This document shows positions 1 to 45,230 of a stretch of DNA of 45,230 nucleotides, in pieces. Each line of letters opens with the position of its first letter. The stretch's first letter is position 1. Position numbers and translations under genes: made by a program. The DNA comes from a virus. Its lineage: Duplodnaviria > Caudoviricetes. The stretch is taken from positions 1 to 45,230 of the IMG/VR virus record IMGVR_UViG_3300029818_000080; one strand, 5' to 3'. Under the pieces are notes generated by a model. It did not search any database. It saw nothing but the letters and a program-made list of their open reading frames with translations, and was not told the origin of the DNA.

Positions 1-429
1 TCATGCTACACCTGCCTTTTCTGCATTGGCTTTGGTTATGGGCCGCCAAGTAAAATCACCTTCACTTACCGGCGTTTCATGCTCTTTGCATTCACAGTCG
101 ATACCTTTCTTATCGTCTGCAACCGGTAGCCAGTAACTGCGAACTACGCTACTGTGGTTATCTTCTATGGCATCTGTCATGCCGAACTGCTTAATAACAA
201 ACGCTGCCTCCACAGCGCTGCAGCGCTTGCCTGATTTAGACACAGATAAGTGATACTCCGGCCCAATGGTTTTGTCCGGTACTTCCACAGCACTGATTGC
301 TGACAGCTTGTATTGCGGGTGGTACCAGGCGCAGTGTGCATAACCAGTATCAAGGCATTCACCGTGGCGGATCCATGCCGTGCTAATTGGTTCTTTTGGG
401 CTGATTATTGAAACAATCCCAGTTTTCAT
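1..429 (-). CDS. Phage hypothetical protein
   Basis: 142-aa ORF coupled to the upstream gene by an ATGA overlap; its own stop overlaps another ATG (positions 4-2), so the operon probably continues out of the window. Confidence 0.75.
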   Translation of the reverse strand: MKTGIVSIISPKEPISTAWIRHGECLDTGYAHCAWYHPQYKLSAISAVEVPDKTIGPEYHLSVSKSGKRCSAVEAAFVIKQFGMTDAIEDNHSSVVRSYWLPVADDKKGIDCECKEHETPVSEGDFTWRPITKANAEKAGVA

Positions 430-806
430 GCTGCACCTGCCTTTTGCTGATACTTCTCAAACCAAAAAACTACCGGTTTTTGCACTTCTTGAATTAATCC
501 AAACCGTTCTGCTGTTCGGAAATTTACTGACGATTTCCGTCCGCGCTCCACTTGCTTTGATATTTCCATGCGGAATTCATCAACGCTAAACGTTGTCTTG
601 AATAAGTTGCAAGGCACGCATGCGGGAAAATAGTTATCAAGTCTTTCGTTGTGTGGGCGCATTAATCCAGTTGGCGTGTCATAGCCGCGATAAATAGCCT
701 CAACGTGGTCAGCATGCCACTTGCTACCCAGTTTGCAGCCGCAATAAGCGCACCGGCCGCCGAACATTGGTTTAAGCGCTTCGCGCTGCTTCTTAGTTAG
801 TGGCAT
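426..806 (-). CDS. HNH endonuclease
   Basis: CAYCG...WHADHVEAI...NYFPACVPCNLFK zinc-binding HNH signature. Confidence 0.92.
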   Translation of the reverse strand: MPLTKKQREALKPMFGGRCAYCGCKLGSKWHADHVEAIYRGYDTPTGLMRPHNERLDNYFPACVPCNLFKTTFSVDEFRMEISKQVERGRKSSVNFRTAERFGLIQEVQKPVVFWFEKYQQKAGAA

Positions 807-1090
807 GCTGCACCTGCCTTAGCTTCTGCTCTTAGTTCTGCCAGATAGCCAGCTGGCCACCAAAGAGTAAGCCCTTTGTGAATTGGGAATCGAAGTACAA
901 CACCAGCCTTAGAAAGCTTATGCAATTCACGTAAAAGCACCTTTCTATCTATACCGGCTTTATGCGCTGCACAAGAGTTTGATACTCCATTGTGCCGGCC
1001 GAAAATCTCATCAGAATCGCAGTGAGTTTCTAATGCAAAACGCTTAGTGCTGTCTAAAATTGCTGCTTTTAATATTGCTAATGCGTCCAT
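797..1090 (-). CDS. Hypothetical protein, possible winged-helix
   Basis: 97 aa in operon; AHKAGIDRKVLLRELHKLSKAGVV resembles a wHTH. Confidence 0.6.
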   Translation of the reverse strand: MDALAILKAAILDSTKRFALETHCDSDEIFGRHNGVSNSCAAHKAGIDRKVLLRELHKLSKAGVVLRFPIHKGLTLWWPAGYLAELRAEAKAGAACH

Positions 1091-1093
1091 ACA

Positions 1094-1552
1094 TCACCCC
1101 ACATGCGGCAGCAGAGGCGGCAGTTTGCCGGTGCGCTGCGCTTCGTTGATTTCAGGTAACAGGCGCTGGCCAACGGTTTCACCGCCGGGCAGTACCAGAT
1201 GCGCCATAAACTCTTCGTCGAATGTTGTAATGCCGGCTTCAACTGCTTCAAGTTTGGCCTTAACTACCAATGCCAGTGCGCGGTACCGCTGGCGGCAGGC
1301 TTGATCCCACTCTTTAAGTGCAACCGATTCCGTTCTGGCTCTGCCTGTTTCGCTTTTCCAAAACTGCTTATCGGCTTTATCTGGCAGCGGCACGACAATG
1401 CGCACCTGCCGGCCGCCCATAACAAACCCGACAGCAACGCTGCCAGGCTTGGTGCCATACATGAACTGGTCGGCGCCGTATTTGGTTAACGTGCGCTCAA
1501 TTTCCATAACGCTTTGGCTGGTGCCAACTGCTGTTTTTTCTGCGTAGGCCAT
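1094..1552 (-). CDS. Phage hypothetical protein
   Basis: 152-aa ORF (MAYAEKTAV...EIERTLTKYGA...ALVVKAKLEAVEAGI) tightly packed in the operon. Confidence 0.8.
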   Translation of the reverse strand: MAYAEKTAVGTSQSVMEIERTLTKYGADQFMYGTKPGSVAVGFVMGGRQVRIVVPLPDKADKQFWKSETGRARTESVALKEWDQACRQRYRALALVVKAKLEAVEAGITTFDEEFMAHLVLPGGETVGQRLLPEINEAQRTGKLPPLLPHVG

Positions 1553-2151
1553 TAGTTGCCTACCTTAGCCTGTTGGCGTAGCTGGTCTTTAAACATATCC
1601 AAGCAAGCCAGGTAGGTATCAAAGTTCACGCCCTCTTGCGGGAACATCATTTCTATAAAAGCATCGAATGAATCAACAACCTCCACGTTATGTTCTGCTA
1701 AGCATTGGGCTGGTGTTTCATTCAAAACATCATTTGCAAAACTAACTGCCTCAATATCTAAAAGCTCATCGTCTGCAAAAAACTTAAGGGCTTTACGAAG
1801 CCTGCTAACCTGCGCCTGTAGCCCAGAATTCTTCCGCGTTAAATCGGCTATGCGCTCGGATAAGACGGCGTTGCTTTCCTGCGGGTTTTTATCGTCCAGC
1901 AAAACAAACTGCTCGTCGGCGGGGATGCTGTACAGGTACCAATCGTCGGCGCCCTCGTATTCAACCCACATCACGCCGGTGTCATCTTCATCAATTTGGC
2001 AGCTGTCCGGGTCTGCAATTACGCCAATTTGCATAACGCTGTGGCCTAAGCCGTTAAGCTCGGTGGTTACAGCAACGCGGCATTCAATCAGCGCATTCAG
2101 GCCAAACTGATCAATGGCCTGCTGGCCGGTAAGTATTTGTGGGGTTTTCAT
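1552..2151 (-). CDS. Hypothetical protein with coiled-coil segment
   Basis: 199-aa ORF overlapping both neighbours. Confidence 0.75.
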   Translation of the reverse strand: MKTPQILTGQQAIDQFGLNALIECRVAVTTELNGLGHSVMQIGVIADPDSCQIDEDDTGVMWVEYEGADDWYLYSIPADEQFVLLDDKNPQESNAVLSERIADLTRKNSGLQAQVSRLRKALKFFADDELLDIEAVSFANDVLNETPAQCLAEHNVEVVDSFDAFIEMMFPQEGVNFDTYLACLDMFKDQLRQQAKVGN

Positions 2152-3812
2152 GCTGCTGCTCCGGCTTCTCTGTGGTCATTAATCAAAGCTTTAACGTGCT
2201 GTGAAACGGCTAGTGTTGTTGAGCCTGGCGCTAAAATCATTTTGTTAGCTGATTCACAAAGCCTTTCAAATAGCTCCGTGGTATAAACTTGCTGGTATTG
2301 CTCTGCGGTAATAGCGCAATGCACAATCTGAGTTACTTCAACTGGCCATTTGTGAGCTGGTTCAGCTTCAGGACTTTCAGCCTTTTCATTCTCTGAAATG
2401 TATTTTGCAATTGCTGCAGTGGCCTCGTCCCAATTGGTGTATTGGCCGATCAATACTCTTTTGGCGCCGCGATTTTCTATGGGAGCATAAGCATCAAGAA
2501 GTGGGTAATACTGACACTTCTTAGCCACCATTTTTGCCGGCATTTCAATAATTGGCCGGTTCTGGTCCCGGTGTTCGGTTTTCAGAATCCATAGGCTTGA
2601 ACAGCCCATGTACCATTGACCGGCAGCGCGCTTACCTTCCATGCTTTGCATTTCTTCTGGTATGCCCAATAAACCATAATGATCAGCGGGGTTAAGGCTT
2701 CGCCCATTAAGGTCGGTATCTTTAACTTTTTCAGCTACCGCAGTGGGCTGTTCAGGTTCTTGCGCTTGCTCTTGCTGTGATTCGTTTTTGGTAACCAGGG
2801 CTGGTTCATCGTGAGCCAGAATAGCTGCTTTTATCTGTTTGGTACTGTAGATGTCACACTTGCCGAACATGCCATCAAGCTGCAGCATTAGCGCAAGGTG
2901 ATCTCCATCAAAGCTAATTTTCCCGCTAGCCAGTTGGTCTGCTATTTGTTCGCTGGTAAATTCAACCACTGGAATTTGAAGCGGCAACTCTGGCTCCGGT
3001 TGCTGTTCACTTTCAGTATTCAATTCCGTTTGAGCCTTAATTTCACCTGATTCTGCGATACAAGGCAGTTGTAAAGCATCCGTTGACAACTCAGCTTCCG
3101 GTAACTTACAAGCATTGCTTAAAGGTTCGCCGGGGTGTGCATTATCTACCCGGTGTTCTAACGTGGCGCTGACATAATGCTGGGCCAGTTCGCTGGCGCG
3201 TTGCTCGATCATGCTGATAATGGCGTTGGCCTGGGCAAGCAGTGTATCGCGCTCGATGTACTGCATTGGCTGGCCGCGCCATTCTTTATCGAATACGCAA
3301 ATGGCCACGGCAAAACCGGCGCTGCTGGCTTTGTCTTTGTCGCTGGCGGGTATAAACCACTGCGGCAAGTCGAAGCTGATGCGTCCGCGCACGAAAGCAA
3401 TGTGATCCGCTTCTTCCGGCCACCACACTTCGCTGGTGGCAGATTTAAGCAGCATGACAATACGGGCGCCTTTTTCTCGCTCAGCCATTACTTTTGCCAT
3501 GATGTTTCGCATGCCGGTAATAGCCTGCTTGTCATCATCGTAAGCGCTGCGCGAATAGGGCGGGTTAGCGAATGCTTTGCCGCCGGCTAAATCGGCTGTC
3601 CAGTCTTGTACCAGTGCGTTATTTTCAGCGGTGTAAAACCGTGGGCATTTGCTGTTATCCGCATCGGTAAACAGGTCGATAATAAACGGGCCAAACACGG
3701 CGTTAATACCCCAGAACAAAGCTGGCGGGGTTTGCCATTGGTCGCCAACTTCGCTCAGCTTATGGGCTGGTTTGGCTTTAAGTTCTGCTAAAGCTTGGGT
3801 GTAGTGGTTCAT
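2148..3812 (-). CDS. Phage N6-adenine DNA methyltransferase (Dam-like) with long C-terminal extension
   Basis: DQWQTPPALF, IDLF, catalytic ANPPYSR and RGRISF motifs within the first ~200 aa. Confidence 0.9.
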   Translation of the reverse strand: MNHYTQALAELKAKPAHKLSEVGDQWQTPPALFWGINAVFGPFIIDLFTDADNSKCPRFYTAENNALVQDWTADLAGGKAFANPPYSRSAYDDDKQAITGMRNIMAKVMAEREKGARIVMLLKSATSEVWWPEEADHIAFVRGRISFDLPQWFIPASDKDKASSAGFAVAICVFDKEWRGQPMQYIERDTLLAQANAIISMIEQRASELAQHYVSATLEHRVDNAHPGEPLSNACKLPEAELSTDALQLPCIAESGEIKAQTELNTESEQQPEPELPLQIPVVEFTSEQIADQLASGKISFDGDHLALMLQLDGMFGKCDIYSTKQIKAAILAHDEPALVTKNESQQEQAQEPEQPTAVAEKVKDTDLNGRSLNPADHYGLLGIPEEMQSMEGKRAAGQWYMGCSSLWILKTEHRDQNRPIIEMPAKMVAKKCQYYPLLDAYAPIENRGAKRVLIGQYTNWDEATAAIAKYISENEKAESPEAEPAHKWPVEVTQIVHCAITAEQYQQVYTTELFERLCESANKMILAPGSTTLAVSQHVKALINDHREAGAAA

Positions 3813-4519
3813 GCCGCCACCTCCGGAACCTTGCCGTTAGTGGTTAGCACTTTAAAATCGACTACCCAAACCCACGGGTTAGAGGACCAGCTTTCAGGGC
3901 TGTTTATAGATTCCCATAGTTTCCTGAAGCCGCCTGCATACCAGTACTCAGTCCAGCCGTTTCCGCAATCATCTTCTCTGTCTAACTCTATGGGCTGACA
4001 CCCTTCTGCAACAGCATCAGATTCGGTAATATCCTGCAACCGCTCAACACGCACATTGGTTATTTCCAGAATTATGCGGCATGCCCAGCGGGGCATGTGG
4101 ATAGATGGGCGCCACCGGCAAACAGTTTCATCGTCAACAGTAGTGAACTCTGGCCGTGGCACGCCATCAGCAGCGTAAACACAAAACTCTGGCTTTTCGT
4201 ATCCATCAGGATAGTCGCCGCCTTGGTCTATTAACGGGCCTTGGAAAGTCTCACGCACCCAAAGGCGCTGTCCTATGCGCCCGAATGGGCAAAGGGAGCG
4301 ATACTCTTTGTTATAGTTATCCATGCACGTTTCAGCAGTCTCACCGAACAAACCAAACCCCCAGCGCGGATCACGCTGAGCAACAGAAATAAATCGAGTT
4401 CCATCATGGGTTTTATGCGGTAGTTGCCACTCAGGAACTAGGCGCCGCGTCTGAGTTTTCCGGCCCGCCAGAATTGCCTGCACCATGGCGGTGTTGAATA
4501 AAATTGGACGTTCTTTCAT
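3809..4519 (-). CDS. ASCH/PUA-like phage protein
   Basis: MKERPILFN..MVQAILAGRKTQTRR, RLWVRETF, WRPSIHMPRWACRI, NPWVWVVDF. Confidence 0.85.
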   Translation of the reverse strand: MKERPILFNTAMVQAILAGRKTQTRRLVPEWQLPHKTHDGTRFISVAQRDPRWGFGLFGETAETCMDNYNKEYRSLCPFGRIGQRLWVRETFQGPLIDQGGDYPDGYEKPEFCVYAADGVPRPEFTTVDDETVCRWRPSIHMPRWACRIILEITNVRVERLQDITESDAVAEGCQPIELDREDDCGNGWTEYWYAGGFRKLWESINSPESWSSNPWVWVVDFKVLTTNGKVPEVAA

Positions 4520-5157
4520 TGGGCCACCTCGCCAGCCTTAACGGCGTCATACAGCGCGATGGCGTGAACGATGGCATAGCAGCACCAGATATAGTGAAAT
4601 CTGAATTTCTGTAAGCCACGATGGCCTTCCCAAAAATCCTCTAAATCCATACCACCAGCGTCTGACGCATCCCAGTTATTTATGCGCGCCACAACATCCC
4701 ATTCAGATGCTTCACGGCTGTTCTTAAAGCCCTCAACCGCTTCAGTTGCCTGGGCTATTTTTTCCGCATCTTCTTCAACGTCTGGATCTAGCCCATCGAT
4801 AAAATCTTCCAGGTATTCCATCAGCCGTTTATCGTAAGCAGAAAAGTCAGGCTCTGAAGTAATGGCTTCCGCTCCGGCAGGGCCAGCACCGGCCTGAACT
4901 TTCTCTTGCCAGTAGCCGGGGTTAATGTTGCTACCTTGGCCTCTGAAAAACTCAAACATATCGTTCGTGCGCTGAAACACATAACAACCCATATCACCGC
5001 TAATGCACAGGTAGCCTGGCCATGTTGTAATGTTGTAGTGGTAGGCGCTACTCTGTGGCTTTGCCACGCGAAAATTGCGGTAAACGCCATTATCAAGCAG
5101 AACAGTTAAATTATGCTCTGCAGTGTCTTTTTGGAAACGCTCTAATGTGCAAGTCAT
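4516..5157 (-). CDS. Phage hypothetical protein
   Basis: 213 aa, ITTWPGYLCISGDMG and INPGYWQEK motifs; ATGA-coupled. Confidence 0.8.
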   Translation of the reverse strand: MTCTLERFQKDTAEHNLTVLLDNGVYRNFRVAKPQSSAYHYNITTWPGYLCISGDMGCYVFQRTNDMFEFFRGQGSNINPGYWQEKVQAGAGPAGAEAITSEPDFSAYDKRLMEYLEDFIDGLDPDVEEDAEKIAQATEAVEGFKNSREASEWDVVARINNWDASDAGGMDLEDFWEGHRGLQKFRFHYIWCCYAIVHAIALYDAVKAGEVAQ

Positions 5158-6050
5158 ACCCCAACACTCCCCTGAACCGCCATTAACACGCTGCGCAGTT
5201 CGCTGGTCAGCAGGTATAAATCTGCTTCTAAACGGGCTTGTAAATCTTCATAGCCCATTTCGTCGTTTTTCGCGGTAATAGCATCGGCCCACTTAATGCC
5301 GGTAATGGCGCCATCGTCGCGCATGGTGAACGTGCACACTTCTGCTTTGCTCAGTTGCAGCTGGGTTACCAGCTTGTCCTGCAGGTGCGCCTGTACTTCA
5401 TCATGCGTTAACAGGTGGTCTTTAAACGCGGCCTTGGCGCCTTCTTCGTCGGGGGCTTTTAATTGGGCGTTGTGGCCCAGCGTTAACTCAGCCGGCAGGC
5501 TTTTGTTTTGCAGCCATAACTGCAGCTGGCTGTTCAGCTTGTGGTTATCCAGCCATGGCAGAGCGGGCAGGGTGCCGATGGCTTTGCGCAGCAGGGCTAA
5601 AACATCCTCTGCTTTGCTGGCGCTGGCGGTATCAACAATAATTTGGTTACCGGCCATATCAATGTAAGCACGGGTAATGGTGCTGCGGCTGAACGCACGC
5701 GGTAGCAGGCTTAGCTGCAATTCTTCTTTAAGCTGCTGCTTTTCCTTGCGACTTAACGGCCGGCCTTTTTCTTGCTCGGCTGCTTCAATTTTTGGCAGCA
5801 GCTCTTCATTAATCACCGCGGCCGGCAGTAACTTTTGCGTGGTTTTAACCGCAACAACCAATACGCCGTTGAGCAGCTGCGTTACCAGCGGGTTAATGCT
5901 GGCATGCAGTGGCTGGCAAAAGCCGGTGTGTGCAAACTCCTGCGCGCTAAGTGGCCGGGTTTTAAATTCTGATAAAGCCTGTTCCAGCGTTTCAGCGGTT
6001 ACAGGCAACGTGGCTGATAGGCGGTAAATACGGGCGTTTTTTATGTTCAT
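5154..6050 (-). CDS. rdgC: Recombination-associated protein RdgC
   Basis: KNARIYRL start, KLLPAAVI, LLPRAFSR, IVDTASASKAEDVLALLRKAIGTLP; 298 aa. Confidence 0.93.
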   Translation of the reverse strand: MNIKNARIYRLSATLPVTAETLEQALSEFKTRPLSAQEFAHTGFCQPLHASINPLVTQLLNGVLVVAVKTTQKLLPAAVINEELLPKIEAAEQEKGRPLSRKEKQQLKEELQLSLLPRAFSRSTITRAYIDMAGNQIIVDTASASKAEDVLALLRKAIGTLPALPWLDNHKLNSQLQLWLQNKSLPAELTLGHNAQLKAPDEEGAKAAFKDHLLTHDEVQAHLQDKLVTQLQLSKAEVCTFTMRDDGAITGIKWADAITAKNDEMGYEDLQARLEADLYLLTSELRSVLMAVQGSVGV

Positions 6051-6060
6051 CTTATTATCC

Positions 6061-6429
6061 TTAAATCAGTGCTGTTTGCAGCTCGTAGTTTTTACTGCTG
6101 TCGTACTTCTGCCAGCTTTTGCTCATGCGGGTTTTGCCGCCTTTGGCTTTGCGCTCTACCGGTGCTTTGATCATCACTACGCAGCGCTTTGCCCCCCCCT
6201 TAACGGCCATTTCAATAAACTGCTGGCAGGTTTCTGGTGTGGCGAACTCACCGCTTAAAATTACCGGCTTCATTTGCTGCATGTACTTTTCAGTGGCTGC
6301 GTTTAGCGCTTCCTGATATTCCTCGGGCGTTAGCTGGCGCAGTGCTGCGCCGCGGCCGGTGGTTTTAGGGGTTTTCTTGATGGCCATAGCGCGTGCCTTG
6401 GCCTGGTTAATGCCGAATACTGCAAACAT
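6061..6429 (-). CDS. Basic hypothetical protein
   Basis: 122-aa Lys-rich ORF in operon with upstream SD-like GGAG. Confidence 0.75.
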   Translation of the reverse strand: MFAVFGINQAKARAMAIKKTPKTTGRGAALRQLTPEEYQEALNAATEKYMQQMKPVILSGEFATPETCQQFIEMAVKGGAKRCVVMIKAPVERKAKGGKTRMSKSWQKYDSSKNYELQTALI

Positions 6430-6431
6430 GG

Positions 6432-7532
6432 TTATGCTCTCCGCTCTTGATGCAAACGTATAACGGCCAGGTCCATTTGCAGGGCTTCAATGGCGCGTTT
6501 TAATTCGGTGCTGTGTGGTGATAACAACAGGCTGCAATAACCCAGGGCGCGCTCTTTTGCGCTGATATCGTCAATTACAGGGTGATCCTGGCTGCTTTGC
6601 TCTTGCTCAAACTCGCTGGCCATTTGGTCAAAGTTAAAACCGCTAAGCACGGCGTTTTCTAGCGATTCGTCTATGTCCTCCACGTGACAACGAAGGACGT
6701 AAATCTCGCTGTTTGAATCAATATCAGCTCCAACCCATGCGCGGGATATGTCAGCAGATACAGCGACGGGCTGCTGCAACTTTTCGGTTATTTCCTGCAG
6801 AATTTGCTTGTCTGTCTCAAGCTGAAAAAAAGATGCGGCGGCATGCGCTGCAAGCTCTGCGGCTTGTTCATCGTCAGTCTCGCGTGCCGCCTGCTCTTTA
6901 TCTGTTGCGCGATGCTTAATCAGAGCATCCAATTCTTGCTTGATAGCCTCGGTTATCTTGTCAGGGAAGTTAGCTGGTGAATCTTCCGAAACGAACTTCC
7001 TTCCTTGGGGAGTAATGTAAAAGCTTCCGCCAGTGTATTTTTTGGCTAAACCTAAATCAGCTAATTTATAAAGCGCCTTACGGACTGCGCCATGGCTGCC
7101 ATTAGCTAACTTTGCTGTTTTATTAATGCCAACAGATTTAGATGCCTCAAACAGAATTAACAATACGCAGGCTATAAGGGTGGCCTCTGTGTATAGAAAT
7201 TCTTCATCGCTGATATCTTTACTACACAGCTCTGCTTTATCTGCAACAGCTGGCGCTGTGGTGGTGGCTTCGGCAGGGGCCGTTGCGGCTGGCAGCAGGT
7301 GATCATAGCTTTCGTTTTTGGCTATGCACTGCAGCACGCGCTGGCCGTTCTCGGTAATTTTCAGAGCGTCTTTATCTGCTTTACGTATAAAGCCTACGTA
7401 CTCGAGCTGGCGCACCATGTTGTCTACTAAGGCTTTTTCCAGCTTTAATTGTTTACTTAAGCCGTAAGCAGTGCCCACTGAACCAAGCGTGAGGTTGCGC
7501 AATATAGCAACGTGAGTTTTATTGAGTGTCAT
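6432..7532 (-). CDS. Protein with two winged-helix domains and acidic C-terminus
   Basis: Start reassigned to ATG 7532; two wHTH-like segments ending KITENGQRVL and YITPQGRKFV. Confidence 0.75.
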   Translation of the reverse strand: MTLNKTHVAILRNLTLGSVGTAYGLSKQLKLEKALVDNMVRQLEYVGFIRKADKDALKITENGQRVLQCIAKNESYDHLLPAATAPAEATTTAPAVADKAELCSKDISDEEFLYTEATLIACVLLILFEASKSVGINKTAKLANGSHGAVRKALYKLADLGLAKKYTGGSFYITPQGRKFVSEDSPANFPDKITEAIKQELDALIKHRATDKEQAARETDDEQAAELAAHAAASFFQLETDKQILQEITEKLQQPVAVSADISRAWVGADIDSNSEIYVLRCHVEDIDESLENAVLSGFNFDQMASEFEQEQSSQDHPVIDDISAKERALGYCSLLLSPHSTELKRAIEALQMDLAVIRLHQERRA

Positions 7533-7536
7533 GGCA

Positions 7537-7950
7537 TTAACCCTGTACTTGTATAACAGTGGTAACAGCAGCGTTTTGGTCGGCGTGCAGTTGTTCTGCA
7601 GCAACAGCGTTAACAAGGTTTAACCCGGCAGGGCTTAACCAATAACGGCCATCATGGCACTGCAGCAGGCCCAGCTGGCGTAGCTCATTTGCCAGAGCCG
7701 GGCCTTTGCCGGTTTCTTGAATGCCGTAAATTTCAAACTGCACCGGGTTAAAGGCCGGGTCGTCACCGGTTCGGCCAAATGCTTTGTGCCATTCATGCGC
7801 AACTGAAAGCCCGGCGCGCTGGCGCATGGTTAAGGTGTCGTACCGGTTAACCAGCTTCCAGCCGGTGGCTGCAGGCTGGATTGAAAGAGGTACTGCAGAT
7901 GTGGCTTTTACCTGGCTGGCTGCCGCCAGTGTTAGTGCTGTTATACTCAT
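7537..7950 (-). CDS. Hypothetical protein, C-terminal wHTH-like
   Basis: ELRQLGLLQCHDGRYWLSPAG wing motif; ATGA-coupled. Confidence 0.7.
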   Translation of the reverse strand: MSITALTLAAASQVKATSAVPLSIQPAATGWKLVNRYDTLTMRQRAGLSVAHEWHKAFGRTGDDPAFNPVQFEIYGIQETGKGPALANELRQLGLLQCHDGRYWLSPAGLNLVNAVAAEQLHADQNAAVTTVIQVQG

Positions 7951-8114
7951 GCGGCTTGCTCCTGCTGCTGTAAATGCGTAATGCGGCTGTTAATCATCAG
8001 CTGCACAAACTCGTGAACGCTTTTTAAACCACCCATGCTTTGCATCATCTGCATATCTTGCAGCGTGATGTTTTGCGCCAGGTACTGCAGTTCGGCTATT
8101 GCTTGATTACTCAT
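7947..8114 (-). CDS. Small hypothetical protein (55 aa, not in ORF track)
   Basis: Manual translation MSNQAIAELQYLAQ...QQQEQAA; ATGA overlaps with both neighbours. Confidence 0.75.
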   Translation of the reverse strand: MSNQAIAELQYLAQNITLQDMQMMQSMGGLKSVHEFVQLMINSRITHLQQQEQAA

Positions 8115-8335
8115 GCTTGTCGGCCCTTACGTGATAAGTCGTAATCGCTGATCTGGCAGGTCCCGTCATCTTGCGGGCCGTCAACGCCAGCCAGGTGCGG
8201 AAACCGAATGAAATTAACCGCTGGCTGGCGAAATCTTTCGCTTGGCTGCCGGCGAATAAATATTCCTTCGCGTTCTTCGTTGCCGAAAAAGGTATATAGA
8301 ATTTTTGCACCGGGCTTCAATTTGCTAGGTCTCAT
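8111..8335 (-). CDS. Hypothetical protein
   Basis: 74 aa; starts immediately after the upstream stop codon. Confidence 0.7.
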   Translation of the reverse strand: MRPSKLKPGAKILYTFFGNEEREGIFIRRQPSERFRQPAVNFIRFPHLAGVDGPQDDGTCQISDYDLSRKGRQA

Positions 8336-8458
8336 TCACTTAACCCCCAGCGTTATGGCTGCTACAAAAAGCACCAGAACCCAGACTGCAATGCCCCACA
8401 CAAACAAGGTGCTTGCCTTTTTTGGATGGAGAATTGCATCACTGATGGAACGTTTCAT
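8336..8458 (-). CDS. Small single-TM protein, first gene of left operon (40 aa, not in ORF track)
   Basis: MKRSISDAILHPKKASTLFVWGIAVWVLVLFVAAITLGVK; SD GAGGG at 8469-8465. Confidence 0.7.
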   Translation of the reverse strand: MKRSISDAILHPKKASTLFVWGIAVWVLVLFVAAITLGVK

Positions 8459-8469
8459 AAATATCCCTC

Positions 8470-8527
8470 ACAAGTAAAACTTGTATTATCATTACAAGTA
8501 TTACTGGAAAATACAAGTAAAAACTGT
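8470..8527. promoter_or_regulatory. Left operators (OL1-3)
   Basis: ACAAGTAAAACTTGT (8470-8484, dyad), ACAAGTATTACTGGA (8494-8508), ACAAGTAAAAACTGT (8513-8527); the same motif recurs between cI and cro. Confidence 0.85.
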
Positions 8528-8692
8528 AATAATTTCTCGTGAGGTCGATTGACGTTTATTTGAGAGGCTAGGCGCCGGCTTCAACAAGGTGCGGAGTTTC
8601 GATAAATGGATGATATTTGGCTTACATTGAGAATAATGCAGTAGAACTTTGGCTAAGAATGTGACAAATTCTGTCAACTAATAGGAGGGTGT

Positions 8693-8971
8693 ATGGAAGT
8701 AACAAGTAGTACGCAAGGAATGCAGATTAATATTGCAAGTGGTTCTGTTGGAGTTACCAAGGACGAACCGCAAAAAGCCCAATCAACAAGCCAAACCCAT
8801 ACGGATACCGTATCCATCTCTGAAGAAGCAAAGCGGCTGCTTGACGACGAAGCTAAATCAGCAAGTGAGTTGGATAATGGCGGCGGGACAGAGCCGCCGT
8901 TAATCGGCGCTCAGAGCGACAACGACTCGAGCAAGCTGTTCAACGGCGGTGGCACAGAGCCTCCGAAGTGA
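8693..8971 (+). CDS. Putative peptide precursor with two NGGGTEPP repeats and a FlgM-like motif
   Basis: Strong SD AGGAGG; 92 aa, S/T/Q-rich; DTVSISEEAKRLL; repeats at 8876-8899 and 8942-8965. Confidence 0.8.
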   Translation: MEVTSSTQGMQINIASGSVGVTKDEPQKAQSTSQTHTDTVSISEEAKRLLDDEAKSASELDNGGGTEPPLIGAQSDNDSSKLFNGGGTEPPK

Positions 8972-8978
8972 GGCTAAC

Positions 8979-9488
8979 ATGGAATTGCTAGAATATTTAG
9001 ATAGGGCTATCACGATCACAGCCTTAGTTGCGCTGTGCTTGTCTCTGCTAACCATTAATAAACTGCCTTCAGTTTTTTTTGCTGGATGCGGCTTTCTTCT
9101 GGTGCAGCTGACAAGTTATTTCATGATAGTTTTCGTCCGTGATCTTGGTAAGTTTGTACCTGAACATGCTGATTTAGTTCGCGTCGTTTGGTACTTTGGC
9201 TTTGCCTTTTTTAACTTACTTTATGTTGTGGTGATATATCGAATTCACCGAGCAATGCAGGCGCGGTTTGATTTCGGAGCGAGATTCATATGTAGCAGCA
9301 TGTTCTGTTTGGCAATAATTCAAGTATTGAGGTTTACGGACAGGCACCTGGAAATCAATGTATTAGGTGAGTTTTATAAATATTCCATCCCGGCCATTAA
9401 CGTGGCCTGTGTAACGGTTCTGGTCGGCGGTTTGGTTCTGGCTTCACTGTCAACGAGAGGCTTTACTGGTGTTAGGGAGCTAAGATGA
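8979..9488 (+). CDS. Multi-pass membrane protein (~5 TM)
   Basis: SD GAGG before ATG 8979; about five hydrophobic segments; no soluble domain. Confidence 0.85.
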   Translation: MELLEYLDRAITITALVALCLSLLTINKLPSVFFAGCGFLLVQLTSYFMIVFVRDLGKFVPEHADLVRVVWYFGFAFFNLLYVVVIYRIHRAMQARFDFGARFICSSMFCLAIIQVLRFTDRHLEINVLGEFYKYSIPAINVACVTVLVGGLVLASLSTRGFTGVRELR

Positions 9489-9811
9489 TTATAACTATTT
9501 TTTCATTGGGGCTATTGATACTGTTTTGCTATACATTCGCCACTGTTTTACGCAGCTACAAAAACGAACTCGACGGTAACAGCAGGGCAGCAGCAGCGGA
9601 AAAGGCAATGGCCGCACGATTTATCAAGAATGCAATGTCACAATACACCGCGCGGCACCGTACACCTTCGATGGATGCTTTAACGGAAATGGAAGAACTT
9701 ATATCTGAGTCAGACGATCTCGTTGAGCAATACTGGCAGTTACTTAAGGCCAATCAGACTACTAATAATGATAATGTATCAATGATGCCCATAATGAAAA
9801 AGGCGCTTTAG
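9485..9811 (+). CDS. Small protein with N-terminal TM anchor and helical soluble domain
   Basis: ATGA overlap with upstream gene; MIITIFSLGLLILFCYTFATVL hydrophobic N-terminus. Confidence 0.8.
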   Translation: MIITIFSLGLLILFCYTFATVLRSYKNELDGNSRAAAAEKAMAARFIKNAMSQYTARHRTPSMDALTEMEELISESDDLVEQYWQLLKANQTTNNDNVSMMPIMKKAL

Positions 9812-9822
9812 GCGCCTTTTTT
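9797..9822. terminator. Bidirectional intrinsic terminator overlapping two convergent stop codons
   Basis: AAAAAGGCGC-TTTAG-GCGCCTTTTTT. Confidence 0.75.
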
Positions 9823-10272
9823 CTGAACATCATCTACGGCCGGCGTTTCACTCTCTCCTGGTTCCATCCCATATTCTTCCAGCAGTTTTGTATAAAACAG
9901 ATCGCCTATAATGTTGAGGCTCACATCAGGGCGCTTTACGCCAATCCAACCCATACTAACTGCCAATCTAAAGGCTTTGGTAATTGCAGCTAAGTGTTGG
10001 TTTTTAAATTCTTCTGTTTTTAGTGCATCCCGGACATCAATAGCAGAATCGGCAGACTCAGGACCGACACCGAACTGTAAATAGTTGGGAGTAGTATTCA
10101 GTTCGTTGGCTATTTTTCTCAGACGATTATGCCTCGGGACTGTTTTGCCCGATTCCCACTGCTGCACGCTCTGGCAAGTAACACCAACCAAGTCGCCAAG
10201 CCCTTCCTGACTTAAATCAAGCTGCTCACGTAGCGACTTTATGCGTTGACCAATCAAGTTATTTTCTTCCAT
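9808..10272 (-). CDS. cI: CI-like repressor (XRE HTH), no S24 peptidase domain
   Basis: IGQRIKSLREQLDLSQEGLGDLVGVTCQSVQQWESGKTVP HTH; divergent from cro; start set at ATG 10272 because the longer ORF runs through the operators. Confidence 0.88.
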   Translation of the reverse strand: MEENNLIGQRIKSLREQLDLSQEGLGDLVGVTCQSVQQWESGKTVPRHNRLRKIANELNTTPNYLQFGVGPESADSAIDVRDALKTEEFKNQHLAAITKAFRLAVSMGWIGVKRPDVSLNIIGDLFYTKLLEEYGMEPGESETPAVDDVQKKGA

Positions 10273-10283
10273 TCTCAAATTGT

Positions 10284-10375
10284 ACAAGCGTTTCTTTATG
10301 GTAGCATCACAAGAATAGCTTGTAAAACTAAGTTTTATGATCAAGAATAACTATAGGATACCAAGTTTAACTAGT
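10284..10375. promoter_or_regulatory. Right operators (OR)
   Basis: ACAAGCGTTTCTTTA (10284-10298), ACAAGAATAGCTTGT (10309-10323), weaker TCAAGAATAACTATA (10341-10355), CCAAGTTTAACTAGT (10361-10375). Confidence 0.78.
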
Positions 10376-10386
10376 AAGGCGTTTTA

Positions 10387-10626
10387 ATGACTGAGCATGA
10401 TACCAACACCGCCGGATCACTTCGACAGTTGCTACGACCGTTCTTGCCGCAAGCGAAGTTTGCTGAAAATATTGGGGTAACTCAGCAAACAATTTCGCTT
10501 TGGTTGAAAGCCGGCAAAGTTCCCCCTAACAAAGTAGGGCTCGTGAGCCTGAAAACCGGGTTGCCTAAACACACTCTAAATCCCGATTTCGCGGCCGGTG
10601 ATGTTGGAGTTGAGCAGAATGCTTAG
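10387..10626 (+). CDS. cro: Cro-like regulator
   Basis: QAKFAENIGVTQQTISLWLKAGKVP HTH, LNPD ending; divergent from cI. Confidence 0.88.
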   Translation: MTEHDTNTAGSLRQLLRPFLPQAKFAENIGVTQQTISLWLKAGKVPPNKVGLVSLKTGLPKHTLNPDFAAGDVGVEQNA

Positions 10627-10870
10627 CCCACAAATCTCATATAGCGCCTGCAGCGCAAACTTTCTTTGCGACTTAAGCAATGGTTGGTTACTTGGCGGCA
10701 GCCTGGCGTGGATATTTTTAATCACACTGTTTTTTAAGCCCAAAGATGGGCTAAAGCGCGGCCCACTTGAAAAGCTGTTTTCACTGGTGTTTGTCACCGC
10801 TTTTTTATGGCTTGGCGCGTATGTGCCGTTTTTGTTTCTGGCGCTTGGCGCCTGGATAAGGTGGCTGTAA
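10619..10870 (+). CDS. Small membrane protein (2 TM)
   Basis: ATG overlapping cro 3' end; two hydrophobic stretches. Confidence 0.55.
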   Translation: MLSPQISYSACSANFLCDLSNGWLLGGSLAWIFLITLFFKPKDGLKRGPLEKLFSLVFVTAFLWLGAYVPFLFLALGAWIRWL

Positions 10871-10886
10871 TGGTGCTAAGTAAAGG

Positions 10887-11186
10887 CTACCCAGCAACCC
10901 GCCTGTCGGATAACAAATGCATTAGCCTTTGTGTTTCTGCATGTGCCGTGGCCGCACATTGCATTAGCTCAATTCCATCAATGGAAAAAAACATTTCATC
11001 TACCGTTAGTGACAGAGAGTGTAGCAGTTCTTGCGAATTCTCAGCTGCGAGGTCATCTGTAGCCACCGCTGCTGATTCCAGTAGTAGCTTAATTGCTGAG
11101 TACGCAGCGGCTGGTGTTTCGTGTCCATGTGTCCAGGCGCCTAACATGTCGTCAATTTTTACAATGGTTTGCTGTGCTCTGTTCAA
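10887..11186 (-). CDS. Hypothetical helical protein, counter-oriented
   Basis: TTG start with SD AAGGA; protein-like composition, unlike the Ser/Cys-rich overlapping + ORF. Confidence 0.6.
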   Translation of the reverse strand: MNRAQQTIVKIDDMLGAWTHGHETPAAAYSAIKLLLESAAVATDDLAAENSQELLHSLSLTVDEMFFSIDGIELMQCAATAHAETQRLMHLLSDRRVAG

Positions 11187-11295
11187 CGCGTGTTCCTTTC
11201 GGTTGTTTGTGCCTATTAATGGTAGTGCTTTTTCTAAAACAAGGCAATTAAAAGGTCATTTGCATTTTCTAAAAATTAACAAAGTAGCAGCATTG

Positions 11296-11783
11296 AGTAG
11301 TGTATTGGGTTGGTGTTCAGGTGGCAGCGTTGCGCTGGCGCTGGACAGATGGATGGAGTGGTTATGAGTAAACAACTTAGCGAGATAAACGCTGCTCTGC
11401 AAGGCTACCGCGTGTTGTTGTCGGCTTATATGAATCCAGGCCAAGCTAAATGGCGTAAAGCGGCAGAGCTGGTAACTCTTAGCTTTCAAATTGAGAAGCT
11501 GGCGCTAGATCTGGATGAAGGGGTTAAGCAAATAGCCGGCATAATTCATATTGCAGGTGCACAGCAAAAGCTACAGCAGGCTTACAACCTGGTAAATGAA
11601 GTATCGCAAGCCTGTGAAAATGATTTGTCTCTTGCTGTTGCTGGCTGTGAAGCCTTGAGAGACTTATCTAAATTTCAGAAATTACTTTCCGAATCCTTGG
11701 TTTAAACACAGACGCTTTAAAAGCCACCCCGGTTGTGGCGCCGGTGGAAACCGGCAGTTTTAGTAGTGTATTGGGTTGGTGTT
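11296..11783 (+). repeat. 22-bp exact direct repeat AGTAGTGTATTGGGTTGGTGTT
   Basis: Copies at 11296-11317 and 11762-11783. Confidence 0.9.
11364..11705 (+). CDS. Hypothetical helical protein
   Basis: SD GGAG before ATG 11364; 113 aa. Confidence 0.7.
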   Translation: MSKQLSEINAALQGYRVLLSAYMNPGQAKWRKAAELVTLSFQIEKLALDLDEGVKQIAGIIHIAGAQQKLQQAYNLVNEVSQACENDLSLAVAGCEALRDLSKFQKLLSESLV

Positions 11784-11975
11784 TGTAAATGTGTGCTTGG
11801 GTTGAGCGCGGTGCGCCGGAACTGATCAGCCGGAAACACGCCGATATCAAACACCAACGCCAATGCGCTGCAGTAAGGCGCAGAAAAGCAACATGGGTGT
11901 TGTTTTGTGTTGACGCCGTGAAAGAACGGGCTGGCCTTTGCCTCTGGGGTTCTGGGGGATGCAACAAAGGCCAGC
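11718..11975 (+). ncRNA. Candidate structured RNA region
   Basis: Consecutive stems, including GCCGGT-GGAA-ACCGGC, 11763-11784 pairing with 11849-11871 through G-U pairs, and an 11-bp stem 11930-11940/11965-11975. Confidence 0.5.
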
Positions 11976-12069
11976 AGCTTAACAGGCGGATATTTTGCGC
12001 TAACGGATCTGCCGTCGCATTTGGAACAGCTCGTCTTTGTGTTTATAGCGAGAGTAGTGAGTTGCGGTC

Positions 12070-12393
12070 TTGAGAGCTGTTATACACAAAGCCGAAACGA
12101 ACGCGACAACCATAGATAGGATTTTCAACGGATCAATATCAGCAGGTAAAAAGAACGCCATGAAAATAGCTGACCACAGCAACGAAAAGAAAGCCGGCCA
12201 AAGCTTAAAAACTGCCGCGAAAAGAAACCACCGCTTGCGGAAGATCAGAAGACTTTGCGAAGTTTTGGTTTTTGCTAACTGTTTTTTAGTGACTTTTATC
12301 ACAGATGATACCGCGCTTTTGTTGTTGATTATTTTTCAGATAGTGCTGGCAGTTATTACCTGTCGGTTATTAAAGCACGAATATAGCAATTAA
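12070..12393 (+). CDS. Possible small membrane protein (start uncertain, maybe 12160)
   Basis: Hydrophobic C-terminus; competes with antisense ORF 12000-12302. Confidence 0.4.
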   Translation: MRAVIHKAETNATTIDRIFNGSISAGKKNAMKIADHSNEKKAGQSLKTAAKRNHRLRKIRRLCEVLVFANCFLVTFITDDTALLLLIIFQIVLAVITCRLLKHEYSN

Positions 12394-12440
12394 GTCTCGT
12401 TGCCTTATTCGACTGTTAATTGATGCAGTTACCAGCCGAA

Positions 12441-12599
12441 TGCGGTGAAGCCTGTAGCCAGGCAGTGTGATAAGCGCGAAAGCGTGTCGTACCGGTTAAG
12501 GTGCGTTGGTTGGCATGATGCCGGCCGGATGGGCCAATTTGCCCTGGCGTGTAAGGCACACCCGACGGGGCAGCCAGTGGTAGCGTACTGGCCACCGCA
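12441..12599 (+). ncRNA. Candidate multibranch structured RNA
   Basis: Closing stem TGCGGTG/CACCGCA enclosing at least five hairpins, including a GAAA tetraloop; many G-U pairs on the + strand. Confidence 0.55.
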
Positions 12600-12605
12600 G
12601 ATAAA

Positions 12606-12633
12606 TAAAAGCCCCGCTTGATGAGGGCGGGGC
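12606..12633 (-). terminator. GC-rich hairpin, terminator-like on minus strand
   Basis: TAAAA-GCCCCGC-N9-GCGGGGC. Confidence 0.5.
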
Positions 12634-12759
12634 AGTACAACGGACATTTAAGGATGAATGTCATTTAAAAATATAGTGCGCCTGGTTGGTTTTGCAAGGC
12701 GCAAAAGAAAGCCCGCTGGATCAGAGCGGGCCGGTCATAAACTTAAAATAGGTAAGCAA

Positions 12760-13740
12760 ATGACAGCCAATAATTTAGTTGATTTTAACGCTGTACGCAA
12801 CAGGGGGCCGCATGTGATTGCCGATACTGATGATGGTTTTACGCGCACGGCCAATGCCATTCAGGATCAGCTTTGTCAGCTTGATATTTCTGGTAGCCAA
12901 TTTCAGGTATTAAACGCCATTATTCGCAGCACCTACGGCTATAACAAAAAACAGGACAGGGTTACAAATACGTACCTGGTTGAGCTTACCGGCATAAGCG
13001 AAAAAGCCGTGCGTGATGCCTTGCAGGTACTAACCGACCGCAACATTATAACCTGCGAAAAAAGCGGCATTATGAAGTTGGTGGCCGTGAATAAGGTAGT
13101 AAGCGAATGGGTGATAAAGACCAGTAAAGCCGCGAATATGCGCAAGGGGGCGGAGCAAATGCACCGACGGAGCAAATGCACCAACAATACGGAGCAAATG
13201 CTCCAACAAGGTGGAGCAAATGCACCGGAAGAACGGAGCAAATGCACCAGCACCAAAGACAACCTACCAAAGACAACTAACCAAAGACAAAGTATTACGT
13301 CGCCGCCTTCGGACGACGACACCGCTTTAAAAAATGATGCGGCCATTCAAAAAGGTAAGAACTGGGGTACTGCTGAAGATTTGGATGTTGCCAACCAAAT
13401 GGCTGCCATTTTGAAAACCACCCTGGGTGAACATTTCCGCCAGCCAGCCTTGGCAACCTGGGCTAACGAAATTCGGATAATGCGAACGCAAGAGCGGCGA
13501 GTTCCCCGGCATATGGTTTCGCTGTTTGCGCTGGCTCATACCGATAAATTTTGGAAAACCACCATTCACAGCCCGGCAGCGCTGCGCAAGAGCTGGGGCA
13601 AGCTGGCGGTAATGCATTCTGAGCGTAAAAACAGCGGCCTGAATAACTCGCAAACCGGAATTAGCCTTGGCGCCAATGGCCAACCGTTAACTGCTGCTGA
13701 TATGGCCCAGCTGGCGCGTGAACATGGGGGGATGAACTGA
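12760..13740 (+). CDS. Replication initiator, lambda O-like
   Basis: ADTDDGFTRTAN...VLNAIIRSTYGYNKKQDRV N-terminal O domain; internal iterons; DKFWKTTIHSPAALRKSW C-terminus. Confidence 0.93.
   Translation: MTANNLVDFNAVRNRGPHVIADTDDGFTRTANAIQDQLCQLDISGSQFQVLNAIIRSTYGYNKKQDRVTNTYLVELTGISEKAVRDALQVLTDRNIITCEKSGIMKLVAVNKVVSEWVIKTSKAANMRKGAEQMHRRSKCTNNTEQMLQQGGANAPEERSKCTSTKDNLPKTTNQRQSITSPPSDDDTALKNDAAIQKGKNWGTAEDLDVANQMAAILKTTLGEHFRQPALATWANEIRIMRTQERRVPRHMVSLFALAHTDKFWKTTIHSPAALRKSWGKLAVMHSERKNSGLNNSQTGISLGANGQPLTAADMAQLAREHGGMN
13152..13290 (+). repeat. Replication origin iterons
   Basis: GGAGCAAATGC(A/T)CC x5 at 13152, 13169, 13191, 13213, 13235; then ACCAAAGACAA x3 at 13252, 13266, 13280. 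Confidence 0.9.
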
Positions 13741-14486
13741 TGCTTAAAAATACACTGGCAGCACTGCCTAAAAGCATTCTGGACAAGGTAGATAAGCTGG
13801 CGCCACGTAAGGCGTTTGATCCGCAGCATTACGACGAATTTAAGCAGCGCGAAGAGCGGGCCGAGTTTCACCGCCAACAGGCGCAAATAGCGCGGGAGCG
13901 TAACGAGCGCTTTATACGCCACTTAATGGACCGCAGCGGCGTGCAGGAAATTTACCTTACTGCCACCCTGGAAAACTACGTAATTAGCCACGACGGCCAG
14001 CAAGCCGCAGTTGATAAATGCCGCCGTTACCTGGCCGAATTTGGCCAGATACTATCTAAGCGCAACATGATGTTTTGCGGCACTACCGGTACAGGTAAAA
14101 ACCATATGGCCAGTGCCATTTGTAATGCCCTTATTGCCAGCGGGAAAAGCGCGGTAGTGGCCACTGCCCTTGAACTGCAGATGAAGATTCGCGCCGCCCG
14201 CCGCCATGACAGCCCGTTAACTGAAGATAAAGTGATCAGTAGCTTTGCTAGTTTTGACTTGCTTGTGTTGGATGAAATAGAGCTGGGCAGCACGCAGGAC
14301 TATGACGGCAAGCTTATTAATACCGTAATTGATAAACGTGTTACGGGTGGTAAGGGCACCATTTTGCTAAGCAATTTGAGTGCTGAAGAGTTAATGGCTC
14401 ACCTGGGCGAGCGCATTGTAAGCCGCCTGGTACCAAGCAATTATTTGGTGGAATGCAAATGGCCGGATTACAGAACCCGCCGCTAA
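13740..14486 (+). CDS. DnaC/IstB-like AAA+ helicase loader
   Basis: Walker A GTTGTGKNH, Walker B LLVLDE, TILLSNL, LGERIVSRL. Confidence 0.92.
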   Translation: MLKNTLAALPKSILDKVDKLAPRKAFDPQHYDEFKQREERAEFHRQQAQIARERNERFIRHLMDRSGVQEIYLTATLENYVISHDGQQAAVDKCRRYLAEFGQILSKRNMMFCGTTGTGKNHMASAICNALIASGKSAVVATALELQMKIRAARRHDSPLTEDKVISSFASFDLLVLDEIELGSTQDYDGKLINTVIDKRVTGGKGTILLSNLSAEELMAHLGERIVSRLVPSNYLVECKWPDYRTRR

Positions 14487-14710
14487 ACGGTGATTACAAC
14501 CTGTGCACCCGCAGCCGCGAATAACAGGACTATGCCGCTGCTAAAACGCTGGCGCATTTTTGGTTGCATCAAAAACGTAACGGGCAAATGACGCGGCTGG
14601 ATATTAACAAACGGCTGAACGAAATGAGCCAAACCCAGCGCGAACTGCACCGCCAGGCGCTTAACGATGCGATAGCACAATTAAAAGAAGGTAAAACCAA
14701 TGCCGCATAA
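14459..14710 (+). pseudogene. Small phage gene with an internal TAA
   Basis: 84-codon frame filling the gap and overlapping both neighbours; single stop at codon 22 (14522-14524). Confidence 0.55.
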
Positions 14711-14909
14711 ACAGGAAGTGCAATACCACATTCAGGAAGCCATTAACCACCTGCGTAAAGCTGGTGGCATTACGCTGCATGAAGCGCCAAAGGATCCGCA
14801 AACTGAATTTAGGCCGGCAGAGCTTGCGGGCAATGAATTGCTTGTTATTGCTGATCACCTTGAAAACGTTAAGGCCTTTGCTGCTAAACCGATAGTGATG
14901 GGGCCTTGA
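14700..14909 (+). CDS. Hypothetical protein
   Basis: 69 aa; SD AAGG; TGATG overlap with next gene. Confidence 0.7.
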   Translation: MPHKQEVQYHIQEAINHLRKAGGITLHEAPKDPQTEFRPAELAGNELLVIADHLENVKAFAAKPIVMGP

Positions 14910-16105
14910 TGAAAAGCGTAGCACTGGTGATATCTGACGCTGCTATTACACGCCACTCTGCTGATGTGGAAGTGGGTGAGCTGCGCGATCATAAATCTCC
15001 GATTGTGCTGCGCTTTCATAAAGCCCGTGATAAGGGCACCTGGTATCTGGTGCAATACAAACGCAGAGATAAAAAGCGGCACCGTTTAGGTTACTGGCCA
15101 GTGCTGAAGACCAAAGATGTGCAGAGCATTGTGCCTGACATGCTGAAAAAGCTGGGTACCGGTGCTGAGGTGCAAAGCAGCCAGTTTGTAACGGTAGGCC
15201 AGATGCTGCAATGGTATTTAGGCCGGATACAACGCGAAGCGGTTAAAAGTGCCAGCCGGCGTAAAGGGGTGGTTAGTGCGATTAAGCGCCACTTGCTGCC
15301 GCTATTGGGCTCTGTGGCTATTGCTGCACTGGATAAGGCGGTTATAGACGATAAGTTGATGTTACCGCTGCAAGCTGAAGGCCTGCAGCCCTCTACCATT
15401 CGGTTGTACTACTCGGTGCTTAAGCGTGCCTTTGCCAGTGCCAGTGAACTGGGGCTGGTTGCATTAAACCCTATGGCCGGGATGAAGTTTAGGGACCATA
15501 TACAAAAACAGATTATACCCAAGCCGGGCAAGCTGCTGGTAAGTGACGCTGGCCGTGCACAGCACCTGATATCACCACTGCTTCAGCCTGTTAAAGGCTT
15601 GCTGCTGTTTATGCTGATGTTTGCTACCCGTATTGGTGAAACCCGCCAATTACGCTGGGAATATGTGGATTTCGACGCCAGGCAAATAACGATACCCGGC
15701 AAACTAACGAAAACCGGCGCGCCACACATTCTGCCCATTACAGATGATGCAAAACCCATACTGCAAGAGCTGATGCAGCTTTATACGGGCGCTTGGGTGT
15801 TCGGCCAGACTGATTGCCCCAGTGAAAGTGAAGCCGACAAGCTGATCCGCAACGCCAGCAAAGGCAAGTTCAGCGCACACGATTTACGAAAATTCGCCCG
15901 CAGCAGCTGGGCCACGATTGGTATTGATTACTGGGTATCAGAGCGTCTGCTTAACCACAAGCAAAAAGGACTGGATGCCGTGTACATAAAAGCGGATGCA
16001 TTGGACGTTAAACATGCGGCATTAACGCAGTACCACCACTGGTTAAAAGAACGTTTTGCGTGCAGGCACCATGCAGGCATTGAGAATAATCAGGGTGCAG
16101 CGTAA
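14909..16105 (+). CDS. Tyrosine recombinase/integrase (internal, second copy)
   Basis: Arm-binding-like N-terminus; ATRIGE (R), LTKTG (K), HDLRK, LLNHK, AVYIK (Y) all intact. Confidence 0.92.
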   Translation: MKSVALVISDAAITRHSADVEVGELRDHKSPIVLRFHKARDKGTWYLVQYKRRDKKRHRLGYWPVLKTKDVQSIVPDMLKKLGTGAEVQSSQFVTVGQMLQWYLGRIQREAVKSASRRKGVVSAIKRHLLPLLGSVAIAALDKAVIDDKLMLPLQAEGLQPSTIRLYYSVLKRAFASASELGLVALNPMAGMKFRDHIQKQIIPKPGKLLVSDAGRAQHLISPLLQPVKGLLLFMLMFATRIGETRQLRWEYVDFDARQITIPGKLTKTGAPHILPITDDAKPILQELMQLYTGAWVFGQTDCPSESEADKLIRNASKGKFSAHDLRKFARSSWATIGIDYWVSERLLNHKQKGLDAVYIKADALDVKHAALTQYHHWLKERFACRHHAGIENNQGAA

Positions 16106-16174
16106 GCCATATATTTAAAGGGCTGTAGCGTAATTGGGAGTTTTACAATATGGAAACCGCAGAAGGGGCTTTTA

Positions 16175-16465
16175 GTGAGATTTAGAACACTTTATTTAGC
16201 TGTTCGCTCTGCGCTTGGCTTGGGTTTTAATGAGCCTTCAGCGCCGATATCTTCATCCAGTCAAAGCGTGGTCCAGATGATGAATATAGCTTACGAAAAC
16301 TGGCTTAGTTACTTTGCCGAGCACTGCCATATTCCTGAATCGCTTTGGGGTACTGATGGCGTGATCATGGCCAGACCCCGCTATGGCAAGTCAGTGCCTT
16401 ATCTAAAAGGTATCGAGTATGGTTTTTATGTGCCGCCTTTATCAGAGTGGGGTGATTTATGCTAA
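16175..16465 (+). CDS. Hypothetical protein
   Basis: 96 aa, GTG start after AGGGG. Confidence 0.5.
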   Translation: MRFRTLYLAVRSALGLGFNEPSAPISSSSQSVVQMMNIAYENWLSYFAEHCHIPESLWGTDGVIMARPRYGKSVPYLKGIEYGFYVPPLSEWGDLC

Positions 16466-16926
16466 TCATCGGTATTGATCCCGACCTGAGCGCCAGCGGT
16501 GTTGCTGTAACTACTGACAGCCGGGTAATCGCAGAATTGAGCAAGGTTAAGCTATCTGGCCTCGTTGATTTTATGCACTTGCAGGCGGCGAAAGTTGAGG
16601 GCCGGATCCTGATAAAAATGGAAGACCCGAACTTGCTTAAGCCAACATTCCCCCGGGTGCTAAACAAGAAGCTTACCCAGGCGCAGCGCATTGCAACGAT
16701 GCGCAAAATTAGCCAGGACGTAGGCAAAGTTAAAGCTGTGGCCACACTGATAATGGAGCTGCTTAAAGACGCGGGCTTTAACGTGCAGCCGTGCCGGCCT
16801 CTGACTGGTGGCCACAAAGCCCGCTGCAAGAAAGATGCGGCTTACTTTAATACGCTGACTGGCTGGAATGCCCGCAGCAATGAAGATTGCCGCGATGCGG
16901 CATTAATTGCTTTGTACGGGGTGTAA
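16459..16926 (+). CDS. RuvC-like Holliday junction resolvase
   Basis: IIGIDPD..SGVA, KMED, NEDCRDAALIA acidic catalytic pattern. Confidence 0.8.
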   Translation: MLIIGIDPDLSASGVAVTTDSRVIAELSKVKLSGLVDFMHLQAAKVEGRILIKMEDPNLLKPTFPRVLNKKLTQAQRIATMRKISQDVGKVKAVATLIMELLKDAGFNVQPCRPLTGGHKARCKKDAAYFNTLTGWNARSNEDCRDAALIALYGV

Positions 16927-17172
16927 ATGATACCAGGCACCCCGGAGTGGATGCACGGCGGTAATATCCTGCGGAAGAACCGGGAGCGTAAAGGCTACAC
17001 GCAAGAGAGGGTGGCTGAAATGATGTGTATCTCATTACGCACATATCAGAGCTGGGAGTCCATGAAGACAGATCCGGATTTTGGCCATGTAATGGCAATT
17101 TGTGAATGTGTTTTTAAAATTGAATTGGTAGATGCAATTACCGTTGCGCGGGGTGCTGCAGTTGAAGATTAA
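16927..17172 (+). CDS. XRE-family HTH protein
   Basis: LRKNRERKGYTQERVAEMMCISLRTYQSWES. Confidence 0.88.
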   Translation: MIPGTPEWMHGGNILRKNRERKGYTQERVAEMMCISLRTYQSWESMKTDPDFGHVMAICECVFKIELVDAITVARGAAVED

Positions 17173-17533
17173 AGAGCTTGATAAACTACTGGTTACCTGG
17201 GGCCGATTTTGGGCTGAGCGTGAAGCGCTACAGGGCTATGCCAGGACCAGCGTAACAGAGCGTTGCTGCCAGGTTATGCGCACGGGTATTTGGGCCAGCT
17301 CTGACAAACACCTGTTTAGCCACCAGGCCGATCAGCTTTATGTACCGCAGTGGGTAGCCAGCATAGACACCTGCGTTGCACAACTGGATGACGTTAATGT
17401 AAACCGCCGGCATTTGAGCCGCGAGTTACAACGCGCTGCAATTACACGGCGGTATATAAAGCAGCAGCAGTTAGTAGGGCTGCAGCGCGTGGCGTTAATG
17501 CACGCACAAGCGCAGTTATTGGCGTTGGTTTAG
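17162..17533 (+). CDS. Probable late antiterminator (Q-like)
   Basis: LDKLLVTWGRFW N-terminus; last gene before a terminator and the lysis cassette. Confidence 0.6.
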   Translation: MKIKELDKLLVTWGRFWAEREALQGYARTSVTERCCQVMRTGIWASSDKHLFSHQADQLYVPQWVASIDTCVAQLDDVNVNRRHLSRELQRAAITRRYIKQQQLVGLQRVALMHAQAQLLALV

Positions 17534-17660
17534 CAAATAATTTAAAAATATTTTCAAACCCGCAGTTTTCTGCGTGTTTTTTGCCTCTGAAATCAGCTAC
17601 TTTTAGCTACAGTTGCACGAGCTGTAACTTCCATGTTTACTGATAAAGCGCATGCCACTT

Positions 17661-17688
17661 AACCCCAGCCACCCAGCTGGGGTTTTTT
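17661..17688 (+). terminator. tR'-like terminator before lysis genes
   Basis: AACCCCAGC-N6-GCTGGGGTT followed by T run. Confidence 0.8.
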
Positions 17689-17701
17689 ATTGGGTTAAAC
17701 G

Positions 17702-18238
17702 ATGAAAAACATAGCCGCCAAACTATCAGCGCTGGGCTTGTCTGCCGCAATGGTAGTGGCTGGTGTGTTTATTGCTCCGCACGAAAACAATACTACTGAT
17801 CCGGCTAAGCTGGCCGTTCATGCGGATCCTATTGGTATACCAACAGCGTGTTATGGCAGCGTAAAGCCCGGCATGGTTGTTGGCCAGCAGAATACAGAAG
17901 ACGAATGCGCTGAAATGTTTGCGGCTGATTTGCAAGAGCATGATCGGCAGTTACGGCAGGCCGTTAAAGTTGAACTGAGCGAGCCGGAATACGTTGCTTA
18001 CTTATCTTTCCATTACAACGTTGGCGCCGCTAATTTTCGCAGCAGCACGCTGCTTAAGCACCTGAATGCAGGGAAACGCATTGATGCTTGTATCGAATTA
18101 ACCCACGCCTGCAGTGAGAAGCGCGGCACCTGCAAAGGCTGGATTTATGCCGGTGATGAGCCTTGGCCTGGGTTGATAACACGCCGCGCCGACGAGCGCG
18201 ATCTTTGTTTGAAAGGAGCTTTAACATATGAAAATTAG
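17702..18238 (+). CDS. Endolysin, GH24 lysozyme, probable SAR type
   Basis: Ala/Gly-rich N-terminal helix, E...D-x5-T (HE...ADPIGIPTACYG), YNVG, SSTLLK, GLITRR. Confidence 0.92.
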   Translation: MKNIAAKLSALGLSAAMVVAGVFIAPHENNTTDPAKLAVHADPIGIPTACYGSVKPGMVVGQQNTEDECAEMFAADLQEHDRQLRQAVKVELSEPEYVAYLSFHYNVGAANFRSSTLLKHLNAGKRIDACIELTHACSEKRGTCKGWIYAGDEPWPGLITRRADERDLCLKGALTYEN

Positions 18239-18722
18239 TTTATTTGGTGGCATTGCGTTAGCTGCCGCGCTGGCAATTGCTGCTGCAGGTTTTACTTTAT
18301 TGGATGCCAAGCACGATGTTGCACTGGCTAAGGCTGAGGTGCAGACGCTTACCGGCACAGTTGCACTTAAACAAGAGCAGGTTGACGTACTGGCGCAAGC
18401 CATGACTACCACCAGCAAAATGGTGCAAGAAATTAAAAACGAACGGGCATTGGTGGTTAAGTTGCATCAAGAGCAGATGGCTGGTCAGCAGATTATTGCA
18501 GAGCAGTTGGCACTTAACCGGGCCCATGTTAATGAGCTGAGGCAATCAACTGATGAATACGTTAAAGCATGGTCTGCTAATCATATGCCTGGTGCTGCTG
18601 TGCAGCTGTACCACTACGCCCAATACACCGGTAATTACCCGGACGGTAGTGCAGAAGGTGCCGGTTTATCTAACACCACCGGAAAGCCTGCTAACCGATT
18701 GTTTGCCTCAAACCAGTTTTAA
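18228..18722 (+). CDS. i-spanin (Rz-like)
   Basis: N-terminal TM plus coiled coil, directly after endolysin. Confidence 0.82.
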   Translation: MKISLFGGIALAAALAIAAAGFTLLDAKHDVALAKAEVQTLTGTVALKQEQVDVLAQAMTTTSKMVQEIKNERALVVKLHQEQMAGQQIIAEQLALNRAHVNELRQSTDEYVKAWSANHMPGAAVQLYHYAQYTGNYPDGSAEGAGLSNTTGKPANRLFASNQF

Positions 18723-18840
18723 CGTAGCAACCAACGCTGACGGCATCGACTACACCGTTTGGGTGCAGTCGTTGCTGCTCCGGTGCCACAACAATATACA
18801 GCTGATTAAGAAGTGGGCTGCCGAGAGCGGGAGTCAGTGA
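18553..18840 (+). CDS. o-spanin lipoprotein (Rz1-like), overlapping Rz
   Basis: Signal peptide with lipobox LCSC; PPESLLTDC...C pattern. Confidence 0.85.
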   Translation: MNTLKHGLLIICLVLLCSCTTTPNTPVITRTVVQKVPVYLTPPESLLTDCLPQTSFNVATNADGIDYTVWVQSLLLRCHNNIQLIKKWAAESGSQ

Positions 18841-18841
18841 T

Positions 18842-19174
18842 ATGTCCAGCATAGTGATGACACGGCCAATGGAAAAGACAACTAACATAGCAACATACAT
18901 TAGCGCTGTGGGCACTGCCTTGGGAGGTCTACTCACTTTGCCTAACATAGCTTTACTGCTGGGTGTGGTCGTCACTATTGCCCTGGGTTTAATACAGTGG
19001 CAAGTGTGGTATAGCCGCAAGCGGCACGAAGCAGAGCTGCATGCATGGGCTAAGGTGCAGCATGACTTGCGGGTCAGGCAGATGGAAGCTGCCTTGCTGC
19101 TTGGTCAAAACTTTGACGCACCGCCGCGACTGGTCAACCAGTTGGGGGCAGGGGACCCTGCGGATCCGACCTGA
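18842..19174 (+). CDS. Probable holin
   Basis: 1-2 TM segments then basic WYSRKRHE; in lysis cluster. Confidence 0.65.
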   Translation: MSSIVMTRPMEKTTNIATYISAVGTALGGLLTLPNIALLLGVVVTIALGLIQWQVWYSRKRHEAELHAWAKVQHDLRVRQMEAALLLGQNFDAPPRLVNQLGAGDPADPT

Positions 19175-19198
19175 GCCAAGGGGGCGCGGAAAGCGCGG
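19151..19198 (+). other. cos site (cosQ/cosN-like); predicted 12-nt overhang GGGCGCGGAAAG at 19182-19193
   Basis: GGGGACCCTGC.GATCCGAC...G^GGGCGCGGAAAG^CGCGG parallels lambda GGGTCCTTTCC..GATCCGAC...G^GGGCGGCGACCT^CGCGG; ~140 bp before terS. Confidence 0.7.
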
Positions 19199-19331
19199 CG
19201 AAACACTTTTTTTCCGCATTTTAATGTGATCCACCACATGTGGTGCGATCTCCAGTATTCACGAGGGCTAGGCAGTTGTGCGAGTTGTACATTCCTGGCA
19301 ATAAATCAGATAACAAGATGATCGCTATGGC

Positions 19332-19856
19332 ATGGGTACATTGCACAACATTGATGATGCCTACGCCTGGTCAATCAGCCGAATTGCTGAGGCGTTTGGT
19401 TTAGACCGTCGCACGGTATCAGCAAGAATTAAAGAGGCTCATATCGAGCCGGCAGGAATACGAAAGGGCCACCCAACTTACTTGCTGAAAGATATTGGCC
19501 CGGCGTTGTTCGGTGATTCAGTAAATGATTTACCCCCTGCACTAATTAACCCAGCTCAGATGATGCCGAAAGACCGCAAAGACTGGTATCAGTCAGAGCG
19601 CGAGCGGCTAAAGCTTGAAGCTGAATTAAAAGAGTTGGTGCCAGCTGATGAAGTGGCCCGCGGATACGCCGACCTGGTTAAAGCCGTAGTTAACCCGCTG
19701 GATAGCCTCATAGACGAACTGGAATCAAAAGTAGGTTTGTCGGGTGATGCACTGGACAGAGTGCAGATAATTATCGATGGCCTGCGCGAAGAAATGTATT
19801 TAAACGCCATCCGTGGCGGTGCTGAATTAGACACGGACGAAAGCGACGATGATTAG
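19332..19856 (+). CDS. Terminase small subunit (Nu1/DUF1441-like)
   Basis: WSISRIAEAFGLDRRTV HTH, PKDRKDWYQSERERLK; precedes large subunit. Confidence 0.9.
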   Translation: MGTLHNIDDAYAWSISRIAEAFGLDRRTVSARIKEAHIEPAGIRKGHPTYLLKDIGPALFGDSVNDLPPALINPAQMMPKDRKDWYQSERERLKLEAELKELVPADEVARGYADLVKAVVNPLDSLIDELESKVGLSGDALDRVQIIIDGLREEMYLNAIRGGAELDTDESDDD

Positions 19857-21951
19857 CGCCGGTGATGCACAGCGCATTAAGCGCGATATTGCCAGCTTGC
19901 TAAAACCGCCTATCCGTATGTCGGTGTCTGACGCAGTTCAGGAATATGTGCGCGTTAAGTTGCCAAGCGGTAACTGGGGTAAGTGGGATTTAGAAACCAC
20001 GCCGTACATGCGCGAACCGCTGGACATGCTAAGCAGCCGCAAGTATCGCGGTTTGATCTTTGTTGGCCCAGCCCGAACCGGCAAAAGCCAGGCACTGGTT
20101 GATGCGTTCTGTGGTTACGATGTTAAGTGCGACCCCAGCGACATGCTGATCGTGCAAATAACCAAGGAAAAAGCCGCCGAGTTCAGCAAAAAGCGCATCG
20201 GCCCAATGCTGGAAAACTCGCCAGAGCTGCAGCCGCTGTTAAGCCCACGCGGGCACGATAACAACCTGCACGATAAAGTACTGCGCGCTGGCAATTACCT
20301 TAAAATTGCCTGGCCGGCTAAATCGATATTCGCCAGCTCAGAATGGCGCAGGGTAATAATTACAGATTACGACCGCACAGCAACCCTGCTTGATGTTGAG
20401 GGCGAGGGCAGCGGGTTCGACTTAGCGCTTAAGCGCACCCAGTCATTCCGCAGCCGCGGTATGGCGGTGGCTGAAAGTAGCCCCGGCTATGAAATTAAAG
20501 ATCCAGACTGGAAACCAAACCCAGCCCGGCCACACGAATTTCCGCCAACGGTTGGCATAGGCGCACTTTATAACCTGGGCGATCGCCGAGTGCTGTATTG
20601 GCCGTGCCCCAGCTGTGGCGAATTCTTCCCGGCAAACTGGGATTACCTGCGCTGGGACACCAACGAAACAGATATACGCAAAGCCAGCCGCACGGTTAGC
20701 TGTTATTGCCCACACTGTGGCGACAGCGAAATAACCCCGCAGGCCAAACACCCAATGATGATGAAATCGCGCTGGGTTCCTGAAAACTGCAGCATATCGG
20801 CAGATGGCGAATTAACCGGCACGCCGATAGACACTGATTTTATCAGCTACTGGATGCAAGGCCCGGCAGCCAGCTTTCAAAGCTGGGAACAGTTGGTATA
20901 CAACTATCTGTCTGCAGTAAAAGATTTTGAATCAACCGGCAGCCAGGAAAAATTAAAAACCACAATTAACACCGATCAGGGCCAAGCGTACTGCTACCAA
21001 ACATCGGACAAAAAGCGCAGCGCCGAACGGCTGGCAGAGCGGGCGGAAGATACCACCAAGCGCCACGTGCCAGAAGGTGTTGTATTTTTAACGGCGTGTG
21101 TCGATGTGCAGGCTGGTAAAGATCGGCGCTTTGTAGTGCAGGTACACGGCAATAACCAGCAAGAACGCTGGCTAATAGACCGCTACAATATCAGGCTATC
21201 AGCCCGGGTAAAAGATGCTAACGCAACCGATCCGGAACAGCGCTACTACCAGATAGACCCTGCCGGTTATCCGGAAGACTGGGACCAGCTAACCAAACTG
21301 ATACTTGATCGTGGCTACCCGCTGGACGACAGTAGCGGCCGCGAAATGCACGTGCACATTATGGTGTGCGACCACGGCGGCGAAGATGGCGTATCAGACA
21401 ACGCCTACAGCTACTACCGCAGGCTGCGCACAGAAAACCGCCACAGCAAACTAATGCTGGTTAAAGGTGGCAGCAAAGCCCAGGCTGAAATGGTAAAAAT
21501 TAGCTACCCCGACAACACAAAACGGGCCGATCGCAAAGCCAATGCAAAAGGCGATGTGCCGCTGCACATACTGGCCACCAGTAAATTAAAAGACAACGTA
21601 AGCAATAAGCTGGAGCGAGACACCGCCGGCGCCGGTTTTGTGCATTTCCCTGCATGGCTGGGCAGTTGGTTTTACGAAGAGTTAACGGCAGAAAGCCGGG
21701 ACGACCAAGGCCACTGGGAGCGCGCCAACAAAAAACGCCCTAACGAAGGCTGGGATCTTCTGTGTTACAACGAGGCCGCCCAGTACCAATTACAAACGCA
21801 CAAGCCTAAATTCTGGTTATCCCCGCCGCGCTGGGCGCAGCCGTGGGATACAAACATAAACGTTTATCACCCCAGCGAAAGCAGCAGGGCGCCGGCCGCT
21901 AAAGCAGCGCAAGCCGCACCACGCCAGCGGCGGGTAAGGTACAGGTCATAA
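19849..21951 (+). CDS. Terminase large subunit (GpA family)
   Basis: TPYMREP, Walker A GPARTGKS, ESSPG, CPSC/CPHC zinc motif, VDVQ, NEGWDLLCY. Confidence 0.95.
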   Translation: MISAGDAQRIKRDIASLLKPPIRMSVSDAVQEYVRVKLPSGNWGKWDLETTPYMREPLDMLSSRKYRGLIFVGPARTGKSQALVDAFCGYDVKCDPSDMLIVQITKEKAAEFSKKRIGPMLENSPELQPLLSPRGHDNNLHDKVLRAGNYLKIAWPAKSIFASSEWRRVIITDYDRTATLLDVEGEGSGFDLALKRTQSFRSRGMAVAESSPGYEIKDPDWKPNPARPHEFPPTVGIGALYNLGDRRVLYWPCPSCGEFFPANWDYLRWDTNETDIRKASRTVSCYCPHCGDSEITPQAKHPMMMKSRWVPENCSISADGELTGTPIDTDFISYWMQGPAASFQSWEQLVYNYLSAVKDFESTGSQEKLKTTINTDQGQAYCYQTSDKKRSAERLAERAEDTTKRHVPEGVVFLTACVDVQAGKDRRFVVQVHGNNQQERWLIDRYNIRLSARVKDANATDPEQRYYQIDPAGYPEDWDQLTKLILDRGYPLDDSSGREMHVHIMVCDHGGEDGVSDNAYSYYRRLRTENRHSKLMLVKGGSKAQAEMVKISYPDNTKRADRKANAKGDVPLHILATSKLKDNVSNKLERDTAGAGFVHFPAWLGSWFYEELTAESRDDQGHWERANKKRPNEGWDLLCYNEAAQYQLQTHKPKFWLSPPRWAQPWDTNINVYHPSESSRAPAAKAAQAAPRQRRVRYRS

Positions 21952-22154
21952 TGTATAGCGAAGCACAGCTGGAAGAAATTAAAAAAGCCATGGCCAGCGG
22001 CCTTACTAAAGTTCGCCTTTCCAGTGGTGACGAACTGACATACCGGTCATTGGCCGAAATGAAAGAAGTTGTGCGCACCATAGAAAATAACCTCGGTAAC
22101 AAAAAGCCCCGGCGTCGCATGGGCTATGCAATGCGCGTTAACAAAGGCCTTTAA
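21951..22154 (+). CDS. gpW-like head-tail joining protein
   Basis: 67 aa, TYRSLAEM motif, between terminase and portal. Confidence 0.85.
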   Translation: MYSEAQLEEIKKAMASGLTKVRLSSGDELTYRSLAEMKEVVRTIENNLGNKKPRRRMGYAMRVNKGL

Positions 22155-22157
22155 AGC

Positions 22158-23621
22158 ATGCCCGGAAGAAAATCAGTAATAGTTGGGCTTAACGGCCAGC
22201 CATTAATGTTAGGCAACAGCGCTTACGACGGCGCAAGCTACGGCCGCCGTATGGGCGGTGTATATGCACCTGGTAGTGGCATAAACACCTTGCTTAACGC
22301 TGCCCTTACCACATTGCGCAACCGCAGCCGTGCCGGGCACCGTAACATGCCATTGCTACGCAGCGGTATTGAGAAAAAAGTAACCAATGAAATAGGCATA
22401 GGCATAACGCCACGGGCCAAATGCGCTGATTTAAAGTTACGTAAAGAAATAAACAAACTGTGGGACGACAGCTGCTTTCAGTTCGATCCAGAGGGAAATT
22501 TAGACGTTTACGGCATGCAAGCCCAAATTTCACGCGCCCGCCGTATCAGTGGCGAGTGCTTTATCCGTGCGCGTTACCGCAGTTCGTCAGCCGATTTGCT
22601 GGTGCCCATTCAGTTTCAAGTTTTAGAGGCCGACTTTGTACCGCTGGATTACAACGATACCCTAAGCAACGGCAACCGCATTATTGCCGGTATCGAATTT
22701 AACCGCCGCAATCAGCGCGTGGCGTATTGGATGTACCGCGAACACCCGGGCGAAATGTACAACTACAATGCGTCACTGGCGAACCTGATCCGCGTACCAG
22801 CCAGCGAAGTGGCACACCATTTTAACCCAATGCACCCGGGGCAAATTCGCGGCGAGCCAGACTCCGCCGCCAGCTTGGTAAAAGCGCAAACATTCGACAG
22901 CTACGACGACGCCGAGTTAGTGCGCAAACAAACCCGCGCACCTTACACAGGTGCTATTTACCGTGAAGATTTTGACGCTACCGACTCTGAGCACTGGATG
23001 TTCGATCCAATTAGTGGTGCGCCAATGGAAGGTAAGGAAGCTTTCGGCAATGCACAGGTAGATGCTGGCACCATGTTGGAACTGCTGGCCGGTGAAAAAA
23101 TTGAGCTATTTAAAGGCGACGATACTGGCAACGGATACGCCGACTTTATGCGCTGGCAGTCATTAATGCAGGCTGCGGGCATGGATATGCCTTATGAGCT
23201 ACTAACCGGCGACTGGAAAGAAGTAAACGACAGGCTGGTACGGGCGATAATGAACGAGTTTCGCCGGCGTATACAAATGGACCAATGGCACCTGATGATC
23301 CCGCAAGTGCTGCGTTGGATGCGTTGGCACTGGTTAAACCGCGCAGTATTAGCTGGCCGCATAAACCTGCCGGGCTATGCCACTAAAATGAACGACTACC
23401 ACCAGCACACCTGGTGCCCGCACGGCTGGCCATACATTAACCCGGTGCAAGATGTTAAAGCCAAAATCGATGCTATCGATTCCGATCTGGTCGCGCACGA
23501 GGATGTAGTGGCCGAAAGCGGCGACGACTTAACAGACATACAAGAGCGTAACAAGGTGGCCCGCAAAAATCGCGGTGAAAGACCAGTGCGGAAAACCCAA
23601 AAGGATGAAGACGATGAGTAA
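22158..23621 (+). CDS. Portal protein, lambda family
   Basis: AYDGAS, LRNRSR, GIEFN..RVAYW, PGQIRGEP, PYELLTGD, INPVQDV. Confidence 0.95.
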   Translation: MPGRKSVIVGLNGQPLMLGNSAYDGASYGRRMGGVYAPGSGINTLLNAALTTLRNRSRAGHRNMPLLRSGIEKKVTNEIGIGITPRAKCADLKLRKEINKLWDDSCFQFDPEGNLDVYGMQAQISRARRISGECFIRARYRSSSADLLVPIQFQVLEADFVPLDYNDTLSNGNRIIAGIEFNRRNQRVAYWMYREHPGEMYNYNASLANLIRVPASEVAHHFNPMHPGQIRGEPDSAASLVKAQTFDSYDDAELVRKQTRAPYTGAIYREDFDATDSEHWMFDPISGAPMEGKEAFGNAQVDAGTMLELLAGEKIELFKGDDTGNGYADFMRWQSLMQAAGMDMPYELLTGDWKEVNDRLVRAIMNEFRRRIQMDQWHLMIPQVLRWMRWHWLNRAVLAGRINLPGYATKMNDYHQHTWCPHGWPYINPVQDVKAKIDAIDSDLVAHEDVVAESGDDLTDIQERNKVARKNRGERPVRKTQKDEDDE

Positions 23622-25014
23622 TTACCAGATGATCGCCGCCGCCGCGCTTAATAAGCCACTGGCAATGGATCTGGGTTATGCCCGGGTGTTTTTTAGTGCG
23701 CTTGGCCTGCGCCTTGGTGCGCAATCACTGGTAGACGCCGAGGGCAAAGAAATTAGCCGCGACGGCATGAAACAGGTTGCTGAAAGCTATATTCACCCAG
23801 TTACCGGCGAATACCGCCATTACGATATTATTGATGGCATAGCAGTTTTGCCAATACATGGCGCCTTAGCTCACAAAACTGGTAATGTCAGGCCAAAATC
23901 TGGCTTGCAGGGTTACGACGGCATACAAGCCATGCTTGAACAAGCGTTAACTGATCCAGAAGTGAAAGGTATCTACCAAGATAACCATACCCCAGGCGGC
24001 ACCGTATTCGGCGCCTTTGATACCGCCGATTTATTTCGCCGCGCAGATGCCATAAAACCAGTATGGGCTATCGCAAATGATATGAACTGCAGCGCCGGCC
24101 AGTTGCTGGCCGCTGGTGCTCGCCGTCGATTAGTTACACAAACCGGCACGGTTGGTAGCATAGGCGTAGTAGTAGCTCACGCCGATTATGAAAAGTATTT
24201 AGAGCAACAGGGCGTAAAAATAACCCTGCTGCACTCCGGCTCCCACAAAGTTGAGGGCAACCCATATCAGGCCTTGCCCAAAGACGTAGCCGCCCGCTGG
24301 CAGGCTGAAATTGATGCCACCCGCCAGCTTTTCGCCAGCAAAGTAGCTGACTTTACTGGAATGTCTCTGCAAGCCGTTTTAGACACAGATGCCGCCACTT
24401 ATGACGGCGCCGCAGCTGTGCAAGTTGGCCTTGCCGATGAATTAGTAAACAGTGCCGATGGCATTGGCATGATGGCCGACTACTGCCGCAATCTCACTCG
24501 AACCATGACAATAGGAAACAAAACCATGTCAGTAGCTAACACCGCAGCAGCAGCTGCAACCACCACCGCTGCGCCGGCAGCGGCTACACAATCAGCAACA
24601 ACAGAAACAGTATGTACAACCACTTCAGGTGCAGTTATTACTGAGCAGGTAACCGCTCAGGCACCCGAAGCCGCTGCCAGTGCCGACGTAGTAATTACGC
24701 TGTGCACCGATGCCGGTATGTCAGATCAAATTGCCAACATGGTAAAAGCCAAACTAACAGAAGCCGGTGTACAGGCACGCTTAGCCACTCTGGGCAGTGT
24801 GCGCGACACTCTGGCCGCTGCAAGCCTTGGCCACATGTTTGCTGAAGTATCTGCCAAACTGGATAACCCGGCTGCCATGTTGCAAGTAGCCCTAACGGCC
24901 GCCACCGCCCATGGTGAAGACCGTGAAGTAAACAGCAGCAAGCAGGTTAAAACCGAAGCGGCAGTAAAACAGCCAGACGCTACAATCGCCTATGCCGACC
25001 CAAGCCGCTTATAA
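23614..25014 (+). CDS. S49-family head maturation protease (gpC-like)
   Basis: IAVLPIHGAL, TPGG, CSAGQLLA, VGSIGVV, HKVEGNPY, GLADE. Confidence 0.92.
   Translation: MSNYQMIAAAALNKPLAMDLGYARVFFSALGLRLGAQSLVDAEGKEISRDGMKQVAESYIHPVTGEYRHYDIIDGIAVLPIHGALAHKTGNVRPKSGLQGYDGIQAMLEQALTDPEVKGIYQDNHTPGGTVFGAFDTADLFRRADAIKPVWAIANDMNCSAGQLLAAGARRRLVTQTGTVGSIGVVVAHADYEKYLEQQGVKITLLHSGSHKVEGNPYQALPKDVAARWQAEIDATRQLFASKVADFTGMSLQAVLDTDAATYDGAAAVQVGLADELVNSADGIGMMADYCRNLTRTMTIGNKTMSVANTAAAAATTTAAPAAATQSATTETVCTTTSGAVITEQVTAQAPEAAASADVVITLCTDAGMSDQIANMVKAKLTEAGVQARLATLGSVRDTLAAASLGHMFAEVSAKLDNPAAMLQVALTAATAHGEDREVNSSKQVKTEAAVKQPDATIAYADPSRL
24526..25014 (+). CDS. Nested in-frame scaffold protein (Nu3-like)
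   Basis: Internal AGGA SD (24513-24516) and in-frame ATG before the Ala/Thr-rich C-terminal third, as in lambda C/Nu3. Confidence 0.65.
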   Translation: MSVANTAAAAATTTAAPAAATQSATTETVCTTTSGAVITEQVTAQAPEAAASADVVITLCTDAGMSDQIANMVKAKLTEAGVQARLATLGSVRDTLAAASLGHMFAEVSAKLDNPAAMLQVALTAATAHGEDREVNSSKQVKTEAAVKQPDATIAYADPSRL

Positions 25015-25083
25015 CAGCGGCTTTTTAATAACTGCCCCTAACGGGCTTAGTAACTACGCCCGCAGGGCAATGAGGAAAAAACC

Positions 25084-25443
25084 ATGCCAAACGTACACGT
25101 GCAGCTGCCCCGCGCCGGGCAGTATATTAAATCTGAAGTTGGCTCAATCAGCCGCGATACTATTCAGTTTACAGAAGCTGTTTTTAAACCAGGCGAAGTA
25201 TTTGGCGTTGTCGCTGGTAAAGCTGTAAAGCTGGACTTTGCCGCTGAAACTGGCGCAGAGCTGGCTAAAGGCATTACCTACGCCTATGTAGACGCCACCG
25301 AAGCCGATGTAAAAGGCGTGTATACCTCACGCTTAACTGAGGTAAATATGCAAGAGCTTATCTGGCCAGCAGCCGCAACAACCGGGCAAGTGGTTGGCGC
25401 AGTGTCTGAACTGGCTAAAACCCACATTGTGGTGCGCGGCTAA
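25084..25443 (+). CDS. Head decoration protein (gpD-like)
   Basis: SISRDTI, PGEVFG, EVN..ELIWP; between protease and capsid. Confidence 0.85.
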   Translation: MPNVHVQLPRAGQYIKSEVGSISRDTIQFTEAVFKPGEVFGVVAGKAVKLDFAAETGAELAKGITYAYVDATEADVKGVYTSRLTEVNMQELIWPAAATTGQVVGAVSELAKTHIVVRG

Positions 25444-25465
25444 CGCCGCCCCCTATAAAGACAAC

Positions 25466-25490
25466 AACCCGCTTTTAGCGGGTTTTTTTA
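25466..25490 (+). terminator. Intrinsic terminator between decoration and capsid genes
   Basis: AACCCGCT-TTT-AGCGGGTT followed by T run. Confidence 0.75.
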
Positions 25491-25521
25491 TTTCAAAAAT
25501 CCGCTAAATAAGGAATACACC

Positions 25522-26541
25522 ATGAACTTAGCACAGTTCGCCGCAGATCCGCACTTTCAGGTAACCAGCCTGACAGCGGCAATAAACGAAGCACGCACCG
25601 CACCGTCATTACTAGCCAGTTTAGGCCTGTTTGAAGAGCGTGGAATTACAACAACTACCTTTGAGCTAGAATTCGACGGCCAGGTGTTAACACTGGTAAT
25701 GCCTGGTGAGCGTGGCGAGTCAAAGCAAGGCCAGAAAAAAGCCAACCGTCGCAAGATCCCATTTCAAACGGTGCACCTCCCTGTACCAATGCATATCAAA
25801 GCCGACGAAATTCAAAACGTTCGCGCATTTGGTTCGCAAACTGAACAGCAGGCATTGCAAGCTGTAGTTAACGAGCACCTTACGCTGGCCCGTCAGCGCC
25901 TTGTTGCCACCCGTGAATTAATGCGCGCTGGTGCTATTACAGGCAAAGTGCTGGATGCAGAAGGTAATGTATTACTGGATATCTATGAGCGTTTTGGTAT
26001 TACCCAAGCGCCGGTAGAGTTCGATCCTGCTGCTAAGAAAACCAAGGCAATGTTAACTGCAGCGAAAACGGCCTCTAAAAAGAATCTTGGCCAAGCAGTG
26101 GTAAATCGTTGGCTGTTAATGTGCGGTCCGGATTATTTTAATGCATACAGTGAAGCTGATGATGTTGTACGTGGCTTGCAAAACAAAAACGGCAATAGTA
26201 ACGACCTGATCGACGATATGACCGACGGTCTTAACTTCCACAACGTTACTGCTTTTGCCTATGACGCTAGCGTAATTGGTGAAGACGGCGAAACAGAAAT
26301 CGCATACGTGCCATCAGATGAAGCGTTTTTAATCCCAGTAACGCCAGGCTTGTTTATTGGTCGTAATGCCCCGGCAGATTACGTAGAAACAGTAGGCACT
26401 TTAGGCCTGCCGTTTTACGCTAAAACAGTTCTGGAGCCAATGGGTAAGGGTATTACTGGCGAAGCGCAATCTAACCCGCTTTACCTGCCAACCCGCCCGC
26501 TGGCTATCCGTCGCTTTAAACTGAAAGCGCCAGGCGGCTAA
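25522..26541 (+). CDS. Major capsid protein (lambda E family)
   Basis: SLTAAIN, LGLFEERGITT, ADEIQNVRAFG, EAQSNPLYLPTRP. Confidence 0.93.
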   Translation: MNLAQFAADPHFQVTSLTAAINEARTAPSLLASLGLFEERGITTTTFELEFDGQVLTLVMPGERGESKQGQKKANRRKIPFQTVHLPVPMHIKADEIQNVRAFGSQTEQQALQAVVNEHLTLARQRLVATRELMRAGAITGKVLDAEGNVLLDIYERFGITQAPVEFDPAAKKTKAMLTAAKTASKKNLGQAVVNRWLLMCGPDYFNAYSEADDVVRGLQNKNGNSNDLIDDMTDGLNFHNVTAFAYDASVIGEDGETEIAYVPSDEAFLIPVTPGLFIGRNAPADYVETVGTLGLPFYAKTVLEPMGKGITGEAQSNPLYLPTRPLAIRRFKLKAPGG

Positions 26542-26542
26542 G

Positions 26543-26884
26543 TTGTCACGCTTCACACAGCATGCGGCGCTCGTTAAGAGCGTCGTTTTAAATCAGTTTG
26601 GCGATCAAATGGAATTGTTCGCCGCCAACAAAATCACACTGTTAAATCGCACACACGGCGTGCTGCTTAACCGTGTGCAAGAAGCTGATCAGTATGAAGA
26701 TGCCCGTTTTACTACCGAACTAAAAGTAGTAAAGCTGGATGTTGCCATGCAGCCATATGTTAAAGCCAACAACTGGCTAAAGCATAAAGGCGTTTGGTAC
26801 AAGTTTGATCAGCCAACCGACGTAAGCACTATTGCCCGTGGCGCCAAAACTGACGCCCACTTTATTTACTGGTACGTAAAATGA
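26543..26884 (+). CDS. Head-tail joining protein (FII position)
   Basis: Size and synteny only. Confidence 0.6.
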   Translation: MSRFTQHAALVKSVVLNQFGDQMELFAANKITLLNRTHGVLLNRVQEADQYEDARFTTELKVVKLDVAMQPYVKANNWLKHKGVWYKFDQPTDVSTIARGAKTDAHFIYWYVK

Positions 26885-27417
26885 GCAACACCCCGGAATC
26901 AGCGTATGAATTTATCCGCAAGCTGGGGCCGCAAGCTTTAGACGCATTGGCGTTAACACTTAACGAAACCGGTAAAAACTTACGCCAGCAGGCCATAGAT
27001 CAAATAGGCCAGCAGCTAAACCTTACCAAAGACTACATAAGCCGGCATGTTACCGTGCGCGAACGCGCCACTCGCGCCCGGCTGCAAGTAACAATATCGG
27101 CTGAAAGCCGCCCGGTGTTGTTAGAACGCTACGACAGCCAGCAGCAGTACCGCCCCGGCAAAACGGTAGACCAGGTAAACGACGGCGTAACCGTACAGGT
27201 AAAAGCAGGCGGTAGCCGAAAGCGCATTAAGCAAGGATTTTTTATCCGGCTAAAAAATGGTGTTAACGGTTTGGCAATGCGCACAGGTGAGGGCCAAAAA
27301 GCCTATAAAGTGCTGCACGGCCCAAGCGTGGCACAGGCGTATTCGTCGGTACGCGACGACATAGAGCCTACCTCTGATGAATTATTCCAACTTTTTATTG
27401 AAAGGTTTGAGCTATGA
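26881..27417 (+). CDS. Tail completion protein (gpZ-like)
   Basis: Basic; GVTVQVK, VLHGPSVAQ. Confidence 0.78.
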   Translation: MSNTPESAYEFIRKLGPQALDALALTLNETGKNLRQQAIDQIGQQLNLTKDYISRHVTVRERATRARLQVTISAESRPVLLERYDSQQQYRPGKTVDQVNDGVTVQVKAGGSRKRIKQGFFIRLKNGVNGLAMRTGEGQKAYKVLHGPSVAQAYSSVRDDIEPTSDELFQLFIERFEL

Positions 27418-27896
27418 CCGTTCAGGCAACCAACGTGCGTAACGAAGCCATACGCCGCCTTAAAACGGTGTTTGAAACGGCAGAAATACCCGGCGCGGTA
27501 AAATCTGGCTGGGCAGCTCAGCACCGCCGAGATAACGCAAACTGGCCGCTGGTGTGTATAGCCCCGGCCATTAGCCAGCCCACGTACCACAGCGCAAATG
27601 TCACACTGGAAGATGCAACCAGCTTTCATATACAACTGATCGACATTGAAGGCGACACCCCAGAAGCTATAGAAGAACTAACAGCCCGGCTTGAGTTGTA
27701 CTTAAAGCTAATGCGCCAGGCTCTGTTCAAGCCTGTAACAGCAACTGGTGAACCAGACCGCTTTGCAAAGTGGGGTAGCCTGCTTACCTCAACGCCAACA
27801 GAAGGCCGCGAAGCGCGGTTTATCGACCCCGAACCCGGCGAGCCTTATGCCGGTATATCGTTTGTGTTAACCACCACATTTAGTGAAAATTTTTAA
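27414..27896 (+). CDS. Tail terminator protein (gpU position)
   Basis: Synteny; WPLVCI motif; 160 aa. Confidence 0.65.
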   Translation: MTVQATNVRNEAIRRLKTVFETAEIPGAVKSGWAAQHRRDNANWPLVCIAPAISQPTYHSANVTLEDATSFHIQLIDIEGDTPEAIEELTARLELYLKLMRQALFKPVTATGEPDRFAKWGSLLTSTPTEGREARFIDPEPGEPYAGISFVLTTTFSENF

Positions 27897-27910
27897 CCGG
27901 AGATACAACC

Positions 27911-28657
27911 ATGCCAGAAAAAATTACGGAAACCTTTAAAGGCTCCGCCATCATTTACTACAAAGGCCGCGATATGGGCAACTGCTCTTCGGCTGAATTA
28001 ACCTATGAAGTAGACACACAGGTAGTACCAAACTACCGCGGCGGTGGGGGTAACTTCGACGCTGACGACAATATTACCGCCGTAAACCTGTCTATCGGCA
28101 TTACCAGTCTTAACATTGCCAACACGGCATTGCTTAACGCCGCATCTGTTACGCCAATTACTGGCACCACAGTCACAGCAGCTCCGCTTACTGTAACTGC
28201 ATACGATCGGCTGTTGAACGTAGAGCATATTATTGACACCGCAGCCACCGTAACTATTACTGATGACACTGAAGACCCGGGTCCGGTGACCATTCCTCGG
28301 GTAGATCCTGACGATGGCACCATTAACTACATTGTAACTGCGGCCGGTATTATTGTGCCGTCTACCAGCATCATTTCTGAAAACGATGTCATTCTGATCA
28401 CCCACTCGGTGCCTCAGGCTTATATCCTTGAAGCGTTGCAAACTTTCGGTGAAGAGGGGGAAATTGTTATCGACGGTCTAAACGACCGCAACGGTAAGCG
28501 CCGCTTAATTCGCTGCTGGCGCTGGAAGCCATCACCAACTGGTGTAAGTGCCATTACAACAGAATTTGCCGACGTGGCAGTTGCTGGCCAGTTGCTGGCC
28601 GACAACACCAAAGGCGAAGGTAAGTCTAAGTTCTGGCAGGCGGTAATGACGGCATAA
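27911..28657 (+). CDS. Major tail tube protein
   Basis: MGNCS, NYRGGGGN, DGLND motifs; before tape measure. Confidence 0.82.
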   Translation: MPEKITETFKGSAIIYYKGRDMGNCSSAELTYEVDTQVVPNYRGGGGNFDADDNITAVNLSIGITSLNIANTALLNAASVTPITGTTVTAAPLTVTAYDRLLNVEHIIDTAATVTITDDTEDPGPVTIPRVDPDDGTINYIVTAAGIIVPSTSIISENDVILITHSVPQAYILEALQTFGEEGEIVIDGLNDRNGKRRLIRCWRWKPSPTGVSAITTEFADVAVAGQLLADNTKGEGKSKFWQAVMTA

Positions 28658-28674
28658 GCCGCAATGCCCGATTA

Positions 28675-28700
28675 AGCCCGGTTAACCACCGGGCTCTTTT
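28675..28700 (+). terminator. Intrinsic terminator after tail tube gene
   Basis: AGCCCGGT-TAACC-ACCGGGCT-CTTTT. Confidence 0.7.
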
Positions 28701-28702
28701 GG

Positions 28703-28745
28703 CTTAACATAATTTAATTTTATGAAAAAGTTAAATTATGTTAAG
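28703..28745. repeat. 15-bp perfect AT-rich inverted repeat
   Basis: CTTAACATAATTTAA-N13-TTAAATTATGTTAAG. Confidence 0.85.
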
Positions 28746-28772
28746 GGCAATATGTAAAAACACCCAAACCAC

Positions 28773-28797
28773 AAAACCCGCTTCGGCGGGTTTTTTT
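28773..28797 (+). terminator. Intrinsic terminator with UUCG loop
   Basis: AAAACCCGC-TTCG-GCGGG-T7. Confidence 0.85.
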
Positions 28798-28818
28798 ATG
28801 CCTGCAATAAGGTGACTA

Positions 28819-31800
28819 ATGTCAATCAAGCAAAAATTCATTGATCTGGTGCTGCGTGGCCGCGACCTGTTTTCGAAAGATGCCGGTACAGTAAATGAAT
28901 CATTAAAGGCTTTGCAGGCTGAAAGTAAAGCAGCATCTGAAGAATTTAAAGCCCTTGAAAAATCACAAGCAGCCATTGCTCAGGCTCGCGGTTTAGAGCT
29001 CTATGCAGATCAAGCCGAAAAGGCACTCGCCGCCGCCCGCAATGAAGTAACCCGGCTGGCTAAAGAAATTGATGCTAATCGCAAATCAACTAAAGAATTA
29101 TCTGAAAACTTCTCAGAAGCTAAAAAGACTGCAAACCAGGCTGAAAAAGCACTGGCTGCAGCAAGTAAAGAAGTTAAAAAACTATCCGGCGAAATGGATT
29201 CCAGTGGCAAGTCCACTAAACAACAATCTGCCAATCTTGAAGCGGCTAAAAATAGCGCGAATAAAGCTGAATTAGCATTACAGGCCGCCCGGGAGGAAGT
29301 TACCCGGCTGGCGCGTGAAATTGATGCCAGCGACAAGCCCACCAAAGAACAAGCTGAAGCGTTAAAACTCGCTGGTCGCAGCGCAAACCAACTTCAGGCT
29401 GAATACAACAAGCTTAGTGGGCAGCTAAGTCGTGCAAAGGGTGATCTGCAGCAGGCGGGTGTAAATACCGACAAATTGGCAGACGAACAAACCCGACTGC
29501 AAAAAGAGATTAAGGAATCAGCTGCCGGCTTATCTGAAAAGCGTGCAAAGCTGCGTGAACTGAGCAGTGAACTTAAAAATTCAGAAACCAGAACAAACGC
29601 GTTCGCAGGTAAGTTATCAGGCTTAACGTCCAGACTGTTGGCTTTTGGTGCGGCCTATATTGGGCTTAATCAGGTACGCTCAGCGCTAACCGGTATATTC
29701 ACTGCTGGTGATAAGTTTGAAAAGCTGGACATACAACTTGCCGGTGTAATGGGCAGCATCGAGGCCGGTGAGCAGGCCAGCGCCTGGATTAAAGACTTTG
29801 CCAAAAACACGCCTCTGCAGCTGGATCAGGTTACTGAAACTTTTGTCCGGTTAAAAAACTTTGGCCTTGATCCAATGGGCGGCATTATGCAGTCCATTAT
29901 TGATCAATCTGAAAAGCTGGGCGGCGGCTATGAGCGTGTACAGGGTATATCGCTAGCACTGGGGCAAGCCTGGGCAAAGCAGAAACTGCAGGGCGAGGAA
30001 ATACTGCAGTTAATTGAACGCGGCGTACCAGTTTGGCAATTACTGGAAAACGTTACCGGTAAAAACACTGCAGAATTACAAAAATTAAGCTCCGCGGGCA
30101 AGCTTGGCCGCGATGTAATGAAAAAGCTGATCGACGAAATAGGCAGATCAGCAGAAGGCCAGGCGCAAAAGGGTATGAGCACCCTCACTGGCTTAATATC
30201 CAATGCTAAAGATAACCTTGACCAGTTTTATAACCTGATCGCCAATAGCGGCGCGATGGATTTTCTAAAAGCACAACTGCGCGCTGTAAATGAAAGTTTT
30301 GCCGAAATGTCGAAAAACGGCGAGTTGCAAAAGCTGGCAAAATCAATATCAGACAACATTGTTTCTGCGGCCCAGTCTGTTAAATCCTTTATTGTCACCC
30401 TGTACGAATGGCGCACTGCAATAGGCACTGTAGCCGCTGTATGGGCAACACTAAAAGTCGGCAGTTTTTTTAAAGATCTGGTTGTCGGCTCAGCTCAAGC
30501 TGTTGTATCACTTTATTCATTAATAACCACAAAAAAAATAGCGGCATCAGCTAATGCTGTTTATGCGGCATCATTGGGTCCGGTTATTGCCCGGCTTGCG
30601 GCTGCCCGGGCTGCTACAGCGGCATGGATGGCCAGCCTAACCGGCACCGCCGCCCTGTTAAGTAAGGCGGGTATATTTGGCGGTATAGCATACGGCGTTT
30701 ATGAAATTGGCAGGCTTGCAACAGCATGGTGGGATTTACGCACAGCGCAAAAGGCATTAGCAGAAAGCCAGGCTGAAGCATCTATAACCAACTCGGCAAC
30801 GTTATCAGAGCTGGAAAAAATAAACCTTCAACTGGGTACAAATTACAAAACAACTCAGGAACTTTTTGCCGCACAAGACGCCGGGCAAATCTCGCTTAAC
30901 AATTTAACCGGTGCTTGGCAGTTAAATACCGCTGAAGTTGATAAAAATAAAGGGTCATTGGCAGATTATCAAAAAGTATGGAGCACAACTGCTGATGGCA
31001 TAAAAGCGGCCTATGAAACACTCGGTATAACTTCCACGGCTGCACTGAAAGATACGGCAAAAGCGGCTGAAGATGCGTTTAAAATAATTCAGCAAGGAAA
31101 TGAGCCTATAGAGCAGCAGCGCCTGGCATTTATGAAGTGGGCCGAGGCTGCCCTGGCTGCAGCAAGAGCAACCGGTGCGGCGGTACCTGAGCAGCTTAGA
31201 GCCAGATCTGCAACGCTTGGGTTAAGCGCTGCACTTGATGATTTGATAAAAAAACAAGGTGTTTCTGCTGAGACTGCTATAGAGCAAAGCAGGGGTAGCG
31301 CTGTCTACAGGGCAGAAATTGAAAAAACACTGCAGTCAATACGTCGTTACAACGAAATACTAAAAGGCGCGACTTTCAGCGAAAGAGAAAAAGCCGCGGC
31401 CGCTAAAGGTTTGGCTGAAGCACAAAGCCTACTGACGTTGCAGCAAGAAGACCAGATCAGAGTAAACGAGCTGAGCAATAAGAGCTATTTTGAGATAACT
31501 CTAGCACTTGAAGAAGCGCAGCGTAAATCTGATGAGTTAACCCGATCATACAGATCTGGCACTATAACAGCAGATCAATATTCTGCAGCAACAGCCCGGC
31601 TTATAGCGTTAATAAAAGCCCTTCGCGAGCTACAAGGTCAGGCGGGCGATAGCTCAGCCGACATGAGCAATAAGCAGGCAGATGCCGGTAAAAAAACAGA
31701 TAAAACAACTGAATCTGTAAAAAAACAGGCATCAGAATTAAAAAGCCTTACTGAAAACACTGAAAAAACTACTACAGCAACCAGCCTGTTAGCCAGCGCC

Positions 31801-32598
31801 CAGTTGTACATGCGTAAAGAGTTTGATTTCAGCTCAACAAGTACAGAGGAACTAGGCAAGCGCCATCGTGAATTAACAGATTTTATCCGGCAAAACCAGC
31901 GCGTGCAAAACGAATGGTGGCGCGAACTTGCGCTAGCCAGTAACCAAGGCTTTACCCGCGAACAGCAGATCATCAGCGAAACATTAAAAATCCGTGAGTA
32001 CACGCAAACTCTGGCAAGCAGCAGTGTAACTATGGAACAGGTCCGGCGCATACAGTCGACGCTCAATTATGGCTTTGCACAACTGGGTGATAACGATTTA
32101 GAGCCACTACGCAATGCCATTGCAGATGCTGAACGCCGCATACTTAGCCTGCGGGACAACCTGCAAGGCACAGTAAGCAGCCTGCAGGATGAATTGGACG
32201 CGCTACGCGACAACCAGGACGCAATAGAAAAACGCCGCTATGAGCAACAAATAGCAGAGCTGCAGGCGCAGCTGAATCAGGCTCAGTCTTCAGGTGATCA
32301 GCAATCAGTTAAGGCCGCACAAGAGGCACTGCGCCTGGCTAAAGAAATTTACGCTATTAAAACCGCACAAATTAAACAAGACAAAGAAGCCGCAAAAAAC
32401 ACCGGCAGCAGCAACAACAATACTGCAAGCCCAGCGCCAACCACCAATACAACACCAAACCGCTCCAGCAGCGCAGCCGATACGGTTCGGGTAGAGATTG
32501 CCCTGCCATCGGGCCGGGTGGTAACAACACAGGCCAGCAGATCAGATGCCGCCAGTTTAATGGCTGAGTTAGAGCAAATCCGGAGTACATCTTTATGA
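28819..32598 (+). CDS. Tape measure protein
   Basis: 1259 aa, Ala-rich helical; FAKNTPLQL..., ALGQAWAKQKLQGEEILQLIERGVPVW tape-measure domain. Confidence 0.95.
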   Translation: MSIKQKFIDLVLRGRDLFSKDAGTVNESLKALQAESKAASEEFKALEKSQAAIAQARGLELYADQAEKALAAARNEVTRLAKEIDANRKSTKELSENFSEAKKTANQAEKALAAASKEVKKLSGEMDSSGKSTKQQSANLEAAKNSANKAELALQAAREEVTRLAREIDASDKPTKEQAEALKLAGRSANQLQAEYNKLSGQLSRAKGDLQQAGVNTDKLADEQTRLQKEIKESAAGLSEKRAKLRELSSELKNSETRTNAFAGKLSGLTSRLLAFGAAYIGLNQVRSALTGIFTAGDKFEKLDIQLAGVMGSIEAGEQASAWIKDFAKNTPLQLDQVTETFVRLKNFGLDPMGGIMQSIIDQSEKLGGGYERVQGISLALGQAWAKQKLQGEEILQLIERGVPVWQLLENVTGKNTAELQKLSSAGKLGRDVMKKLIDEIGRSAEGQAQKGMSTLTGLISNAKDNLDQFYNLIANSGAMDFLKAQLRAVNESFAEMSKNGELQKLAKSISDNIVSAAQSVKSFIVTLYEWRTAIGTVAAVWATLKVGSFFKDLVVGSAQAVVSLYSLITTKKIAASANAVYAASLGPVIARLAAARAATAAWMASLTGTAALLSKAGIFGGIAYGVYEIGRLATAWWDLRTAQKALAESQAEASITNSATLSELEKINLQLGTNYKTTQELFAAQDAGQISLNNLTGAWQLNTAEVDKNKGSLADYQKVWSTTADGIKAAYETLGITSTAALKDTAKAAEDAFKIIQQGNEPIEQQRLAFMKWAEAALAAARATGAAVPEQLRARSATLGLSAALDDLIKKQGVSAETAIEQSRGSAVYRAEIEKTLQSIRRYNEILKGATFSEREKAAAAKGLAEAQSLLTLQQEDQIRVNELSNKSYFEITLALEEAQRKSDELTRSYRSGTITADQYSAATARLIALIKALRELQGQAGDSSADMSNKQADAGKKTDKTTESVKKQASELKSLTENTEKTTTATSLLASAQLYMRKEFDFSSTSTEELGKRHRELTDFIRQNQRVQNEWWRELALASNQGFTREQQIISETLKIREYTQTLASSSVTMEQVRRIQSTLNYGFAQLGDNDLEPLRNAIADAERRILSLRDNLQGTVSSLQDELDALRDNQDAIEKRRYEQQIAELQAQLNQAQSSGDQQSVKAAQEALRLAKEIYAIKTAQIKQDKEAAKNTGSSNNNTASPAPTTNTTPNRSSSAADTVRVEIALPSGRVVTTQASRSDAASLMAELEQIRSTSL

Positions 32599-32978
32599 TT
32601 ATCGACAGCGGCCTTAATCAAATTACGCTGCCTGATGATTTCGAACGAACCGACGCTTACTACACAGGCTTTGTTATTACCAAACAATATGCCGGCAGCG
32701 GGGCGTTGTTAGTTGAACTGGCGCAGCAGCAGGCTGGCGAACCCATAACGCTAAACAGTGGCGCATTCTGGATTAAAAAAGCACAGGTGGATGCATTGCT
32801 TACGCATGCAAAATTGGGGCTTCCCAGCTTTGATATCACACTGCCAGACGGCACAGAACACACCGTAATGTGGGACTACACAGCAGAGCCCGTTACAGCC
32901 CAACCCCTGCGCCGCGAAACCTACCCAACTGCCAACAGCAACATGGTTAACGTGCAGCTTAAATTTATCAAACTCTAA
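32595..32978 (+). CDS. Distal tail protein-like
   Basis: SGALLVE...GEPITL; directly after tape measure. Confidence 0.65.
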   Translation: MIIDSGLNQITLPDDFERTDAYYTGFVITKQYAGSGALLVELAQQQAGEPITLNSGAFWIKKAQVDALLTHAKLGLPSFDITLPDGTEHTVMWDYTAEPVTAQPLRRETYPTANSNMVNVQLKFIKL

Positions 32979-32991
32979 GGGCCATTTATCA

Positions 32992-35409
32992 ATGTTACGC
33001 ACAGACCTGAAAATTTTTAAATCCGAGCGCATGACACAGCAGCCCGATGCTGGCGGCCAGCGCACGAGTAACGAAGTTTTGAACGGCCAGCTAAACGCAG
33101 TATTTGGCAATATATCTGATATTGATCATGCCCAGTCTGCAGTGGATATCGTAAAAATTTACCCGGCTGTCAGCACTGCCAACACCGCCCTGCTGCAAGA
33201 CGGCCATATTCTGATTAACGAGCCGCCGCTGGATTCGCTTGTCGACGTGATGATTATTCAGTCAGACGCAATCAACGATGGCAGTACCCGGAAAGACATT
33301 ATTAACGCCATCGAATCCAGCGTAGTGCCATCGTTGCTGCTGCGCAGCGGTTTATCAGCAATGGTTGCCGGGCAAGACCAACTTAGCACTCTGGATTTAA
33401 CCGCAAATGCTGGCGTTGGCGAGCAACCCAGCGTAACGCTGACACCTAACCGCGTATATGTGATTAGCGTGGAATACACCGGCGCCGAAAGCGCAACATA
33501 CCCCAGGTTTACCCACTTTATTAAAGTCACAGAAGTAGGTACCGGCTTTTACCGCTTTGAGCCGCCGCTACCGTTTAACACGCCCCCGGCCAGCTTAACC
33601 ATTAACGCCCAAACCCGCTGCACTAAGTTGCGTGATATCACAAACGGTGCTGGCGTGGTTTATCACGGCGTAACACAGCTAACAGCAGATGCAGCCGGTA
33701 CTACATTGCAGGTAGAAAACACAATAGGTCGTGTTACACCACGTATAACTGAAGCGCGGGAAACAAGCGGCAATAAACCGTACTCAGCTAATGCTGGTTT
33801 AATAGCCAAATTGGTAGAAGTGCCAGCCGTGGGCGTAACATACAGCATACCAGTACCAGATTTTATTCAGCTGCCCGGTACAGTAACGTTTGAAGTGCTG
33901 TATATATCTGGCGGCGTAAGCTACCGGCAAACGCTGAGTAATGCAGCTGTCAATGCTGGCAATGTAGAGTTTACATTGCTGCGCACGCCCGACGGCTCAA
34001 CATCGGTACAGGTTAAGTACTACAGCGCTGAACGCTATGCGCTTTATGCGTACCCTGACAGCATCCCAGGCGGTTTTACTCTGCTCTTATCAACGATAGC
34101 AGGTAGCGTGTTGCGGGCCGCAGACAGTCAGCGTTACTCGCTGCTGCACGACGATACAGACCCAACCCGCTTTAGTGTATGGGTTAACAATGCAGTTACC
34201 AATGTTGTGCAGCTGGCAGTTATTATTAACCCCACCGACGGCACACCAACTTATTACAACGGCTACAGCGCTCTGCAATACGATGCAGTACTGGTAGATA
34301 ACGCCGCATCTGGAGAATCAGCCACCAGTGCTGAATTTGTAATGCCATTTTCCGAAGTTGTACTGGCCACATTTTATATGTCAGTTGAGCTGGTAGCCGG
34401 TGGTTTGCTGTCGGCCAGTAGTGATGCCAGCGGCGTTATAGTAGGCGTAAGTGTTACCGGCGCAATCAGCGGTAACGTCGTTAACCTGGCATTTGCCCAG
34501 TCAGTAAAGTTAAGCACCTTGCAGTACTCAGTAAATGAAGTGCTTGACCTGGTGCCACCCACTAACTTGTATGGCATAAACCCACTGCGCTTGCCCAATG
34601 GCGGCGCAGTGCAGCTATACCGCCCATTCGGCGTTATCTGTATATCTGACACCATCTATCAGGATGCAGCCAGCCTGCCTGCAGCGCAGGTAATTAACGT
34701 CCGGCCAAACAGCTTTGTTGATATCGTCGATAGCACCGGCGCCAGCTTATGGCACCCGCTTAACACTTACTACGAGTACGACAAAACCACCGGCGAAGTA
34801 ACCATTATCGACACCAGCGACTTTACCGCCCCGTTTGAAATCGTCGAAACACTCAGCGAACTGGCGTTAGTCACTGCCGTTACCGAAAACACGCTAAAAA
34901 TAGCCAGGGCGCTGCAGAGTGACTTCCCAGCCGGGTCCATAGTTAGCAGCGTGTATCAATTGGGCGATTTGCAAGCGCGGGTAACTAATATTTTTGACCA
35001 GGTAACGTGGAACAGTGTTTGGTCAGACGTAATCGTTGGCGACCCGGCCCCGGCTAACTACAACAGCGTGAATTATCCAATTGAAGTAGTTAACCAATCA
35101 GCAATTAATGAGCGCTGGGCCATTGTGTTTACCAGTGACAGCGCCTATCGCTGCGTCGGTCAAAATGTCGGCCAGGTGGGTACCGGCGATACGTTAAATG
35201 ATTTTGCACCAATCAACCCAGCAACGGGCCAGCCGTTTTTTATCATCCGCGGCAGCGGCTGGGGTGGTGGCTGGCTGCCTGGCAACGTGGTGCGCTTTAA
35301 CACCGTTGCAGCATCAAAACCGGCCGTGCTGCTGCGCTCAGTGTCCGCTGGTCATAGCGCAATAGACCAAGACAGCATCCGCTTGCACTTCCGTGGCAAT
35401 GCGCAGTGA
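32992..35409 (+). CDS. Minor tail/baseplate protein
   Basis: DLKIFKSERM..DAGG, NAVFGNIS, GINPLRLP.GG.V, DFAPINPATGQPFF, GNVVRFNT. Confidence 0.8.
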   Translation: MLRTDLKIFKSERMTQQPDAGGQRTSNEVLNGQLNAVFGNISDIDHAQSAVDIVKIYPAVSTANTALLQDGHILINEPPLDSLVDVMIIQSDAINDGSTRKDIINAIESSVVPSLLLRSGLSAMVAGQDQLSTLDLTANAGVGEQPSVTLTPNRVYVISVEYTGAESATYPRFTHFIKVTEVGTGFYRFEPPLPFNTPPASLTINAQTRCTKLRDITNGAGVVYHGVTQLTADAAGTTLQVENTIGRVTPRITEARETSGNKPYSANAGLIAKLVEVPAVGVTYSIPVPDFIQLPGTVTFEVLYISGGVSYRQTLSNAAVNAGNVEFTLLRTPDGSTSVQVKYYSAERYALYAYPDSIPGGFTLLLSTIAGSVLRAADSQRYSLLHDDTDPTRFSVWVNNAVTNVVQLAVIINPTDGTPTYYNGYSALQYDAVLVDNAASGESATSAEFVMPFSEVVLATFYMSVELVAGGLLSASSDASGVIVGVSVTGAISGNVVNLAFAQSVKLSTLQYSVNEVLDLVPPTNLYGINPLRLPNGGAVQLYRPFGVICISDTIYQDAASLPAAQVINVRPNSFVDIVDSTGASLWHPLNTYYEYDKTTGEVTIIDTSDFTAPFEIVETLSELALVTAVTENTLKIARALQSDFPAGSIVSSVYQLGDLQARVTNIFDQVTWNSVWSDVIVGDPAPANYNSVNYPIEVVNQSAINERWAIVFTSDSAYRCVGQNVGQVGTGDTLNDFAPINPATGQPFFIIRGSGWGGGWLPGNVVRFNTVAASKPAVLLRSVSAGHSAIDQDSIRLHFRGNAQ

Positions 35410-35425
35410 TTATTAGGAGCAAAAG

Positions 35426-36418
35426 ATGGCACAGGCAGTAACAGTTTATCGTTGGGATGATCCAGGCGCGCCGCAGTTGGTGGACGGTAAAATATCAACC
35501 TTTTTCGACGTTATACAAAAGTGTTTAGTAGATGGTTATGGTTCTAAAGCTCCCTTAGGGTGGACCAGGTCATATTATGACCCTACTAATTTCAAGGCGG
35601 CCTGGCGCAACAATGTTGCGTCCGGGGGCAGTGGTGGTAGCGTTTACTTCTTCAGTAATACTAACAATGACGCAAACAATACCTTGACGCGCATTACCAG
35701 TTGCAAAAGTATAACAGCGGGGGGGAGCATAACCGGCCAGGGTAGATTAACTGCTATTCAAATTTCAACCGCCGTGGTTCGCTGGGTGCTCATTGGTACA
35801 CCGATTGGTTTCTATTTTTACTCGTTTTCAGCTACAGGCCTCTTAGCGCTAGTAAATACTACTGTTACAGGCAGGCCGTCATTTTACGCCGGCGACATCT
35901 TTTCAATCGTCCCTAATGACGCCGGTAGGTTTATAGTTGTCCAGGATTTGGCAACTACCGGAGACACTACGTCGGTTGGTAGCAATGCTGTGCTGGGGCA
36001 TTTAAGTGCCTTATCGTCCTCAGCTTTAGGGCTAATTAGGGTTTATGATGCTGACGGCGCTGATGCCTCCTACAACTATGGTTACAATCTGCCGCCGTAT
36101 GCAGCGGCCGCTAACGGCGATGCATCTGTTGACGCATTAATTTACCCTAAGCTGCTGTTCCCACTTGTACTGATCCCTAATACAAACCCTAACGCTTCAA
36201 GCAACGTTGATCGCAATGGTGTGCCGATGAAAATAAGCCCTACTCGACCATCATACCGAGGCATACTGCCTGGGTTGCTCGGTATGTCATTTTCGACAGG
36301 TTACAACCAGGCTCTACCCGTAATTTTAGAGGATGGTTATCACTTGTTACCTGCATCGGGTGGTAGTGGGTCGCTGGCAATAATACAAACAGGTGAGTGG
36401 AATGATCCATTTATTTAG
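35426..36418 (+). CDS. Tail fibre / receptor-binding-like protein
   Basis: VYRWDDPGAPQL..CLVDGYGSKAPLGWT N-terminus; RGILPGL near C-terminus. Confidence 0.7.
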   Translation: MAQAVTVYRWDDPGAPQLVDGKISTFFDVIQKCLVDGYGSKAPLGWTRSYYDPTNFKAAWRNNVASGGSGGSVYFFSNTNNDANNTLTRITSCKSITAGGSITGQGRLTAIQISTAVVRWVLIGTPIGFYFYSFSATGLLALVNTTVTGRPSFYAGDIFSIVPNDAGRFIVVQDLATTGDTTSVGSNAVLGHLSALSSSALGLIRVYDADGADASYNYGYNLPPYAAAANGDASVDALIYPKLLFPLVLIPNTNPNASSNVDRNGVPMKISPTRPSYRGILPGLLGMSFSTGYNQALPVILEDGYHLLPASGGSGSLAIIQTGEWNDPFI

Positions 36419-36707
36419 TGTTGGTCCGGCAATAGACCAGCCGGTAAATATGGGTTTAATTGAAGTGGATATAGACCCGCTGGCAGAGCGTTATATTGTT
36501 ATGGATCGAGCCAACCTTTCCGTGCTGTGGCATGGCGTACCGCCAGAAGGCAATGCGAAAATACGAGTACCACTTAATTATACGTTTGACTACAACTTGA
36601 TGGTGTTGGTAATTGACGATGCGGGCAGCCCAGCTTACTACGTTACTGGTAATGACAAGATGCAGGCTGCGCTTGTGGATGCTCGCACTGTAACGTTGAA
36701 CCCATGA
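36402..36707 (+). CDS. Small tail-associated protein
   Basis: Overlaps both neighbours; beta-rich. Confidence 0.65.
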   Translation: MIHLFSVGPAIDQPVNMGLIEVDIDPLAERYIVMDRANLSVLWHGVPPEGNAKIRVPLNYTFDYNLMVLVIDDAGSPAYYVTGNDKMQAALVDARTVTLNP

Positions 36708-38506
36708 CAGCAATTGTATTGCGCTTTACGCGCAGCGGCCCCGGTGTTGTTAGCCCTATAACTCTGCGTTTTGAGGGCGACGAACCACCACCACCTCTGC
36801 CGATACAAGAACCAAACCTGATCATGGCGGTGGTCAGCCGGTACAGCGTGCGCGCTGGCCATCAGCAACGCCACCTTAAAACCAGCTGGGCCAGTGGCGA
36901 CATAACAGCAGCAACCCGCGTGCGCTGGTCGTCTAACCCGGCAATAATAAAACTGGTTTACTCAATTTGGACAACTGCCCCACTGGTAACACAGCAAACC
37001 CGCACAGCGTGGACAGGCAATTGGCCGGTAGTAGCGCAGCAAACACTGTTTAACTGGGGCGGCTATCAGCAAGTATCTGCATCGCTAAAAACGCCCTGGG
37101 CTGTTTGGCCTGTTGTCAGTCAGCAATTACAAACAACCTGGTTGCCAACGCTAAAACTGCAACAGCTTTTAAGCGGCCACCGCTGGCAGCAAACAGATAT
37201 TGCCCAGCAGCTTTTAACCCTGTTTTACAACCACGGCGGTGACATAACCCAGGCCAATAAAATGCGCTGGGGGCCAAGGCCACCCAGCTATATTTGCAGC
37301 CAGGATGCCAGGCCAACAAAGGGCGTTGTTACCCTGCGTTTCCATACCGTCGGTGTGCCGACAAGTGGCGTTGTTACCCTGCGTTTCAGCAATGCAAATA
37401 ACCCTGTAGTTTGCGAACTGGACATAGGCGGCGGCTTAATACCACCACTGCCAGATTTGCCCACAATCGACACAACACAACCTATCACGCCGACCCGGCG
37501 CAGGAGCTACATTATGCAGCCACAACTCCGCTGCTACCGAGTTAGCGACAACCAAGAAATCAACATTATCAGCGCTAACTGGAGCATCAGCCGCAGCCAG
37601 TGGGGTGCCACCATTAACTTGCAGTGCGGCAGCAAGGGCGATAAGGATCTGCTGTTCGCTGGAGGCATAGAGCAGGAGTTTAAGCTGGTAATAAACGGCT
37701 ATGAGTTTTTCGGCCTGGCCGAATCGTTTAACTACTCCGGCGAGTTTGGCAGTAACAGCTATACCGTAGTTGGCCGCAGTAGTGTTGCTGAGCTGGCCAG
37801 CCCACACGCCCCAGCCCGGTCATACTCTAATGCAACCAGCAAAGGCGTTGCCGCACTAATCAGCGACGAGCTAACCGGCACTGGCTGGAGCTATGATTTT
37901 GGCATGACACAATTTAACGTGCCCGCAGGCGTGTTTAGCTACGTAAACAAAACACGAATAGAGGCCATAGCGCAAATAGCTGCCGCCATTGGCGGTATGG
38001 TTTACCCCGACGGTGACACCAAAACCATACACATACGCCCGCAATGGCCGGTAACGCCCTGGGCCATTGCATCAGCAACGCCAGCCGTATCAGTGCATGA
38101 CGATGTGATACTGGCACTAAACAGCAGCCCCGCCAGCACACCACTGTTTAACGCTGTATTTGTGCGCGGCGAGCAACAAGGCCAATCAGCAAAAGTACGC
38201 CGCACCGGCACCGCAGGCGACAAATTAGCAGCTGATATTGTTGATCCACTAATGGTTGATAGCCAGGCGCTACGCCAACGCGGTACCGCCGAACTGGCCA
38301 ACTCCGGCCGCAAAGACAGCGTGCAGCTAACCCTGCCAATAATGGACTTGCTGCCGCCCTTAATACCAGGGCAAGTGCTTGGCGTTACCTGGCAAACCGA
38401 GACATACAAAACGCTGGTCGACAGCGTGCAAATAACCGCCCAGCGCGGCCAGAACGGCACGCTTACAGTACGGCAAAACGTAGGAGCGCTGCGTAACTAT
38501 GAGTAA
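36704..38506 (+). CDS. Tail tip/hub protein
   Basis: Trp-periodic N-half; C-half with FNAVFVRGE, VRRTGTAGD, LIPGQV. Confidence 0.72.
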   Translation: MTAIVLRFTRSGPGVVSPITLRFEGDEPPPPLPIQEPNLIMAVVSRYSVRAGHQQRHLKTSWASGDITAATRVRWSSNPAIIKLVYSIWTTAPLVTQQTRTAWTGNWPVVAQQTLFNWGGYQQVSASLKTPWAVWPVVSQQLQTTWLPTLKLQQLLSGHRWQQTDIAQQLLTLFYNHGGDITQANKMRWGPRPPSYICSQDARPTKGVVTLRFHTVGVPTSGVVTLRFSNANNPVVCELDIGGGLIPPLPDLPTIDTTQPITPTRRRSYIMQPQLRCYRVSDNQEINIISANWSISRSQWGATINLQCGSKGDKDLLFAGGIEQEFKLVINGYEFFGLAESFNYSGEFGSNSYTVVGRSSVAELASPHAPARSYSNATSKGVAALISDELTGTGWSYDFGMTQFNVPAGVFSYVNKTRIEAIAQIAAAIGGMVYPDGDTKTIHIRPQWPVTPWAIASATPAVSVHDDVILALNSSPASTPLFNAVFVRGEQQGQSAKVRRTGTAGDKLAADIVDPLMVDSQALRQRGTAELANSGRKDSVQLTLPIMDLLPPLIPGQVLGVTWQTETYKTLVDSVQITAQRGQNGTLTVRQNVGALRNYE

Positions 38507-38726
38507 CAGCTATCGCCGCCTGCGCACACTAACCCAAAGCCAGCCCCGCACTGTTGCCGAGGTGACCACCCACAACCCCGACGGTACAAGTACAGTACAG
38601 CTTATGAGCGGTGCATTTATAACCGTGCTGGGCCAAGACGTAGAAGAAGGCAGCCAGGCATATATTGAAGGTGGTCGCATACTGGGCCAAGCCGCTGACC
38701 TGCCTTACACCGAGATTGAGGTATAA
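38499..38726 (+). CDS. Small tail tip protein
   Basis: DGTSTVQL...VLGQ...AYIEGGRI. Confidence 0.7.
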   Translation: MSNSYRRLRTLTQSQPRTVAEVTTHNPDGTSTVQLMSGAFITVLGQDVEEGSQAYIEGGRILGQAADLPYTEIEV

Positions 38727-38729
38727 GCC

Positions 38730-39014
38730 ATGTCAGAGCAAATCATCTGTACGACAAAACGCACAGGTGAGTGCGGCGACACATTTCGTAGCTGCTACAC
38801 GCTTACTTATTTTGGCCCTTATGTGTTTGTGCAGGCCTTGTCGGGTAGTTACACCCGGGCGTGCCATGATGAATTAATCAATCTTTTTAAACAACACAAC
38901 CATTTAACCCACTATTGGTATATCCGCAAAAAGCGCGGTCGGTACCATGTGTTTAAAAAACCTATCTACCCAAACAGCCCCGCAAATGCGGGGCTTTTTA
39001 TTATCCAGGAGTAA
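38730..39014 (+). CDS. Hypothetical protein
   Basis: 94 aa; SD GAGG. Confidence 0.6.
   Translation: MSEQIICTTKRTGECGDTFRSCYTLTYFGPYVFVQALSGSYTRACHDELINLFKQHNHLTHYWYIRKKRGRYHVFKKPIYPNSPANAGLFIIQE
38976..39000 (+). terminator. Intrinsic terminator within 3' end of ORF
   Basis: AGCCCCGC-AAAT-GCGGGGCT-TTTT. Confidence 0.7.
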
Positions 39015-39017
39015 ATT

Positions 39018-39395
39018 ATGCCTTTAAATTTAGCCGGCCGATCACGCGCGTTAAATGCAGCCAATAGAATGGGTATTTGGTCAACCAACCCTGGTCTTGG
39101 TGCTACACCGGCAGCAGGTGAATTGGCCGACGCCCCCTACGAGCGCAAACCAGCAGTATTTAACGAAGCGGTAGATGTTGCAGGCGTGGCAGAGTGCCAG
39201 CTTAATGCTAATGTTCCGGTTGATCTGCATCTTACCAATCCGCAAAACTGCCAGTTTTTGGCACTGTTTGAAGACGATGTGTATTTAGGCTACATAGTGC
39301 CGTCTAGCCCGCGCAACTTTACCGAACCTGCAACGGTACGGCAGTTTGTTGCCGTGGCCACAACAACAAAAATAACTGCATCAAACGCGGTATAA
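39018..39395 (+). CDS. Putative tail fibre-associated protein
   Basis: Strong SD AGGAG; GEL...YERKP motif. Confidence 0.65.
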   Translation: MPLNLAGRSRALNAANRMGIWSTNPGLGATPAAGELADAPYERKPAVFNEAVDVAGVAECQLNANVPVDLHLTNPQNCQFLALFEDDVYLGYIVPSSPRNFTEPATVRQFVAVATTTKITASNAV

Positions 39396-39399
39396 CGCT

Positions 39400-40587
39400 A
39401 TGCAGTACGCCATGGACATCAACAACCAGGTGTTTGCCGGGCGATTTAACCGACCGCAGTGGGTGCTGAATCAGCCGCTTAATACTTGGGGCCAGATTCC
39501 GACAGTTAATGTGCTGGCTGATTTAAACACCAGGTACAATCCCGACCTTAACCCAAATTATCCGGGGTTGCCTGAATGGTTCGGTGATCAGGGCGGCACA
39601 TTTGCGCGGATAATTACAGGCTGGTGTGGTGCATCATTTAACCCTGAACTTGATGAATTGCGCATACCTCCGCCTGCTGGGCATGCCGACTATTGTGGAG
39701 GTGAACCGTACAACTTGTATACGCGCACCGAGAACCCCCAATTTAAAATGATGTATCCGCCAGCCGGTGCGCTGCCCAATCCGTTTATTACAAACGATGG
39801 GCAGGAGGCAACCGGGTTATATGCTAATGGCCGCTGCCGTGCTGTGCACAGCTACAACCGTGCAATATGGATACCGGGTTACGGGCACGCATTAATACCC
39901 CAAGGCAGCACAAGCCACAGCGGCCAGAACGGTACATTACGGCCAATACTGTTTGATCAAGACAGCGGAGAGATGTCGCTATTTGGCGAGCCTTTAGACG
40001 TTGGTAGTCCTGGTGATTATTCTGGTGGTTGCTCTTGCTGGGACTCTCTGCGCCAGGCAGTGTGGGTTAGACGATTGGGTAGCGGAGTATTCCATCGCTG
40101 GCACCCGGCCACACGTACTTGGACTAAAAATGTTAGCGCATCAATGGCTACAACTGGTAACGGCACTTGCGAGTATATACCCGAATTTGACTGCATCATG
40201 TGGCTTAACACAACATTTGCGAACGCTAATGAGGTTGCAGTTGTTAATTGCGCCACCGGCCAGATTACACGCAAACCAATATCAGGCAATGCAGTAGGCA
40301 TGGTGCTAAACGGATTTTGCCAGCCGCGGCGCTTCGCTGCTAATCAATTTGCCTGCTGGAACAATAGTAGTGACACAACCCAAATTAATGTACTGAGTTT
40401 TGACACTCACCCGATAAATGGCAACTGGTCTGTTACTCAGTTGCCCGTTGCATCTGACAACGCAGTGACGCCGACAACAGCGGCAACAACAGGTACTTAT
40501 GGCCGCTTCTGGCACAGCCCAAGAATGGGCATACTGGCCACGCTCAATGATGTCTCACAGCGACCTTATTTTTACAGGTATAAATAA
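39400..40587 (+). CDS. Putative beta-propeller virion protein
   Basis: WCGASFN, GHADY.G.E, RAVHSYN, WHPATRTWT, TYGRF blade-like motifs. Confidence 0.65.
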   Translation: MQYAMDINNQVFAGRFNRPQWVLNQPLNTWGQIPTVNVLADLNTRYNPDLNPNYPGLPEWFGDQGGTFARIITGWCGASFNPELDELRIPPPAGHADYCGGEPYNLYTRTENPQFKMMYPPAGALPNPFITNDGQEATGLYANGRCRAVHSYNRAIWIPGYGHALIPQGSTSHSGQNGTLRPILFDQDSGEMSLFGEPLDVGSPGDYSGGCSCWDSLRQAVWVRRLGSGVFHRWHPATRTWTKNVSASMATTGNGTCEYIPEFDCIMWLNTTFANANEVAVVNCATGQITRKPISGNAVGMVLNGFCQPRRFAANQFACWNNSSDTTQINVLSFDTHPINGNWSVTQLPVASDNAVTPTTAATTGTYGRFWHSPRMGILATLNDVSQRPYFYRYK

Positions 40588-40589
40588 TT

Positions 40590-41990
40590 ATGAGTTACTA
40601 TTTAAACGTACCGCACATAGTCGGCCGCGCTGTAGATGTAAATATACCAATACCGACAGCTGTTGGTGGGGTATATAATTTTGAGTTCGAGTTTGAACTC
40701 AAAGCGTTGAGCACAGAATTTACCGTATCCGGCTTAAACATATCTGCCTCTAACGATATATTCTTTTTGAAAGCCTCTGTGATGGAATACCGGCGCACGG
40801 GCAACACAAACATAAATATGACGCACGGCGTCACTATCGCAGATTGGCACAAGTATCGTTTCGTGTTCACCGGCTCCGGCGTGGGCAATATCGCATTCTA
40901 TGTTGATGGGGTCTTCAAGGCTAATTACACGCCTAGTGCAAGCTTGGTAACGACAAATCTATTAACCTTGTTTCAATTGTCATCGTCTGTACGTACTGCG
41001 CATTTCCGATATTACAAATTCACTGATTTTAATAACGTAGCAGCCAACCGTATGTTTGATGCTCGGGCTCATGTGCCTGGTGACACAGTATTGAGAGACA
41101 CGGCTAACGGTGCTAATGGTACGTTTACGGCGGCATGGGTGACAGCTGGTGTTACGTTTGTGCCAGATGCGCCGCCAGTAACTCCAATTGCATTTACTGG
41201 GTCAATACCTGCACAAACATTTACCGCAGGTGATGCAGTCGATGTAAATCTGGCGGGGTATTTCAGCGGCACACAGACCCCGTTTACATTTGCTAATACA
41301 GGCACCAGTTTAAGCGGTACTGGCTTATCTATTACCAGCGCCGGGCGCCTGCAAGGCACGGCCACTGCAGCATCTGTAAGTGGCGTGATAGTCACAGGCA
41401 CTGACGCTAGCAGCAACACAGCCAGCAGCAACGCATTTAATGTAACAGTTAACGCTATACCGGCTTTGCCGCCGCAGGGCTCTGTAACCATGGGCACTAT
41501 TACGGTAGGCGAAACAACAGCGAGCGTACCATTTAGTTATAGCGCGTCAGACCAGACTGGTTTCATGTACAGGCTAAATGGCGGCAGCCCCATTACCGTA
41601 ACGGCAAACCCGATCTCCCTAACAGGATTAACCGCATCGACCGGCTACACTATAGATGTTGCTGCGGTAAACGCTAACGGCACAGGTACATATTCATCTA
41701 CTGCTGGTTTTACAACAACCGCGGCACCAAGCACGGATCCAGTTTTTACCAGTGCTCAGCCGCTACGCGATAACACCGCTCAGCTTTTAAACAATACACT
41801 GCTTGATTATGTCCGGCTTTACTCCGTCACAACCGGCGAGCTAGTGGCAGAATTTCTAGACGTCACGACAAACAGTAGCGGGTATTTCTCAGTAACCAGC
41901 GCGCTGCTTATGGCAGATACTGCTTATAAGGCAGACTGGCAGGTTAATGCAACCGGCGTAGGCCGCATGCCACAGGCTACCGCTGTATGA
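40590..41990 (+). CDS. Virion protein with LamG/ConA-like, Ig-like and fibronectin type III domains
   Basis: DWHKYRF...FYVDGV; SIPAQTF..VNLAGYFS..GLSITSAGRLQGT..FNVTV; LTGLTASTGYTIDVAAVNANG. Confidence 0.75.
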   Translation: MSYYLNVPHIVGRAVDVNIPIPTAVGGVYNFEFEFELKALSTEFTVSGLNISASNDIFFLKASVMEYRRTGNTNINMTHGVTIADWHKYRFVFTGSGVGNIAFYVDGVFKANYTPSASLVTTNLLTLFQLSSSVRTAHFRYYKFTDFNNVAANRMFDARAHVPGDTVLRDTANGANGTFTAAWVTAGVTFVPDAPPVTPIAFTGSIPAQTFTAGDAVDVNLAGYFSGTQTPFTFANTGTSLSGTGLSITSAGRLQGTATAASVSGVIVTGTDASSNTASSNAFNVTVNAIPALPPQGSVTMGTITVGETTASVPFSYSASDQTGFMYRLNGGSPITVTANPISLTGLTASTGYTIDVAAVNANGTGTYSSTAGFTTTAAPSTDPVFTSAQPLRDNTAQLLNNTLLDYVRLYSVTTGELVAEFLDVTTNSSGYFSVTSALLMADTAYKADWQVNATGVGRMPQATAV

Positions 41991-42772
41991 GCTGGCTCAC
42001 TGGCGAGTTGCACGCAAATGGATGGACAGCAAGCCGTTACCCTGGCTTTGGCATACTTGCTGAAGACGCCCCCAGCACCGGTGAAAGCGGCCCCGCGCTG
42101 GGTTACCGGCCCGAATGGTTTGGCAAGCAAGTAAGGGTAGAAGTAGTTACGCAGCCTATCCATGGCACACTGCAGCCGTTTGAAGACACCAGCTTTATTT
42201 ACACCGGCAACGGCACAGCCGACACCGCCGAACTGCAGTTTTTCCTCGATGGCATAGCCCAGCCAGCAACAGAACCGCTAACACTTAATCCGGCCGGTGA
42301 AGAACAAATACACTACACCGGCGGGGTATGCAGCGTAGTTAGGGGCGTAGCCGCGCAAACGCAAAGCATTAGTAACCAGGTGCACACAACGGCAGGGCTG
42401 ATAAACTTAACGCGAGCAGCAGTACTGGTATCTGATTTCTTCAGCCATCAAATTGCGCAAACCGGTGGCAGTGTTGAAACCACCCGGGGTGCTGTGGCAG
42501 TTACGCAGGCAGTTAATATACCTGTAGACGAGCCGCAACCCAATTTGCAAATACACTACACCGGCGGCAGCGCCGCGCGCCATGTATCGATAGAGGCCGT
42601 AACAGCCTGGGTCTCAGATCAAATAGCGAACACCAGCGGCGTAGTAGCCGTTCGTCGCGGAGCGGTTGCCGTTACATCATGGACCGACGACAGCTTTGTA
42701 CCAGACTTTGTTAATCGCGGCATATCTGCTGCCATTATCGCACCAGTATATTCAGCCAGTTTAATTCAGTAG
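41987..42772 (+). CDS. Hypothetical virion-associated protein with internal repeats
   Basis: QPIHGTL..DTSFIY; recurring Q(I/V)xxT(G/A/S)G...RG motif. Confidence 0.65.
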   Translation: MSWLTGELHANGWTASRYPGFGILAEDAPSTGESGPALGYRPEWFGKQVRVEVVTQPIHGTLQPFEDTSFIYTGNGTADTAELQFFLDGIAQPATEPLTLNPAGEEQIHYTGGVCSVVRGVAAQTQSISNQVHTTAGLINLTRAAVLVSDFFSHQIAQTGGSVETTRGAVAVTQAVNIPVDEPQPNLQIHYTGGSAARHVSIEAVTAWVSDQIANTSGVVAVRRGAVAVTSWTDDSFVPDFVNRGISAAIIAPVYSASLIQ

Positions 42773-42774
42773 GG

Positions 42775-43083
42775 GTGTGTATGTATCTTGAGGTTAGCGC
42801 CTTCAATGGCCGTGACGACATTACAAAAATACAATTTAACCGCGACGGCCAGCCGGTAGACTTCACCGCCGAAGGTGTAACGAAAATAGAGGCGGTGGCC
42901 GCTAGCAAAGTGGTACCGGCAGAATATACCGGCAATGTTGTTAGCGTTAAATTTGGCAAACTGGGCATAATGCCCGGCATTTACATGGCGCGCATTGTTA
43001 TCTACACCAGCACCGCCCCAGATGGTTTAGTAATAGCAGGTCCGGGTAAAGAGGTAGAGATCGAGTTAAGTTATAACGCTTAG
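42775..43083 (+). CDS. Hypothetical beta-rich protein
   Basis: ~100 aa at the end of the tail operon. Confidence 0.65.
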   Translation: MCMYLEVSAFNGRDDITKIQFNRDGQPVDFTAEGVTKIEAVAASKVVPAEYTGNVVSVKFGKLGIMPGIYMARIVIYTSTAPDGLVIAGPGKEVEIELSYNA

Positions 43084-43095
43084 CTTAAACATAAT

Positions 43096-43138
43096 TTGCA
43101 GTTAACTTATCCATCATTTAAGCTGTATAAAAATACAG
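43096..43138 (+). promoter_or_regulatory. sigma70 promoter overlapped by LexA (SOS) box
   Basis: TTGCAG-N17-TAAGCT (43096-43124); CTGTATAAAAATACAG (43123-43138) fits CTGT-N8-ACAG. Confidence 0.85.
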
Positions 43139-43153
43139 TTATATGGTGGGTTT

Positions 43154-43429
43154 GTGTGGTTTATAAATCAGCAAAAGCGCAAGTTAGCGCTGTTAGATAA
43201 AGCCGGCAAGCTGGTAAACGAAGTATGGTTTATTCGCACCCGAAACAACGCAGAAATGCAGTTTATGGCCTGGCGGGTAACGCACCATATACAGGGTAGA
43301 TTTCTGCCTTTCTCATACAACGACAGCTTAAATACCATGCTGCAGGCCATAAAAGATAATGATCTAACCTATAATTGGAGCCCGGTAGAAAACTACTACG
43401 CGTATAAAGAGGTAGATAATGTGCGGTAG
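43154..43429 (+). CDS. SOS-regulated hypothetical protein
   Basis: 91 aa, first ORF after the LexA box, overlaps SRAP start. Confidence 0.65.
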   Translation: MWFINQQKRKLALLDKAGKLVNEVWFIRTRNNAEMQFMAWRVTHHIQGRFLPFSYNDSLNTMLQAIKDNDLTYNWSPVENYYAYKEVDNVR

Positions 43430-43988
43430 GCTAAACGTAACTGATGATCATCTTGTTATAGGGTTAAGTGAGGCGCTTGGTATTAAGCTAAGCATAAAAA
43501 CAAACCATGACCTGCGGCCAACTCAAGAGCTGGCTGCAGTCACGCCAAACGGCCAGCTAAATTGCCGCTGGGGTATTAAGCCGGCATGGTCAGATAAATT
43601 GCTGATCAATGCCCAGGCTGAGAAAATGACTACAAGTAGATTATGGCGGCCGGCGTTTCAACATCAACGTTGTCTAGTGCCGTGCACCGGCTGGTATGAA
43701 TGGCGCACAGAGCAGGACGAACGCAAGCACAAATACCTGTTTACCGGAGCAGATCATAAGCCCCTGTTGATGGCGGCGCTTTACTGGCCAGCCGGTGTGT
43801 ATGACGAGCAACCAACGCTTGTTACGCTAACCACCACACCAAACCAATACGCGGCACAGTATCACCACCGCATGCCGGTAATAATACCAACCGATAACGC
43901 CGACTGGTGGCTAAACGGCAGGGCAGAAGGTTTGGCGCCATTGCTTATGCCACTGCCCGAAAAATCTGTCGTGGCTACAGCAGCTTAG
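43419..43988 (+). CDS. SRAP (YedK/HMCES-like) abasic-site protecting protein
   Basis: N-terminal MCGR, LINAQAE, RCLVPCTGWYEW, HHRMPVI. Confidence 0.93.
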   Translation: MCGRLNVTDDHLVIGLSEALGIKLSIKTNHDLRPTQELAAVTPNGQLNCRWGIKPAWSDKLLINAQAEKMTTSRLWRPAFQHQRCLVPCTGWYEWRTEQDERKHKYLFTGADHKPLLMAALYWPAGVYDEQPTLVTLTTTPNQYAAQYHHRMPVIIPTDNADWWLNGRAEGLAPLLMPLPEKSVVATAA

Positions 43989-43991
43989 ATA

Positions 43992-45230
43992 TTAAACCGC
44001 TTTTAGTCCTTTCTTACCGCTAAAAGCCATCTTACCTGTGGCCGCTTCCTCTATGTGGTTACTCCACCATTCCATCAGCTTGCGCCGGCGCTCAAGATAA
44101 GTTGCCCGGTTGTATGCTGACCGCACTTGGTTTTTGTCCTGGTGCGCAAGCGCTGCCTCAATTACATCATCATCAAAGCCGCGCTCGTTGAGTGTAGTGC
44201 TGGCCAGTGCGCGCAAACCATGTGATACCAGTACGCCTGTATAGCCCATGCGCTGCAATGCCCGGTTAGCTGTTTCAGAATGCGTGGGCAAACCCGGGTT
44301 GCGGTCTGATGCAAAAATATAGGGTGATCTGCCGGTAATTGGCTTAATAAATTCCAACAGGGCCACTGTTTGTGGCGTAAGCGGTACTTGATGTTCTCGT
44401 TTCTGTTTCATGCGTTCACCAGGTATAACCCACAGCATATTATCAAGCTGTATTTCATCCCAACGCGCACCGGCAGCCTCAGACGGTCGCACCATAGTGT
44501 GCAGTTGCCACTCAATCAGGCAGCGTGTCATTATCCGGATCTGCGCATAGCTCAACGCCTTCATCAGCTCAGGCAATTGCTCCGGCTTTATCGTCGGCAT
44601 ATTAGTGGCTTTAGCGCTGGCAAACGCAGCTTTAATTCCGGCGAGCGGATTGTGCTGCAAAATACCGGTGTTAACACACCAGGTCATTAACTCATTTAGG
44701 CGCTGGCAAAGCCGGGTAATCGTTTCGCTTTTTCCTGCTGCTTCCAGCGGTTTTAATTCTTCAATAACCACCGGCGCTGTCAGTTCGCTAACCGGCCAGC
44801 TGCCAAGGGTAGGGAATAAGTGTGCTTCAAACGATCGCTGCACTGTAAATGCGTGGCGCTCGCTGATGCCGGCAAATTTTACCGCAAACCATTTTTTAGC
44901 CACATCCTGAAGTGTTGTGCTGATCTCCCGGCGCCGCTTATCGCTTTGCGCGTCCAGCCACTTTTGCGGATCAATATCCCTGTCTAACAGTTCTCGATAT
45001 TCCGCCCGGGCTTTTCTGGCCACAGCTAAAGACGTTTCAGGGTAGCTACCGATCTTTAAATAATTGGAGTTTTTAACATGCGGTCGATTGTAACGAAACA
45101 ACCAAGACTTGTTTCCGGCAGGTGTGATCCGCAGCTCTAAACCGTCGCCATCATACAGCGAATAAAGCTTATCTTTAGGCTTAGCTGATCGTACTTCCGT
45201 GTCGCTTAATGGTGTTGTTTTTCTTGCCAT
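43992..45230 (-). CDS. int: Prophage integrase, P4/IntA-like tyrosine recombinase
   Basis: LSDTEVRSAKPKDK..LYDGDGL arm-binding domain; VRPSE, MK, HGLRALAST, LAH, AYNR. Confidence 0.96.
   Translation of the reverse strand: MARKTTPLSDTEVRSAKPKDKLYSLYDGDGLELRITPAGNKSWLFRYNRPHVKNSNYLKIGSYPETSLAVARKARAEYRELLDRDIDPQKWLDAQSDKRRREISTTLQDVAKKWFAVKFAGISERHAFTVQRSFEAHLFPTLGSWPVSELTAPVVIEELKPLEAAGKSETITRLCQRLNELMTWCVNTGILQHNPLAGIKAAFASAKATNMPTIKPEQLPELMKALSYAQIRIMTRCLIEWQLHTMVRPSEAAGARWDEIQLDNMLWVIPGERMKQKREHQVPLTPQTVALLEFIKPITGRSPYIFASDRNPGLPTHSETANRALQRMGYTGVLVSHGLRALASTTLNERGFDDDVIEAALAHQDKNQVRSAYNRATYLERRRKLMEWWSNHIEEAATGKMAFSGKKGLKAV

Follow-up and report, generated by a model that had tools for sequence, protein, structure and literature searches.

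A conserved three-gene cassette in a phage immunity region and in bacterial chromosomes that may encode a peptide-sensing system

What do three uncharacterised genes do in the immunity region of a lambdoid phage? The stretch of DNA that we analysed (the window, 45,230 bases) is the record of a temperate phage with a lambdoid layout. Its leftward genes are for recombination and a methylase; its rightward genes include an O-like replication gene, a DnaC-like loader, an integrase, an endolysin, terminase, portal, head, and tape-measure genes. (The integrase, at 14906-16105, is not at the end of the left arm but in the midst of the rightward early genes, 3' of the DnaC-like loader.) The interval that separates the left operon from cI contains three plus-strand genes: gene A (8693..8971), for a predicted peptide precursor of 92 aa; gene B (8979..9488), for a five-helix membrane protein of 169 aa; and gene C (9485..9811), for a single-pass membrane protein of 108 aa. 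All three are convergent on a cI-like gene on the minus strand (9808..10272), which encodes a 154-aa repressor with an XRE HTH (HTH_3) and a helical C-terminal domain. A cro-like HTH gene (10387..10626, plus strand, 79 aa) lies past the repressor. The first-pass annotation had described three co-oriented, tightly coupled genes in the interval between OL and cI, encoding a repeat-peptide protein, a protein with about five transmembrane segments and no soluble domain, and a membrane-anchored protein. This description holds up: B starts 7 nt past the end of A, the start of C overlaps the end of B (ATGA), A has a repeated peptide, B is modelled as five long helices, and C has one N-terminal hydrophobic stretch.

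The surrounding DNA resembles a phage control region. Boxes of the type ACAAG-N5-CT(T/G)T (repeat family D1, no strand assigned) occur at 8470-8484 (ACAAGTAAAACTTGT), at 8513-8527 (ACAAGTAAAAACTGT), and, between cI and cro, at 10309-10323 (ACAAGAATAGCTTGT). These positions fit OL and OR, so we take the first two as putative OL boxes and the third as a putative OR box. The region just 5' of A (8616..8688, plus strand) has a 27-nt imperfect direct repeat (at 8616 and 8648), a TGACA-N5-TGTCA palindrome (8662-8676), and the AGGAGG ribosome site of A (8683-8688). The repeat and the palindrome (8616-8676) are a candidate binding site, possibly for feedback control of the cassette. Promoter-like sites upstream of A show no excess (5, versus 4.7 in shuffles). 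A perfect 10-bp inverted repeat (AAAAAGGCGC/GCGCCTTTTT, 9797..9821, no strand assigned) spans the stop codons of C and cI; judging from its sequence, it is likely to be a bidirectional terminator, and it is absent from the output of a terminator scan. The window's repressor has no Pfam match to the S24 autocleavage domain. At the far end of the window, a near-perfect LexA-type box (CTGTATAAAAATACAG, at 43123) lies 5' of a 91-aa ORF (no PHROG match) and of a 189-aa gene whose product starts with MCGRL and is presumably SRAP-like. This region (43123-45230) could be an SOS-controlled operon and is a potential home for a separate induction factor.

None of A, B, and C of the window has a match above noise in Pfam, PHROGs, NCBIfam, or PADLOC, and B has none in the PDB either. 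B has a family of its own. A phmmer search with B against 1.84 billion representatives of 50%-identity clusters gave 101 matches at E ≤ 0.001, nearly all of them 160-190 aa long. (The named members of B's cluster are from Shewanella algae and Paraglaciecola psychrophila.) In an alignment of 91 sequences (the query and 90 full-length matches, omitting fragments, longer forms, and one false match to a repeat protein), helix 3 has the consensus WYxGFAxxD and a histidine at its end, helix 4 ends in QxxRYxDR, and helix 5 contains Y...IPxIN. The conserved residues are Y72, H90, Q115, D121, R122, Y133, P138, and N141. The AlphaFold model of B (pLDDT 94.7) has five long helices, no soluble domain, and a very short predicted outer loop. 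From hydropathy and the positive-inside rule, we infer that Y72, Q115, R118, D121, R122, and Y133 cluster on the periplasmic face, which would suit a ligand pocket.

The fold does not point to a known family. Foldseek with the model of B found nothing at E 0.001, and the best VIA matches were to designed helical bundles (Z 9.2); the rhodopsin- and GPCR-like matches scored Z 7-8, as common bundles do. Three candidate identities were rejected. An ESM Atlas cluster name suggested MreD (score 0.97, no common Pfam), which no Pfam or NCBIfam match supports; MASE3 matched just 2 of 92 members, at E of about 0.02-0.03, which we attribute to chance; and a membrane peptidase would not fit, as B has no invariant Cys, Ser, or Glu and the window's B has Asn in place of the mid-membrane Asp. 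Word-indexed protein searches returned near-identical proteins only, and scans of viral and metagenome contigs returned no relatives. A tblastn search of phage records with B also had no match, yet this search misses the homologues in ACA phages and C5a that are described below, so the blank means little. Some loci have tandem B genes behind a single precursor, or a B of about 245 aa with an internal duplication (L078, L085, L088, L093, and L131; P0046, P0073, and P0098). These sequences hint at B dimers or two-receptor circuits.

We collected 113 distinct B genes, from the window, three further genomes, and the stronger matches of a family scan (weaker matches were omitted). Linkage was assessed at the 101 loci, the window's among them, that score at least 60 and have sufficient upstream DNA. 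At 80 of these 101 loci, a small ORF with a GxGxxP core ends beside the start of B, while the same rule applied to other genes of these loci gave 1 of 295, so the linkage is far above chance. As for the remaining B loci, five are second copies of tandem B pairs, and about 9 of the 16 others show a variant of the core on inspection by eye. B is followed by a C-type gene (65-230 aa with an N-terminal hydrophobic stretch) at 76 of 101 loci, and at least 25 of 101 have no detected C. The arrangement that the first-pass annotation suggested looking for, with a GxGxxPP ORF upstream of B and linked homologues, is thus seen almost throughout the family.

The cassette is a conserved unit in many marine and freshwater bacteria. 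The B profile matches 62 of 301 Alteromonadaceae genomes, with as many as 12 matches in a genome, and 33 of 401 genomes at the level of the order. At the level of the class it matches the centre genome alone among 400 (one genome was unscored). Many loci are chromosomal and syntenic, for instance beside yebC/yjjX-like, dsbA-like, or blaPER-gst-ABC genes. The A-B-C trio adjoins blaPER-gst-ABC on plasmids (in the three records examined, out of 59 that match) and on a chromosome (L067). The blaPER-gst-ABC block was mobilised from Pararheinheimera (PMC7782503). The "hypothetical" genes that were mobilised along with blaPER on plasmids of Vibrio, Pseudomonas, and Acinetobacter are A-B-C (L003:5577-6635, L002, and L001), with A and C broken in L001. 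Two other sets of loci are unusual. A record titled Phenylobacterium (L004, in G003) has 11 B matches, while the class-level sample has none beyond the centre genome; this bin may be mixed. In genomes of about 2.5 Mb (L159-L177), the cassette is present in two to three tandem repeats, the leader is different and short, and the C-terminal tail of B is encoded over the start of C in a different reading frame.

We then consider what A might be. In the window, A contains NGGGTEPP twice (8876-8899 and 8942-8965), and the two copies differ at 4 of 24 nt, all at third codon positions (as read from the sequences). Among the 80 A proteins, 55 have one copy of the core, 11 have two, 7 have three, 2 have four, and 3 have five (two go uncounted under a stricter pattern), and one locus at the level of the order has more than 10 copies. 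Bacillus phage Phr propeptides also have tandem pheromones (PMC11343458). In many Sec-type precursors, a CxLxPxxC pair lies right before the core (L072-L078, L083, L084, L100, and L101), which suggests, from the sequences, a disulfide-closed loop in the propeptide. When GTDB was scanned for GGGxEPPK followed by a stop, 3 of 22 matches had B downstream and the remainder had none. As to whether the peptide and the membrane protein vary together, core variants do track B similarity, with shared variable positions rising from 1.5 of 6 for distant B pairs to 5.0 of 6 for close pairs, but this is what co-inheritance alone gives, and co-evolution is not implied.

The N-terminus of FlgM is its export signal, and the leader of A in the window (DTVSISEEAKRLL) resembles the FlgM N-termini of the hosts. 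The sole NCBIfam match of the window's A is to FlgM (TIGR03824; E 0.026, residues 15-61 of A), at 15.3 bits against a cut-off of 40.75 and covering only positions 15-66 of the 98 in the profile; Pfam's PF04316 gave no match. With a profile of five host FlgM N-termini, the window's leader scores above all 50 of its shuffles. The same profile beats shuffles for 16 of 28 FlgM-class precursors and 3 of 40 Sec-class precursors, which is partly circular because the class is defined by a motif. No sigma-28 site was found upstream of FlgM-like precursors, while host flgM genes do show one; the idea that sigma-28 controls these precursors gains no support. FlgM itself leaves the cell through the flagellar system and can take cargo with it (PMC3372961, PMC3595227).

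Overall, A has the architecture of a small propeptide with a C-terminal core, with leaders of several kinds. By hydropathy and motif rules alone (not SignalP), 39 of the 80 leaders are Sec-type, 26 are FlgM-like, and 15 are other. By eye, several of the others are FlgM-like variants or of the double-glycine type (L081, L157, and the ACA and C5a phages for the latter). In a quick IQ-TREE tree of the 80 B proteins, the leader class switches at least 2-3 times on strongly supported branches. As the N-terminus of A is Sec-type, FlgM-like, or double-glycine, export is likely to be the conserved requirement, to judge from these sequences.

C is more variable than B. The closest homologue of the window's C is a single protein, 69% identical; in phmmer comparisons, 39 of 84 C proteins form one group and the window's C joins none. 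A search of the ESM Atlas with C gave nothing over 0.9. One C (L080) is fused to an AraC domain (HTH_18, E 6.5e-11). The tails of some C proteins share motifs: N[VI][VI]x[FLM] is present in 15 of 84 (shuffles, mean 0.8 and maximum 5; other proteins, 4 of 225), and a terminal L/F-x-V-V-type tail is found in 8 of 84 (shuffles, mean 0.75 and maximum 4; other proteins, 1 of 225). The window's C fits neither strict motif, and its tail (DNVSMMPIMKKAL) is a mere likeness. We take the first motif to resemble the tails of alphaproteobacterial SspB; a search of papers did not confirm this likeness. The second type resembles the SspB tails of these hosts and of E. coli. For instance, the C of ACA phages ends in RPIFKLVK, and host SspB has endings such as RPSLKVVK. 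The tail of SspB from E. coli is RGGRPALRVVK (PMC8808172). SspB's tail docks on the N-domain of ClpX, and the docking consensus is LKxh (PMC7226468). The SspB domain itself (PF04386) is absent, by Pfam, from the window's C and 23 other C proteins. From these sequences we predict that C is the output of the cassette, either as an anti-repressor or as a ClpX adaptor.

Is the cassette a phage system? At 24 of 98 loci an XRE gene, encoding about 125-175 aa, follows within 700 nt, and at 22 of them it is convergent (a raw count, made with an HTH profile that was itself built from 11 repressors of these loci). Six prophage-like loci have the cassette in the same slot as the window (L074, L075, L076, L077, L079, and L083), with DnaB, SSB, primase, or integrase genes nearby; the evidence is weak at L075, and genes intervene in L074 and L079. 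In Pfam searches of 16 HTH-type proteins, S24 was found in one only, which lies upstream of a cassette (L098) and does not face it. At 74 of the 98 loci there is no XRE gene within 700 nt downstream. With about three quarters of loci lacking an adjacent repressor, the cassette is a bacterial system that phages have likely borrowed. The first-pass idea of a Gram-negative phage system is partly supported: the cassette recurs beside phage repressors and the leaders look export-like, but it is not specific to phages, and a signalling function is a prediction.

A search with the window's CI led to P2-like phages of Pseudoalteromonas (phages of Bordetella and Haemophilus were also among its matches), where the cassette was found through the repressor rather than through B. 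In the two Pseudoalteromonas records examined, proACA1-A and C5a, a 39-aa double-glycine precursor that ends in DNGGGGGGVEPPKLN is accompanied by a homologue of B (E 2e-16) and by a C whose tail is RPIFKLVK or RPVFKLVK, all convergent on the immunity repressor, with one gene in between in proACA1-A and three in C5a. The same B is also in ACA1 and ACA2. (Genes gp5-gp7 are not named in the main text of the ACA paper, PMC10612066.) The C-terminal domain of the window's repressor resembles that of the C5a repressor (E 7e-6) and that of the proACA1-A repressor (E 0.005). The ACA repressor is described as lacking an autoproteolytic domain, with two other SOS routes proposed (PMC10612066). ACA phages encode a separate S24 protein and an antirepressor, which are other candidates for induction routes (PMC10612066). 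In the reverse direction, we examined 10 matches to the repressor's C-terminal domain from outside the training set. Three are near B (one a near-copy of a training gene), one is a second repressor at a training locus, one lies close to the end of a contig and has a C-like gene nearby, one looks like chance, and four are stand-alone repressors, with no B within 1.5 kb, in genomes that hold B elsewhere. These four refute an exclusive pairing of this domain with the cassette. The chromosomes of G092 and G052 also have several copies of a divergent pair of a cI-like gene and a short HTH gene; some of these adjoin the cassette and others stand alone (L099, L098, and L207).

Gene order, linkage, the repeated core, the three types of leader, the five-helix fold, and the short non-cleavable repressors nearby are the basis for reading the cassette as a signalling switch. 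A would be exported and then trimmed to a GxGxxPP peptide; in the window it would leave by the flagellar type III system, given its FlgM-like leader. B would bind the peptide from outside the inner membrane, with the conserved residues of its outer face as the pocket, and would control C. C would bind the C-terminal domain of CI, and either sequester CI at the membrane or hand it to ClpXP. Accumulated peptide might switch C off, so that CI would be stable and lysogeny would be favoured when neighbours that carry the phage are dense; this direction is by analogy to arbitrium only, and the sign may be the reverse. Chromosomal copies would have the same A-B input and other targets. We put the chance that the whole chain holds, from export and trimming of A to the action of C on the repressor in phages, at about even. 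Least secure are the ClpX step, the exit through the flagellum, and the sign of the effect. A more ambitious version may be right, though we would bet against it: that this is an undescribed family of Gram-negative peptide quorum sensing (exported GxGxxPP peptide, kinase-free five-helix receptor, membrane-tethered ClpX adaptor), captured repeatedly by lambdoid and P2-like phages as an equivalent of arbitrium that degrades or sequesters a non-cleavable CI, and here exported through the flagellum by a leader that mimics FlgM, which would tie phage communication to host motility.

Several other readings fit parts of these data. A-B-C might be bacterial signalling that acts on host genes, with its place by cI being just a slot for lysogen-expressed genes. 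Most loci being chromosomal and syntenic, the up to 12 copies per genome, and the unrelated other genes that occupy the slot in ACA and C5a all agree with this. But short repressors that face the cassette are found repeatedly, in lambdoid, P2-like, and non-phage loci, and the window and P2-like repressors have a C-terminal domain in common; we consider it unlikely. It is more unlikely still, in our view, that the peptide acts in the periplasm on the cell that produced it, and reports on Sec, flagellar, or protease activity instead of the density of neighbours. Tandem core copies and clade-specific core variants fit a diffusible and specific signal, and FlgM-like and double-glycine leaders would carry the peptide out of the cell; on the other side, Sec leaders reach the periplasm only, the outer loop of B in the model is very short, and leader type varies by lineage. 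Taking these two readings together with the signalling switch, it is highly probable that A and B are a peptide-sensing pair of some kind.

The cassette could instead protect the lysogen. B is a polytopic membrane protein and the slot is shared with lambda rexAB, and one can imagine superinfection exclusion or abortive infection in which B and C act at the membrane against an incoming phage and A is an inhibitor or trigger in the periplasm. This seems very improbable to us, as the chromosomal paralogues are multi-copy with varied cores and one C is fused to AraC; also, A, B, C, and three homologues have no PADLOC match at E 0.05 (an absence from the library that is compatible with a defence role). 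We give the slimmest chance to a microcin-like toxin A with B and C as membrane immunity proteins. A small glycine-rich ORF, some double-glycine leaders, and a membrane gene directly 3' are what such a system would have, but the conserved part is only 7-9 residues, often in tandem between variable spacers; several precursors are a leader and then a nearly bare core; and we saw no transporter or modifying enzyme beside the cassette in 40 wider loci.

If the signalling switch is real, it would let Gram-negative phages tune lysis versus lysogeny. The cassette is a concrete candidate for this, with short peptides that can be synthesized and with cultured carrier phages (ACA1, ACA2, proACA1-A, and C5a). 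If the role in phages fails, A and B would still be a widespread pair in Alteromonadaceae, an exported-type peptide and a membrane protein that matched nothing in the searched libraries; that a single core should come with three different export leaders is unusual in itself. A literature search on the core motifs and the system found nothing relevant, with most subscription papers outside its coverage.

How does the cassette compare to known systems? Phage-encoded peptide communication is described for phages of the Bacillus group, with cytoplasmic RRNPP receptors (PMC11945551). Like arbitrium (AimP/AimR/AimX) and Rap-Phr, the cassette has a small putative propeptide gene beside its partner in the control region of a temperate phage, tandem cores (PMC11343458), and a predicted effect on lysis versus lysogeny. 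AimR, however, is a cytoplasmic TPR receptor whose peptide is imported by Opp (PMC11945551), while B is a membrane protein made of helices only, with neither a TPR nor a DNA-binding domain; the cassette's hosts are Gram-negative, and bacteria carry most of its copies. (Neither B nor C matched a TPR or HTH family.) Vibriophage VP882, with VqmA(phage) and Qtip, offers a Gram-negative precedent in which a signal leads a small anti-repressor to inactivate CI independently of SOS (PMC11945551). It differs in that the signal is a host small molecule (DPO), the receptor is a cytoplasmic transcription factor, and there is no phage peptide or membrane receptor.

In Agr and ComCDE, an exported peptide is sensed by the multi-pass membrane domain of a sensor kinase. 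B (160-200 aa) has no kinase domain and no match to AgrB-like or sensor families, and the loci listed show no histidine kinase or response regulator within the cassette, in keeping with the early remark that arbitrium and Agr motifs are missing. Nor did we see, by eye, a RiPP enzyme or a peptidase-containing ABC transporter beside the cassette in the 40 wider loci (selected neighbours were also searched against Pfam); a transporter could be encoded farther away. The rexAB genes of lambda are immunity-region genes, one of them for a membrane protein, that are co-transcribed with cI; the cassette is convergent with cI, includes a peptide precursor, and has no family match. Some C proteins resemble SspB in their ClpX-docking-like tails, but C lacks the SspB domain and is anchored in the membrane, and these tails are found in a minority only. 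Similarly, the first 55 or so residues of many A proteins mirror the N-terminus of FlgM up to D-x-V-x-I/L-S, but GxGxxPP cores replace the half that binds sigma-28, and no sigma-28 promoter was found. By analogy, the cassette would have an input side like that of arbitrium and an output side like that of Qtip or SspB. As a family, with a function that is predicted, A-B-C lacks the features that define RRNPP, Agr-type, FlgM, and SspB proteins.
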